Made by a program: the position numbers and the translations under genes. The notes under the pieces are model-generated. The model had not been told where the DNA came from, did not search any database, and saw only the letters and a list, made by a program, of their open reading frames with translations. DNA of 64,000 nt, taken from contig CM097885.1 of assembly GCA_044892525.1 (NCBI GenBank), positions 14,634,001 through 14,698,000 on the forward strand. Reading direction: 5' to 3'. Origin of the DNA: Schmidtea polychroa. Lineage: Eukaryota. Within the stretch, counting starts at the first letter, position 1. Every line of letters begins with the position of its first letter. Below, in pieces: positions 1 to 64,000 of this stretch.

Positions 1-600
1 ACAAAATTAGAGAATAAAATTCGAGAGCAAATTTAGAGACAGAATTAGAGACAAGAAGTGACGCGAAATTGAGACAATTTGGAAGACGATTTGAGAGACG
101 ATTTGAGAGATAAAATTATTGGAGAAAATAAGAAAACGTTGGACGAAACGTTGTTGGATAAAAAAAAATAATTGTAAAGAAAATAATTGTGGAGAATAAT
201 TATTGGAGAAGAGTTGAAGAAAAGAATTAATTGAAAAATTAAAACGAAAGAAGTTATTTGATTATTTGAATAAAGCTATGAAAAAAAGTCAAAGAAAACA
301 ACCAACTCAAATCCCAGTTTATAAACCAATCAGTAATTAATCTTTTAATCCGGTGCTACACAAAGTAGATACACAAATACACAAGTGCTATTCCTCAACG
401 GGTGTTGTAATAAGCATTGTACAGTCACCAAGCAGAGTGTTGAATTAATTGCCAGTGTAAAGAGAAAAATTATTTGTGATTATCAATAAGGATTTCTGTT
501 GTCAAGTGTTATTTGTGAATCGTCTAAAGACACGCTTGGAGTAAGAGTAACAAATAAAGTTATAACCAACTCAATTACCCAACAATTATTTCAATTTTCA

Positions 601-923
601 TTTATTGCAATCAATATTTTTATAATTTTATATTTATTGTTTCAAATTAATAAAAATCAAATATAAATTTAAAAGATGATTAATTTAGCAACTGTAAATC
701 ATTGGAATATAGCACACTGATAGAGCTAATTATTATTATTTATTATTAATTATTATAATTATTATAATTATTATTAATATTATTATTTATATTATTATTA
801 TTACAATTTAACATATTTTAATTATTATTATTATCATCTAATTATTATTTATTATTATTTATTAATATTATTATTTATTATAATTATTTTTATTACTATT
901 ATTTATATTATTATTATTTATCA

Positions 924-969
<46 letters not shown>

Positions 970-970
970 T

Positions 971-1039
<69 letters not shown>

Positions 1040-1386
1040 ATTAATATTATTAATATTATTTCTTCTTAACAATTTTTATTTATTGCTATCAATATTTTTA
1101 TAATTTTATATTTATTGTTTTTCAATTTATTATCAATCCGTGTTTTTATTATTTCTATTGTGACATTTTTGTAATTATTATTATTAGTTTCAATTATATT
1201 TTGTGGCTTGTTTACCAGCGAAAAAGAATAGAAATGGCTCACAAATCCTTACTGAGCAAGCAAATTTCTCAATAATTCCAACTAACGTGAAATGCATGCT
1301 TCTAATTAATAGAAATCAAATATAAATTAAAAATGATTAATTTAGCAACTGTAAATCATTGGAATATAGCACACTGATAGAGCTAC
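601..1386. repeat. Local direct duplication flanking a (TTA)n tract
   Basis: 601-728 recurs in two pieces at ~1079-1120 and ~1306-1386 (gatgattaatttagcaactgtaaatcattggaatatagcacactgatagagcta). A (TTA)n tract lies at ~730-1060. Confidence 0.8.
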
Positions 1387-1921
1387 CAATTTGTCCAATG
1401 AAATTAAATGGCCTTGTAAACAACTAATGAAAACCTAGTTCGCAATAATGACAGGCGAATTAGCGTTTAGATTGACCACCAATCTTGCTGTGGTCTTGTG
1501 GAACTGATTAAACATTCATGTCGAATATAAATGCAAAATGAATATTAACTATTAAGAATTCAGATAATAATTTATAACATGTATATTTAATAAATATAAT
1601 TAATTCACAAACTGAGCTATTTAATTTTTATCAAATAAATTATTTCCAATTTAAACAAAATTGAATAATATTAGTTTTTAAATTTAAATAATTAAAAAGA
1701 ACTCACTAATTGAATGGCTAACATCAATACTGTTTTTAACGAGAATTGCCTATTGCAATGATCAAACAAATCCTCCAAAGACGTACCCGGTAATTCTAAA
1801 ACTAAGGCATTGTATCGACCGCATGGTCCAAAGTAAGACGTTTGGAAAACCGTTTATCGGAGAACCTAAAATTTGTTAAAAATATTAATCACAACCATAA
1901 TATAATAAATGAAATAGTAAC

Positions 1922-2824
1922 TGTTAGAATTGAGCATTCTATAAAATCTGTATTCTAAATAAGTCACTCAACCATGGTAACCAGGTAAAGGTCACGTGAC
2001 TCGTCGATGGCTGATCAAGGTCATTCTATTTTGGTAACTAGGTCAAAGTCATCCTGTTTTAGTAACAAGGTATGTGACGTCATAGATGACTCATCAAGGT
2101 CATTCTATATTTAGTAACAAGGTCACATGATTCATCATTTTGTAACAAAGGTAATGGTTCATCAAGGTAATTCTATTTTTAGTAACAATATCACATGAGT
2201 CTGAGTCATCGTTTTGGAACAAAGCCAATGACTCATTATTTTTAAACAAAGACATTTAAACAAATATTTAAACAAAGACATTTAAATATTATTTCAAAAT
2301 ATTATGTAATTATTACATAATAATTTCATAAAATACATTACCATTTCTGATATAGGTGTCAGAATTTTCTTCATAAAAACATATTCATATTCTTCATAAA
2401 AAATTCATAAATTTGTTTCATAAATTGATTTCATAATTCCTAAAAACATAATAATTAAAAACATAATAATTAAAATTTACTTAGCTATCCAACAGCATTT
2501 TGAATAAATGAAAAAGCATAGAGTATATGCAACGACTATCCAATCAGAATACAGATAGGATAGAAAAAATAAACGCACACATACTCTATGCTTTGATCTA
2601 AAATGACGAGTCATCGATTACTCACATGTCTTTGTTACTCACATTCTCTTTGTTAAATTACACGTGACATGTATTTATAATGTGAATAATAATTAAAATA
2701 ATAATAGTAAAATAATAATAATAATATAAAATGATGATTGACAAGGACTATCTTATATTCGAAAATTCTTTCATTAAATACATTATTTGCAGCAAAACGC
2801 TTAAATTATCATTTTATTGTTTTA

Positions 2825-2918
<94 letters not shown>

Positions 2919-3050
2919 TAAATAATAATTATAATAATTATAATAATAAAATTAATTAATAAAATATATATCAAATAATTTAAAGGAAAATCAACACATC
3001 TATAAAACAATAAAATGATGGGTCAATAACTTTCAAAGGGTCACATTCCT
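1922..3050 (+). mobile_element. Left-oriented terminal repeat region of the Polinton-like family
   Basis: Starts TGTTAG. Carries imperfect tandem units with TGACTCA/CACGTG and 'aacaaagccaatgactcat', which are the reverse complement of the arrays at 30460-30580 and 48560-48700. Confidence 0.5.
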
Positions 3051-3053
3051 TCG

Positions 3054-3785
<732 letters not shown>

Positions 3786-4299
3786 ATTCAAAAGCTAATA
3801 CACAGGTGAGTATGATGGCCACACCTTCAAAGGTCATACCCTCGAAGGGTTCAAGGTCCAAATAATTTTAAACCTTATAATATACATATCAAACAAAGGT
3901 AATAATAATGGAATTTTATCAAATACATGTAAATTTCTTTAAATTTTAAAAAAATATATGTTTTCTGTGTGTGTTGTATTAAGTAGAGAATTATTATGTG
4001 TGTAAAAATATGAAATTTTATTAAATTTCTTTAAAATTTATAAAAATCTATGTGTGTGTGCTATGGGGTAGAGAATTATTGTGTGTGTGTGTGTAAATAT
4101 ATGAAATTTTATCAAATACATATAACTTTCTTTAAAAAATCTATGTGTGTGTTATGGGGTAGAGAATTATTATGTGTGTGTGTGTAAAAATATGAAATTT
4201 TATAAAATTTCTTTAAAATTTGTGAAAAATTTATTTTTTGTGTGCATTGCATTTGTATTGGACATGCCTTGTTTAACGCGGGTATATATGCTTAATATG

Positions 4300-4605
<306 letters not shown>

Positions 4606-5987
4606 ATGTCTAGTTATGTGCAGTATTTGGCTTGCTACCTTGGCTTTCCGTGTGAATCACCTCCACTATCCTTTGGTGTTTTCTCCCATTTCTCCATTTA
4701 TTGTGTTAAAAGCTATAACAATCAATTATTCTATCATCAAATAAATTACTAAGACTAAATAAATTCAAAATAATATTTCATTGCATTTTTAAAACAGCTT
4801 TTATAAACAAATATTCTTGGGACATTTTCTTTATATAAATTTTAATTTCAACCAATATCAACATACCGTAAACATACAACATTCATACTTGAATTGCAAT
4901 TTTATTAAAAATTATTTTATTTCAAAATTAACATTAAAATATTCATTTTTATTTTAAACCATTTTAATTCTAATATATTTCAAAAAATTTAAATTTCACT
5001 TTTAATTTTACAAAATTTAATCATGAAATAATTTTAATTTAACATTTTCCTTCTTAGTTTTACTTTTTCTGATTTTTAATTTTATGAAACGTTTACCACA
5101 CATCATAATAACAAATCATACAAAGATAAAAATTAAAAATTAAAAATTAAAAAAAAATCGCGCTTTTAACCAATCAGGATCGAGTAGGTGTGCTAATTTC
5201 TTAAAGTTTTTAATTCTATTTTAAATATTAATTCTCGTTATTTGATTGGTTCTTTTTTCATATGCGTATAAATTTTTTGATTTCTTTTTTAAGGTTTTCA
5301 TTTTATTTTCTCGATCTTGATTGCTTGTAACTCTTGTTCCCCCTTTATTACTGATCTTGGTTTTCTATTTTTCCAATTTGTGTATTATTTGTTACTTCTT
5401 ACTTTTACTGTTTTTTATTAATTTGGTTTTTAGTGACTTTACTCTTATCTTGTTTATTTTGTTTCAATTAATTTTTTATATTATTTTTGTTAACTTTTTG
5501 TTTTATGCTTGCTATGTAAGTTTCCTAGTTGACACTTCATTGTAAGATTAAAACAAAATAAATTGAAAATTCATTCTAGATGAATGTTTCAAAATATTTT
5601 CTCTATGACGCATAAATTTTTCCGCTAAATAGCAATTTCAATTTAATCAAATTTAACTTTTTGGGTAGTCATATTATTAAAAAGTATGACTGAATTTTGT
5701 TAAATTTTAGTCATAAATTTTTATTACAAAATTGAATCAATTGTAAGCCGAAAGTTTTTGTTAGTTTTTATATTTCAAAATCAGACGTGGCTTACTTCCT
5801 ATACTTTACATACTCTCAAAAATTATGAATTTATTAATAATTTTGTCAAATTATTTATATTTAAATTAAAAATCCTTTTTATTCAACTAGCTGGTTGATG
5901 AATAAATTATTTATAAAACAAATATTCTTTTAATGAAATTTCATTTGTTTAAATATTGGTTTTAGTTTAAAATATTCAACATTAGAA

Positions 5988-6843
5988 ATGCTTGAAATTA
6001 GATATTTATTGTTCAATATTTTTGACAAACTAGCTGTTCAAAAGCTTTTTGATTACGCTCCTGAGTTTATTGAAACTTTAAATAAAAATCGTTCTGTGTT
6101 TTTGAACATATTAGATCATGATGTGAATTAATAATTTATTACATATTTATTTATCTAAACTATATAGGCTTCAAGTGTAAATGATCGAAATTTAGTATTA
6201 AATTCTTATAGAGATCCAATTCAAATTCCAGGTTTCCAACAAAAAATAACACTATCTCAAGATTTCATCCAGGAAACAATAATTATAAGCGATTTATTTA
6301 AGTTAAATGAAATAACATCTGTTGAATTATTACTATTCGGTTAAATTATATATTTTAGTGTACTCTTTATTTACTCTAGTTGTACTTCTTAGGTGAAAGT
6401 GAGGGAACATCAAATCCTGACATGACTCGCGGATTATTGGCAGTAATTCAATATTTTAATTCACAAAAAACAATAGTAGAAGCTCTGCGAAATCTACTAA
6501 AATTATTTTTAACAATCACAACAGACAATGCAAAAGCAGTGGAAATTGTAAACTTCACTCAAGCCTTTTGCGATAGTTTATTTCAACATGGCCTATTTCC
6601 GAAATTGATTGGTTTATTAAAAAATCTGGACATAAATAAAGAAATCGAATTACTGGAATCTCAACGAGCTCTAGGAACAGCTAGGCACAGGCGTCGGTTT
6701 TTTTAATTTTTCAAAGCATTATAGAAACACTGGCTGAATGTATTTTGTTACGAAGCTTCAAATGTCCACTTAATACGGCTGATACAAAATTATTAATCGA
6801 ATTTATGCGGGAATTTTATAAGGAAAGCAACAAAGAAATCAAG
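5988..6843 (+). CDS. NUP205: Nucleoporin Nup205 N-terminal exons (partial; 1-nt frameshift near 6700)
   Basis: Spliced exons 5988-6122, 6168-6339 and 6393-6843 (GT-AG introns of 45 and 53 nt). They give ISDLFKLNEITSVELLLFGE, TRGLLAVIQY, LDINKEIELLESQRALGTARHR and LAECIL...PLNTADTKLLI, matching recalled Nup205 motifs (LSDLFDIGELAAVELLLAGE, TRGLVAVLLY, GLGSEKHR). A splice donor follows at 6844; no downstream exons were recognised. Confidence 0.85.
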
Positions 6844-7474
6844 GTAATTGTTTTGCTTAATATTTGAATAGTTTAGTGAATTATTAATGTAGATAATTAA
6901 TTATGAACATTTGTTAGGGCAATTATTATATAATTATATATTTCATCAGTAGCGGTGGCTGTAGCATGCGGGTGGAGCGCGTGGGGTGAGGGTAACACGG
7001 GCTGTCCTATTTATTATCCTACATATTAATACGTATTTAATAAATGAAACGCTTCAATCAATGGGAATAACATTGTCAAATGGAACGCCATGCGAATTAT
7101 TCGGGGGGTAATTATCGATATATTGCTGTAATCATACAGAAACATTCATTATAAATTCAACCAATCAGCGATAGCAAATCAAAAAACCAGTAAATTTATT
7201 GGATATAATCACTGCTTGTCATTAACCGCCTCTATAACTATTGCGCTTAGCTTTGGGCTTCGTTGTGACCCGATCCGTGAGTCGGTGACAATTCCGTGGG
7301 CATGGCAACGGCCTGATATAGCGCTAGTGATCATACACGATAATGCATGCATACATATCTGGAATATATCTAATATGGGTCATTTTGGCATCTCAATCAA
7401 TGCCATCGGTGCCAATAATTACCACAGGATTCCAATCGATTGCATTTTATATAACAATCACTACCAGTTTCCCC

Positions 7475-8141
7475 ATTGTTCATTTCCCAGCGGAAATTCC
7501 CCTCCAAGCTATATAAAATGCGTTTGATCTATCATTGACTGCATTTTCACTATTTTATTGATATTTACAAATATACCCGCTAACGGATATCAATTAATAG
7601 GGTTATAGTGGTATTCCTACTGATTAACCGCCCTAGTTCCCGATACCGCTTATTTCTACCCTCCTAGCTATATAGCAATTGATTTACATTCAATTTCACA
7701 TTTGATGATTGATTTGTTATCTTATTAATATTGATTGATAACATTATTTTATATTCATTGATATTTGAGTAATTGTGATCAATAATGTGATTTCTCTAAC
7801 GCATATCGAGATCAGCTTCCCGATTGTTTATTTCCCAGCGGAAATTCCCCTCCAAGCTATATAAAATGCGTTTGGTCTATCGTTTACTGCTTTTTCACTA
7901 TTTTATCGATATTTACAAATATACCCGCTAACGGATATCAATTAATAGGGTTATAGTGGTATTCCTACTGATTAACCGCCCTAGTTCCCGATATTGCTTA
8001 TTTCTACCCTCCCAGCTATATAGCAATTGATTTACATTCAATTTCACATTTGATGATTGATTTGTTATCTTATTAATAATGATTGATAACATTATTTTAT
8101 ATTCATTGATATTTGAGTAATTGTGATCAATAATGTGATTT
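7475..8141. repeat. ~345-bp tandem duplication with TATA box, LTR-like
   Basis: Two near-identical units (~7475-7792 and ~7823-8141), each containing ctatataaaa. A hAT-like end (CAGTAGCGG) lies upstream at ~6947. Confidence 0.75.
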
Positions 8142-10179
8142 ACTCAATAAATCGGCACGTATTATTGAATAAATGTTAGAGAATTCTCAGAATTTTGTAT
8201 TGAAATTCTCAGGTTCCATAGAGACTATAGACAGAAAAACATGATTTTTTTCTATCGGCCCTTTTTTGTATTGAAAATCCGTAACCGTTGAGTAAAATAC
8301 AAGAAAATTGTAATAACTTATACACGCAGCCCACATATTTTCTGTAACCCTGAAAGATTTTACACATGTCTACACGAAATAATAGTATCTGTAATAGGGA
8401 AATAACAATAGCATGTATTGTATAAAGTATACGGAATAAAAAATTGTTCATTTATTAAAGATTGTTGAATTTATTCTTCTTTCTTCACGATGGGCTCCCG
8501 AGGACGATATTGCTTGGACACCCGTGCATGACTAGTTATCGCCAGATAGACGAAAGAAGTTGTTATAATTTTCGAACGTGGTATATGGATCACAGGAGGA
8601 AGTACAATTATCCATGTCAATTCCAGCAGGCCCTTTATTGAGAGTATTAATTTTGTGAACAATGGAAGGAATGGCAAATATTTTGGTAGACTCATTTGAG
8701 AATGTTCATGCACGGACCAAGGAATATGGTCATCGGTGAGGTTTTGTTATTATTTTCATTTTCAAAATTGATATTTTATTATTATGATTGTTAAAGATTT
8801 ATGTAAGGGTTGAGTGTACTATGCAGGGTGGGATGATATATGACTAAAGGGAGTATTTAAATGCCATATTCGAAGTGCAAGCAGGAGGATGACTAGGAGA
8901 AATGAATTCTCTGAGAGAGTAGATCACAACGTTTTCGAATTCTTCGTATATATTCAGACAAATTGACTTTCGTAGCGCTTTCGTCACTTTGGCCAAGCAT
9001 CTGATAAATGAATTCCTGAACACCCTTCGTATGTTTGACACAATTAACACCATCATAATCATTTCATGGGGTAATTACATAGAAAGTATCGAGAGTTGAT
9101 TCCCATTTAGTATAACTGACAAATACAGCATGAATATAACACAAGATGTTTTTCAAGATTGCCGTAGCATTAATCCATGAGACCTCGAACTGATAAGACA
9201 CAATTAACAATCAATTGACATTCGACATGTAAACATAAATCCGTAATTTGGCCGAGGAATCATCTATATTGTTTATAACGTGGAAACTTCATTCAATCTT
9301 AATACACTAAGTCTGCTACATTTCCCATTTAAATCATAATATTTATATAACATTACCGAATCTGATAAGTTTCGATGAGGATAGACCGGTTAAGTGAATG
9401 GCGAAGTGAACATGGGAGTAACCAGAAGAGGGGAATGGTTTAAATTACAAACCGTAGTAAAAGAAATATGTGAAGAAGAGACCCAAATTGGTGTGCATTC
9501 GGCTCTACGGACGTATAAGGCATTCGCAAGGTATATCAGAGAGTGGAAAATCAATGGATTGATGATATACCTGTTGAGGTCTCTATATTCGAAAACACTC
9601 AACTTGTCTGGTTCTTATGTATGTATGTATGTATGTATATATATGTAAGTATATATATATATGAAAAACTGTATATGAATATATTTTTACAAAAATTTAC
9701 CTCAAGAATAAAATTTCAAAATGACAATTATTTCTTTATATCAATACAAAATATCCAAATTGGTTTAAATTGTGTGTAGTGTTATCTGTTGTGTACTCGT
9801 GCTTATGTTTATAATTACTGCTTGAAAGAACGTGTGAGACGTTTTTGTGCTGTCTCGGGTTTTAAATGTTTCGCAGATATTCCCTTTGAAACGGTTAACG
9901 CGCTAATTTTTGGCAATTTGTACTGAAAATGGTTGGGTATTTATACTATTTCATATGTCAATAAAATAAAATATTTTAATTTCCGGCATATATGCACGGA
10001 ATATTATTTAATATATTTTTAATAGTTTTTAACATCTGTTTATTAATTTATTTCTTAGCTACAGATTTATTATAGTTTTATAATATTATAATTTCTTTTT
10101 GATCGACAGCTGTTTATTTTTTCTTTAATAAAATAATTACAGACTATTAGATTGCTGATTATTAATATTATTAATATTA

Positions 10180-11982
10180 GAATAATGCCCACATAGAAAA
10201 ATGCCCACACGAAAAATTATTTTAAATATAAAAATTAAATTAAAATAAAATAAATAGAGAAAAAATCAAAAATTATATTCTATCTAGGAGATAATCTATT
10301 AGTGATTTAAAATAAAATATTAAAATGTATCAACAATAAATTTACAAATTTTACAATATATATTTACCTCTAATATGTAATATTTAAATTCTCTTTTGTT
10401 AATATAATACTTTTAATACCATAATTTTCAAACGATATTTTTTTAAATATTTTTATAGGTCTGAAAATGGAATATTCTAGTACGCAGAGAGGCAATCGAG
10501 TTTTAATTTACTCTGGGTTTGAGTACATCTATTTCCGTACAACAAATGGAGTTTTGACTTGGAGATGCAGGCAACATCGCATTATAAACTGTCATTCCAT
10601 CATAAAAACTAAAGATGGCAATATTGTAAATCAACCAACGCAACATTGCCATGAATCATGCCCACAAAAAATAGAATGTAATTTAGCAAAGAAAAAAATG
10701 CAGGATGCGATGACATCAATTGGTGCTACTCCTAGAAATGTAATGGGGAGTATTTTATTAGAAGTGAGCAGTGAAGCACTAGCGTTTATGCCGAAAAAAA
10801 CTTCAATATCACGAAATCTACTGAATTTTAGAAGAGATGGACATTTACCAGTACCTAAAGATACAAATTTTGAAATTCCAGATAAATACACCGAGCTAGT
10901 ACTTCATGATTCAGGTGCAAGTGATCCAGACAGAATTCTGGTTTTAGGAGATATTTATCTCTTAAAAGAATTAAATAAAAATACAATATTCGGAGATGGA
11001 ACTTTTGATAAAGTTCCAAGCATGTTTTATCAACTTTATACTTGGCATGCTCAGGTTGGTAATTCTTATCCACCTTGTATTTATTTTTTGTTAAAAAAAA
11101 ACGGAGATACATACAAAATAATGTTTGAAATATTAAAGAACTTGCTACCAAATTTGGCACCTGAAAGAGTATTACTAGATTTTGAGAAAGCAGCGATGAA
11201 TGCAGCCAGAATTGCATTTCCACAGACTGATATGAGAGGCTGTTATTTTCATTTGGCCCAAAGTATAACAAGAAAAATTAGTTCTGTTGGTCTAAAAACT
11301 ACTTTTGAAAACAACCTGGATATGAAACTAAAGCTGAAATCATTAGCAGCATTGTCATTTGTGCCTCCATCTGATGTTAGATCAGTATTTACTAAGCTTG
11401 CAGCAACTTATCCGGAAGAAGAGAATTATAGTGAAATGCTGACATATTTTTTTGGAACATATATTGAAGGTGCAGCTGGTAGAAATCCGCTGTTCTCTAT
11501 TGAATTGTGGAATCATTATTATTCAGCTTTGGAGAAATCACCGAAAACAACGAATTGCTGTGAGGGATTTCATAATGCATTGAATTCTTTATTCCACTGT
11601 AGTCATCCCAGCATTTGGTTTCTATTTGATGGATTGCGGCGAGATATAGCTTGCCATAGATTGACACTAGCTAACGCAGAAACGGGTCGTCCTGAAATTA
11701 AAAATAGGAAATACCAAAAATTAGCTGATTCGGTATCTACTATTGTGCAACAATATAGTACAACAGAAGATAAAATTGTATACTTAAGAAAGTTGGCTAA
11801 TTTACAATAAATTTAAAATTTAAATTTTACAATAAATTTATTAAGTATTTGTATTTCTCTATTTATTTTAATTTTTATATTTAAAATAATTTTTCGTGTG
11901 GGCATTTTTCTATGTGGGCATTTTTCCTTGTGGGCATTATTCTGTGTGGGCATTAATCGTGTGGGCAATAATCCGATCACGC
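10180..11982 (+). mobile_element. Mutator-like (MULE) DNA transposon
   Basis: Long TIRs built from gtgggcatt / aatgcccac units at ~10180-10260 and ~11855-11982. The outer part of the left TIR is missing. Confidence 0.9.
10467..11810 (+). CDS. FLYWCH-MULE transposase, 447 aa
   Basis: FLYWCH-like N-terminus (WRCR..C...H.H), plus DGTF, FYQLYT.H, DFE.AAMNA, GCYFHLAQ and TTNCCEGFH motifs. Confidence 0.93.
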   Translation: MEYSSTQRGNRVLIYSGFEYIYFRTTNGVLTWRCRQHRIINCHSIIKTKDGNIVNQPTQHCHESCPQKIECNLAKKKMQDAMTSIGATPRNVMGSILLEVSSEALAFMPKKTSISRNLLNFRRDGHLPVPKDTNFEIPDKYTELVLHDSGASDPDRILVLGDIYLLKELNKNTIFGDGTFDKVPSMFYQLYTWHAQVGNSYPPCIYFLLKKNGDTYKIMFEILKNLLPNLAPERVLLDFEKAAMNAARIAFPQTDMRGCYFHLAQSITRKISSVGLKTTFENNLDMKLKLKSLAALSFVPPSDVRSVFTKLAATYPEEENYSEMLTYFFGTYIEGAAGRNPLFSIELWNHYYSALEKSPKTTNCCEGFHNALNSLFHCSHPSIWFLFDGLRRDIACHRLTLANAETGRPEIKNRKYQKLADSVSTIVQQYSTTEDKIVYLRKLANLQ

Positions 11983-12479
11983 TCGCAATTATGACTCTAC
12001 CTCGATGTATTCAATGTGCTGGATGGACGTTATGTCGAATTGTTGTTTTTTCAAAATAAATATCAGTTAACGATAGTTTGTGAATTTATCTTTGATATTA
12101 TTCAATTTATCGAAATTTTTGGATAACCTATGCCTTTGGAAAATTCATCAAGATTGAGTGTAAGTGGAAGATGTAGATACAAGACGGTAGTACGGCATTC
12201 CAGAACGAGAATTTCGACAAGTTAATTTATTAGAGCAATGTTTTCGGTGACGTATCTCATAAGATGACACAAAAAAAATTTTCTGATGAGTTCGAGAAAC
12301 CATGGTATAGATTTTCAAGTAACATAACTGCTCCAAATCTAGCAAAACGAACCTATAATTCAGCAATGCGACACCCTCAATCATTGTATGAACCACCTCA
12401 AGCTTCTTACATCATTTATGCATTACTTCTTTAACACTAAATAGCTGCTATTTTTCTAGAAGATTTTCTTATATGATTT

Positions 12480-13441
12480 AGTCGCACTTTCAGCGACGGA
12501 CCCGTGAGGAAGCCCCCACATTTCGGCCCGATTCAGGTGCGTGATTGAAACATCCGCACCCACCGGCTGAGCACCCGAAGGCTCCTCGCACCATGGTACG
12601 AAATGTCTCAACTCCACGTCCTCGGAAACTTGAAAATTCATAAAGCATTAATATCAAACATAAGTAATAAAAATCCTGAAAATTAATATGTTTATTGCCA
12701 ATCGACATATTTATACATTATCATTAATAAAATTAGGATCAAATGAAGAGAGTAGCTTAAAGTTTTAATCGATTAATAAATAACCATAAATATTACTAAA
12801 TTAAAGGTAAAAACTAAAACATCATCTTACTCTTACTACTGATTCGTGGCCTGAGTCGAAAGTAAATGATTCGTTCGAATTAGTTGGTTCGATTCTTAAT
12901 TTCCTTGGATTGTCGATTGGTCACTGTCGCTAGTTCTTAGATAGTTCGTGCAATTCGTGGTTACCTATATAATGTTGAAATGAGTGGTAATTTTTTGTGA
13001 AATGTCACTTACCTATATAATGTTGAAATGAGTGATAATTTTTGTGGTGTTAATGCCGGTTTATATAGTAATTTTTATTTCTGCGGACCAATCAGAATTG
13101 AGTACCGCTTATTTTTCTATTTTAATTTACTTTTTCCTGTTTTTTGGTTATTTTCCTTGATTTTCTTTATTTTTATTATATTTTTTATTTGTTTTATTAA
13201 CTTCCTAATTATTTATCGCCTTTTTCGTGATTTTATGCGTCATTTTACTTTCTTATTTAAGTTTCTTAATTTTATTTTTTGTTTTAATTCTTATTTTCTT
13301 AGTTGATTGTTTCTTTTGTAATTGTTTATAGTTTATTTTTGAGTTCGTTTGTTTTTATTTGTATTTTATTTAGCTTCTTGCTTATCTTCGCTTCCTACTT
13401 GTTTTCCGAATTCCTTAACTACTTTTCGACTCAGCCCAACA
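12480..13441 (-). mobile_element. Remnant of an element starting TGTTGGGCTGA (A-rich stretch, CCAAT box, TATA, GC-rich block)
   Basis: The terminus and the GC-rich block at 12480-12630 are shared with the element at 32255-34490. Confidence 0.5.
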
Positions 13442-14883
13442 GGTTATATAAATTTAATAGTCTAATAATAGTTTCAAATCTAATAAAAAATATTTAACAA
13501 TAAAAAATAACAAATTGAACAAACAACTGCTCGATTGAGTGTTTAAAAATCCATGAGCCTTTATTGGATCTTAATCCTAATATTTCATTCAATACATCAA
13601 CAGTTGACTCAAATAGTTCAAAGAATGTGTTGTGTACTATGTTGAGATCTCACTATTTGAGATTCTCAACTTACTGGTTCTTATATCAAAATATATATAA
13701 CTTATCAGATAATAACAAAGTCGGGTTATAAATGTTTATTATAAATAAAAGAAAATATTCTCCTAAAATTCCAAAAATGGTTTACCAAATAGTGCGTGTG
13801 TATATTTTGTGTTATTTGACAGTGGGTGCTTATTGTGATTTTCATGCACAAATTATGTGATGTAATTCGACAACAATTCTTGTCAATTTTGTATTGTCAT
13901 GCTTTAAACAACGAAGGATTTCCTTCCAAAGTTTACTGGTCAAGATACGACTTAATGTTAAGGACGATTGCACTAATTTTGTGAGCGCTATTTATATAAA
14001 ATTTTGGGCTACTATTTGTATTGTTTATTTATTTTTTGGTCATTAAATAAATATATTTTATTTTCTACCAATAAAAAGGTCTAATTGCTTTTTAAATTCT
14101 CCCATTATTTGTTTAATAGAAATTTGTTTATTTAAAAATCCATTTGTTTGTTTTCTTGATTTTATTTAATTGTTTTTTTAAATGTTATTGATTAGTTCCC
14201 GTCCCTAAATTATGTAATTAAGATTTTATGTGTACGAAATAAAATGATAAGTCGTAAAAATAAAAGATGAACTATTTAAGATGAATTATTTACACCATAA
14301 ATCCATAAAATAAATAAAAAATAATTAAGTCGCATATTTGATCACAAATTGTCTAAAATTTAATTGTCACATTACCACTATATGAATGGAATAATACATT
14401 TTCGTCACAGGCAATTAATATTGAATTGTTCTGATTTAATTAAATCACAAAAAATAATTAAGTCACTTAGATTGTCCAAAGATAATATATAAATCACAAA
14501 TTGTCTAATTTGAATGTTCGATTGAATTGAGAGTTGTAATATTCCAGAATTAAACTGTCAATATGGATTAAGTCTGATTTGAATTAACGAGTTTATCCGA
14601 ATTGTTTGATCAATTTGTTTCGTTGGATCTACTGATTGGCTTTTTCGCTATACACATTCACCCTGAACTTGTTTGGCCCAGTCATATAGTCACTTGTTAG
14701 GACAAATGTGTTCATGGGCCTGTCCCTGTCATCTAACAGCTATATGACATTCAATCCAGTGCGTTTCACAAGTAGTTATCAGTTTTCTTTTGGTAGTAGT
14801 TGTTGCTGATTTTTGGAAAGATTTCAGAAATTCCACTTTCTTTTTTGGACAATTCAGGAAATTTTAAATGCTTTTAATAGTAC

Positions 14884-15324
14884 TTAAGCAATGAGTAATT
14901 TGTCGAATTTTACTGCAATTACTAAGTTCAATCGATGAATATGGTAATGCACATAAATAACTGATGGAAAGGGCTGACGAATTCTTGCTGATACTCCTGA
15001 TTTTTCTCCACTCATAACTCTGACACCATATAATCCAATTCCTGGTGATTTCCCCATTCGCAAATTCATAGATTCCGCTTCACTCATCAACCTTTGGCAG
15101 AAACGATTCGTCAACTTTGACTTCACGAAAATCGATAAATCTGATTCCAATAAACATTTGTTGAATTCCTGCAACATTAGATGACTTATCAGCGAGAATT
15201 GTAAAAAATTCAAATTTTTTGTAAAATTTTATCGATTGCAATCTCATTCATTCTCAATTTCATTTTGAACTGTGCTGCTTAAATACGTGGCATTTTTGGT
15301 AACATTCCATAATTCTCTTGATAT
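14884..15324 (-). pseudogene. hAT (ZMYM1-like) transposase fragment
   Basis: Motifs VMSGEKSGVSARI, IYVHYHIHRLNLVI and KNATYLSSTVQNEI; interrupted at 15325. Confidence 0.75.
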
Positions 15325-15959
15325 TGTTGGGCTAGAACTGATTTCTAGACCCCAACTTCTAATTGTGACTGGAATGCGTAGGTACATAACACGCAAAAAG
15401 TATAGTTAAATATCAAAAAATACACCAAATAAACAATATTAATTAAAAGAGAAAACAACAAAAATATAAACACAGAAATTAAATAAAATTATACAAATAC
15501 AAGAAGTTGTGCAAAAATCTAACTCAAAAATAACAAAAGAAACATAGAGTTACAAAAAACAGACTCGAATAACTTAAAAGACGGTAAAAACAGTAAAAAA
15601 TTCTAAAAAAAACCCAGAACATTCCATAAAAATGGCGATGACCATCATAAAAGCCATCCAGAGCAATAAAAGTTAAAAAAATAAATAAATTAGTATTAAA
15701 AATAAAAAATCTTAAAAAGAAATTCAGAAAACATCAGTTAAAATAAAAATTAAATTAAAAGTAAAATGGAATATTCTGGAACCGTTCCAAATCCATCATG
15801 GACGTAAATATAACAAGAAATAATTTTAAAATAAAAACAAAAATTATGGCACTAAAATTGCCATTAAAAATATCAAAATTACAAAATAGAAAATTCTGGA
15901 ATAAAAAGAATTCGAGTTTGTTTTAATGCATCAACACATACACGTGTACTTGCACACAC

Positions 15960-16052
15960 AAAAATAGGTATATATACCGACACGTTTCAGTTACAATTAA
16001 TCACTTTTATGCCAAATTTTTGTCACGAAGTTTCAGAAATCAATAGTGAGTA
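15960..16052 (+). promoter_or_regulatory. TATA box, Inr-like TCAGTT and first splice donor
   Basis: TATATATA at 15969-15976, TCAGTT at 15987-15992 and GTGAGT at ~16046. The same layout occurs in copy 2 (~61570-61665, -). Confidence 0.5.
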
Positions 16053-16097
16053 TTGATCTTTTATTTTATTTATGTATTACGACTAATCGACAAGGAT

Positions 16098-16585
16098 GTG
16101 AGCCCGTCAGATACAAAGGGGGGTATATCGATTACGTAATACGCACACTGTTGCTTACTGTCCATTCGCGTGGCTATCACGTAACATAAAGGTCAGTTGC
16201 TAACTGACCTCACGCGTGACCTTTACGTAATACACACATTGTTACTAACTGACCAGTCACGTGTCCATTACATCATCCACATATTATTACTAACTGACCA
16301 GTCGCGTACCCATTACGTCATATACAAACCTGTTGTTAACTGACCACTTATTGATGACTCAAGATACTGACCATGGTAACTGTGTCGTCATACTTAGTGG
16401 TCACTGGTTCCTAACTGTAACAACACACACACATCTAGGACATTGGTGGTCTATATAAGGATCCAGTACTATTGACTACTCTATGTGAGGATCCATTACT
16501 ATTCATACAACAACACACACACATCTAGGACACTGGTGGTCTATATAAGGATCCAGTACTATTGACTACTCTATGTGAAGATGTT
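16098..16585. repeat. LTR-like insert with ~45-bp taactgacc repeats and a ~90-bp tandem duplication
   Basis: Starts TGTGAG. Contains repeated taactgacc/ttacgt units and two copies of acaacacacacacatctagga...ctatataaggatccagtac. Absent from copy 2. Confidence 0.55.
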
Positions 16586-17457
16586 TAAAAATTATTTTAT
16601 TTTTTTTTCTCGTGTGATGTATGAATGATCAGCGGCGTACTGGAGTACCTGCGCCTCTGGTCAGTCCTGCATCCAACTAATTTAAAAAACCTTTTATGAT
16701 GACATGCGGACAGGCATTATCTATATTATATGTTTCTTTTTTGTTCGGGTCCTTCGGAGGTCGAACCACTTCATGGTCCTGCCATGGAGTTAAGTCGATG
16801 AAACCCTCCGTCTGACTCTTCTTATTTATTAGAGGTCAGCCGTAAAAGGTTGACTTACCACACAACATTAAGGTTTGTCCTAGCGGTCCCGGTGGGGCTG
16901 CGAAGCAAACACTTTTCCCGACTTTATGTACAAGACACAATCAAAATCACCACTCAAAATTCTTCACAATAGTGCTACACTAAGATCATAATTTGAGTAG
17001 AACTCAGACCCAAACTTATACAATTCTACAATTCAGTAATGTAGTCGGTTGAACAGCAATAATATTTCAGTCATGCTTATACGTTTGTAGAATTAGATTT
17101 TTATAATAACGAAAAATAGAATTTTATTGTAATCAAAGTAATTGAAATGATAAAGATATTCGGCATACGTATAGGTAGAACTTAATCTGAGTAGGTCTTT
17201 GAATTAATTATAGTTCTAATGATTCCAACTTAAATGTAGATATTATAAATCTAACTCCCAAAAGATTAAATTACAGATCTATATTGATCCAAGTTCCCAC
17301 TCTAAAATATTTGTATAAATGATAAATCATAAATGTATAATTACTTCGACCAAAAAATATGACCTGCAAGCAGTTATGAATAGAGGTTAACTATGAACAT
17401 GTAGGCTGTAGATGGTAATATACAAAGTTTAATTATAAAACATAAATAATACCTAAT

Positions 17458-17593
<136 letters not shown>

Positions 17594-19502
17594 TTCTAAG
17601 ATAGTCTATTAATCGTTGTAGATAAATTTTAAGCACAAAAATATAAATTATAAATAGTCAGGTATAAATTATAGACATGAAGATCCGAATTATAATTAGT
17701 TATGAAAAAATTTTAATTATAAAAATATAAATTATAAATAATTATAAAATTTTAGATATTAATCATATTGATCTTAAAAATATAAATTATTAATAGTTAT
17801 GGATAAATTTTAATTATAAAATATAGATTAGAAATAGTGGTGTATAAATTTTGACGGTAAAATATAACTTATAACTAGTTATATATAAACTATATATGTG
17901 TAGGAATTCTGAAACTATAACTTACAAATAGTTGTGGATAAATTTTTATCATCATAAACAATTAGGGAACAAAATTGGTTATAAAAAGGTAATTTATAAA
18001 AAGTTATATAAAGTTGACTATAAAAATATAAATTATAAAATATAAAATTATAAATTATAATTAGTCATATATAAAATGTTTATAGATATAAACTATAAAT
18101 AATTATAAGTTTTAACTATAAAGGTAGGGAGTATAAATAATTAGAGGCAAATTGGTATTATAAAATTCCACTTCTTGATATTCCAGCAAGACAGTGAACC
18201 AATACTCCACCAAATTCAAAATTTATTCCAATAAACGAAACCATTATTCCACTTCCCGAATTTTCCATTTTAAACAACAAAAACAAACAATTCTAGCATT
18301 TCTAAATCTATTACATCAAAATCAATTTAAAAATTAACAATTAAATATAAAAACCTTATCCACAATATCAATCCATTGCTCGCGTCTGTGTGCGCACACC
18401 AACAATATTCGGTCTAACCAGACCGCGCACACAGACGCGATAGACAAAAGCCGAATAAATGCCAGTCAGAGGCAATCCCCCTCTGACTGGTCAAAACAAT
18501 AGGTATAAATACAAATTATAAATAGTTATAATTAATATTTAACTATAAATATATAAAGTACAAATAGCTACAATAGTTTGTATCGAAGCCTACGACGTTA
18601 GAATTAGGAATATAAAATCTTGCTAAAATCAAAAATTATAAATTGAATGATATTATTATTATTATAATCGTTATCATTAGAGTTATTTTTGCCATTGTTA
18701 TTATTATTATTACTATTGGTATTATTATTATTATTATTTTTACTATTAATATTATTAATATTATTATCATTATTATTATTATTATCATTATTATTATTAT
18801 TATTACCATTATTATTATTATTATGGTTATTATTATTCTTACTACCATTATCGTTATCACCATTATTAATACTATTATTAATATTAATCTAACTATGATT
18901 ACTATCCTTATCCTGGTCTTCCCTGTTAATGTTTTTACAAATATTGGCGCCAATCCACCTCTAATAGGGTTAGGGAGGGCAGGCCCTAGGGGAAATGTTT
19001 CAAAAACCCATAAAAATTTGCATACAAATAGAAAATTATCCCCTTAAAAATTTAAATTTTTACAAAAATCGATGAGTTATGAAAAAACACAAAAAGCACA
19101 CACAACAATTGTCAATTACCTTGTTCCGGCTGGCTAGCCGGATCCACGCTCTGCTACCATGAATAAGTCCAGAATTCAATTTAAAAAACGTTCCAAATCT
19201 CGCAGTTTAAACAACAAAACCAATTCCAGAAATCACAACAAAATTCACAAATTCAATAATTTCTACAAAAATTCGATCGATAAAATTAACAATTATAAGA
19301 AATTACCTACTTACAAAAATCAATCGAATTTCCATTGCTCACGTCTGTGTGCGCACACCCATTTACCATAATTCGGCACACAGACGCGAGAATATTCAAC
19401 CAACAGCATAATCAACAGCCAGTCAGAGGTAATCGCCCTCTGACTGGTCGAAACAATTATTAATATTAATCTAGCTATGATTACTATCCTTATCCTGGTC
19501 AC

Positions 19503-19537
<35 letters not shown>

Positions 19538-20076
19538 GTTATATATAACTTAGTTATATATATTAGTTATGTATATTATTAGTTATTGTTATATATATTA
19601 TTAATTATATATATTATAGTTATATATATTAGTTATATATCATTATCACTATCGGTAATTATTACTTACCAAAATCAATATTCTAATCGAAATATCGATT
19701 TAAGATTTTCCCCCAAAGTTAAATTTAGTAGCAACCCCCTTGGATCCAATAGGAATGAGTAAAATCCTTAATAGTTATTTTTAGTAACACCCCCCCTGGG
19801 AAAATGTTACCATTATCCAAGTTACCTGGGGATATGGGTGGGAGTGCATGATCAAATATGTAAGCTAACCCTTTTAAATCTCGAATGAATATTGAACATG
19901 TAACTTTGTTTATTAGCAAATTAAATTACCATTGATAAAAGACAAAAGATTTTTTTATTATGATCAACAAATTACAGTACACAACCACTGCGAACCCAAA
20001 AATGTAAGTCCTGACTAGGAATCGCATGACGATCTCCAAAATTTGAACTTCTACATCTCCAGCCAGAAGGAATTGT

Positions 20077-20700
20077 GGATCAAGGTCAAAATCCCCCCTC
20101 CGGTTTGTGAACAAGTTCAAAATCCCCCCCCGTAAAAATATTAATAAAATATACAAAAAAAATAAAAAAAAGTTAAAAAAATATATATTCATAAAAATGA
20201 ACAAAATAAAATAAACATAACAATAAAATGAACATTAAAATTAAAATATACATAAAAAATACAATTAATATACAAATTATATACAATTAATAGCAAAATA
20301 AATCAACAACAAAATTAAAAAAACATTAAAAGAAAAAGCAAAACCAAAAACCTTTTAATTTTTGTCATGAATTTTCGCCAATAAGACATATTTGAGCATA
20401 TGAATCATCTTTGTATAAATCCAAAAAAATAAATTCTGTCAACATTTGTTTTCTTCCTTGTTCGGTTAACCCTTTAGCTGTCTTAATACATAGCTTAAGT
20501 TTATTGTTTGCACTCTCTATGTGCTGCGTGTGAACACCATTTTCAGGTGAAACAAAGTGATATTTATGACATACAGTCCTATGCTCATAATCATTAATGG
20601 TACCGAGAGAGTTGTATGTAGCAAATTCATCGGTGGCTATTATTGAACCTTGCCTAACAACTCTCGTCACTAATGCCAATCGCCTGATGTACCCGCATTT
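20077..20700 (-). mobile_element. Merlin / IS1595-type transposase C-terminal fragment with one end
   Basis: ORF 20365-20679 has GSIIATDEFATY, HRTVCHKYHFVSPENGVHTQHIES. Subterminal tcaaaatccccc repeats lie at ~20085-20130. Confidence 0.85.
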
Positions 20701-21043
20701 AGTGGTAATTATTCCAATTTTCTGAAAATATCTAAAAAATTTAGTATATAAAATTTTAAATTACCAACTAGTGGTAAACAAATTATAAAAATTAAAAATA
20801 GCAATTTAAAACAAAAATGACCTTTAGTAAATTATCGGACAGGGTATAGAACTTCTCGCGTAAAAGGGTACGCTAATAAATTTAAATCGAAAATTTCAAG
20901 TTATAATTAATTGCATTAATTATAGTTAATTGGAAAATTAAGTTACGACTTATTTTAAGTATGAAAATTTTGTATATTTTTATTATAGCTTCATTTGATA
21001 AGTCACACTGGTTGTACAAGGGTCTTGATCTTTACATTGCAAC

Positions 21044-21408
21044 ATGTCTCAATCCGATGATTTTAGCGAAGGAGAAGTCGATCGGCAAATGATTACCCGG
21101 CTCCGTACTCGGTATATTTGGTACCGCATCCACGATTGGAATCGTGGATTGGACCTCGATAACTTCGGACCAGTTATCCGAAGTGGCCCAGAACGTGATG
21201 CCCCGGATGGGTAAAAACGGAGCCTGCAAACAACCTATTACAGGAGGCCCGCGATCAAGCGGCCAGTGACGTAGAGGCCGCTCAAGTCCAACTCAAGAAA
21301 ATTGAGCTACAGATCAGGGCTAATTGAGAGGGAGTGCCCCTGGAGGAGCTAGAAGAGGCCGAGGCACCTCCACGAAAGAGAGGGAGGCCCCGCAAGTACC
21401 AAATGTGA
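21044..21408 (+). pseudogene. AT-hook small protein (disrupted), homolog of 58571-59038
   Basis: ITRLRTRYIWYRIHDW versus IARLRSRWIWYKIHNW; both end in an RKRGRPRK AT-hook. This copy has internal stops and frameshifts. Confidence 0.7.
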
Positions 21409-21673
21409 TTGCTAGCCGACATACAGTCATATGACAATTGACCTGATTTAATCAACTTTCGTTTAGTGTTTGTGTAATAATTTAAATAATTGAAATCGCC
21501 TGGTGTTCATTATTAAATAAAGTTTTTCTTTATAAATCAAGTCGTAAGTTTAGTGATTGCCCTAAGTCTTAGTGATAAAGTACTAATGTTAATCAATAAT
21601 CAATAATTTTATTACTTGTTCGTTTCAACTCTTTTTGGTATGAATGAAATTAATAAATCCCTTTATGTTTTAG

Positions 21674-22149
21674 TGTACAAATTATTGGAAAACCTGCGTA
21701 AAGATCGGGAACAGGCACAAAAACAAGCCGACGAACTTCGAGTCCGGGTTGATAAACTCAAAGGGAAGTGCCGGGAGTTCGAGGGCACCTGGTTTAGTCC
21801 CGCGGACATGAAAAAGAAGACAGCGCAGATCCTCCAGCTGCAGACACAAGCCGCACAAGTTCAGATGGAGATCCGCGCACTAAAATTACAGGTGCGCGCG
21901 CTCGAAACCAAGCGCAATGAACAATTCATACACGAAGCCGTGGTAAGACAAATCCGGCCGCTGACCGTCGAACTGGCAGCGATATACCCTCCAGCCGCTG
22001 AAAATAGACCCAAGCGAAAGCGGCTAGGACGTAACATTAGGGAGAAATTGAAGAAGGCCAGGTTGGCCGAATATGAACGTCAGGAGAAATTGTCAACATC
22101 GCAGGCGTCTGCGACGGGATTAACGTGCTCTGCCAACGAGCCAATTTAA
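21674..22149 (+). CDS. Basic coiled-coil protein exon of unknown function
   Basis: Starts after a ttttag acceptor. KLLENLRKDREQ..CREFEGTWFSPADMKKK..EIRALKLQVRALE aligns with the copy at 57579-57958. Confidence 0.65.
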
Positions 22150-22275
22150 ATTTTTCTTTGTTTGTTGATGTAAATTTTTCGTGGTTCATTAAATTAGTAT
22201 ACGAAGTAGTTTGTTATATGATTGCCTGAGGAATGAAAATTTGCGTGTGAGGGTTTGGGAAAACAATTTCGATAA

Positions 22276-22501
22276 GGGACCGAGGAAATCGGACACAAAC
22301 CTTCTAACGGTAGTCCGTGAACCCATAGAGTACTCGACAATTATAGTGCCTTGGTGCGCTCACTTTTTGCGAGTACTCAACCCCTTGGTACAGTACCAAC
22401 GTTGATTACTAAACGGGTACCAAGCGGAAAACAATGTTGTATTCTGGGTTACGCTGGTAACAGCACTAACTAATAAACATTCAACCACCAGTAACCCACC
22501 A
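22276..22501 (+). ncRNA. Putative structured RNA (four helical domains), copy 1
   Basis: Conserved with 57179-57411 (-), with compensatory substitutions, G-U pairs, a GNRA loop and a terminal 7-bp stem followed by ACCA. Confidence 0.65.
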
Positions 22502-22647
22502 ATATCAAGTCTTATTAAATTTCTAAAAATTTCCATCATTATTTTCATTTTGAACATTAAAAATACATCAACTATCTCGATATCCTCTTAACGGTAACGA
22601 CTGGCTAACTAGGTAATTTATTGTGTCAAAAATTCTTTTCAAAAGAA

Positions 22648-23368
22648 TTAGATTTTGATGTCGTTCGAAGTTTTCTGTTTTGTGAGTAGTCTTTCGATCG
22701 ATGCTTCAGGCTTTTTGATAATTACATCAAGCGTTTTAGCAACTTGTACTGACTTATTGTGATATGGTGTACTTTCAAAATGATTCAATATTACTTCCGG
22801 TAGCAAAGAAATGCAATATTTACAGAAAACTCCGTTTCCATTGATCGAGTATATAAGCCAGTCAAATTCAGCTAGCCAATGATAACTAAACTTGTACGAG
22901 ATCTTTCCTTCGTCTATTATTGGGAAGATGAATGATGGAGATGGATTCTTACATTTCGTCAATGCATTAACCTTCCCATTATCAATCAAATTCAAACGTG
23001 AATATAACGCTATGTCATCACTGGTTAGATGGTCATTGTTGAATTCTTTTTCTGTTATTTCCTTTTCGTAAATCTGTTGTTCAGTTTCGAGATCCATCAA
23101 ATTATTTAAATTGTTGTTTTCGTCATCACATTTTTGAAGTTATTATTGAATTTTTATTTATAAAACCAGTGCGAAAAATTAAGGTTTTTGATTGAGGAAG
23201 TTATTATTTCAAACATGTTCGAAAATTTAAAAAAAATTTGATTGTTACTCAATTAAAACAAATAAAATAAAATTTCAGGGATTAAATTTAAAAAAAATTA
23301 CGTTTAGATCGAGATCAGAAAATTTCCTATTTCTTTGTCTCCCTAATCCCCCCTTGCTACACGCCTGG
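22648..23368 (-). mobile_element. 5' portion of a hAT (ZMYM1-like) element
   Basis: Motif FSYHWLAEFDWLIYS..NGVFCKYC; hAT-type terminus CAGGCGTGTAGCAAGGGGG ending at ~23368. Confidence 0.75.
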
Positions 23369-24606
23369 TCCTGATTATATTTTGAAATTATTATAATTAT
23401 TTATGTCTCCTAAGAGCATATATTATGAGTTACTCGAAATTTACCAATTGTAGAATTACTGCTTGTTTAAGCAGCTGTTTTGCTGCTAATCTAAATTAAA
23501 AATTTCCTTAATTAAATTATTTTTTATATCATTAAATAATTAACAATCTCGATTATATAAATAATTTTTCATTCATATCCATATACAAATAAATATATTT
23601 CCGTCACATAAATAAATAAATAAATTTCAATCACATTAGAAAATTGTTGATTGACAAATAAACAATTATTGTTATTAATACAATATTTATATCATATTTT
23701 ATCATATTTATAAAATTCAGCTCGTTGAATTTTATTTGCTCTTGATTCTGTCATATCGATAACAATCTTCATTCTGCATATTAACACGATATTGTTTAGC
23801 CCGACCCTGTAGTATTTTGTGAACTCAAAGTTTTCGATAGCTCGTCCTGTATAATCTAACATAATAAAATTATAAAAATTACTGTATATATTTATTAATT
23901 GTTATATTTATTTCCAAAAATTGACAATTATTGTCAATAATTATTTTATTACCCTTAATTTAGCAAATTTTAGCTTTGACTGGAATCGACGTCATGGTTA
24001 ATTGAACCCCAACACTATTCTCTAAGAGTTAATTAAGAGATTTTTAATTCAATGAGTGTCATAATAAGATTAAATATTAGGCCACTCACAACATGATCCT
24101 AAATACTCATCCGTAAACCAACTAAATTAATATAAATACAAAACACTTTTCGGAACGCGCGGTGCAGGTGTTTCATTTTTTGTTTCTGAGCCTGGGTTGA
24201 CGCAAGAGTGGCCACCAAACTTATAGTGGTGGACCACTAGACGTTGCCTGAGGAGGATGAGGAAAGGAAGACGGCACGAGGACTACAGAAGAAACTACAG
24301 GAACCGAACACTCGACTGATTTGATTCCATCTCGGAAAGGTGATGGCAGGGATTAGATTTTCCAAATCTGCCAATAGGAAATGTTGGATCCTTGGTTATA
24401 ATTCGGCCTTCGTATATACCAAATGAAGAACATAGGCCTGTTCATGAATCCATATAGACAATTCTATAGATCTTTTATTGTGCTTCTTTCATCTGTGTGG
24501 GCGTAAACCAAGTGCTCTCGAAGCGTTTTGTGTCTCGTAGACGGATCACTTCATATCGGCGCAAGAAAAGCAGGGTTTGAGCGAGAATTTAGTTAACATC
24601 ACATTT

Positions 24607-24712
<106 letters not shown>

Positions 24713-25419
24713 GAAACAGCAAGCAAGAGATAATAGAAAACATGAGAATCACAAAATTTAGGCATCTAGCGGGAATAATTAACCAAACCAAGATGGTGAT
24801 AACAACGATGATAATGTTATAATCATGACATCAACTGGCACACGATATTACTAACTAAAACGATGGTCAGGCTATTTTGGATACTTAAGGTGACAATAAT
24901 AATGAATTTGATACGAATAAATCTAATGGTAGTATTTATTATAAATAGTTGAAGATAACAGCAATCAGGGTTAGGATAAGAATAATGAGGGATTTTGTAA
25001 GGATTTTGTTGTTGGTTAATTACTTTTCATTTTATTGAATCTATACTCGTCGCAAAGGGCCTAAAGTGTTTGTTAAATGATAATCATACCAATAATAACA
25101 ACCATATAAACAGAATTAATAATAATTATATTTATAATTTGTGATGATATAGCATTTATTCTTGAGTACCTTTGTTCACCTACTGATGAGGATTCTTAAG
25201 CTTGCTTAAATATTTTTGCTTAATAAATTTGTTCTTCTATTTTATTTGTTCTTTTTAATAATCTATTGCAAATAATGTTATTAAATAATTATTTATATTT
25301 TTTCTTTTTGGAATTATGATAAATTATGGTCGCGAGAAATAAAAATAAATTCTATAACTATAATTTGGAATTAAGTGGATACTGATTAGAAAAAGGAGAA
25401 TGATTGGTCTCATAATGTC

Positions 25420-25899
25420 GACGTAGATTGCTAACTTTAGTTTTTGACTGTAGAATTCGTTTTTAAAATTTCTTTTTTCTTGCTCGTATTTTCTTTTTTT
25501 CTTTTCGTTCTTTGTCGTCATAATTTTAAAATGTCTGAAAAAAATAAACAAATTTTATGTTATTAAAACAATAATAAGAAGTATTACGTACAGAAATAAA
25601 TTTAATTAATTTACAAAATATTACAGATTAAAATTATATTCGTAGTAAATTTGATAAAAATTGTTTTTGAAGAGTCATATCTTTTTTAGCTTAAACGAAA
25701 ATAAAATTTGTTACAACGTTGCATTTATTCTTTATATTTGTGATGAGTAATTTAAAAGACATTTTGAGGGGTACTCAGCGACAATAATTGTTAAATATCA
25801 TGGAAAAATAAAAAGTGAATCAAGTACATTTATCAGTAGCCGCAAATAAATCTTCAAAGAGCCGCATGCGGCTCGCGAGCCACAGGTTGGCCTCCCTGG
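25420..25899 (-). mobile_element. hAT (Charlie-like) 5' end with truncated transposase start
   Basis: Terminus CAGGGAGGCCAACCTGTGGCTCGCGAGCCGCATGCGGCTC; ORF start MTTKNEKKKRKYEQEKRNF. Confidence 0.7.
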
Positions 25900-26039
25900 A
25901 CTATAACATTTCGGGCGTAGGATAACCAATTCAGTGTAACCTAATCCCTTAATAATAATTAATTTAACATAAAAATAACTAATTATTATCAAATAAATTA
26001 CTCAAAAAGTATTTTTTTAAATTGAAAATCTAATCTAAT

Positions 26040-28653
26040 CCCTTGTTCTCATCTTTGAACATCTTGATGAATGAGTAAAGGTTCCTAGAATACAAGGAGT
26101 TTGAAGGATTGTAGTTGTAAGTATTCAATAAATTATCGGAGATCATCTGAGGTAGAAGTATATCTAATTTGAGGTTTTAAATCTCGAGAAACAAATTATC
26201 GGTATTACCGGCAATAATATTTACTATGCATTTAAACTGTCGCATGTATTTCTCCAATTCAGTATATTCGAACTGGTACATCCGCAGTTTAGACAAATCT
26301 AGTACTGTTTGATCAATGTAGCTAGGTATGTCTAAACCAAGGGTCTCAAACTCAAACTGGCCTGCTGGCCGCATCAGACTAGTATCATTAACCGTTTGGC
26401 CGCAACATAAATTTTATATGTGATCGGTCCTCTACTTTTATTATATATTTTTTTGATTGGGGTGTATACACCGATATATGCAATTATTTGTATATAATTA
26501 TTCTCTTTTGCTAAAGATGAATTAACAAACTGCATGCTGTCAATAAAACGAACAGGCAATTTATTAATATACGCTATGAGAGAGATGAATTTCTCGGTAG
26601 TGGTTGGAATAATATTTAATTCCCAAGAAGGAAAATTTTTCAAACCATACTTCAAAATATGATGGAGATCATACCCCCTCAAATTATGAAAGACAACAGG
26701 TAGTTGTTTCTGAATTCACCGAGAAACATTACGTTTCCTACAAGCAGCACCTAAATACTTGCCTGAGAAGTGACGATGGTCCCTAACTCTATCTACAATG
26801 AATTTCTTACAAAGGTAACAGGTTCTGGAATCTTTATATGCCCGCTCTTCAACGAAAGACAAAGTTTGAATAGGTTTTCGCCCATTCATTTCATAATATT
26901 GCAGGACAATTGTGACAGCAATTTCCTCCACCTTACGAAGGAAAGACAACACACAATCATCACCAACAAACTCGTAATAAAATCTAGTGTTATTATAATT
27001 ATTAATTAATAACATGCCTGCTGTTATTGGCAAGTGTTTTTGATGATGGGTAATATCCTCGGGTAAAATTGCCTCAAAATCGGCATATATCACGAATGGC
27101 GGGGTGATTGTCTTGGAGTAATCTTTAAATAACAAATTATAATGTAGTACCTATCTGGTTCTTACTGCATAGGTCTACATGAATCTCATAAGCACGCCTA
27201 AGTCTGAAGCCATTAAGGCAAGTGGGGCACCAGTTTACACGAATTCGAACACTACAGGAGCTACTAGGGTGCGAGTTCATTAACTTTTGCAAATTAAAAA
27301 CTGCGGTGTAGTGAAATTCGGTACCATCTTCTAATAACAATAAGTAAATGGGTTCACCACCTATAACTTTAGAGCGGTGAATAATATCTAAATGAGGATG
27401 ATGGAGAATATAGTTACTATCATCGTTTTTTATAGGCTTAGCTGGTTTTTTCCTATAGATTAATACATTAATTGCCAAATTTAATTCCTTATTTTTCCTC
27501 TCGAATTTGGGGATATCACATAATTTCATGAGACAATCACTTTTCATATGTTCTAACACGATTTCTATGTCTACGTATGACATTACGTTTTAAGAGGGCT
27601 AAAGTGCTATATATAAAGCACATATCGTCGTTTTTGACGTTTACAATAGCTCTTTTTGGGATTAATGCTGATGGTGTGGGGATATATATAACTATGACCA
27701 GCTAGCCTATTCATCTGAGTATATTTAGTTAAGATAAAATCTATCTCTTTGATTTTAACTACCCTCCATCCGCTCCCTAAATATGTAAATTTTTCTATTT
27801 TATTATTTAATCTTGTGATTCCATTAATTAAAAAATTTTCTGAAAAAACTTCGGCGCTATTAGAGAAAAAATTATCTCTAATTTCCCAATCTTTCTCGAA
27901 CTGGATGAGGACGGTGAACTGAATTTTAACTGTGCCCATACCTTAGATTTCGGTAATTAATTTATTTATAATCTTATTTGTAAGGGAAATTTGCACCAAG
28001 TTATCTTTTTCCATATTAAATCGTAAATTTTTTCGTGCACCCTTAAAATCTACTTCTATTTCTGGTTCATTGTCAATATCGATCGAACCGCCTTTTTGAT
28101 TATATATTGAATCACCAGTTGTATTAATTTTAATAATTTTAGAGGGAACACCAGACCCAAAACTAACAGCAGGCCGTTTATTATTTATCACAGATGTATC
28201 AATCATCGAATTATTTATCACAGGAGAAGTATTTGTAGATGTATTTTTAGTTACAGGTCGAGTATTATTTATAGTTGGATTATAAATATTTATCACAGCA
28301 GAAGTATTTGTAGATATATTTTTAGTTACAGGTCGCGTATTATTATTTACATGTGTATTATTTACAGGTCCCGTATTCTTATTTACATGTGTATTATTTA
28401 CAGGTTGCGTATTATTATTTACATGTGTATTATTTACAGGTCGCGTATTATTATTATTATATACATGTGTATTATTTACAGGTGTTTTACTTTTTATTAT
28501 ATTAAAAAGTCTCTTTTTATTAATTGTATATTGATTAAGATGACTCTTATGTATCATATAAAAACACTTATATTTTATATTTTGGGAAGTCTCACATATG
28601 GGACAAATATAGTAGGTGATGCCATAGAGTCTATGACCATAATACCTTTTCAT
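26040..28653 (-). pseudogene. Polinton/Maverick protein-primed family B DNA polymerase relic
   Basis: Frameshifted pieces in order: CxxC...H zinc-finger-like N-terminus, Asn/Thr repeats, GSGW, CPTCLNGF..H..C, PFVIYADFEAIL, VRDHRHFSGKYLGAAC (endonuclease VII-like), VVFHNLRGYD, RFIDSMQF, and a degenerate DTDS (NTDN). The polymerase core is largely deleted. Confidence 0.85.
26338..26500 (+). mobile_element. hAT terminal fragment inserted in pPolB
   Basis: caagggtctcaaactcaaactggcc...gactagtatcat; the same family as the sequence starting at 30659. Confidence 0.65.
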
Positions 28654-28915
28654 TACCTTATGGCAAAAATTTGAATGGCCTAATGAGGATTGGCAGTAGT
28701 TACGATATAATTTACCTGTTAACGATAAATTATTAAGAATGTAAAAAATATGAAATTAAAAGTTTGTGTAAAATATTATAATGTAATTATTATAACCAAT
28801 TGTTATTAGTTAGTCTATTTTTATCATTAGAAAATTATAAAAAAAAGGATTAACTAATAACAATAATAATCTGTAATATTCTTTATGTTCAAAATTAGTT
28901 GTAAACTACTTTGAA

Positions 28916-28982
<67 letters not shown>

Positions 28983-29278
28983 ATTATTATTATTATTAAT
29001 ATTATTATTAATATTATTATTTGATGTAGTTGCAAACTGTTTAGGGTAATTTTCTATTATTATTATTTCCGTGACAAATTTTCATGAACATTTTCATAGT
29101 TTCATTAACATTAGGAACCCATAATTTTATTTAAATTTCATAGTTTCATAACACAATTTCAGGAACACATAATTTCATTTAAATTTTTCATGATATTTTA
29201 TGAAAATAATAATATTAATAGAAACAAACTTTTAAACATAAATGTTAAAAATAAATATTAAAAATAAATATATAAAAA

Positions 29279-29797
29279 CTAACATTGAGACTCTGAATCC
29301 GTTTCAGATTCTCCCCAAATAGTAGTGGGGGCATCATATTCCTCTTCAGAGATGACATCACTCATAGGGGCATCCTGCATAGGAGTATCAATTTCATCTC
29401 GAGTGGGGGAATAATCATTAGTAGCTGGATCATCATCATCATTAATTGTGTCATTTATTGCCGGAGCATCATCATCGCTAATAACAACATATTCTAAATT
29501 TTCGAATAAATAAAATAAAATAAATTTACGTGATTTGGCGACATCATTTTCAATATAATCTATTATTTTACAGGGTCCATTATTGTCATCATTTTCAATG
29601 ATTTCGCAATCACCTAAATTCAATTTTTAAATTTATAAAATAAATTTACTCGTATCATCATTATCACTAATAATAATACTTTCCCGATTATAAATGTTTT
29701 CTGTAACTTGAAACCATAAATTCTCTAAAATAATAAATAATTTACCATTTTCGCCATTCAACATGGCATTCAAAATATTGTTTAATTCTGCGTCCAT
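29279..29797 (-). CDS. Small acidic multi-exon protein with SIM-like motifs (Polinton-associated)
   Basis: ATG at 29797. GT-AG introns at 29745-29725, 29649-29614 (contains an in-frame TAA) and 29529-29494. TAG at 29279. A CCAAT box lies upstream (~29878), and a homolog lies at 36725-37280. Confidence 0.6.
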
Positions 29798-30086
29798 TTT
29801 AAAATTTTTTAGATTAATTGTGATGATTTAGAGAAAGTATAATGTTTATAAGGAAACATTATACTTTCAGGTCTCAGCCAATCACAGTCGAGCTGGACAC
29901 ATCAACTTTTTTCATTATACACACCAAAAGGTGAGAAAATATTTGCATGCATGCACAAGTCATTATGTTTCTTTATGTGACAAGCACTGCTCACGCATTA
30001 AATATATAATGTCTTTGTAGCATTCATGGTTGCTAACTGCAATCATGAATGTTAATTTAAGTAATAATATTAATTAAAATAATACT

Positions 30087-30126
<40 letters not shown>

Positions 30127-30129
30127 TCA

Positions 30130-30658
30130 TTGTGAACAGTACCCTTGTGACTTGTTGAATGTTAGCAGTGCCCTTGTGACCATTACCCGTAGGGGGATAA
30201 AATATTTTGTCGGATAAACTCGGACTATATATAATAATAATTATTATTATATTGATTAAAACTTTGAAAATAACAACTTCCGCGCGGGCGGTAATATCTT
30301 TACCAATAATAATGATAATAATAATATTTATATATCAGAAGATAGATCTTGCACTGGGCTTTAAAATAAGTGTTTGATTAATAAATTCGGATGATGGGAA
30401 CATTAACTTGTTGCATGACCAAAACCATGGGCCCGCAAGACCAAATAATAATATTTTGATGACTCCTCGGATGAGTCATTGTCTTTGTTCTATAAAAATG
30501 GTGACTCGTCGGATGAGTCACTGTCTTTGTTCTATAAAACTGGTGAGTCATCGGATGAGTCATTGTCTTTGTTCTAAAAAATTCCCAGGCGGGGGGGGTG
30601 TGGTCTTGCGGTGCCCTAGTTACGTCAGTTATGAAAGACATGCCCCAGGTACCCAACA
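30130..30658. repeat. Polinton-like terminal repeat with ~41-bp GATGAGTCA arrays
   Basis: Homologous to 48300-48720 (ttgtcggataaactc, tcttgcactg..ttttaaaataag, gatgagtcattgtctttgtt). Ends ...cccaaca. Confidence 0.65.
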
Positions 30659-33600
30659 CTAGTATCATGAGCCGGCGGGCCTCAACATAATTTTTTTTGA
30701 AAATACTCGAGAAATAGGAAAAAACATTATGAACATAAAAATGTATCACAAAATTATTTAAATAAAGGCAAAAAAAAAAAAGCGTCAAATATATCATTTT
30801 TATTTCTGGCAACGTTTAGCCACCACAGGAGCATCAATATTAGGAACAATCTTTTGAGATGTTGCCAGTCTTAGCGTTGCTTGTAAATGTTCGTCACTGA
30901 ACTTTGGTCTTGTTGAGGATTTGTGGAATTTCATCAATTAAAAAAATTGTTCACAAAGTTAAGTGCTTCCAAACACTGCAATAATCTTTACTGGCTGAGA
31001 ATGCAACCTTCGAAATCTTTCTTGTTGGAGATATGAATAAAACTCAAGAATTTCAACATCAGAGTACTTTTGTTTTAAAATAGAATCACACTGAAGCTCC
31101 ACTAATTCCATCTGAATTTCCTCTGCCACGGATTCAACATCAACAGCAAATGGTGTTGAAAAAAGTTCAAGAATTTCAAATATTTAAATCATGTCTCAAA
31201 CTGTTGAAGGAGTTCGTTAAGAATACCTGAATAGACTTCCAAGTAATTGGGTTCAGTCTTTTTCAGTGACTTGAGTGTTTGAAAATGAATGTAGTTACCA
31301 TTGAAAATTTGTTTGTTCCAGAAGTTCAGCTTGATTTTGAATGATTTGATGTGATCATACATTTGAGTTATGATCAAATCTTTTCCTTGCAGTTTTGTAT
31401 TCAGATCATTCAAGTGATCTGTAATATCAGTTAGAAAATCAGGATTGCTGATGAAATTTGAGTCTGGGAGTTCTGGTACTTCTTTGTTTTTTATTTTCAT
31501 GAATAAGTCGATCTCATCCAAAATATCAAATAATCTTCTTAAAACTTTTACACGACTGAGCGACCTTACCTCAGTGTGATATAAAAGTTCATGTTGGCTT
31601 TCATTGGTAAGAAGGAAAGAAGGAAATTGTCGGTGGTTTAGACCTCTTGATCTAATAAAAAAAACTTTTTACCACATTTTCCATTATTTCTTTCATTTTA
31701 ATGTTTTTTTACACATAGCTTCTTGATGCAAAATGCAATGAATGCTGGTAAAGTTGTTGCCTTGAGGACTAAGGATTTGATGTTTGTTTTTAAATAGACC
31801 AACAACTCCGAATTTTTCTGAAAGCATTGATGGAGCATCATCTGTTGCAAGAATAAACTTATTTTGAGCAAGGTAGCTCAGCTTTAGTAATACACTCTTG
31901 AAGCTTTGGAAAAATATCTTTTCCTGTGGTTGTGCCCTTCAATTCCTCAGTAATCATTAAATGTTTGTCAACATATCTAATGAAGACTGCACATTCGGCT
32001 GTGTCAGTTGTGTCTGTATTTTCATCAATAGCAATGGAATATGCTTCAAAAGTTTTAGCGATATTGACAAGTTGTTTTTTGTGTCATCTGCTAAATCAGA
32101 AATTCGAGCTATATTAGCAGATAGACTTATTCCATCAAACACTTTCTTCTTTTCAGGGAACATTATTTCGCAGCCTTGTACCATGCATTCTTTGACAAAA
32201 AGTCTTTCTGTAAAAGGTTTGAATGCCTTTGCTATCATTTTACAGATAACATAGTGTTGGGCTGAAAGCTAAGGTTTACTTTTAAAACTTTGTTTTTTCC
32301 CCGTAATAAATAGAGATAAGAGAAAAACGTAAAAAGTATAGTGAAAATAGAAAAATAAGACAATAATAGCAAAACAAACTATGAAATAATAAGAAAAATT
32401 ATAGAAAGTAACAATTGAAATAAAATTCGGAAGTCGCAAAGTAAATATAGGAAAAATCGGATAAGCAAATAAGTAATCACAGGTGAATAAAACAACAACA
32501 GAAAAATTAATTAAAAATGAATAAATTAAAAATTGTAATGAAAAACCGTAAAATGACGAAAATACAAATATAAATTCAAGAACAACCAATTAATCAATTA
32601 AAATAACAAATCTGAAAAAAACGATCAATGAACTAATAAGAATAAATAAAAATCACCAATAAAATAACACAAACGTTAGATTACGAATTAATTTAAATAA
32701 ATTTAATTTAAACGATTTTGATTGGTTGCAGAAATTCCACCAACACCTATATAAGCAATCATCGCAAACGACCATTTCACTGTTTATTTTCCAACGTGAC
32801 TTAAATTCAGACTTAAATTGATTCAATTATTCGATAGCCAGCTATCCGATTTATTGTAAACTCATTCAAGGAATTCTCAACAGTTTAATCAAGTTGTTGG
32901 GTTGTTTACGAGAGTATATGCGTACTACTAATAACTAAAGTATAATTTGTAATTGAATGCTTCTATATAATTATATGTATAGTTGTATATGTATATTGTA
33001 TATATTATATTTATATTTGTGGATGCGTGTATATTAAGGAGATTTGAAGAGCCAGCCGAGTCACCAGTAAATAAACTGTCTCTGGATAGCTTGGTGAATG
33101 TGTGTAATGTGAAATACAGACGAATTAAAAATAATGATAAGAAAATATAACAAACAAATAACTTAATTTACAACTTTTATTTAACCAAAAAAGAATCGTA
33201 CTTCACGAAATCGGGACCGGATTGTATAAGATTTTCGGTTTTCAAATTTTCTTTTCCTCGGCTCGAATATATACGAATCGGATATATATTTGAATTTAGT
33301 ATCTTTTTGATATAGATTCGATTAGAATAGTATTTGTCGAATGGATCAGGAATTTATTCACGAAATTGGGACCGGATTGTATAAGATTTTCGGCTTTCGA
33401 ATTTTATTTTCCTCGGCACGATTATATACGAATAGGATATATATTTGATTTAAATATCTTTTTGATATAGATTCGATTTGAATAGTATTTACCGAATGGA
33501 TCAGGAATTTACTCGAAGAGGGAAATTTTTTCTTTTAGCTTTTGACTTTTATCTTCCCAGTAGTTTGATTTTCTATTGTTTTGAAGTTCAGGAGAATGGA

Positions 33601-34651
33601 AAATTTCGGTAATTTAGTTTCTAATAAATTTGGTTTTGATTAGCTTTTGCTTCTTTGACCAATTTTACTTTTTTATCCTTAGCTTAATTTTTCCTTCGAT
33701 TTTTGTTTCGATTTTATTTTTTCTTTCAATTTGCTATAGTAAATTATCGCTATATAGTTTTTTTGAAATTTCCTTTCCCCGACGCTACAGGGACGATAAT
33801 AAATAAAAAACGCTAAATCTAATTAGAATATTGTTTATAATTATTTTTTACAATTAATTACAGCAATCTACTACATAACTCATAGTCCATTTATTCGCAA
33901 ATTATTTCTGAGGAAGCAATTGCAACTATATCTTTGATAGTTAACTACTTAGACATCGGTAAATTTTTATGTTTTGATTTCACGTTTACTTATATCATTC
34001 ATTTATAACAGTAGAATTTTTTAAACTTGTAATACTAAATTAAACATTTTATATTCATTTTTCTCTCCTCGATCGATACAATTTAATGTAGTGAATTTAT
34101 TTTAATAAATTTTTTGTAATAACTTTTCGTAATGAATCTTAAGTAACAATATTAGTTGATGAAATATAATAATAATAATAGCAAGTAGACATTTAGTACA
34201 ATATTTTGGTTAGAAATGCTTAGAAATGTATAGAACTGTGGAGTTGTTACCCAGTACACTTTGGTTCAAGGTACCTTTGGGAAGCTTAAACTGGCGGGTG
34301 TCCTGGTGTTTCAATTACTGCGGTTGATGTTAGACCGAAATGTAGCGGTTTCTCCGCGGGCCCGTCAGACATATACGAGATTGTTAGATGTCAAGAGAAA
34401 ATCATACACTTCTTTAATCACATATGGTGCTAGCGAAAATTTCAAAGTAAGACAATATTCCGTTGAGCAGAGTATGAGTATGCTGAAAATATGAGTAGGC
34501 ATAAAGATCTCCGTCAGTAGCAAACGAAACGAAAAACTTGATTTTTAACTGCGGTATGCAGTTCTTGTTATTTAATTAATTTAAATTTCAAATTATAAAC
34601 TTTTGATAATTTATTAAAATGTCTTCGCGTGCCGCATGTTTGAGGCGCCTG
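30659..34651 (-). mobile_element. hAT element with GTF2IRD2/SPIN-like transposase pseudogene, split by an insertion at 32255
   Basis: Fragments FLTDITDHLNDLNTKLQGK, HCILHQEA and KFSDEHLQATLRL in 30800-32254. The N-terminal SLCLL remnant is at ~34500, and the terminus gccgcatgtttgaggcgcctg ends at 34651. Confidence 0.85.
32255..34490 (+). mobile_element. Insertion starting TGTTGGGCTGA with promoter module, ~158-bp tandem duplication and GC-rich block
   Basis: A-rich 5' region, ATTGG at ~32721, ctatataag at ~32748, duplication at 33202-33514, and a block at 34238-34370 homologous to 12480-12630. Confidence 0.55.
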
Positions 34652-34799
34652 ATCTAAACATATAGAATCTTTTTCTAAATGAGTGGCAATCAGATCACCA
34701 TCAATATATAGGCCTACATATAAAACCGTTAAAAGCGCCTTTGAAAAGCAGACAAAGATACGAAAACACGTTTATTAATTAATAACTAAACGTATGACA

Positions 34800-36295
34800 A
34801 ATGAACAATAGCACGTAAATAGCCTAAAATTTCGCTCAACGAGTATTGATTGACCGCATTTTGCACGCGTTGTTTCCGTTCGTTGCATTTTGAATGTCTT
34901 TTGTGATCCCATCCATGAAAGTCCGTAATGTTGGATGGTGACATTGAAAAACTACCTGAAGTCCATAATGTCAGCCTTCAACAGTGTTCATTGTTCTTGC
35001 AATTCATGCTATTGACGTTTCAAATTTGTTCCATAATTCAATTGGAAAAATTACTGGACAGTAATGTTCACCGTGTCCTTATCCCCGCCTACCTCGAATA
35101 TATATATATACATGTTCAAATTATGATAGTAGTTCTGGCATGTTATCTGCTAATAACAGGAAAGCTTCTAGAACATCTGAAGAAGGAACCATGGCTAACG
35201 CCGGTAAACAGCGAATGGCCGTTCGTAATCTGCCATCACTTTCATAGTCAACTTTCATGCCAACTTCATTAACTTTCCGTATTATGCTTTGTGTTAGGTG
35301 AAAATAACTGCACATAACTTTTGCATTCAGAAACGCTGTTTAAAAAGCACCATTTCCTGCACTTTCAAAATCAAGTAGTATTCGTTCAGGTACAGCAAGG
35401 GGAATAATTTCCTTAACAGCATCCCGTAACATAAATAACTCGTGTCTAATTTTGAACAAGACTGTAAACACCAACAGGATTAATTCCAGGCACAAGTTCA
35501 AAATGTATTGTGTATAACTGAAAAAAATATTGAAGACACTACCTTGAAAGTTCCATCTGCTAACCATAACTTTGCTCTGGCCAATCCATACAGGAAATCT
35601 CTACTATCAATTATAATTAGCCGATTGTTGCCAGATCCTGAATCACTTAAAATTATATGTTGAATTTCTGTTGGAATGGTGAATGTCATATCAATCAGAG
35701 GTGGTGGTAAGAATCGTAAATTCGAATGTAATCTGACGCTTTCGCTGCAAAGTTCTCTTTGAGGAAGTTTTCTTTGGTAAAGCCATCAATAAACCTGACT
35801 CTAACTGTGTACTTACAGACCATATGATTGTAATTTTTGTTGTAGTTGTTACTTCTCCCATCTTGTCTTTCATAGCAGCAACAGTCTGCCGTGCTGAAGC
35901 AGACTCTCGTTTCCCATCATGATTGTGTTCAGGATCACAAATGCTCACGATTGCTTATTATTTCATCCAACATGGTCGTTAATCGAGCCAGGCATTTGCA
36001 TGTTTGATATAGCTTGCAACGCCATTGAATATTTCCATTACCGTGTTTTATATGCTTTACAAATTCATATTGTTTGTGTAGCACACATTGTATTCACTTC
36101 GATGTTGTGCCAAACTTAATTTTGTTTTCTCTCAAATCTCTCAATTTAAATAAAGCAACTTTTAATTTTACTATTTTTATATGTGAAATTGATTAAATGT
36201 CTGGTGATTAAATGTCGCGTGATTAAGTGTCTGGATATTAAATGTCGTGTGATTAAATGTCGGTGATTAACTGTCACGTGATTAAGTTTTCGTAT
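34800..36295 (-). pseudogene. Decayed MULE transposase with terminal gtgattaaatgtc repeats
   Basis: WLADGTFKVV, ERILLDFE and YFHLTQSIIRKV in broken frames; repeats at 36185-36290. Confidence 0.85.
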
Positions 36296-36724
36296 ATCAA
36301 ATAAATTACAATGAAATAGTGTAGTTGCATGTTGACTTCAAACTACAAGAAAATATCATATAAAATTATATATAAAAATTAACTTATAAAATTATTATTG
36401 TGATAGAAATTGTGATAGAAATTTCCATGATTTTATTATATAAAATTTAATACAATTTTTTAAACAATTTTTAAACAAACATTTTAAAAAAATAGTACAA
36501 ATATCATAAACTTAATTTTCAAAAAATCATCATAATTAAAACAACCAGTAAAAAAGGTTTTTTTACACAATTTAAAGTTTTTCTTCTTTTTTTATGATAT
36601 TTGATTAACTCACTACAATTGCGATAGAATTTATTAAAATAAATAATGATGATATAGCAATTTTTTTTCTATTTTGCTTATAAAATTTAAATAATAAAAA
36701 AAATAATTCAAAATCAATAATTTC

Positions 36725-37280
36725 TTATATTTATAGCCATCTTCTGAAGAGAATTCATCTCTATTAACGGAACCATCCCCAATATCAGTGGGGGCATTAT
36801 CCAAGTCGACATTGGCATTGACATTTTGAGTAAAATTTTCTAAATTGATTTTTTTTCAGAATAAAATAATACAAATTTACTTGATGATATAATGTTATCC
36901 AATTCATCCCGCATAGGATCATCCCCAATAGAAATAATTAAATAATCTTCATTTTCTAAAATGATTTTTTTTAAAAAATAAAATAATTTACTATTTGATT
37001 CCCGAACAAATATGACATCATCGTCATCATCACTAATAATAACTTCATCATTTTCTAAATAATAAATAATATAAATTTTATAAAACAAAAATAAAATTTA
37101 CCAAAAATTCGGTCCACATTAAGGAGGGATTCATCTTCCGTCACATCGAACCAGTCGAAAACACCTAAATACAAAATAATAAAAAATAATAAAAAAAATA
37201 AATTATTGAAATAAATAAATTATAAATTTACCAGTCGTCAATAGACTACGTAAAATGTTGTTATGGATTTGTTGTTCATA
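36725..37280 (-). pseudogene. Second copy of the acidic SIM-like micro-exon gene
   Basis: Exons of 63, 63 and 75 nt between GTAAAT...TTTAG introns of 67, 47, 36 and 41 nt. Peptides FDWFDVTEDE, EVIISDDDDDVIFV and YLIISIGDD. The upstream region is homologous to 29870-30085. Confidence 0.6.
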
Positions 37281-37608
37281 TTTTTGAAATAATCTTGATG
37301 AATTGGGGATTTGTAAATTTTTATAAAGATAATCATATTTTCATGTCTTGTCCAATCATATTTTAGTAATACGCACATATTTTGTTACCAAGACATACAT
37401 AAAAGATAGAAAAATTATGCATGCATGTACGTTAGTGTTACTTACTATGCATGATTGTATTCCTTGTTGAGCGAGTATGTCTTCTAAGTTCTTTATATAA
37501 CAGGCACTGATCATGCATTAACTGTATTATTTACAATAATAATATTAATTAAAATAATAATAATATTAATTAAAACAACAATTAAACATTTATTACACAT
37601 AAGATTTT

Positions 37609-37939
37609 TTACAATAACCATGCAAGACAATGTTGACTACATGCTTGAGTCAAATGATTTTGAAACATAGTTTTATTATACACAATAGGTTTTTCCTTTG
37701 TCTGTAGTTTTGAAACCATTAAAGCTGGATAATAGAAACCCTTCGGATCGAACACTAATATTTTACTCTGTTTCATATATATTGCAATCCAATGTTATCC
37801 ACCAAGATGAGATGATCGAGCATTGACGATTATGGCCTGATTATTACGTAAATATGGAATTTTATCAAGAGGAAAAATCCCTAAAAATTCATATCCCAAT
37901 ATTTGTTTTCCAATTCGATTAGCCTGAACAGAGCTACAT
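37609..37939 (-). pseudogene. Polinton adenain-like cysteine protease (one in-frame stop)
   Basis: FLGIFPLDKIP..IIVN..GG*HWIAI..VFDPKG..QNHLTQACSQHCLAWL carries the His-Asp-Gln-Cys catalytic signature. It is not in the ORF track. Confidence 0.8.
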
Positions 37940-37955
37940 TAATAAATTAATACAT

Positions 37956-38600
37956 TTATACCAGCACGGTTCTATTTGAAGTAATTTGAACTTCACTTTC
38001 GAATACTCCATTTATTTTAACATTCGCAGAATCAGTAATAGCTCTTGCAAACTTTTTATCCAGTCGTAAATTCCCGTTTTGTGTTAATTGATTCTGATTT
38101 AAATCAAAATCGGGGCTAAAACAAATGTGAAAAATGTGTATTTGGTTTTAAATTCTTCAATAGTTATCCTACAATTCAAGTTTTTATCTAAATAACCAAA
38201 ATGAACCTATACTTCAATAAATGGAATATCGACATACTCTGACATACGCAATCAATAATACGCAATGAATAATAACCACAAGAGAGAAATATTAAGTGCA
38301 GCGTTGTTTAAAATATTATACCTGTCTGAAATTGCCGCAGCCATTTCACAAAGCCCCTCAATAAATTATTAATTAAGAATTTATATTTACTTGTTGTTGA
38401 TAGTATCATATTCCAAAATGTCATTAGCGAAAGAAACTTAACCTATCCTGGAACTTTCACGGCTCATAGACGACCTTTGTAAAAAGCAAAACAAAAATCA
38501 TAACTTAACCCAGATAAAACTCATGACTTGCATTAAAAAATTTTTCGTCTGGAGTAGGCCCGTGAAAAATTAGTAACGGAGTTATATTTAAAATCTTAAA
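37956..38600 (-). pseudogene. Polinton major capsid protein C-terminal remnant
   Basis: ITIEEFKTKYTFFTFVLAPDFDL..GNLRLDKKFA..FESEVQITSNRTVLV* resembles the Maverick capsid C-terminus and sits directly upstream of the protease. Confidence 0.7.
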
Positions 38601-38864
38601 AGCCTTTCCCTCTGGATGTTCGTTGTTTTCTTTTAGTCCTCCATTTGATCGGTCATCACTGAGCCGCAAATAACATTAAATCATTAATTTTATCTTATCA
38701 ATTTTTTGAAACATCTAAATTTTTAAATAAATAATAAAAAAACATGTCTAGGCTTTAAAATTCCTAGTAAAAAAAGTTAATATAAAGTTATTTAATACGT
38801 ATTTAAATACTCAAATTAATTTTCCTAATAGATTTTGAAAGTTCCTTAGTAACATCGTTTACAT

Positions 38865-41250
38865 CTATAATTTCATCATGAAAATACTTAATAAAGCAAG
38901 TCCATTTAGACGCGTTTCACCCATTGTTGAACGGTCGACACTTTTTATTATTTCCAGCTTGCTAAAGCTGCGTTCCAATGTGCAATTTGTAACTGGCAAA
39001 ACAAGTGAAATTGTAAGAAGCTTGAAAACATTTGGAAAGAGAACGTTATGGCATATTTTCAAATGTTCAATGATATTCGCTTGTTTAACATAGATTTTTG
39101 AAACTGTCAGCTGTCACATAACAAACTCCGACTTCAATTGGTTATCAGAAACTTGAATAAAACTTCCATAAAAACTCAAGATTTTACCAATTCCTTCAGA
39201 AATTTGTATGTCATCAAAACCAATGGAAGAATATAAAAACAAATTAAATGATTTTAAAATATCATGATGCTTTTGAAATTTTTCAGTCCGTTCACTTATG
39301 AATATTCCTACTAATGGTTCAAATAGTAACTGAAGATAATAATCAAATGGTGTTGAAGTAGACCCATCGGCTTTTGATATCTCGCAATGTTTCGGTTTTG
39401 CAATCTGAATATAATGAACTTCTGCCATTTTCTCCTTATAATTGATAACTTTTTTAAACTCAATTGATGAGTTATTCTTGATTGATGCAAAAGATTCAAT
39501 GACTGAATTCGCTGTATCAAAAGCCACTGATAAATCGATTGATTCTGTTTGTAAATATTTACTTAGACTAATGGTGAAGCTCAACATGAAATCTTGTGTT
39601 GTCAACGAAATTATGAAGTGAAAAGATAAAATATTATTCAGATTGCCAATAGGTTCAATTGAAGTTAAATAATTCCATTCTGAAATTCCTTTAAAGCTTC
39701 AACTGTTCCAACTGTCTTTCAATGAAGCTGGTAGGACAAACATTCTTTAATTTCTTTGTTGTACTTTCTGCACATTTTTTTTGGATATTGTTGGAAAGTA
39801 TATGTTCTTTTAGGCGAGTTAACAAAATTGAAAATTCGTTTTATAAGATCATTGCAATTCTTGAGAAGTGGAATCTTGCAAGATTCTGTGAGAGCCAAGT
39901 TCAAAGAATGCGATAAACAATGCACCTTATACACTGGAGTACAAGTCGGAAAATTTCAACCTTTTCAGGAAGAGATAATCTTAATCCGACTTATACATAA
40001 TTCAAAAGTAAAAAACCTCAAAAATGTTAGATTTTAAGAACTTTCTGGGAATTTCCCTTTTTAAATACAACTTGACCTATTAATAATAATAATATTATAT
40101 TTTTAAATTTTGAAGTCTACCGCTGCAAAATTTCAACAAAAGATGTCAATAATCAACGAATAATTAAATAACTAATAATATATTAAAAATGCTGTTTCTG
40201 GTTGTCTTTTTAATCTCCGATTTATACTCAAGCCGAAAATTTGGAATGCTAAAAATAAATTAAAATCGACTTCCGACTTATATTTAAACGACCTTATAGT
40301 CAAGTATATACGGTAAATATAAGAAATTCCCTTTTGCCACTCCTGATTGAGCACATGACATTACAGCTGCGCCATCGTATCTCTGTCCAACGTAGAATGA
40401 TTAGTCTATTCCCAATTCACGAAATGTTTCCAGAATTTAACATCATTGATTTGAGTAAATCTTAAAAAATCTTCCTTAATCTTCGAGTTCTTAAAATTAA
40501 AGTAACGAACACTGAGGGATAATTTCTCCAAATTTGCTTTATGAGATGTTTCATTTGAAAATATTGTTTAAAAATGGCGATTTTTTCTACTTCTCAACTT
40601 GGCGATTGATGATAATTTTCTCAAACATTGAAATAATTTCATTCTGAATAATAGGACTTAAATATGTTGCATTTTGGTGAATTTTGCAGCAGTGTTTCAA
40701 AATTTGAATCACTGGTTGATCTCCATCGAATCACTGAATGTAAATTACCATCATTACCATCAACAATTCCGCCTTTGAAAATTTCTCCTGAATCATGCTT
40801 TCTTCGCAATCCAATATTTTGACTACCACAGAGAATAATTGCTTTTATGATGGGTGTCATTATAGTACGATTAGTTTGTACTTACTATATAATTTGTTTA
40901 TCAATTTGCGCATTTATTGGTTGAATTTTTCCATCAAAAAATGTTGCTTCGAGTCTTGATGAAATTTTCTGCTTATGATATATTGTCATTTTATGACCGT
41001 TAAAATACTCCAAACTTTTACGCCAGTTTTTATATCCTTCAGATATAAGCTTCCCCTTTTTACATTTTCGAAGAAGTAACAAAACATACAGTATGCAGCA
41101 TCAGCATATATTGAATATATGGATATGAGCTCAACCAGCGCCACTGGAACTTTAGTTCACGTTCATCTATTATTGAGGAAAGAATTTGGAAAATAGCTTC
41201 GGAATTTCTTATTTCCGTGTAACTTGATTTAGCTTTCGATAATCTACGCA
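38865..41250 (-). pseudogene. hAT (ZMYM1-like, DUF4371 + dimerisation) transposase relic
   Basis: Motifs FQWRWLSSYPY, CGSQNIGLR..HD, VHCLSHSLNL and LPVTNCTLERSFSKL..RSTMGETRLNGLALLSI. Confidence 0.88.
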
Positions 41251-41259
41251 AAATCGTAA

Positions 41260-41954
41260 ATCTCCATCTTTTTTCTTGACTATCACTATAGATGCGGAGA
41301 ATGGTGATGCACTATCTCGGGTTATTCCAAATTCCTTCATTGCTGTAATCTGTCAATCACTTTCCTCTTGATGAACGTATGGAATTCTGTATGGCTTTAT
41401 TTTAATTGGAGTTTCGTCTAATAGCGGTATTTCATGCTCAGTTACATTGGTTAAACCCAAATCATATTCGTGTTTGGCGAATATGTCTCGATATTTTCTC
41501 AACAGTTTTGTAAATTCCTTTTTCTGTATTTCATTCAAATCATTTCTTAATACTTCAGGCTCTTTATATACCTTGACGTTTCTTGGAATTTTGGGATTAG
41601 TTTCAACATACATTTTTGATAACTTACCCAATTTTGTTTTTGAGTGTAGCTGAACCGGTTTATTACTACTATTCGTTAAATGGACTGGTACTATCTGATT
41701 TTCCACTTTGACTATTTCGTCATATATTGGTAGATCATATTTTTTAACTTGCGTTTGGTTTAGTTCAATATGAAATCGCCATTATCCACACTTATGGTAT
41801 TTGCACAGTAGACTATCTCCGATTGTGGTGGTATTGTCAGTGTCTGATTTAGAAACACTTCACCTACTCTGTGAATTATTTCTCCTGTTTCTCCTGCTAT
41901 CAAATTACCTGTCTTTAAATCAAGTGAGACTCTGTCCAGCTGCTCTAATATATC
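41260..41954 (-). pseudogene. Gypsy pol fragment (protease-RT junction)
   Basis: LLRKYRDIFA..DLGLTNVTEHEI...PIKIKPYRIP, followed by SASPFSA. Confidence 0.8.
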
Positions 41955-42306
41955 TGTTGAGGATACCTAAATGACAAATTATAAACAAATAAATAAAATG
42001 ACTTGGGGGAAGATCTATGGGAACTCAGAAAAGAAAATGGAAGCAAAAAGAAATGTGAAATGATGAAGAGGAAGGAAACAAAAGAAATTAATCAAGAAAA
42101 TAAAAATGTTCCTGAAAATAATCACGAAAATATTGAAAATCGAGAAAATATTGAAAATGTTGAAAATTATGAAATTGATGTAGAAATTAAGTACTATGAA
42201 TATTTAAGTAAATAATAAAACTTCGAAAATAAAATAATAATGAGAACTTTGAAAATAATACTTTGAAAATAATACTTTGAAAATAATATTTTGAAAAAAA
42301 CTTGAA

Positions 42307-42348
<42 letters not shown>

Positions 42349-42583
42349 TATGAGGAAGTTGTATGATGAAGAAATTTTTAAATTGAAAATTTTAAAAAAT
42401 TAAAGTTTAGATTAATTTTTAAAAAAACAAAATAAGAAGATATTTTAATCAAAAATATCTTCGTAGAAAATTTGTTTAAATAAGGAAGTTTAAAGAAGAT
42501 ATAATTTGATTTGGATATTTACTGAAATACAATTTATGGAAACAAAAACTGATTTTAATGTTTTACAGGATGAACCTCCTAAT

Positions 42584-43543
42584 ATGGTGGCAGCGGTAAA
42601 CACGGACGCAATTACCGAAAGATTGCTACCAAAGGAAAAGTTCATTAAAAGATGCGAAATTTATTTCGACGCCAAGGGAATCACGCAGAAGAAAGACCAG
42701 GAAAGATTACCATCTTGCATGATTGATGAGGATCTCCTGGAAGTGTACGCCAAAACACTGAAAAAAAGCTGAAGGATTCCAGGCTAGGTTGCAATTGGCA
42801 TTCGATCGCGAAAGAGATGTTTTAAAGGATCTACAAAACTTGTTGAATTACAAGCGGAAGGGTGAAGAAATAGAAACGTATTTTAAAAAGGTGGAGGACC
42901 TTGTTGAAAGATTGTTTGAAAATAAAGAATTTACCAAAGAGAAATTAACAGCAAGGATGTTAATAGTCTGTGCGGAGAATAAAGAAGTTGAGAAAGAAGT
43001 GATACTGCGGAAAATAAAAAGCACAGAAGAAATAAATGAAACACTAACTCTGATGGACAAAGTAGACAAGCAAAGAGATCAGATAAACAGAATGAAAAGT
43101 TACGCCAGAGTGGTCTATCAGGAACCACAGGGAAGAGTACAATACAAGAAGAAAGAACAGAGAGAAGAAAGTATCCGAAGAGAAATGCCAGAATGCTGGT
43201 TATGCCACAAAATAGGACACACGAAAATTGATTGTCCAATAAAAGGTAAAATAGAATGCTGGACATGTCATAGAAGCGGACATATAAGTAGAAACTGTCC
43301 AGATAAAAAGGCTCCAAGATGTTTTGGGTGTGGGAAAGATCCGAGGAGTGTTATACAAAGATGAGGTACGGGAGAGCGACGGAGAGACAAAGATTCACGG
43401 GAAACAGATACAGTCGGATAAATGGTATCGAGGAAGAAGAAGAAAGGGAATCGTGTGTAGAGACAAATGAAGATAATTTTAGGAAGACGTACCCAAACAA
43501 CAGGACTCCACCAGTAGAGGAGTTGGTTGGAGCCATATTCTAA
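42584..43543 (+). pseudogene. gag with CCHC zinc knuckles (frameshifted)
   Basis: CWLCHKIGHTKIDC and CWTCHRSGHISRNC plus a partial third knuckle; frame breaks near 42765 and 43340. Confidence 0.85.
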
Positions 43544-43551
43544 CAGAAAAT

Positions 43552-45870
43552 TTGATGGGATATACTCAAGGGGCAGAAAATTGGGAGAATGTTGGAAGGG
43601 TAAGCGAGAAAGTATACAGGTTCCTAAAGAGAGAAATGTTTGAAGAGGAAGTGGAAAGAATTGGAACCATTGAAACGGAGCAGGTTGTTGAAATTTTGTA
43701 TAACAGAATGCAAGGAAGGCCTAGTATAACAGCAAGGATGAATGGGGAAAATTTCGACTGTTTATTAGACACTGGGGCAAGAATCAATGTAATGAGTGTG
43801 AACTGTTTTAACAAGCTACGAGGACAACAATTGACGAAAAGTGACGATAAATTACGATGCGCAAACGAGAGTACGATCGAGACAATAGGAAAAACGAAGG
43901 TGCAAGTAACCATTGGAAATGTTTCGAAGGAAGTTATATTCATTGTGGCGGAGAAAGTGACACCAGACGTGATTGGAGGAATCGAATTACAAGAAACATT
44001 TGGATTTAGACTGTTAAAAATTAAAGATATCGAGGTTAGTGAAAAAGACAAGAACTATATTTGTAACATTGAAGCAAAATTTGGCAGAAAAATAAACGAT
44101 GAACAACGATTGATACGCGTGTTGGAACAGTTAAAGATCAATGAAGATAGCAAATTAAAGGAAATTATAACAAACAGTGGAAACGTGTTTATGGCAGATA
44201 AATGGGATGTGGATCGCACACATTTGGTAAAACACAAGATAGTTACAAGAGGTGAGCCGATAAACATAAAACCATATCGCCAACCACTAAATTTGGAATC
44301 AAAGATTGAAAAAACAATACAAAATTTGTACGAAAATGGAATTATACGGAAATGTAACTCTCCATGGAATACACCGCTAATATGTGTATGGAAAAAAGAG
44401 AAAAAGGATATTAGACTATGCTTGGACTTTAGACAGCTGAACGCGGTAACAGAGAGGCATACCATTGGAGCAGTACTTTCACAAAGAGATAAAGATGGAA
44501 AGGAAAGAGTATTTGCGTATGGATCACACTCGATGACGAGCCACGAGAAAGGATATTGTAATACAAGAAAGGAACTATTGGCAGTATATTATTTTTGCAT
44601 TCATTTTAAGCACTATATCTACGGAAGAAGATTCACGCTCAGGACAGACCACAAGGCAATCACGTTTATGATGAGAACCAAGAAGCCGATTACTTCACAA
44701 TTCCAAACATGGATCAATTATTTGAGCAGTTTAGATATAAGAGTAGAATACAGAAAGGGTATTAATCACCAAAATGCAGACATGGTTTCGAGAACTAAAT
44801 GTGACACGTGTGTTCAATGTCAAATGGCCCACGAAGAAGCTAAGAAAGGAAAGATAAAAACAAGATTACTAGACTCGATCAGAGAAGGGGGAAGAAGCAA
44901 CATCCAACATGGAATTGTAGAAGAAGTACGAAAGAAAACGATGATACCTGAAAATGAGTTACAAGAAACAATAAAGGAAATACATAGACTATTGTGTCAT
45001 GCTGGAGTCGAGAAGATAGCCGATTATATGAAAGATAGATATGTTGGAAAACACCTGTGGAGTCAGATTCAGGAGATTGTTCGAAGTTGTGAGATTTGTC
45101 AAAAAACCAAGGCTTTAACAATAACAACGAAAGAACCAGTAAAAAGACAAGATTCGAAGGAAATGTTCGAAATTATATTCGTGGATATATGTGGACCGTT
45201 GGCAGAAACAAAAGGACGTAAGAAGTATATATTGGGCATAATAGATCAGTATAGTAAGTATCAAGTCTTGACAGCGATAACAAAACAAGACGAAGAAACA
45301 ATAAAGAAAGCGATTTTAGAAAAGTGGATTTTAAAATTTGGATGCCCAAAGGAGATAAGAGTTGATTGCGGAAAGGCGTTTGAATCAGGAATGATGAGAG
45401 AATTCACAAAGATGCTAGATATTAAATTATGTTTTTCGAGTCCATATCATCACCAAACAAACGGTCAGATAGAAAGACAATTCAGGACAATACGGGATTT
45501 GATTAATGCTACTTTACAGGATAGAAAGAAGACGGATTGGGCAGAGATATTACCAGAAGTCGAATTCACTTTAAATGCAACCAAACAAAAAACGACAGGG
45601 AAAAGCCTGGCAGAGATAGTTTTTGGAAAAAAGACTAGCAGGGAAAAATGGTACGGGTCCAAAGAAATATCGATAAAGGAAGAACTAGAAGAACAAACAA
45701 GGAGAAAATTCAATGTAGGAGAAGAAGTATTAGTAAAAGTAGAAACACGCCACAAAGGCCAGGACAGGTATGAAGGTCTGCACAAAGTGATAGAGAAAGT
45801 GCATGACAGACGATACATGAAGATGGAAAAAGGATCGAAAGAAATGTTGAAAAACTTAAAAATTTCTTAA
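43552..45870 (+). CDS. pol: aspartic protease, RT N-terminus, RNase H, integrase (RT core missing)
   Basis: LLDTGA; SPWNTP..LCLDFRQLN joined directly to TIGAVLSQ; ELLAV..TDH; H..H..C..C; VDICGP, DCG..F and NGQIER. Confidence 0.9.
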   Translation: MMGYTQGAENWENVGRVSEKVYRFLKREMFEEEVERIGTIETEQVVEILYNRMQGRPSITARMNGENFDCLLDTGARINVMSVNCFNKLRGQQLTKSDDKLRCANESTIETIGKTKVQVTIGNVSKEVIFIVAEKVTPDVIGGIELQETFGFRLLKIKDIEVSEKDKNYICNIEAKFGRKINDEQRLIRVLEQLKINEDSKLKEIITNSGNVFMADKWDVDRTHLVKHKIVTRGEPINIKPYRQPLNLESKIEKTIQNLYENGIIRKCNSPWNTPLICVWKKEKKDIRLCLDFRQLNAVTERHTIGAVLSQRDKDGKERVFAYGSHSMTSHEKGYCNTRKELLAVYYFCIHFKHYIYGRRFTLRTDHKAITFMMRTKKPITSQFQTWINYLSSLDIRVEYRKGINHQNADMVSRTKCDTCVQCQMAHEEAKKGKIKTRLLDSIREGGRSNIQHGIVEEVRKKTMIPENELQETIKEIHRLLCHAGVEKIADYMKDRYVGKHLWSQIQEIVRSCEICQKTKALTITTKEPVKRQDSKEMFEIIFVDICGPLAETKGRKKYILGIIDQYSKYQVLTAITKQDEETIKKAILEKWILKFGCPKEIRVDCGKAFESGMMREFTKMLDIKLCFSSPYHHQTNGQIERQFRTIRDLINATLQDRKKTDWAEILPEVEFTLNATKQKTTGKSLAEIVFGKKTSREKWYGSKEISIKEELEEQTRRKFNVGEEVLVKVETRHKGQDRYEGLHKVIEKVHDRRYMKMEKGSKEMLKNLKIS

Positions 45871-46110
45871 GAAGGGGGATATGAGGAAGTTTTATGATGA
45901 AGAAATTTTTAAATTGAAAATTTTAAAAAATTAAAGTTTAGATTAATTTTTAAAAAAACAAAATAAGAAGATATTTTAATTAAAAATATCTTCGTAGAAA
46001 ATTTGTTTAAATAAGGAAGTTTAAAGAAGATATAATTTGATTTGGATATTTACTGAAATACAATTTATGGAAACAAAAACTGATTTTAATGTTTTACAGG
46101 ATGAACCTCC

Positions 46111-46429
<319 letters not shown>

Positions 46430-46589
46430 TGAAAAATAACTTTGAAAATAATACTTCTAGAGACCGTTGATAATAGTGGTCTATCTAATTCGGCGAAACC
46501 CAAGAGTGATACTTTTTTAGATGACTCGTTTGAATGAAAAAATAAATCAAGTCTGAAAATGGTAGCAATCGGTCAATTAATAAAATTAA

Positions 46590-46803
46590 CCCTCCAGCGG
46601 GCGCGTTGGGTCTTACAGACCCAGACGATCTTTTTTTGCGTAAAAAAATGTAAAAGCTTGTTTATAAAGTAATAAATCTTTTAAAATTTAATATTGCTTT
46701 ATTTTGCCAATCAATAAGTCTATAAATCATGAGAAAGCAATATTGGGTCTGTGAGACCCAAAGCGCGCATCCATGTAATTTTTTTAGCGCGCGCTCTGCA
46801 GGG
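46590..46803. mobile_element. piggyBac-type MITE
   Basis: TTAA on both flanks; TIRs CCCTCCAGCGGGCGCG and CGCGCGCTCTGCAGGG; internal gggtct..agaccc palindromes. Confidence 0.85.
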
Positions 46804-46849
46804 TTAAGGAAATTAGTTTTAAATTGACAAAAATATTCACAAATAAGTA

Positions 46850-47990
46850 TGTTGAATGGTCACGCAGGTATTAATACTCCTCCAAAATTATCCTTAAAAT
46901 ATTGTATGATTAATGTGAAAGACACTGAGGATGTGTTTCATCTATACTATTTTGTCTATTATAAAAAATGATAAGGTTAGTAGATATGCCTAAAATAGAA
47001 CATCTAGTTATAATCCACCAGATCTTTTTTTGACTCTTCAGATTTGCCAAAAAAATTGTACAATATCCCGAAATTTGAGGCTAAAAATCCTGGATTTGCT
47101 ATTAATGTTCTTTCGTGTGATGAATTTGACTTAATAAATGTTAATGATAAGGAAGTATTGAAACATCCTTTTGTATATGTCATACATAGGTCTAAAGTTG
47201 TAGGTGGAATTCCCATTAATTTAATGGAACAAAGAAAATGATAGAACTCACTAAAGAATTCACTGGAAGAATTCACGACTCAAACTCATTGCTACCTTTG
47301 CAAAAAGATTATCAATATACCTGTTCAAGATCATGATCATTTTACAGGTCAATATCTCGGAGCAGCATTTCAAGATTGCAATTTGGGTAGAAGAATCAAT
47401 CCGTCTTTACCTGTTGTATTTCACAACCTCTGAGGATATGACATTCATCACATATTAAAATATGCAATTGGAAAATTTCCAGATTGGAATTTAAATGTTA
47501 TTCCTCAATCAACAGAAAAGTTTCTTATGCTTACAGCAACATCAAAAGGTAGAAGAATTAGATTCATTGATTCATTGCAATTTTTAAATAGCAGTTGGCA
47601 AATTTAGCAAAAAACTTGCCAAGCCTTCCACTGACTTCAAAGTTTTTCAATAATAGGATTACCACCGATTTGGGATAGAGTTAGTCAAGAAGATTACATA
47701 TATGCAAATCTAGCGACAATACAACTGTGAGACGTTGCTAGATTACATGCTAGTATATCTCAAGTTGAATGTTTTGCTATTAGCAGATATTTTTTGGCTT
47801 TCAGAATAAAAACATTTGATGAAGATGGACTTGAGGCTCTGTCGTTTGTTTCCATACCAGGATTAAGTTGGGATTAAGCAGTTACCTGAACCGATAGAAC
47901 TTATTCAAGATCCTTTCATTTGAAGCTGGTATTCGTAGAGGAATGACATTTATCAGCAAACATCAATTTCCTGATGAAGCAACAATAGAT
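46850..47990 (+). pseudogene. Second Polinton pPolB relic
   Basis: IPKFEAKNPGFAINV..IHRSKVVGG, CYLCKK..VQDHDHFTGQYLGAA, PVVFHNL*GYD, RFIDSLQFLNSSL and SIPGLSW. Confidence 0.85.
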
Positions 47991-48199
47991 AGAGAATAAA
48001 TTATTCACTTATATAAGTTAAATTAAAAGTTTAAATGACAAACAATTTAAAAGTTACTGTTTATATATTACACATTACTAATTTCTGACCAATTTAAATC
48101 AATGAAGGGGTACGACAAAGAATAAATACATTACGTTGCGGTATTTTAAAACTTAAATATATTTTAAAATCACATTTTTCATCATTTTCAATATTTTCA

Positions 48200-48246
<47 letters not shown>

Positions 48247-48299
48247 GGGTTGAGTATGTATGAAAAATTAAATATTTTAGGTTTTTTCACTAATATTTG

Positions 48300-49260
48300 C
48301 AATAACATGTTGAATGTGAGCAGTACCCTTGTGACCATTACCGGTAAGGGGACAAAATATCTTGTCGGATAAACTCAGAGTATATATTCATCGCGCGCGT
48401 TAATAACTTTAAATCTAGTAATGTTATCTCATTAAAAGGGTCTTGCACTGTGTTTTAAAATAAGACATCGATCAATAAAATCGGTTGATAGGAACAATAA
48501 CTTTTGGTTTGCAAAAAGTGGGTCACCGCTGAAACAAAGACATAATTTTTAAAAATATTTTTACGATGAGTCATTTTCAATTTTCTTGTAGGGACTTGTG
48601 TCTATGAGTCATCCGATGAGTCATTGTCTTTGTTGTAAAAATTTATGCTTTTGTTCCATAAAATGATGAGTCATTTGTCTTTGTTCAAAAAAGATGAGTC
48701 ATCAGTTATTATTCTGTAGCGACATGTTGAGTGTGACCAGTGCACGTAATATATAAAATAAAGTTTTAAAAGTTTGAACCCCTTGACGGTTTTTATATGT
48801 TCATGACCCTTCATAAACCTTTGAAAGTATGACCATGATACTTACATCACAAACACCTTTTTTTATATTTATATTATAAGGTTTTAAAATTTTTGAACCT
48901 TGGACCCTTCGAACTCACCATCAAGAATTTTTTTTTGAATGATTTATAACTTGTAAGATTTGAAAAACATTTAAGTTTGAACACCTTTGAAGGTTATTGA
49001 CCGACCATAAGATTTTGAGGGTATGACCATCATATTCGCCTCTCATATACATTTTGTTTTATATCTATATTATAAAGTTTGAAAAAAATCGAAGGTTTTT
49101 AACCTTTGAAGGTTTTTCACCTTAGACATTCGAGGGTATGACCATCGGATAGAGATCTTCTAGACCTTTCGAATGATACCTTTGGTTGAAGGTCTGACCT
49201 TATTTGACCTTTGGAAATTCAAAATATGACGAGTCATATGTCTTTGTTCCGTAAATGTAT
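48300..49260. repeat. Polinton-like terminal repeat region
   Basis: Same motifs as 30130-30658, plus gaagg..gtatgacc repeats that are inverted relative to 3800-3880. Confidence 0.6.
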
Positions 49261-50800
49261 TTGTTCAGTATATCGTTGTGACGTTTGCATTCTGTATTAT
49301 ATAATTATTAAGTTTCTTCATAAATAAGTGTTCGACTTGTTAGGTTTACATGCTATACCCCCAGAATGGATGGAGTTTTTGTTTTCTATAGACACCTTCC
49401 AAACAAGAAATCCGAAAATTTAGCATGTCCACTGAGTAATTAGTTTTATTTTCGGGTTCTACACAGATTGCACACTACAAACGTCACTTATATCATGTTT
49501 AATTATTCAATAATTAAAACATATCAGTTGTCAACGAGAAAATTTTGTCAACAGATGCTACCTTTTATTTTAACCCAGTGCTGAGTTATTACGTCAAATA
49601 AACAAAACTCCTTCATTATTTGCTCAATTGCTTCTTAATGTTTCAGATGATTTAAAGAACTATTTTTTTTTGGTATTTTCTTAGTGAATTTAAAGTTGGA
49701 ATATATTTCCGAATAAAAAGTTTGTTTTATTAAAAAATTTACTTTCATTCTTCCAAAAACTAAAAATTCACAATAATAGTAGAAATTTATATATGTTTAA
49801 GAAAACCAACTAGTGGAATTTTTAGCAATTTTTGCAGTGATAAAGATTTTTATCTTTATATTGTTTGAACCCAATAAATTCAATTTATAAAAAAAACCAT
49901 AAATTTTGTTTAAAAATTCATTTTCAATTTATATTTTCAAAATTACATCTTTTTGAAATTTGCCATTCGAAAACTTTATGATTATTCTATTACATTTTAT
50001 TTTGAAAATCTGTGTTTCTGAACTTAAAAACCTATCATATAAAAATGTTAGGGTATTAAAATGTATTTTTATGTTTATTTTTTGACTGACTACCATTCAT
50101 TCTTACAGAGAAGATAATTAATTCGCGAAACGTATTTCTATATTATAATTCTCAGAAATTTAATGGTAAGTTATCAAAATCTTTTTTGATTTATTTTTAA
50201 TATTGTTGAATAGTTAATGGAAAATTAGGGAATTCCAAAATGGCCTTTTATGAAATTTTTTTGGTTTATTTAAAATTCCTGAAAATCGACCTGTGAAAAT
50301 TAATACAAATCAAGAAGTTTGTGCTATTATTAATTAATTTTTAATGAAATATTTATTTTTTATAATTTTAATACGAGGATTAATGAATTTATTTACTGTT
50401 GTATATTTTACAGAATTTATGAACATTAATCATCTTTGAAGCTTTAAACGAAAAGCTTCAGTCATCCTATGAATATTTTATCATCAGTTCATTTTTAAAA
50501 ACTCCTGATTAACTACAATTTTCATATTTTATTTTTCAGTAATCTCACCGCGTTTGCAATCTGATTGTATATTATTGGCTTTAGCTTTGTTCTTGTCGTT
50601 AATGTGTGTTGTCTTTGTTTCAATCAAAAGTAGCAAATACTCAGATTTACTGTTTCGGACAATCTAATCTCCGGATTTTCCTAATCATTGATTGGTTTAC
50701 CTTGAATAATAAATGAGATTAAATAATTAATTAATTGGTTTTTTTCTTTCTAACCCTTCTCTAATCTTTCTTTTAATTTACCACCGGTTACCAGTTTCTT

Positions 50801-50837
<37 letters not shown>

Positions 50838-51891
50838 ATTATTTTTTGGAATATTTATTAATACCCGTTCTGATCAGCGGTTACCGAATAATATAATAGG
50901 ACACTGTAGGAGCTGCCAAATGAAATAGATGGTGAATGAGCTTGCTCCAGTGGCGATAGCATTTATCGACTTAACTCCATACTGTTACACTGATTGGTTG
51001 ATTGCTGTCGGCCAATGAAATTGTCTGATTTTCAATTGGTTGATAATTAAATTTTGGAAAAAAGTCAAATATTTAAACAGGAATAAGATATCAAAGTTAA
51101 TATTGCATTTTTGAAGTAATCTCGTATGAAACAACACGTTTATTTCCTCAATACACCTCCAAAATCCAGATAGACCTACACTTCGTCGTAAAATCTGTTT
51201 ATCAATGGCATCACCTCAAACGTCATTCGTTAGCTGAAAGATTCCAGTGAATCTTTTGTAGCTTTTTTCTTATCTATCGTATCTCAATGTAAGGCTAGAT
51301 CTGTCGTATTCAATTGAAAACTGACTAATCATGTTATTGTCTTACGTTAGAAACTGACGTTCAGGATCAGCTGACAAACCGTATGACTTACCAACTTATT
51401 CAAAATCTACTATCAAAGGGTTACATGACAAAATTACACAAGACGAAATTACACAAGACGAAATTACACAAGACGAAATTACACAAGACGAAATTACACA
51501 AGACGAAATTACACAAGACGAAATTACACGGGATGAAATTACACTGAGACGAAATTACACAGGATGAAATTACACTGAGACGAAATTACACTAAAAAATA
51601 GTAAGAAACAAAATTAAAAAAAATAGTTTAAATTTTAATAAAAAGTTTTAATATAAAAATTAGTAAAAAGTTTTAAAAAATTAGTAAAAGTTAAGTATTA
51701 AATTTAGCAATGAATATATTAACAATTTTAAATAATAAAATAATAAAAATTTAAGTAAAAAAATAATTATAATATTTAATAATTAATAAATATATATATT
51801 CAAATTACTAGTTTTTCTCTAATAACAACATAATTTTTTATTTTATGAATAGTGAGAGATAAACTAAAAAAATAAAATCAAACATTTAATG

Positions 51892-53274
51892 TTAAGTAAT
51901 ATGAACTATTGACCACAAAAAATTAAGTACGATTCTCGAAATTCGTTGTTTTAAATTAGTGTAACGAATACGTCCTGGATTTATTTGACCAGTTAAATGC
52001 TGTAAATAATTTGTATGCTGCAATGATAACTCTTTGATCATATTATTAAGAAATTTCCAAATTGTTGGATGGGAACATTGGAAAAGAGATTGTATCCCAT
52101 AATGCCATCCTTCTATACAATTTGTAGTTCTTGCTACGCAGTTTGCTGCTGATTCCCTATGGTTCCAAGATACTATAGTAAATAATGGATCCTTGTAAAT
52201 TCCATTTCTTAGCTGCCTACCTCGAATATATGTAAGCTCAAAATAGGTGAGTATTTGATCAACTTGTTCACTAAATTCATTATATTCGACGAATAGTTCA
52301 GAAACTTCTAAAAATGCCTCCACGACGTCTTCGACTGGCAGTAAAGCTAGAGATGCTAACATTTTGATATGTATTGCAAAAGAAGGATTAGATTCATATA
52401 ACGATTTAAGACCACACTCATTTACTTTTCGCTGAATAGATTGAGATAAATGAAAGAAACATCCGCCAGTTTCTATATTTTCAAATACACTGCGAAAAGC
52501 TTTCATTGCCGCAGTTTCAAAATCTGTTAATATTTTTCTTGGCCGTGCCTGGGGAATTATTTCCAGCAACATATTTAACATTTTGACATAAATTCTTTCT
52601 TCTTTTCCTGGCAGAAGAGCTAGTAGACAAGGAAAAGCGACACCTGATTCATATTGAACATGAATGCTATAAAGTTGATAATATATTTCTGGTACAACTT
52701 TAAATGTGCCATCTGCTAGCCAAAGATCATTGACTACAAGTAACTCTAGAAGTGTTCTGTGACCTAGTAATATTATGCGTTCTGGGTCATCTACTCCGGA
52801 ATCATGAATAACCCAGCTTGCATATATCTCTGGTATTTCAAAATTTTTATTATTTGGAATCGCAGGAACATTCCTGAGTTTCTTAGCTTTTGACGCGTTT
52901 AAACGCCTTGTCAATGAGCTTTTCTTTGGTAGTCCAATTTTTAATCCATCCACTGCAGTCATTATATTGTCTGCTATGACTGATCGAGCAGTTGCACCTG
53001 GGTGAGACATTTTATCTTTCATCGCATTAGTCAGTTTGTGTGATTTTGCTTCAAACACTTTATTTTCATGAGAATGCTCCGAGGGCTCACGAATAATCTT
53101 GTCGTCTTTAGTGTGGAGCAAAGATCGACATTTTAAAGTTCTAAATTTTGAACATCGCCAGTGTGTAGTCTCTTTTATAGTTTGACGATGTTGAATAAAC
53201 TCAAATCCTTTATAAATAATGATTTTTCCACCTTTGTTGCTGATACTATACTCAAAGTTATCCATGGTGCGCAA
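51892..53274 (-). CDS. FLYWCH-MULE transposase, ~460 aa
   Basis: HWRCSK..C...HSH, WLADGTFKVVP, TDFETAAM, GCFFHLSQ and RTTNCIEGWH motifs. Confidence 0.93.
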   Translation of the reverse strand: MRTMDNFEYSISNKGGKIIIYKGFEFIQHRQTIKETTHWRCSKFRTLKCRSLLHTKDDKIIREPSEHSHENKVFEAKSHKLTNAMKDKMSHPGATARSVIADNIMTAVDGLKIGLPKKSSLTRRLNASKAKKLRNVPAIPNNKNFEIPEIYASWVIHDSGVDDPERIILLGHRTLLELLVVNDLWLADGTFKVVPEIYYQLYSIHVQYESGVAFPCLLALLPGKEERIYVKMLNMLLEIIPQARPRKILTDFETAAMKAFRSVFENIETGGCFFHLSQSIQRKVNECGLKSLYESNPSFAIHIKMLASLALLPVEDVVEAFLEVSELFVEYNEFSEQVDQILTYFELTYIRGRQLRNGIYKDPLFTIVSWNHRESAANCVARTTNCIEGWHYGIQSLFQCSHPTIWKFLNNMIKELSLQHTNYLQHLTGQINPGRIRYTNLKQRISRIVLNFLWSIVHIT

Positions 53275-53473
53275 TGAAGAAAATTTGATGAATAAAATAT
53301 CAATATAAGCAATAGACTAATAGAATTTAGTTTTATAGATTTTGTGTATATAATTGTAAAAATAATATTAAAAGAGAGAAATAATGATATTAATTTATTT
53401 AATAAGTTTCTAAAAATTTAATACTTAACTTTTACTAATTTTTTTAAAACTTTTTATAAAAAATTTTCTACTA

Positions 53474-54125
53474 CCCTAAGTTCTTGTCTATAAGCCGCGG
53501 CTTATCTAAAAAAAAATCAACCCGACATTCATAAAAACAGTATCGGCTTATACATAAGTACGGCTTATACACAAAATATATTAAATGAAAAGGTTATGCA
53601 TTTTTAAAAAAATATTTGCCCACTAATAATTTTCCTTTTAATTTAAATTCTCGATTAATCAAAGCCATCAAATTCTTCTCCTGATTCAGTATTGAAAAAC
53701 TCAAGAATATCATTATAAGATGCTGGAATTTCTGATTCAATTTCGCTCTCGGATTCTTCTTCAAATTCTTCTTCGCTACAAGTGACCCTTATTGCCTCTT
53801 CATTTGAATATTCACAGATATTCGCAGCCTTAAATCCATTTTTAATGCAATCCACCGTTATTTCATCCCAGCATTCGTCGAACCAGTCTGCTACCATATG
53901 AGAGCCATTTCCTATTATGCGGTTTTGTAGACTATCTTGCTGTAAAAGATCAACGGGATGCCATTACGCACGTTGAGGTCCAATAAATATGCGCGAAATT
54001 ACTTAAAAACTTTACGGCTTATCCATGAGTCCGGCTTATCTAAGATAAAAAAAAATTTTTTTAATATATGTGATTTAGAGAAACCGGTTTATGCACGAGT
54101 CCGGCTTATAGGCAAGAACTTAGGG
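53474..54125 (-). mobile_element. pogo/Tc1-mariner deletion derivative nested in the MULE
   Basis: TA flanks; TIRs CCCTAAGTTCTTGTCTATAAGCCG and CGGCTTATAGGCAAGAACTTAGGG; ORF remnant WFDECWDEITVDCIKNGFK resembles a pogo C-terminus. Confidence 0.85.
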
Positions 54126-57100
54126 TAATTTTTTTTCGTCTCAGTGTAATTTCATCCTGTGTAATTTCGTCTCAGTGTAATTTCATCCTGTGTAATTTCG
54201 TCTCAGTGTAATTTCATCCCGTGTAATTTCGTCTTGTGTAATTTCGTCCTGTGTAATTTCGTCTCAGTGTAATTTCATCCCGTGTAATTTCGTCTTGTGT
54301 AATTTCGTCCTGACACCTATCAAAGGGTTACATGACAAAATTACACAAGACGAAATTTTTCATGTGGCCGTTATTAGAGCGTTGCGGATACGAGGATGAG
54401 CGGATACGAGAGACCACGCTGTATATATATGTATATACCTTTTTTGGGTGTCCAATGCTGAAATTTTATTTTTTAGTGGTTATTTATGTTATTATAAAAA
54501 TCGATACTTTAAAAAATTAGATATTGATAATATTTGATCTGCAATAAATTAATTTTGACATTCAAAAATTAATTTAGAAATGGTTGGTTGTAATAAAACC
54601 TAAATTTTCTTCATTTATTTAATATTATCTTTTGAAACATAATCTAATATATTTGTGGTTTTATTCATTCTATTTTCATCAAGAAAATTCCTAACCTTGT
54701 AAATTAGTGTCAATATAAAAACATATTTTATCTATAACTCGGTTTATTAATTCTATATTTTGATTTTCTATTGTTGTTACCTTTGCCAATAATCGAGACA
54801 AAATCTCGATAACAATGGGGGGTGCCTCAATTTGGTGTCAAGATTCTATGTATTAAATAAGTCAAACGAATTTGTTGCACATGCAACAACGAATTTTAAC
54901 ATTTCTGTTAAAATGACATACTTCTTGGGAATGATCGATGTTGTAACCAATCGCTGGAATTGACCCTTGACAAATCAAGCATTTGACGCACCCGTGTGCC
55001 CTCTTTGATATCTGCAAATAACATTTGAATCTTGTTGTAACATTATCAAGTTTACTGCTTAATGGAAGTTCTAAATGTGAAGATAATTGTCTCTGTGATT
55101 TTGTATGTGATTTTGCAAAAAATATAAGATCTTTCTTTTGTTTGAATAGTTAATCCTTTTCTTTTGTTCGTTTGATGTTTCTTATCAAAATCTCGATTCA
55201 TTATAAATATGTGTAAATTTTAAAAATTAATGAATATAAACAATAATAAAAATTAAATTTTAATGTCCACTATTGAAAAATTTCGACGACCTAGCAAGAT
55301 ACCGAAAGTTTCATACGTCAAGATTGAACCTACGGCCTGAACTGTGATGGATTTATTTTGCCTATCCTTACATTTGACTCGCTTGCAATCGACTTCAAGT
55401 GGTCTCGCTAAGTTCCTGAAGTTGCGATCGGTTAACGACATAAATCTAAGCAGTACTACTAACAAATCCTCTATTTATTATATTCTTATCGTCTGAATTT
55501 GGCGGTTATGAAAAGAATATTTTATTTTGGTTAAGCTCATATTATAGTGGATGAATCTACTATCTCATGCTCGTATCCTCGATCCAACTGCTGCCTCGGT
55601 TTGCCACTTTATTAACAATCTCGTTCCACTTTCTTCAACTCGTTACTATCGGAATTTTATAATGCTCATCGGATTCCTTTTATAAACCTACCCAATGATG
55701 TGACAGACTGCCAGGCCATCCCCTGGCCAATGGTTCACGAACGACCGTTTAATCTGGTCTCATCCATAAAATACGCAAATGATAAAATATGATTAGATTT
55801 CGAATAAAATATGCAGTTGTGGTTATGTCATAGTACATTTCATAAAATGATTATTATTACTTCCGATATCATATTTACACAAAGATTTATATTTAAATTA
55901 ACTATTAATTTCAAACATTCTTTACTAGGTGAAGAACAGAAAGAAACATGTACCGAAATTTTTAATTGATTACATTATTACTCCCGAAGTATGATACAAT
56001 TTTAAAATTCATAATACCAATTACAACATCATAATAATAAAATTAAAAATTACGTTTTGTCCTTGTACAAAAATCGGTTTCAAAGAATCAAAACAATAAA
56101 TACTTCATATAAAAAATTAATTCGGATGGAGGGTACCCTTAGCTTTTTTGGTGAGCTTCCGGCCGGGCGTTTATTTTGTGGTTAGTTAAATAAAAACTAA
56201 CCCCTGGTTATTTTTTATTTTCTAATAAATATATTTTTAGACCTACAATTATTTTATCTTAGCTAAAGTGAAAAAAAATATATATATATGTATATACTAT
56301 CGTTTTTGTCCAATCAGGATCAAGCAGGTTTGTAGCTTGTATTTTTTTATAATTTTATTATTATTTTAATGTTATCCTTTAACTTATTTTGTCTTAATTC
56401 TCTTAAATTATTAATTAATTTTTTCATGCTTCATACTGGCGGCCATATTGTTTTATTTTATTCTAAAAAAGGTTTTATTTTCATTATTTCCATTTAATTT
56501 AATTCAATTTATATTTTGTTATTATTTTATATTTCGTTTTCTTTTTTTTCCCCTAAACTTATTCTATTTTAATTAATTTTTTTTATCTGCCGTCATTTTT
56601 TGGTCCATCACTTTTACGTTATTTTCCTATTTTTTATTTATTGTTATTTTCTTAATATTTTAATTTACTTTTCTTGGTTGATTTTCTCGTTACTTTCTCT
56701 AATATAACAAACAAAAAAAATAGGTGCTATGCCTATTAAAATAAATTATAGGAACTTTTATTGTTCCTGGCCCAACAATTTGTTCGTTAATAATGCTTGA
56801 AAATATTGATAAATTACAATTTTATTAATAATTTTAATTGATTATTTAATGAAAAAAATTACTATAATTAAAAAATTACCATTACAAATTATAACCAATT
56901 TAATAATATCGTTAAAAATTAATTTGTACTTTTTTTGACCTGCGTATAAAAATTAAAAATTTGACTTAAATTTATAAGCCATCTATAGTAACACTCGTGA
57001 ATCCTAACGAGAAATAGGATGAATCATATTTCCTTGTTCCCTGTTTATTTTAGTTTTACTGCCTTTACTTATATCATCATCCGTATATTCATTATTTGTC

Positions 57101-57178
57101 TATATGTCTAAAAATATTATTATTCAATTAATATTCTTAAAAATAAGATTTAAAAAACATTTTTAATGACTTAATTAT

Positions 57179-57411
57179 TGGTGGGTTACAGGTACTGCAA
57201 AATCTCTACCTCCTCATACTGTTTCCAGCGTAACCCAGAATACAATTTATAGCTGACCACTTGATACCCGTTGAGCATTCAACGTTGGTACTGTATCAAG
57301 GGTTTGGGCACTAGCAAAAAGTGAGCATGCTTAACATACTATAATTGTTTAGTACCCACTGGGGTTCACGGACTGCCGATAGAAGGCCTATGTCCGATTT
57401 CTTTAGGTCCC
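57179..57411 (-). ncRNA. Putative structured RNA, copy 2
   Basis: Same helices as 22276-22501, with compensatory changes. Confidence 0.65.
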
Positions 57412-57578
57412 CGTTACGACAATTAATGTTATGGAAAAATCAAAATGCCCAGATATGGATGTACCAGTAACGATTTATTCGGAAAACACAATCAGAACTT
57501 ATAGTGTCTTGGTCGATTCTTTCGGAGTAGGCTCTGACACAGCAGAATGAAGTGTTAATTGGGCCTGGCTGGCTTGTC

Positions 57579-57958
57579 TTATTCTCGCCGTGCCGCTTTA
57601 CCCGGCCGGATCTTCTTCCTCGGGATTATCGGTGGTGCGTACTCCTTTGGTTTGTGGAGCAACTCACTCATGGGCCGGACCTTGGAGATGACTTCTCGAT
57701 CAAGATCCTGTTGGTGTACCTTGATCTCCAGCTCTTTCACCCTCAGGTGGAGGGCTCGCAACTCAACCTGATCCTGTACACTCTGGAGTTGCAGTTGAGC
57801 GATCAGCTTCATTCGTTTTTTCATTTCTGCTGGCGGGAACTAGGTACATTCGAAATTCCGGCAATGGGCCTTGATTCGTGCTAGCTTGGCCCGGTATTTC
57901 TCTGCCTGCTGTTGCTCCCGCTCTCTATCTGCCCGCATCTCTTCTAGGAGCTTTAACA
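57579..57958 (-). pseudogene. Coiled-coil protein exon, copy 2 (one in-frame TAG)
   Basis: ttttag acceptor at the homologous position; LKLLEEMRADRE..CRNFECT*FPPAEMKKR..ELRALHLRVKELE. Confidence 0.65.
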
Positions 57959-58570
57959 CTAAAACAAAGATAACATCAATATCTTTCCGCGCTATCGTCA
58001 ATGTATTCTTACCCTATAACAACCCCTATCGCTAAATGAGCCACCATCTTCACGTCGCAACCCCGCATTTATGTGCATCTAAACCCCGCTCTAACCCTAG
58101 GAGTCTCTTCTAAGTCTTACGGTGTTGGTAGGGATAGTCTCGAGATATCAGGAAATGTAGGAATACAAACACTTAGATGTATAGTGGACCAAACTACATG
58201 AGGAAAACTATAATTGGAGTATGAATAATAGCTGCCTAATAACACCATACATGCATAATTGATGGGTATGCTAGTTAACTTTAATTACAAAAATAAAGAA
58301 AATACCAACAATTAGATTGATATACCAGATATGCTCTACATTAAAAAGGACGTCTATCACGTTAGACAATAATAATACTGTACACCTTTAGTAATCGAAA
58401 TCGATACATGCAAATCAGAATGTTTATTAAATCAAGTCCTGGTCATTTATTATAATTTAAATGTGAATTTGCCAAGGCACGACGCACAGTGCTGACCTTT
58501 GGTCCGGCTATCGCTTCAACTGAGCTGGATGGATCTTCCGTGGACGACCGCGCTTTCGCGGCTGGTCCGG

Positions 58571-59038
58571 CTATCGCTTCAACTGAGCTGGATGGATCTT
58601 CCGTGGACGACCGCGCTTTCGCGGCTGGTCCGGCCCTCGCGGAAGACTTCTCTGGCATTCCAACCCACGGCGAAGGGCTGCGGTCCGCTTAGGATGGCAC
58701 TGGGCTCGGGCGTAACCGTCGATGTCCTCGAGCTCGCCGGCTAGGATGGCTACTTCGAGCCGGTGCAACCGGTCCACCGCCTCCTTCGCATCGTCGAATG
58801 CGTCGATCAAAGCCAACGAGGTGTAGTTAATATAGGGTTCCGCCTTCGGGATCACTGGAATTATGTTCTGGTAGGTCCAATTATGGATCTTGTACCAGAT
58901 CCATCTAGACCTTAGCCGGGCGATTTCTGCGTCCTCCCTCAATCGGACGGCTTCGTCTGCCTCCTCGTGGGTCATTCCGAGGCTCGAGTTGGTTGACGAG
59001 TGACCCCTCTGTACATTCCTTGGTTCAGTGTTGGACAT
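58571..59038 (-). CDS. AT-hook small protein, copy 2
   Basis: Open frame MSNTEPRN..RLRSRWIWYKIHNW..PRKRGRPRK; GC-rich compared with its flanks. Confidence 0.65.
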   Translation of the reverse strand: MSNTEPRNVQRGHSSTNSSLGMTHEEADEAVRLREDAEIARLRSRWIWYKIHNWTYQNIIPVIPKAEPYINYTSLALIDAFDDAKEAVDRLHRLEVAILAGELEDIDGYARAQCHPKRTAALRRGLECQRSLPRGPDQPRKRGRPRKIHPAQLKR

Positions 59039-59599
59039 GTCTGTAATGATGAGATAAAATATCAAAATATTTCCAAGTGCGCCTGGAACAATGTATTAGT
59101 CGTGATTTTTACCATTAATTCGGTTGGATGTTCAGGTTTTCCTTTATTATGTATTGCGATGTGTCAGTTAAAGTGAGTCGAATCTTCGTTAAAAATAATG
59201 CCAATGTGAGTAGTAATAATAATGATAATAATAATAAGGGGAATAATCTTAACAATAGACATAGGATGATGGTAATGATAATATTAATAATCATTATAAT
59301 ACTAATGGCTAAAGAAATGGTCGTATTCGTAGATTTATATTTTTATCAGATGACCGTATACACGGTTTGGGAATTCATCTATGAAAAATTATGAAGTTTT
59401 ATCCGTAAAATGAAATTTAATATAATCTAATTTGGTATACTCAAGAAATGATTAACGGTTACGTGATTTGAGGGGGGAGGAGGGGTCATTCATCGAAATA
59501 TAACCCAAGTAGAATGGGTAGTATGACAAGTTGATGATAATATAAACATAATGATGATAATGATAGTACTATTAAAAGAAAATATCTTTATCGTTACGA

Positions 59600-59880
59600 A
59601 GAACAGTTTTTGGATCTGAAATCGATTGATTGTTGAGAAAAAGGAAATCTTTCTCGACTTTAATGATACATTAAATTATTGTTCGTATTTTGGATCGATT
59701 TATTGGTAAGTGGAAATTTTCTTGATGTTTTGTACTACATTAAATTGTTGATCAATTTTGGATCGATTAATTGGTAAGAAAATTTTTCTTGATGTTTATA
59801 CTACATTAAATTGTTGTTCAATTTTGGATCGATTAATTTGTAAGAAAATTTTTCTTGATTCTAATAACATATTAACTTAT
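59600..59880. repeat. ~63-bp imperfect tandem repeat (about 4 units)
   Basis: Repeated ttttggatcgattaattggtaagaaaatttttcttgatg..tacattaaattgttg. Confidence 0.8.
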
Positions 59881-62800
59881 TGTTTAAGTAGGTGAAGAAA
59901 ATTAGCCAATCCTTCTGCGACAAGCATACTAAATTTTGAAGATTGTTCCCTCACGTATGGATTTTATTGATTATTGTTTGATGTAATTCTAATGGTAGTT
60001 TTCAATTTCAGTTTTCAATTTTAGTGATCAATTTGGTTTTACATTTCTGTCAAGTTCACTATTGGATCTAATTCAACGAAGATCGTCCGGGACTCATTCA
60101 ACAATCAGATCTCCTAAATGTACATTTAGAGCTGGAAATGATGGAGATTATATCTTTCAAGGTTCCATGGAAATATAATCCTTTAGGAGATTTTCTACCA
60201 TTTGCAATGTATGTTCAGGTGTATTTGACTATTTACTCTTTGCTATTCACTCTGGATGTTTGACTTCTCTTAAGTGATGCAAATTATCGAATTGGCAATA
60301 ACCTATGCAATCACATAATTTCATGCAGTTCGAAGTTGGCATTAATTTTAATTAATTTGTTTTTCCTTAATAACTTTTTCTATGATCACCCTATTACATT
60401 TTTATTATGCTTTCTAACCTCGTCTAACAATTTGGCATTCAACCATACCCGATATTGATTTTTAATTTTCATTAAATTTTAATTAATTTTGTACTTATAT
60501 TGATTTTACCAATTTTTGTTCTGCTTTCTGGTACCATGTGAAATTTATTTTGTTTTTGCTCTAACCCCAACAATATCATAATGGTATTTTGTAGTCAAGG
60601 TATATATATAGATTTGTAATTTACCTTATCAAAGTTGGGCAAGTATCCTCTTCGGATTACCCTTAAATAGACAAAAATCCAGCTATTTTCGGGAATAAAT
60701 TTCATCGTATAATTCATAAAAAAATATTTTTAATACAATTATGTTTGTTATCTAGGTAAATAATTTCTAATTGATTTTTGTTCACCATCCAACGGGATTA
60801 GTAAATTTTAACGACATAAAGATAAATGATTTTACGAAAAGCTTTTAGTTCACTACCGAACGGAAGTTGGTACTATTATAAGATATATATATATATATAA
60901 AGATAAATAATTTTACAAAATGATTTTCGGTCACCATCGAACGGGAATTAGATTACATTTGTAATAATCATGATTAGATTGCTAGAGTTTATGAATTAAG
61001 ATTGAGTATTAATTGTAGTAATTTGTCTAATTAGCCGACTACTTGAGAATCTTGGTAATAATTTGAGTCTGGGACATTTTCCATTTAGATTTTCCTACTG
61101 ATGTGTCTCCTATAAGATAGTTGAATGTTTATTTTAGGTATGTCATTTACCGAAAAGTCGAATTAATTAAAATTTTCCTATTTTCCCGACTCAACTGAAT
61201 ACGATAGGCCTTATTGTAATATGTTTCCGCGATAACTATCCCAAAATTTATTTCGTCCGCATAGTCCCTGTGACTATGTCAACTACCGGGATGGATTTAC
61301 CCGCCCTACTCATGGTTAGACACCATTTGTTCGTGGCGACCTCCGGTTAAAATTGAAATTTTAATGCATGTAGGGTCGTAGGCCCGAATTTATGCATGTA
61401 GACGATTAGTTAGAAACAAGGCTGATCAACGTCGTGACTACAACCCGTCCACGACGACGCCGGTCACTCTTGTTCCGTAATAGTAGAACTAAATGTGATA
61501 AAAAGACAACAAAAAAATTTTTTAATCAATATAATGAACCATAATAACAAATTAACAGTTATACAATCAAAGTCCTTACTTTCAGTATCGTTTGGATCTT
61601 CTGAAAAAATTTTTGGCATACAAAAAAGATTAAATTGTGACTAAAATGCGTCGGTATATATACCTATTTTTGTGTGTGCAAGTACACGTGTATGTATTGA
61701 TGCATTAAAACAAACTCGAATTCTTTTTATTCTAGAATTTTCTATTTTTGATATTTTTAATGGCGATTTTTTTGTCATAATTTTTATTTTTAAATTTCCA
61801 TTTTCTAAATATTTTTTGCTAATTTTACCTCCATGATGGATTTGGAACGGTTCCAGAACATTCCATATTACTTTTAATTTTTATTTTTATTGATATTTTC
61901 TGAATTTCTTTTTAAGAATTTTTTATTTTTATTACTAATTTATTTATTTTGATGGCTTTTATTGTTTTATGTGGCTTTCATGATGGTTATCGCCATTTTT
62001 ATGGAATGTTCTGGGTTTTTCTAGAATTTTTACTGTTTTTACTGTCTTTAAATTATTCGAGTTTGTTTTTTGTAACTCTATGTTTCTTTGCTATTTTTGA
62101 GTTAAATTTTTGCACAACTTGCATTTGTCTTATTTTATTTACTTTCTGGGTTTATATTTTTTGTTGTTTTCCTTCTTAATTAATACTGTTTACTTGGTGT
62201 ATTTTCTAATATTTACTGTGCTTTTTCCAGTCACAAGTTAGTTTTGGGTTTAGAAATCAGTTCTAGCCCAACATTATATATAAATTATTTAAATTAAAAT
62301 TTGATTCGCTAATATTTAAATCAAAATCGAAATAAATGTATAAATGATGTTTCGAACAAATAATAAATTAAAACTTGATATAATCATATTTTCATTATAA
62401 TAAATTTTGAAGTTGCCACTTGTAATAATTCTCCGCGGATCCGTTTTGAAAACGATATTCGCTATTAATTGAACTGATTTAGCAATGGATCGGAATTTTT
62501 TAGCTTCTAACAATATTTCTTGGTAACGCATTTTTCTGTAAATTGCGTTTTTGTATGTTAAAGAAATCTTTTTTTTGCTTTGTAAATTAATTAATTATAA
62601 ATTGATAGTTTTAATATAGATTATTTAATATAATGTTAGTAAATATAGATATTGATGAAATTTTTACTTAATTTCGTATCAAATGAATAAAATAAAAACA
62701 CACACACATATATATATATTTAATTAGGGAATTAAAATTGGAATTTTCGAGGAAAAACTTTTTCTCCCAATTTAGAAATCCCTTACTTATACGATGTATC

Positions 62801-62993
62801 TACAATTTATATTACATGTGACTTCAAAATCTCACTAGGAATGTTAGGGAATTTTTTTATATTTGACATCCGACTTGACCTACTTAATTTTAAAATGAGT
62901 TGACCTATTTATTTTTATTTTCAATTGACCTATTTTCGTCCAGGGGGTGGCCTTTATTTAATGGGCTAATCTAATATCTCTGATTATTTTTAA

Positions 62994-63226
62994 CCCTTTC
63001 GCTGCGGATTGCTTCTTGAAATTCTTGAAGTATTTGTTTCACCAAATTGTTTTGGAATTCTTTTATAGGTTGTTTCGTTTTGTTTAGGTAATTATATAAT
63101 ATAGATGAATTTAAAATTGCTAAATCAAAGCAAACTATTTTGAAACAATATGCGAATATACTCGTTTTGAGCGTATGTGGCACGGTTTTTTTTTTGCGAT
63201 AATATACGTGCGGAGCAGCGAACGGG
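62994..63226 (-). mobile_element. piggyBac deletion derivative
   Basis: TTAA flanks; TIRs CCCTTTCGCTGC and GCAGCGAACGGG; internal FDLAILNSSILY resembles a piggyBac transposase C-terminal motif. Confidence 0.8.
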
Positions 63227-64000
63227 TTAATAAATCAAGGTTTATGCTCATATAATTTGTTCCGGTACTAAATTTTACTGCTATTTTGTTTGGTGATAAT
63301 AAAATTAAGTTACAAGGACACATAATTCATCCTAAGGTATTTTTAGGATCTTCAATAATTACTATTTTTCTTTCATAAATATAGTTAAAACTAAATCTGG
63401 AAAAAGCATTGCAATTTTAGTATGATAATAAAATAAAACACGTTTAGACATACAAATAAACATAAGCAAAATTAAAATGATAGTTGTTATTAATAAAGTT
63501 CTATCGTAAACTGAAATCTGAAAGCAAAAATTTTCAATATCCTTAGAATGACTGAATTTTTTTTCATGTCTTACAACATCGAATTAATTACAACAATGAA
63601 AATTACTCCGGTGAGCTACGAATATTTTGTTTCTGATTTTTTATTATTTGAGTATATTTTCTCCACTTATCTGTATGTTTTAATTAGGTATGCTATTGGT
63701 TCTTTAGTTTTAAATGAACCCTCATTGATTATTTCTGTTAATTAGCTTGATAAATCTTATAGTTTTGATAATCTGACTATCAGCAATTTTTGTCATTATG
63801 AGCTTCTTCGTTTCTTTTTTGACCTTTGATATGATTTCATTATCGTATTTATTGATATTTTCTTTGGTTATGTCTGAGTTTTGAGTTTAAGGTTTGATAT
63901 TCTTCAATTTTCTTGTTTAACTTATAAATGACGATCATAAAATTTTACAAATATAATACAAAAATTTCTTACAAAAACTCATTTCAAAACATTTATAATT

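Follow-up and report, generated by a model that had tools for sequence, protein, structure and literature searches.

The window analysed here is a 64,000-nt stretch of Schmidtea polychroa DNA (assembly GCA_044892525.1, contig CM097885.1, positions 14,634,001 to 14,698,000, forward strand), taken from a genome of 781 Mb and ∼30% G+C. It carries two copies of a repeat unit, one on each strand and each from a different lineage, here termed A and B. Both are solo long terminal repeats (LTRs) flanked by perfect 4-bp target-site duplications. In both, the last ∼227 nt of a nominally ∼5 kb LTR form a conserved, folded block (copy A, 22275–22501, plus strand; copy B, 57179–57412, minus strand, with an extra hairpin, P4b), which is the subject of this report.

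Copy A occupies 15325–22501 on the plus strand, starting with TGTTGGGCTAGAAC and ending with GTAACCCACCA. It reaches ∼7.2 kb through internal insertions and duplications; its 5′ end is fixed by an exact 28-nt match at 15325, and BLASTN covers the whole interval piecewise with the 5,015-bp LTR copy of another genomic locus, L038. The duplication ATAT was read directly on the left (15321–15324) and on the right (22502–22505). Copy B, on the minus strand, is 5,095 bp long (57179–62273), with a 5′-end match at 62246–62273 that has one mismatch; its duplication, ATAA on the minus strand, lies at 62274–62277 with its partner, also read directly, at 57175–57178.

Each LTR contains open reading frames of its own. 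In copy A, ORF2 (21607–22149, plus strand) is a 180-codon stop-to-stop frame whose product is basic and coiled-coil-like, without a Pfam family. Copy B has an ORF1 (58571–59095, minus strand) that ends in the AT-hook-like sequence PRKRGRPRK, where the AT_hook model scored 13.9 bits, below its cut-off of 17.4, and an ORF2 remnant (57579–57839, minus strand) recognized by protein comparison. Searches of these ORFs against Pfam and a protein atlas gave no match above cut-off or above chance. The block had been described in a first-pass annotation as lying downstream of two unknown ORFs; that position is correct, but the picture of an element separate from them is not, both ORFs being inside the same LTR as the block.

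The same annotation had the block aligning better than its neighbouring ORFs, and this holds. When 16000–23000 was compared with the whole window by BLASTN, the only match between the two loci was the block (22276–22519 against 57411–57162, 75.8% identity over 252 nt, E = 1e-39), and the upstream ORFs of the two copies match as protein only (45% over 58 aa, 31% over 126 aa). The two lineages, then, share ∼74–76% of nucleotides in the block and 31–45% of residues in the LTR ORFs.

Termini and copies of the repeat unit

The block is abundant. A genome search with copy A gave 3,018 first-look candidates, of which the best 40 were scored, all 40 at 93–100% identity; copy B gave 2,657 candidates. 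Similarity upstream of the block extends for ∼5 kb to the fixed start TGTTGGGCTAGAAC, which is as abundant as the block itself (2,131 first-look candidates). The block end at 22501 is also the exact end of the repeat unit: in 60/60 aligned copies the flanks diverge right after GTAACCCACCA. The unit thus has fixed ends, TGTTGGG...CCCACCA.

Seven complete units could be checked for a 4-bp target duplication, which was perfect in five (ATAT, ATAA, GCAC, ATAG and AGAA), matched at three of four positions in one and was missing from one. The unit that lacks a duplication, L037, is a 3′ LTR with the interior of an element ahead of it, and its upstream flank recurs before 16 of the first 100 LTR starts listed. 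The termini are TG...CA, and the 5′ end TGTTGGGCTA agrees with the reverse complement of the 3′ end, TGGTGGGTTA, at 8/10 positions. The 5′ end motif fits the published integrase signal TGTTRNR (PMC3601003). At the other end, GTAACCCACCA (22491–22501, plus strand) consists of the 3′ strand of helix P4, described below, plus ACCA, and is the presumed integrase recognition end.

Two other classes of mobile element were considered for the repeat. Its conserved, folded terminal segment in a high-copy retroelement resembles the tail shared by stringent LINE/SINE pairs, where a structure in the 3′ UTR is recognized; a LINE or SINE tail is ruled out by the fixed 5′ ends, the constant 4-bp duplication, the TG...CA termini and the primer binding site (PBS) reported below. 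A non-autonomous DNA transposon bearing short inverted repeats and hairpins near its ends, Ginger-like or of the single-strand transposase type, was likewise rejected, the inverted repeat being imperfect and only ∼10 nt long and the unit being associated instead with a PBS and retroelement genes.

The fold and its covariation

The block folds into four domains, given here in copy A coordinates on the plus strand. Domain 1 (22290–22317) has a helix P1 (22290–22294/22313–22317) enclosing P1b (22299–22301/22309–22311) with a 7-nt loop. Domain 2 (22328–22378) has P2 (22328–22340/22367–22378) enclosing P2b (22345–22349/22356–22360). In domain 3 (22381–22427), P3 (22381–22391/22417–22427) carries the apical P3b (22400–22405/22410–22415). 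Domain 4 (22446–22497) is closed by P4, GGGTTAC/GTAACCC (22446–22452/22491–22497), which encloses P4a, GCTG/CAGC (22453–22456/22461–22464), capped by a GNRA tetraloop at 22457–22460. The extra hairpin of copy B, P4b (57211–57207/57194–57190, minus strand), is present in most lineages and absent from lineage A and from a lineage we call GGCC; it is 77.8% paired. The sequences and positions in the first-pass annotation are accurate: GAGTACTC was found at 22328–22335 and 22371–22378, as were all the other helices it quoted (CGGAC/GTCCG, CTTGGTAC/GTACCAAG, GGGTTAC/GTAACCC and GCTG-GTAA-CAGC), and the minus-strand copy at 57179–57411 bears the variants it listed.

Between domains 3 and 4 lies TTGTAT (22437–22442, plus strand), nearly invariant and single-stranded within the LTR. 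In minimum-free-energy folds of 3/5 loci with an LTR and PBS, its predicted partner is ATACAA, a sequence lying across the LTR border three bases ahead of the primer site, and this pairing extends P4. Both strands of this helix are nearly invariant; the variant spacers among the matches listed (one TGCAA, two TACTA) are not compensated upstream, and two variant-pattern searches gave no compensating change. The helix has no support from covariation.

Folding energy alone is mildly unusual and is weak evidence. The plus-strand z-scores of the two window copies are –2.67 (3/200 shuffled sequences as stable) and –1.86 (8/200), and the reverse strand of copy A gives –1.40 (16/200). The case rests on covariation in a larger alignment.

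The two window copies had been said to differ in ways that preserve pairing, and for the most part they do. Their 56 comparable pairs comprise 42 identical ones, seven changed on both sides and kept, two changed on one side and kept, and five broken in one copy. Two of the broken pairs belong to a hairpin absent from lineage A, and in at least two others (67:104 and 139:146) the mutation is confined to one copy.

Since few independent changes can be seen between lineages A and B by themselves, further lineages were sought. A block-start pattern that excluded A and B had 589 genomic matches against six in the control, and brought in about a dozen further lineages. Across about a dozen LTR lineages with differing upstream sequence, conservation sets in sharply at AGGGACC. 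Sixty new-lineage copies were sampled, 55 of which end exactly at the LTR terminus. The five without a recognizable 3′ end (L086, L087, L088, L100 and L116) were left out, as were 11 with large deletions or a doubtful end (L075, L076, L079, L084, L097, L101, L106, L107, L108, L109 and L114). The remaining 44 were combined with 27 of the 60 copies from lineages A and B, a number chosen to limit the weight of those two lineages. The resulting alignment (A3) has 71 rows, 65 of them distinct.

On this alignment, 93.9% of the 3,683 cells of a 57-pair structure can pair, against 29.7–39.8% when partners are slid by 1–3 columns. Double changes occur in 21/57 pairs (14.1 ± 1.7 after shuffling) and in 197 cells (56.6 ± 11.9), and the covariation score is 0.185 (0.103 shuffled); on each of these three measures 0/500 shuffles reach the observed value, and the same was true of four measures in all. 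The number of further pair types is a weaker measure (64 against 58.4; 2/500 shuffles reach it). We put more weight on the slid controls, which the structure exceeds by a wide margin, because the shuffle control ignores the relatedness of the rows.

Double changes are spread over most helices: 2/2 pairs in P1b (a two-pair segment), 6/12 in P2, 2/5 in P2b, 5/10 in P3, 3/6 in P3b and 3/5 in P4b. These two P1b pairs covary, 26:41 being GC in 28 rows, AU in 27 and GU in six, and 27:40 being CG in 49 and UA in 15. Several pairs occur in three or more kinds, for example 66:105 (CG 40, AU 11, GU 5, UG 4, GC 3). P1, P4 and P4a show no double change, and P4 and P4a are 96–97% paired. Two positions run counter to the structure: 65:106 is C.A in 18/65 rows from several lineages, and 116:162 is unpaired in 21 rows.

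We conclude that the RNA fold is genuinely under selection. The proposal of a selected RNA structure is borne out, the larger alignment showing covariation far above both the shuffled and the slid controls. With no double change in P4 and P4a, the conservation of these two helices could instead reflect a DNA-level constraint imposed by integrase. As to the claim that the structure belongs to no known family, Rfam had no match in the window at gathering thresholds. With E up to 10 it gave only IsrR and SCARNA7, at 8.4–11.3 bits against cut-offs of 52–65, and no ribozyme.

Primer binding site and element family

Eight nucleotides past the block end, copies that continue into a full element have an 18-nt primer site. 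Among 60 sampled copies, four have the block, a TACAAATT-like spacer, TGGGGGCTCAGCCGGGAT and then at least 1.5 kb of shared sequence. The pattern of GTAACCCACCA, 5–11 nt and TGGGGGCTCAGCC has 382 matches in the genome and none in the control, and the spacer is TACAAATT in nearly all of the LTR-end/PBS matches listed. A search for the complementary T-arm and acceptor found a locus, L090, that ARAGORN calls as tRNA-Pro(tgg), and TGGGGGCTCAGCCGGGAT is exactly complementary to the 3′ end of this genome's own tRNA-Pro(UGG), its last 15 nt with CCA added. From these junctions and this complementarity we identify the 5-kb unit as an LTR and the 18-mer as a tRNA-Pro primer binding site. Proline tRNA is the primer in the murine leukaemia virus group as well.

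No further contact between the block and the primer was found: duplex folds of the block with tRNA-Pro gave only long-looped, inconsistent pairings. The 7-bp stem P4 followed by ACCA might suggest mimicry of a tRNA acceptor; this was rejected, as ARAGORN had no match in the window and, in full elements, the RNA continues into the spacer and PBS.

After the primer site, the interior encodes a RING-finger ORF and a Gag with CCHC knuckles (49.6 bits). It also has a MATH domain, in a frame of 753 codons, and a Monjiviricetes_fusion glycoprotein that carries a membrane anchor. Upstream of a 3′ LTR, in one rearranged copy, are RVT_1 (46.8 bits), BIR and RING domains. A purine-rich tract was looked for before the 3′ LTR and is absent: a 9-purine pattern had only three matches, and the sequence that recurs there is not purine-rich.

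A search with a piece of Gag gave 4,351 first-look candidates. Of the 140 matches scored, a hand count puts 53 in an open frame of 4,791 aa and 74 in frames of 4,672 aa or more. In all three sets of paired coordinates, an LTR start, a PBS junction and the next LTR start follow in order on one strand; these three sets give LTRs of 4.8–5.5 kb, interiors of 25.1–25.6 kb and an overall length of ∼36 kb. Contigs that start at the LTR/interior junction are branch points of the assembly graph.

Distant relatives in a protein collection carry glycoprotein, protease, reverse transcriptase, RNase H and integrase in one protein, and integrase was seen only in such relatives (P0001–P0003) and in a sister family of the same genome. 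With P0001 as query, the top rows were that sister family, in frames of ∼3,437 aa, and not the 4,791-aa family. In a genome search with RVT_1 the top 150 rows were another family, mostly in 1,061-aa frames, which leaves reverse transcriptase not placed in the element by this route.

Matched by its features to published descriptions, the element is probably a giant Ty3/gypsy-like, envelope-carrying retroelement of the Burro/GYPSM1 type. The account of Burro/GYPSM1 in Schmidtea mediterranea, as far as it was available to us, reports thousands of copies, interiors of up to 25 kb within totals above 30 kb, and a polyprotein of 4,873 aa with three CCHC knuckles, MATH, RING and BIR domains and an in-frame, mononegavirus-like envelope (PMC6431247). 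The likeness covers the copy number in the thousands, the ∼25 kb interior within more than 30 kb, the exceptionally long polyprotein frame (4,791 aa, against 4,873 aa in that account), the Gag with three CCHC knuckles, the MATH, RING and BIR domains and the mononegavirus-like fusion glycoprotein in frame before pol. The element described here has a ∼5 kb LTR with two ORFs; the available portion of that account is silent on the PBS, U5 and leader structure (PMC6431247).

Errantiviruses, Ty3/gypsy elements with a Gag-Env-Pol order or a chuvirus-like glycoprotein, are the same type of element. In the portions of the two surveys at hand, they share the glycoprotein family PF24664 adjoining a gypsy pol, and their tRNA PBS is used to classify them (PMC13524379, PMC7642597). 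One of these surveys left out LTR pairs separated by more than 14 kb and hence does not cover elements of the present size, and leader structure is not treated in its available part (PMC13524379). Among the articles listed in a literature search, none dealt with the leader or primer site of Burro/GYPSM1-type elements.

Role of the block

Taking fold, terminus and primer site together, the block is probably the terminal R-U5 (or U5) segment of a giant retroelement of the Burro/GYPSM1 type, serving as a structured leader beside the primer site. The LTR stretch directly before a primer site is by definition U5, a region that the RNA lacks at its 3′ end. The genomic RNA would accordingly have at least the 3′ portion of the block at its 5′ end only. 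Some of the block could belong to U3.

In a full element the 5′ LTR would end with the block and be followed 8 nt later by the 18-nt tRNA-Pro(UGG) PBS. If transcription at the 5′ end takes in the entire block, with the onset of conservation at AGGGACC marking the start of the transcribed leader, the genomic RNA would carry the block as a structured 5′ leader just upstream of the PBS. That leader would fold into P1/P1b, P2/P2b, P3/P3b and P4 with its GNRA-capped P4a, with P4b added in most lineages. We propose that active lineages keep these helices by compensatory change because the fold is needed in cis. Its likeliest role would be to place and activate the tRNA primer and to initiate synthesis of the minus DNA strand; it might also take part in strand transfer and in packaging or dimerization. 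The 3′ strand of P4 and the ACCA after it, 11 invariant nucleotides in all, may also serve at the DNA level as the integrase recognition end. The first-pass annotation had suggested a replication or packaging signal. Of these, a part in replication is probable, and packaging is a further candidate.

Structured leaders in this place are known. In retroviral R-U5 leaders (the avian U5-IR and U5-leader stems, the HIV-1 primer activation signal), a structured U5 RNA likewise precedes an 18-nt PBS, and the U5-leader and U5-IR stems, as far as described in the parts of these articles available to us, compare with the predicted helix that joins U5 to sequence outside the LTR here and that lacks covariation support (PMC3601003, PMC1865047). 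There is no similarity of sequence or model to the retroviral leaders, however, and here four domains extend over 227 nt, with no extra tRNA contact found. The 5′ leaders of Ty1 and Ty3 are alike in using cis-acting RNA structure near the PBS to control reverse transcription and packaging; they differ in that, in the accessible parts of those reports, the structures lie largely in the gag region or involve a two-part PBS (PMC3592414, PMC4974528), whereas the fold described here is wholly inside the LTR.

The same fold could act at the 3′ end of a transcript, in polyadenylation, termination or stability, either as part of R in the 3′ LTR or as the 3′ UTR in an mRNA that encodes the LTR ORFs. 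In every LTR the block is directly downstream of ORF2; the solo LTRs, of which there are ∼2,500 by a very rough scaled estimate, could be separate transcription units; and TTGTATTCTGGG, which is rich in GU and hardly varies, could act as a downstream poly(A) element. R lies at both ends of the RNA, moreover, and both roles could coexist. We nevertheless regard a 3′-end function as unlikely: the last part of the LTR before the PBS is U5, missing from the RNA 3′ end, the structure reaches the very end of the LTR, and within the block AATAAA is confined to some copies of lineage A.

Which strand and which nucleic acid carry the fold bears on a second alternative, that selection acts on single-stranded DNA (minus-strand strong-stop DNA or its plus-strand counterpart) and not on RNA. 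The strand asymmetry is indeed weak, and the C.A mismatch at 65:106 (18/65 rows) would be G.T on the minus strand. Against this, the P4a loop is GNRA on the plus strand in 55/65 rows (GAAA 36, GTAA 17, GCAA 2), the U.G at 79:92 in domain 2, kept in 57/65 rows, would be C.A on the minus strand, and 93.9% of cells pair on the plus strand compared with 92.3% on the minus strand, with 173 G.U cells compared with 113 A.C cells. A plus-strand RNA is favoured by these counts, not overwhelmingly, and selection on single-stranded DNA is very unlikely. The earlier observation that G-U wobbles favour the ORF strand was thus right in direction, on a small asymmetry, and the structure probably acts on that strand.

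A third alternative keeps the selection wholly at the level of DNA signals, the block consisting of the integrase end and promoter or enhancer sites, with the helices as by-products of palindromic protein sites. P4 and P4a, invariant and without covariation, would suit it, as would the presence at both LTR ends of TGKTGGGYTA followed by a local hairpin. Protein sites would keep sequence and not complementarity, though, and the 21 double-changed pairs, above the shuffled and slid controls, argue against it for domains 1–3; we hold it to be extremely unlikely.

A free-standing non-coding RNA gene, ribozyme or guide scaffold carried inside the repeat, as the first-pass annotation had also considered, is scarcely credible. 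A multi-domain fold with a GNRA loop and no known family might be expected of one, but the block ends exactly at the LTR terminus (in 60/60 and 55/60 copies of the two samples), adjoins the PBS in 382 copies, has no ribozyme match in Rfam even at E up to 10 and has no nuclease gene alongside. Finally, we give next to no weight to a coding exon: although some copies have frames of 70–110 codons through the block and one codon phase is slightly more variable than the others (mean entropy 0.613 compared with 0.49), only 6/65 distinct rows have any frame open through it, no frame is conserved across lineages, gap runs are mostly not multiples of three (647, against 92 that are) and variability is lower in paired than in unpaired columns (mean entropy 0.403 and 0.664), which is not a codon-like pattern of substitution.

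The primer itself raises a more speculative matter. The tRNA-Pro(UGG) gene is present in ∼2,300 copies in 475-bp tandem arrays, and a link between its amplification in the host and the leader of the element is conceivable, if quite improbable. Were there such a link, the amplified tRNA-Pro(UGG) genes could feed the primer demand of an element that fills a large share of the genome. Alternatively, the host could derive from the array 3′ tRNA fragments directed at the invariant primer site and the structured U5; the leader with its four domains would in that case be the element's part in a contest with its host.

With the block read as a leader beside the primer site, what began as an unknown structured RNA becomes a defined part of a known kind of element, and no new kind of RNA is called for. 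The covariation-backed structure could seed an RNA family model, and the primer tRNA can now be named. As about a dozen lineages share the block while the upstream LTR differs, it may also serve as a compact marker for LTR ends and lineages in planarians. For the element family, it would give a starting point for the study of how a genomic RNA of roughly 30 kb is primed and packaged.

Reading frames and insertions in the LTRs

Two ORFs lie within the ∼5 kb LTR, as seen in both solo copies of the window (20990–22149 on the forward strand in copy A, 57579–59095 on the reverse strand in copy B) and in the genomic loci L002–L030. ORF1, of ∼125 aa, starts acidic and ends in an AT-hook-like PRKRGRPRK, and ORF2, of ∼165 aa, is basic and coiled-coil-like. 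Between lineages A and B both proteins are kept at 31–45% identity, while the DNA is no longer alignable; neither Pfam nor the protein atlas yielded an assignment for either ORF.

Part of an IS1595/ISXO2-like DDE transposase (PF12762, 33.1 bits; 20466–20676, reverse strand) lies within LTR copy A, in a stretch of ∼470 nt that is missing from the reference LTR copy; a Merlin-type transposon has probably inserted into the LTR here. At 16132–16582 and 18604–19047 the same copy shows 74-nt units (97% identity) duplicated locally in tandem, as well as an extended low-complexity tract of the AAT/ATT type that several frames translate as poly-Asn or poly-Ile; tracts of this kind are present in other LTR copies. 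Just past the end of copy A (22648–23139, reverse strand) is a 163-codon frame with a Cys/His-containing stretch; it has no Pfam match and is unrelated to the LTR. Elsewhere, 42001–46000 differs from the remainder of the window in its strong strand asymmetry, with a GC skew of +0.27 to +0.35 and an AT skew of +0.30.

Sequences flanking the LTRs and the primer tRNA

No polypurine tract was found ahead of the 3′ LTRs. In its place, 5′ of the LTR, stands the fixed, non-purine-rich sequence ATGGGCCCCCGAGTGTTTTA, found at 16 of the first 100 LTR 5′ ends listed for the genome and also in the 5′ flank of the 3′ LTR at locus L037.

The primer site of the element matches the 3′ end of a tRNA-Pro(UGG) gene that the genome carries in tandem arrays with a 475-bp period; examples of these arrays are at C1:130901009–130949497, from C1:133142101 onward and at locus L090 (C1 being a contig of the genome). 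With one mismatch allowed, a 23-nt pattern for the T-arm and acceptor of this tRNA gave 2305 matches in the genome versus 0 in the control.

In sequencing run X2, guessed to be RNA, one contig stops in an A run at position ∼2102 of locus L011, inside the leader and downstream of the primer site. This end may mark a site of internal polyadenylation, or the genome may have an A-rich variant here.

Other retroelement families and the element interior

When the genome was searched for reverse transcriptases, the best 150 matches belonged to a different family that is very abundant. Most of these matches have the same score and open frames of 1061 aa, and the family looks like a young non-LTR one. 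A second retroelement family (e.g. C2:144148302–144153995, on another contig) combines a fusion glycoprotein and PR-RT-RH-IN in a single open frame of ∼3437 aa, its pol being 47–48% identical to the metagenome protein P0001.

The interior of the giant element encodes host-like modules, namely MATH/TRAF (103.9 bits), BIR (60.4 bits) and two RING fingers, together with a membrane-anchored fusion glycoprotein of the Monjiviricetes type. These were read at L069 4426–6687, L069 7083–8000 with L131, L037 1246–2190 and L011 2458–2940 (all genomic loci). This content agrees with Burro/GYPSM1 as described in the literature (PMC6431247).
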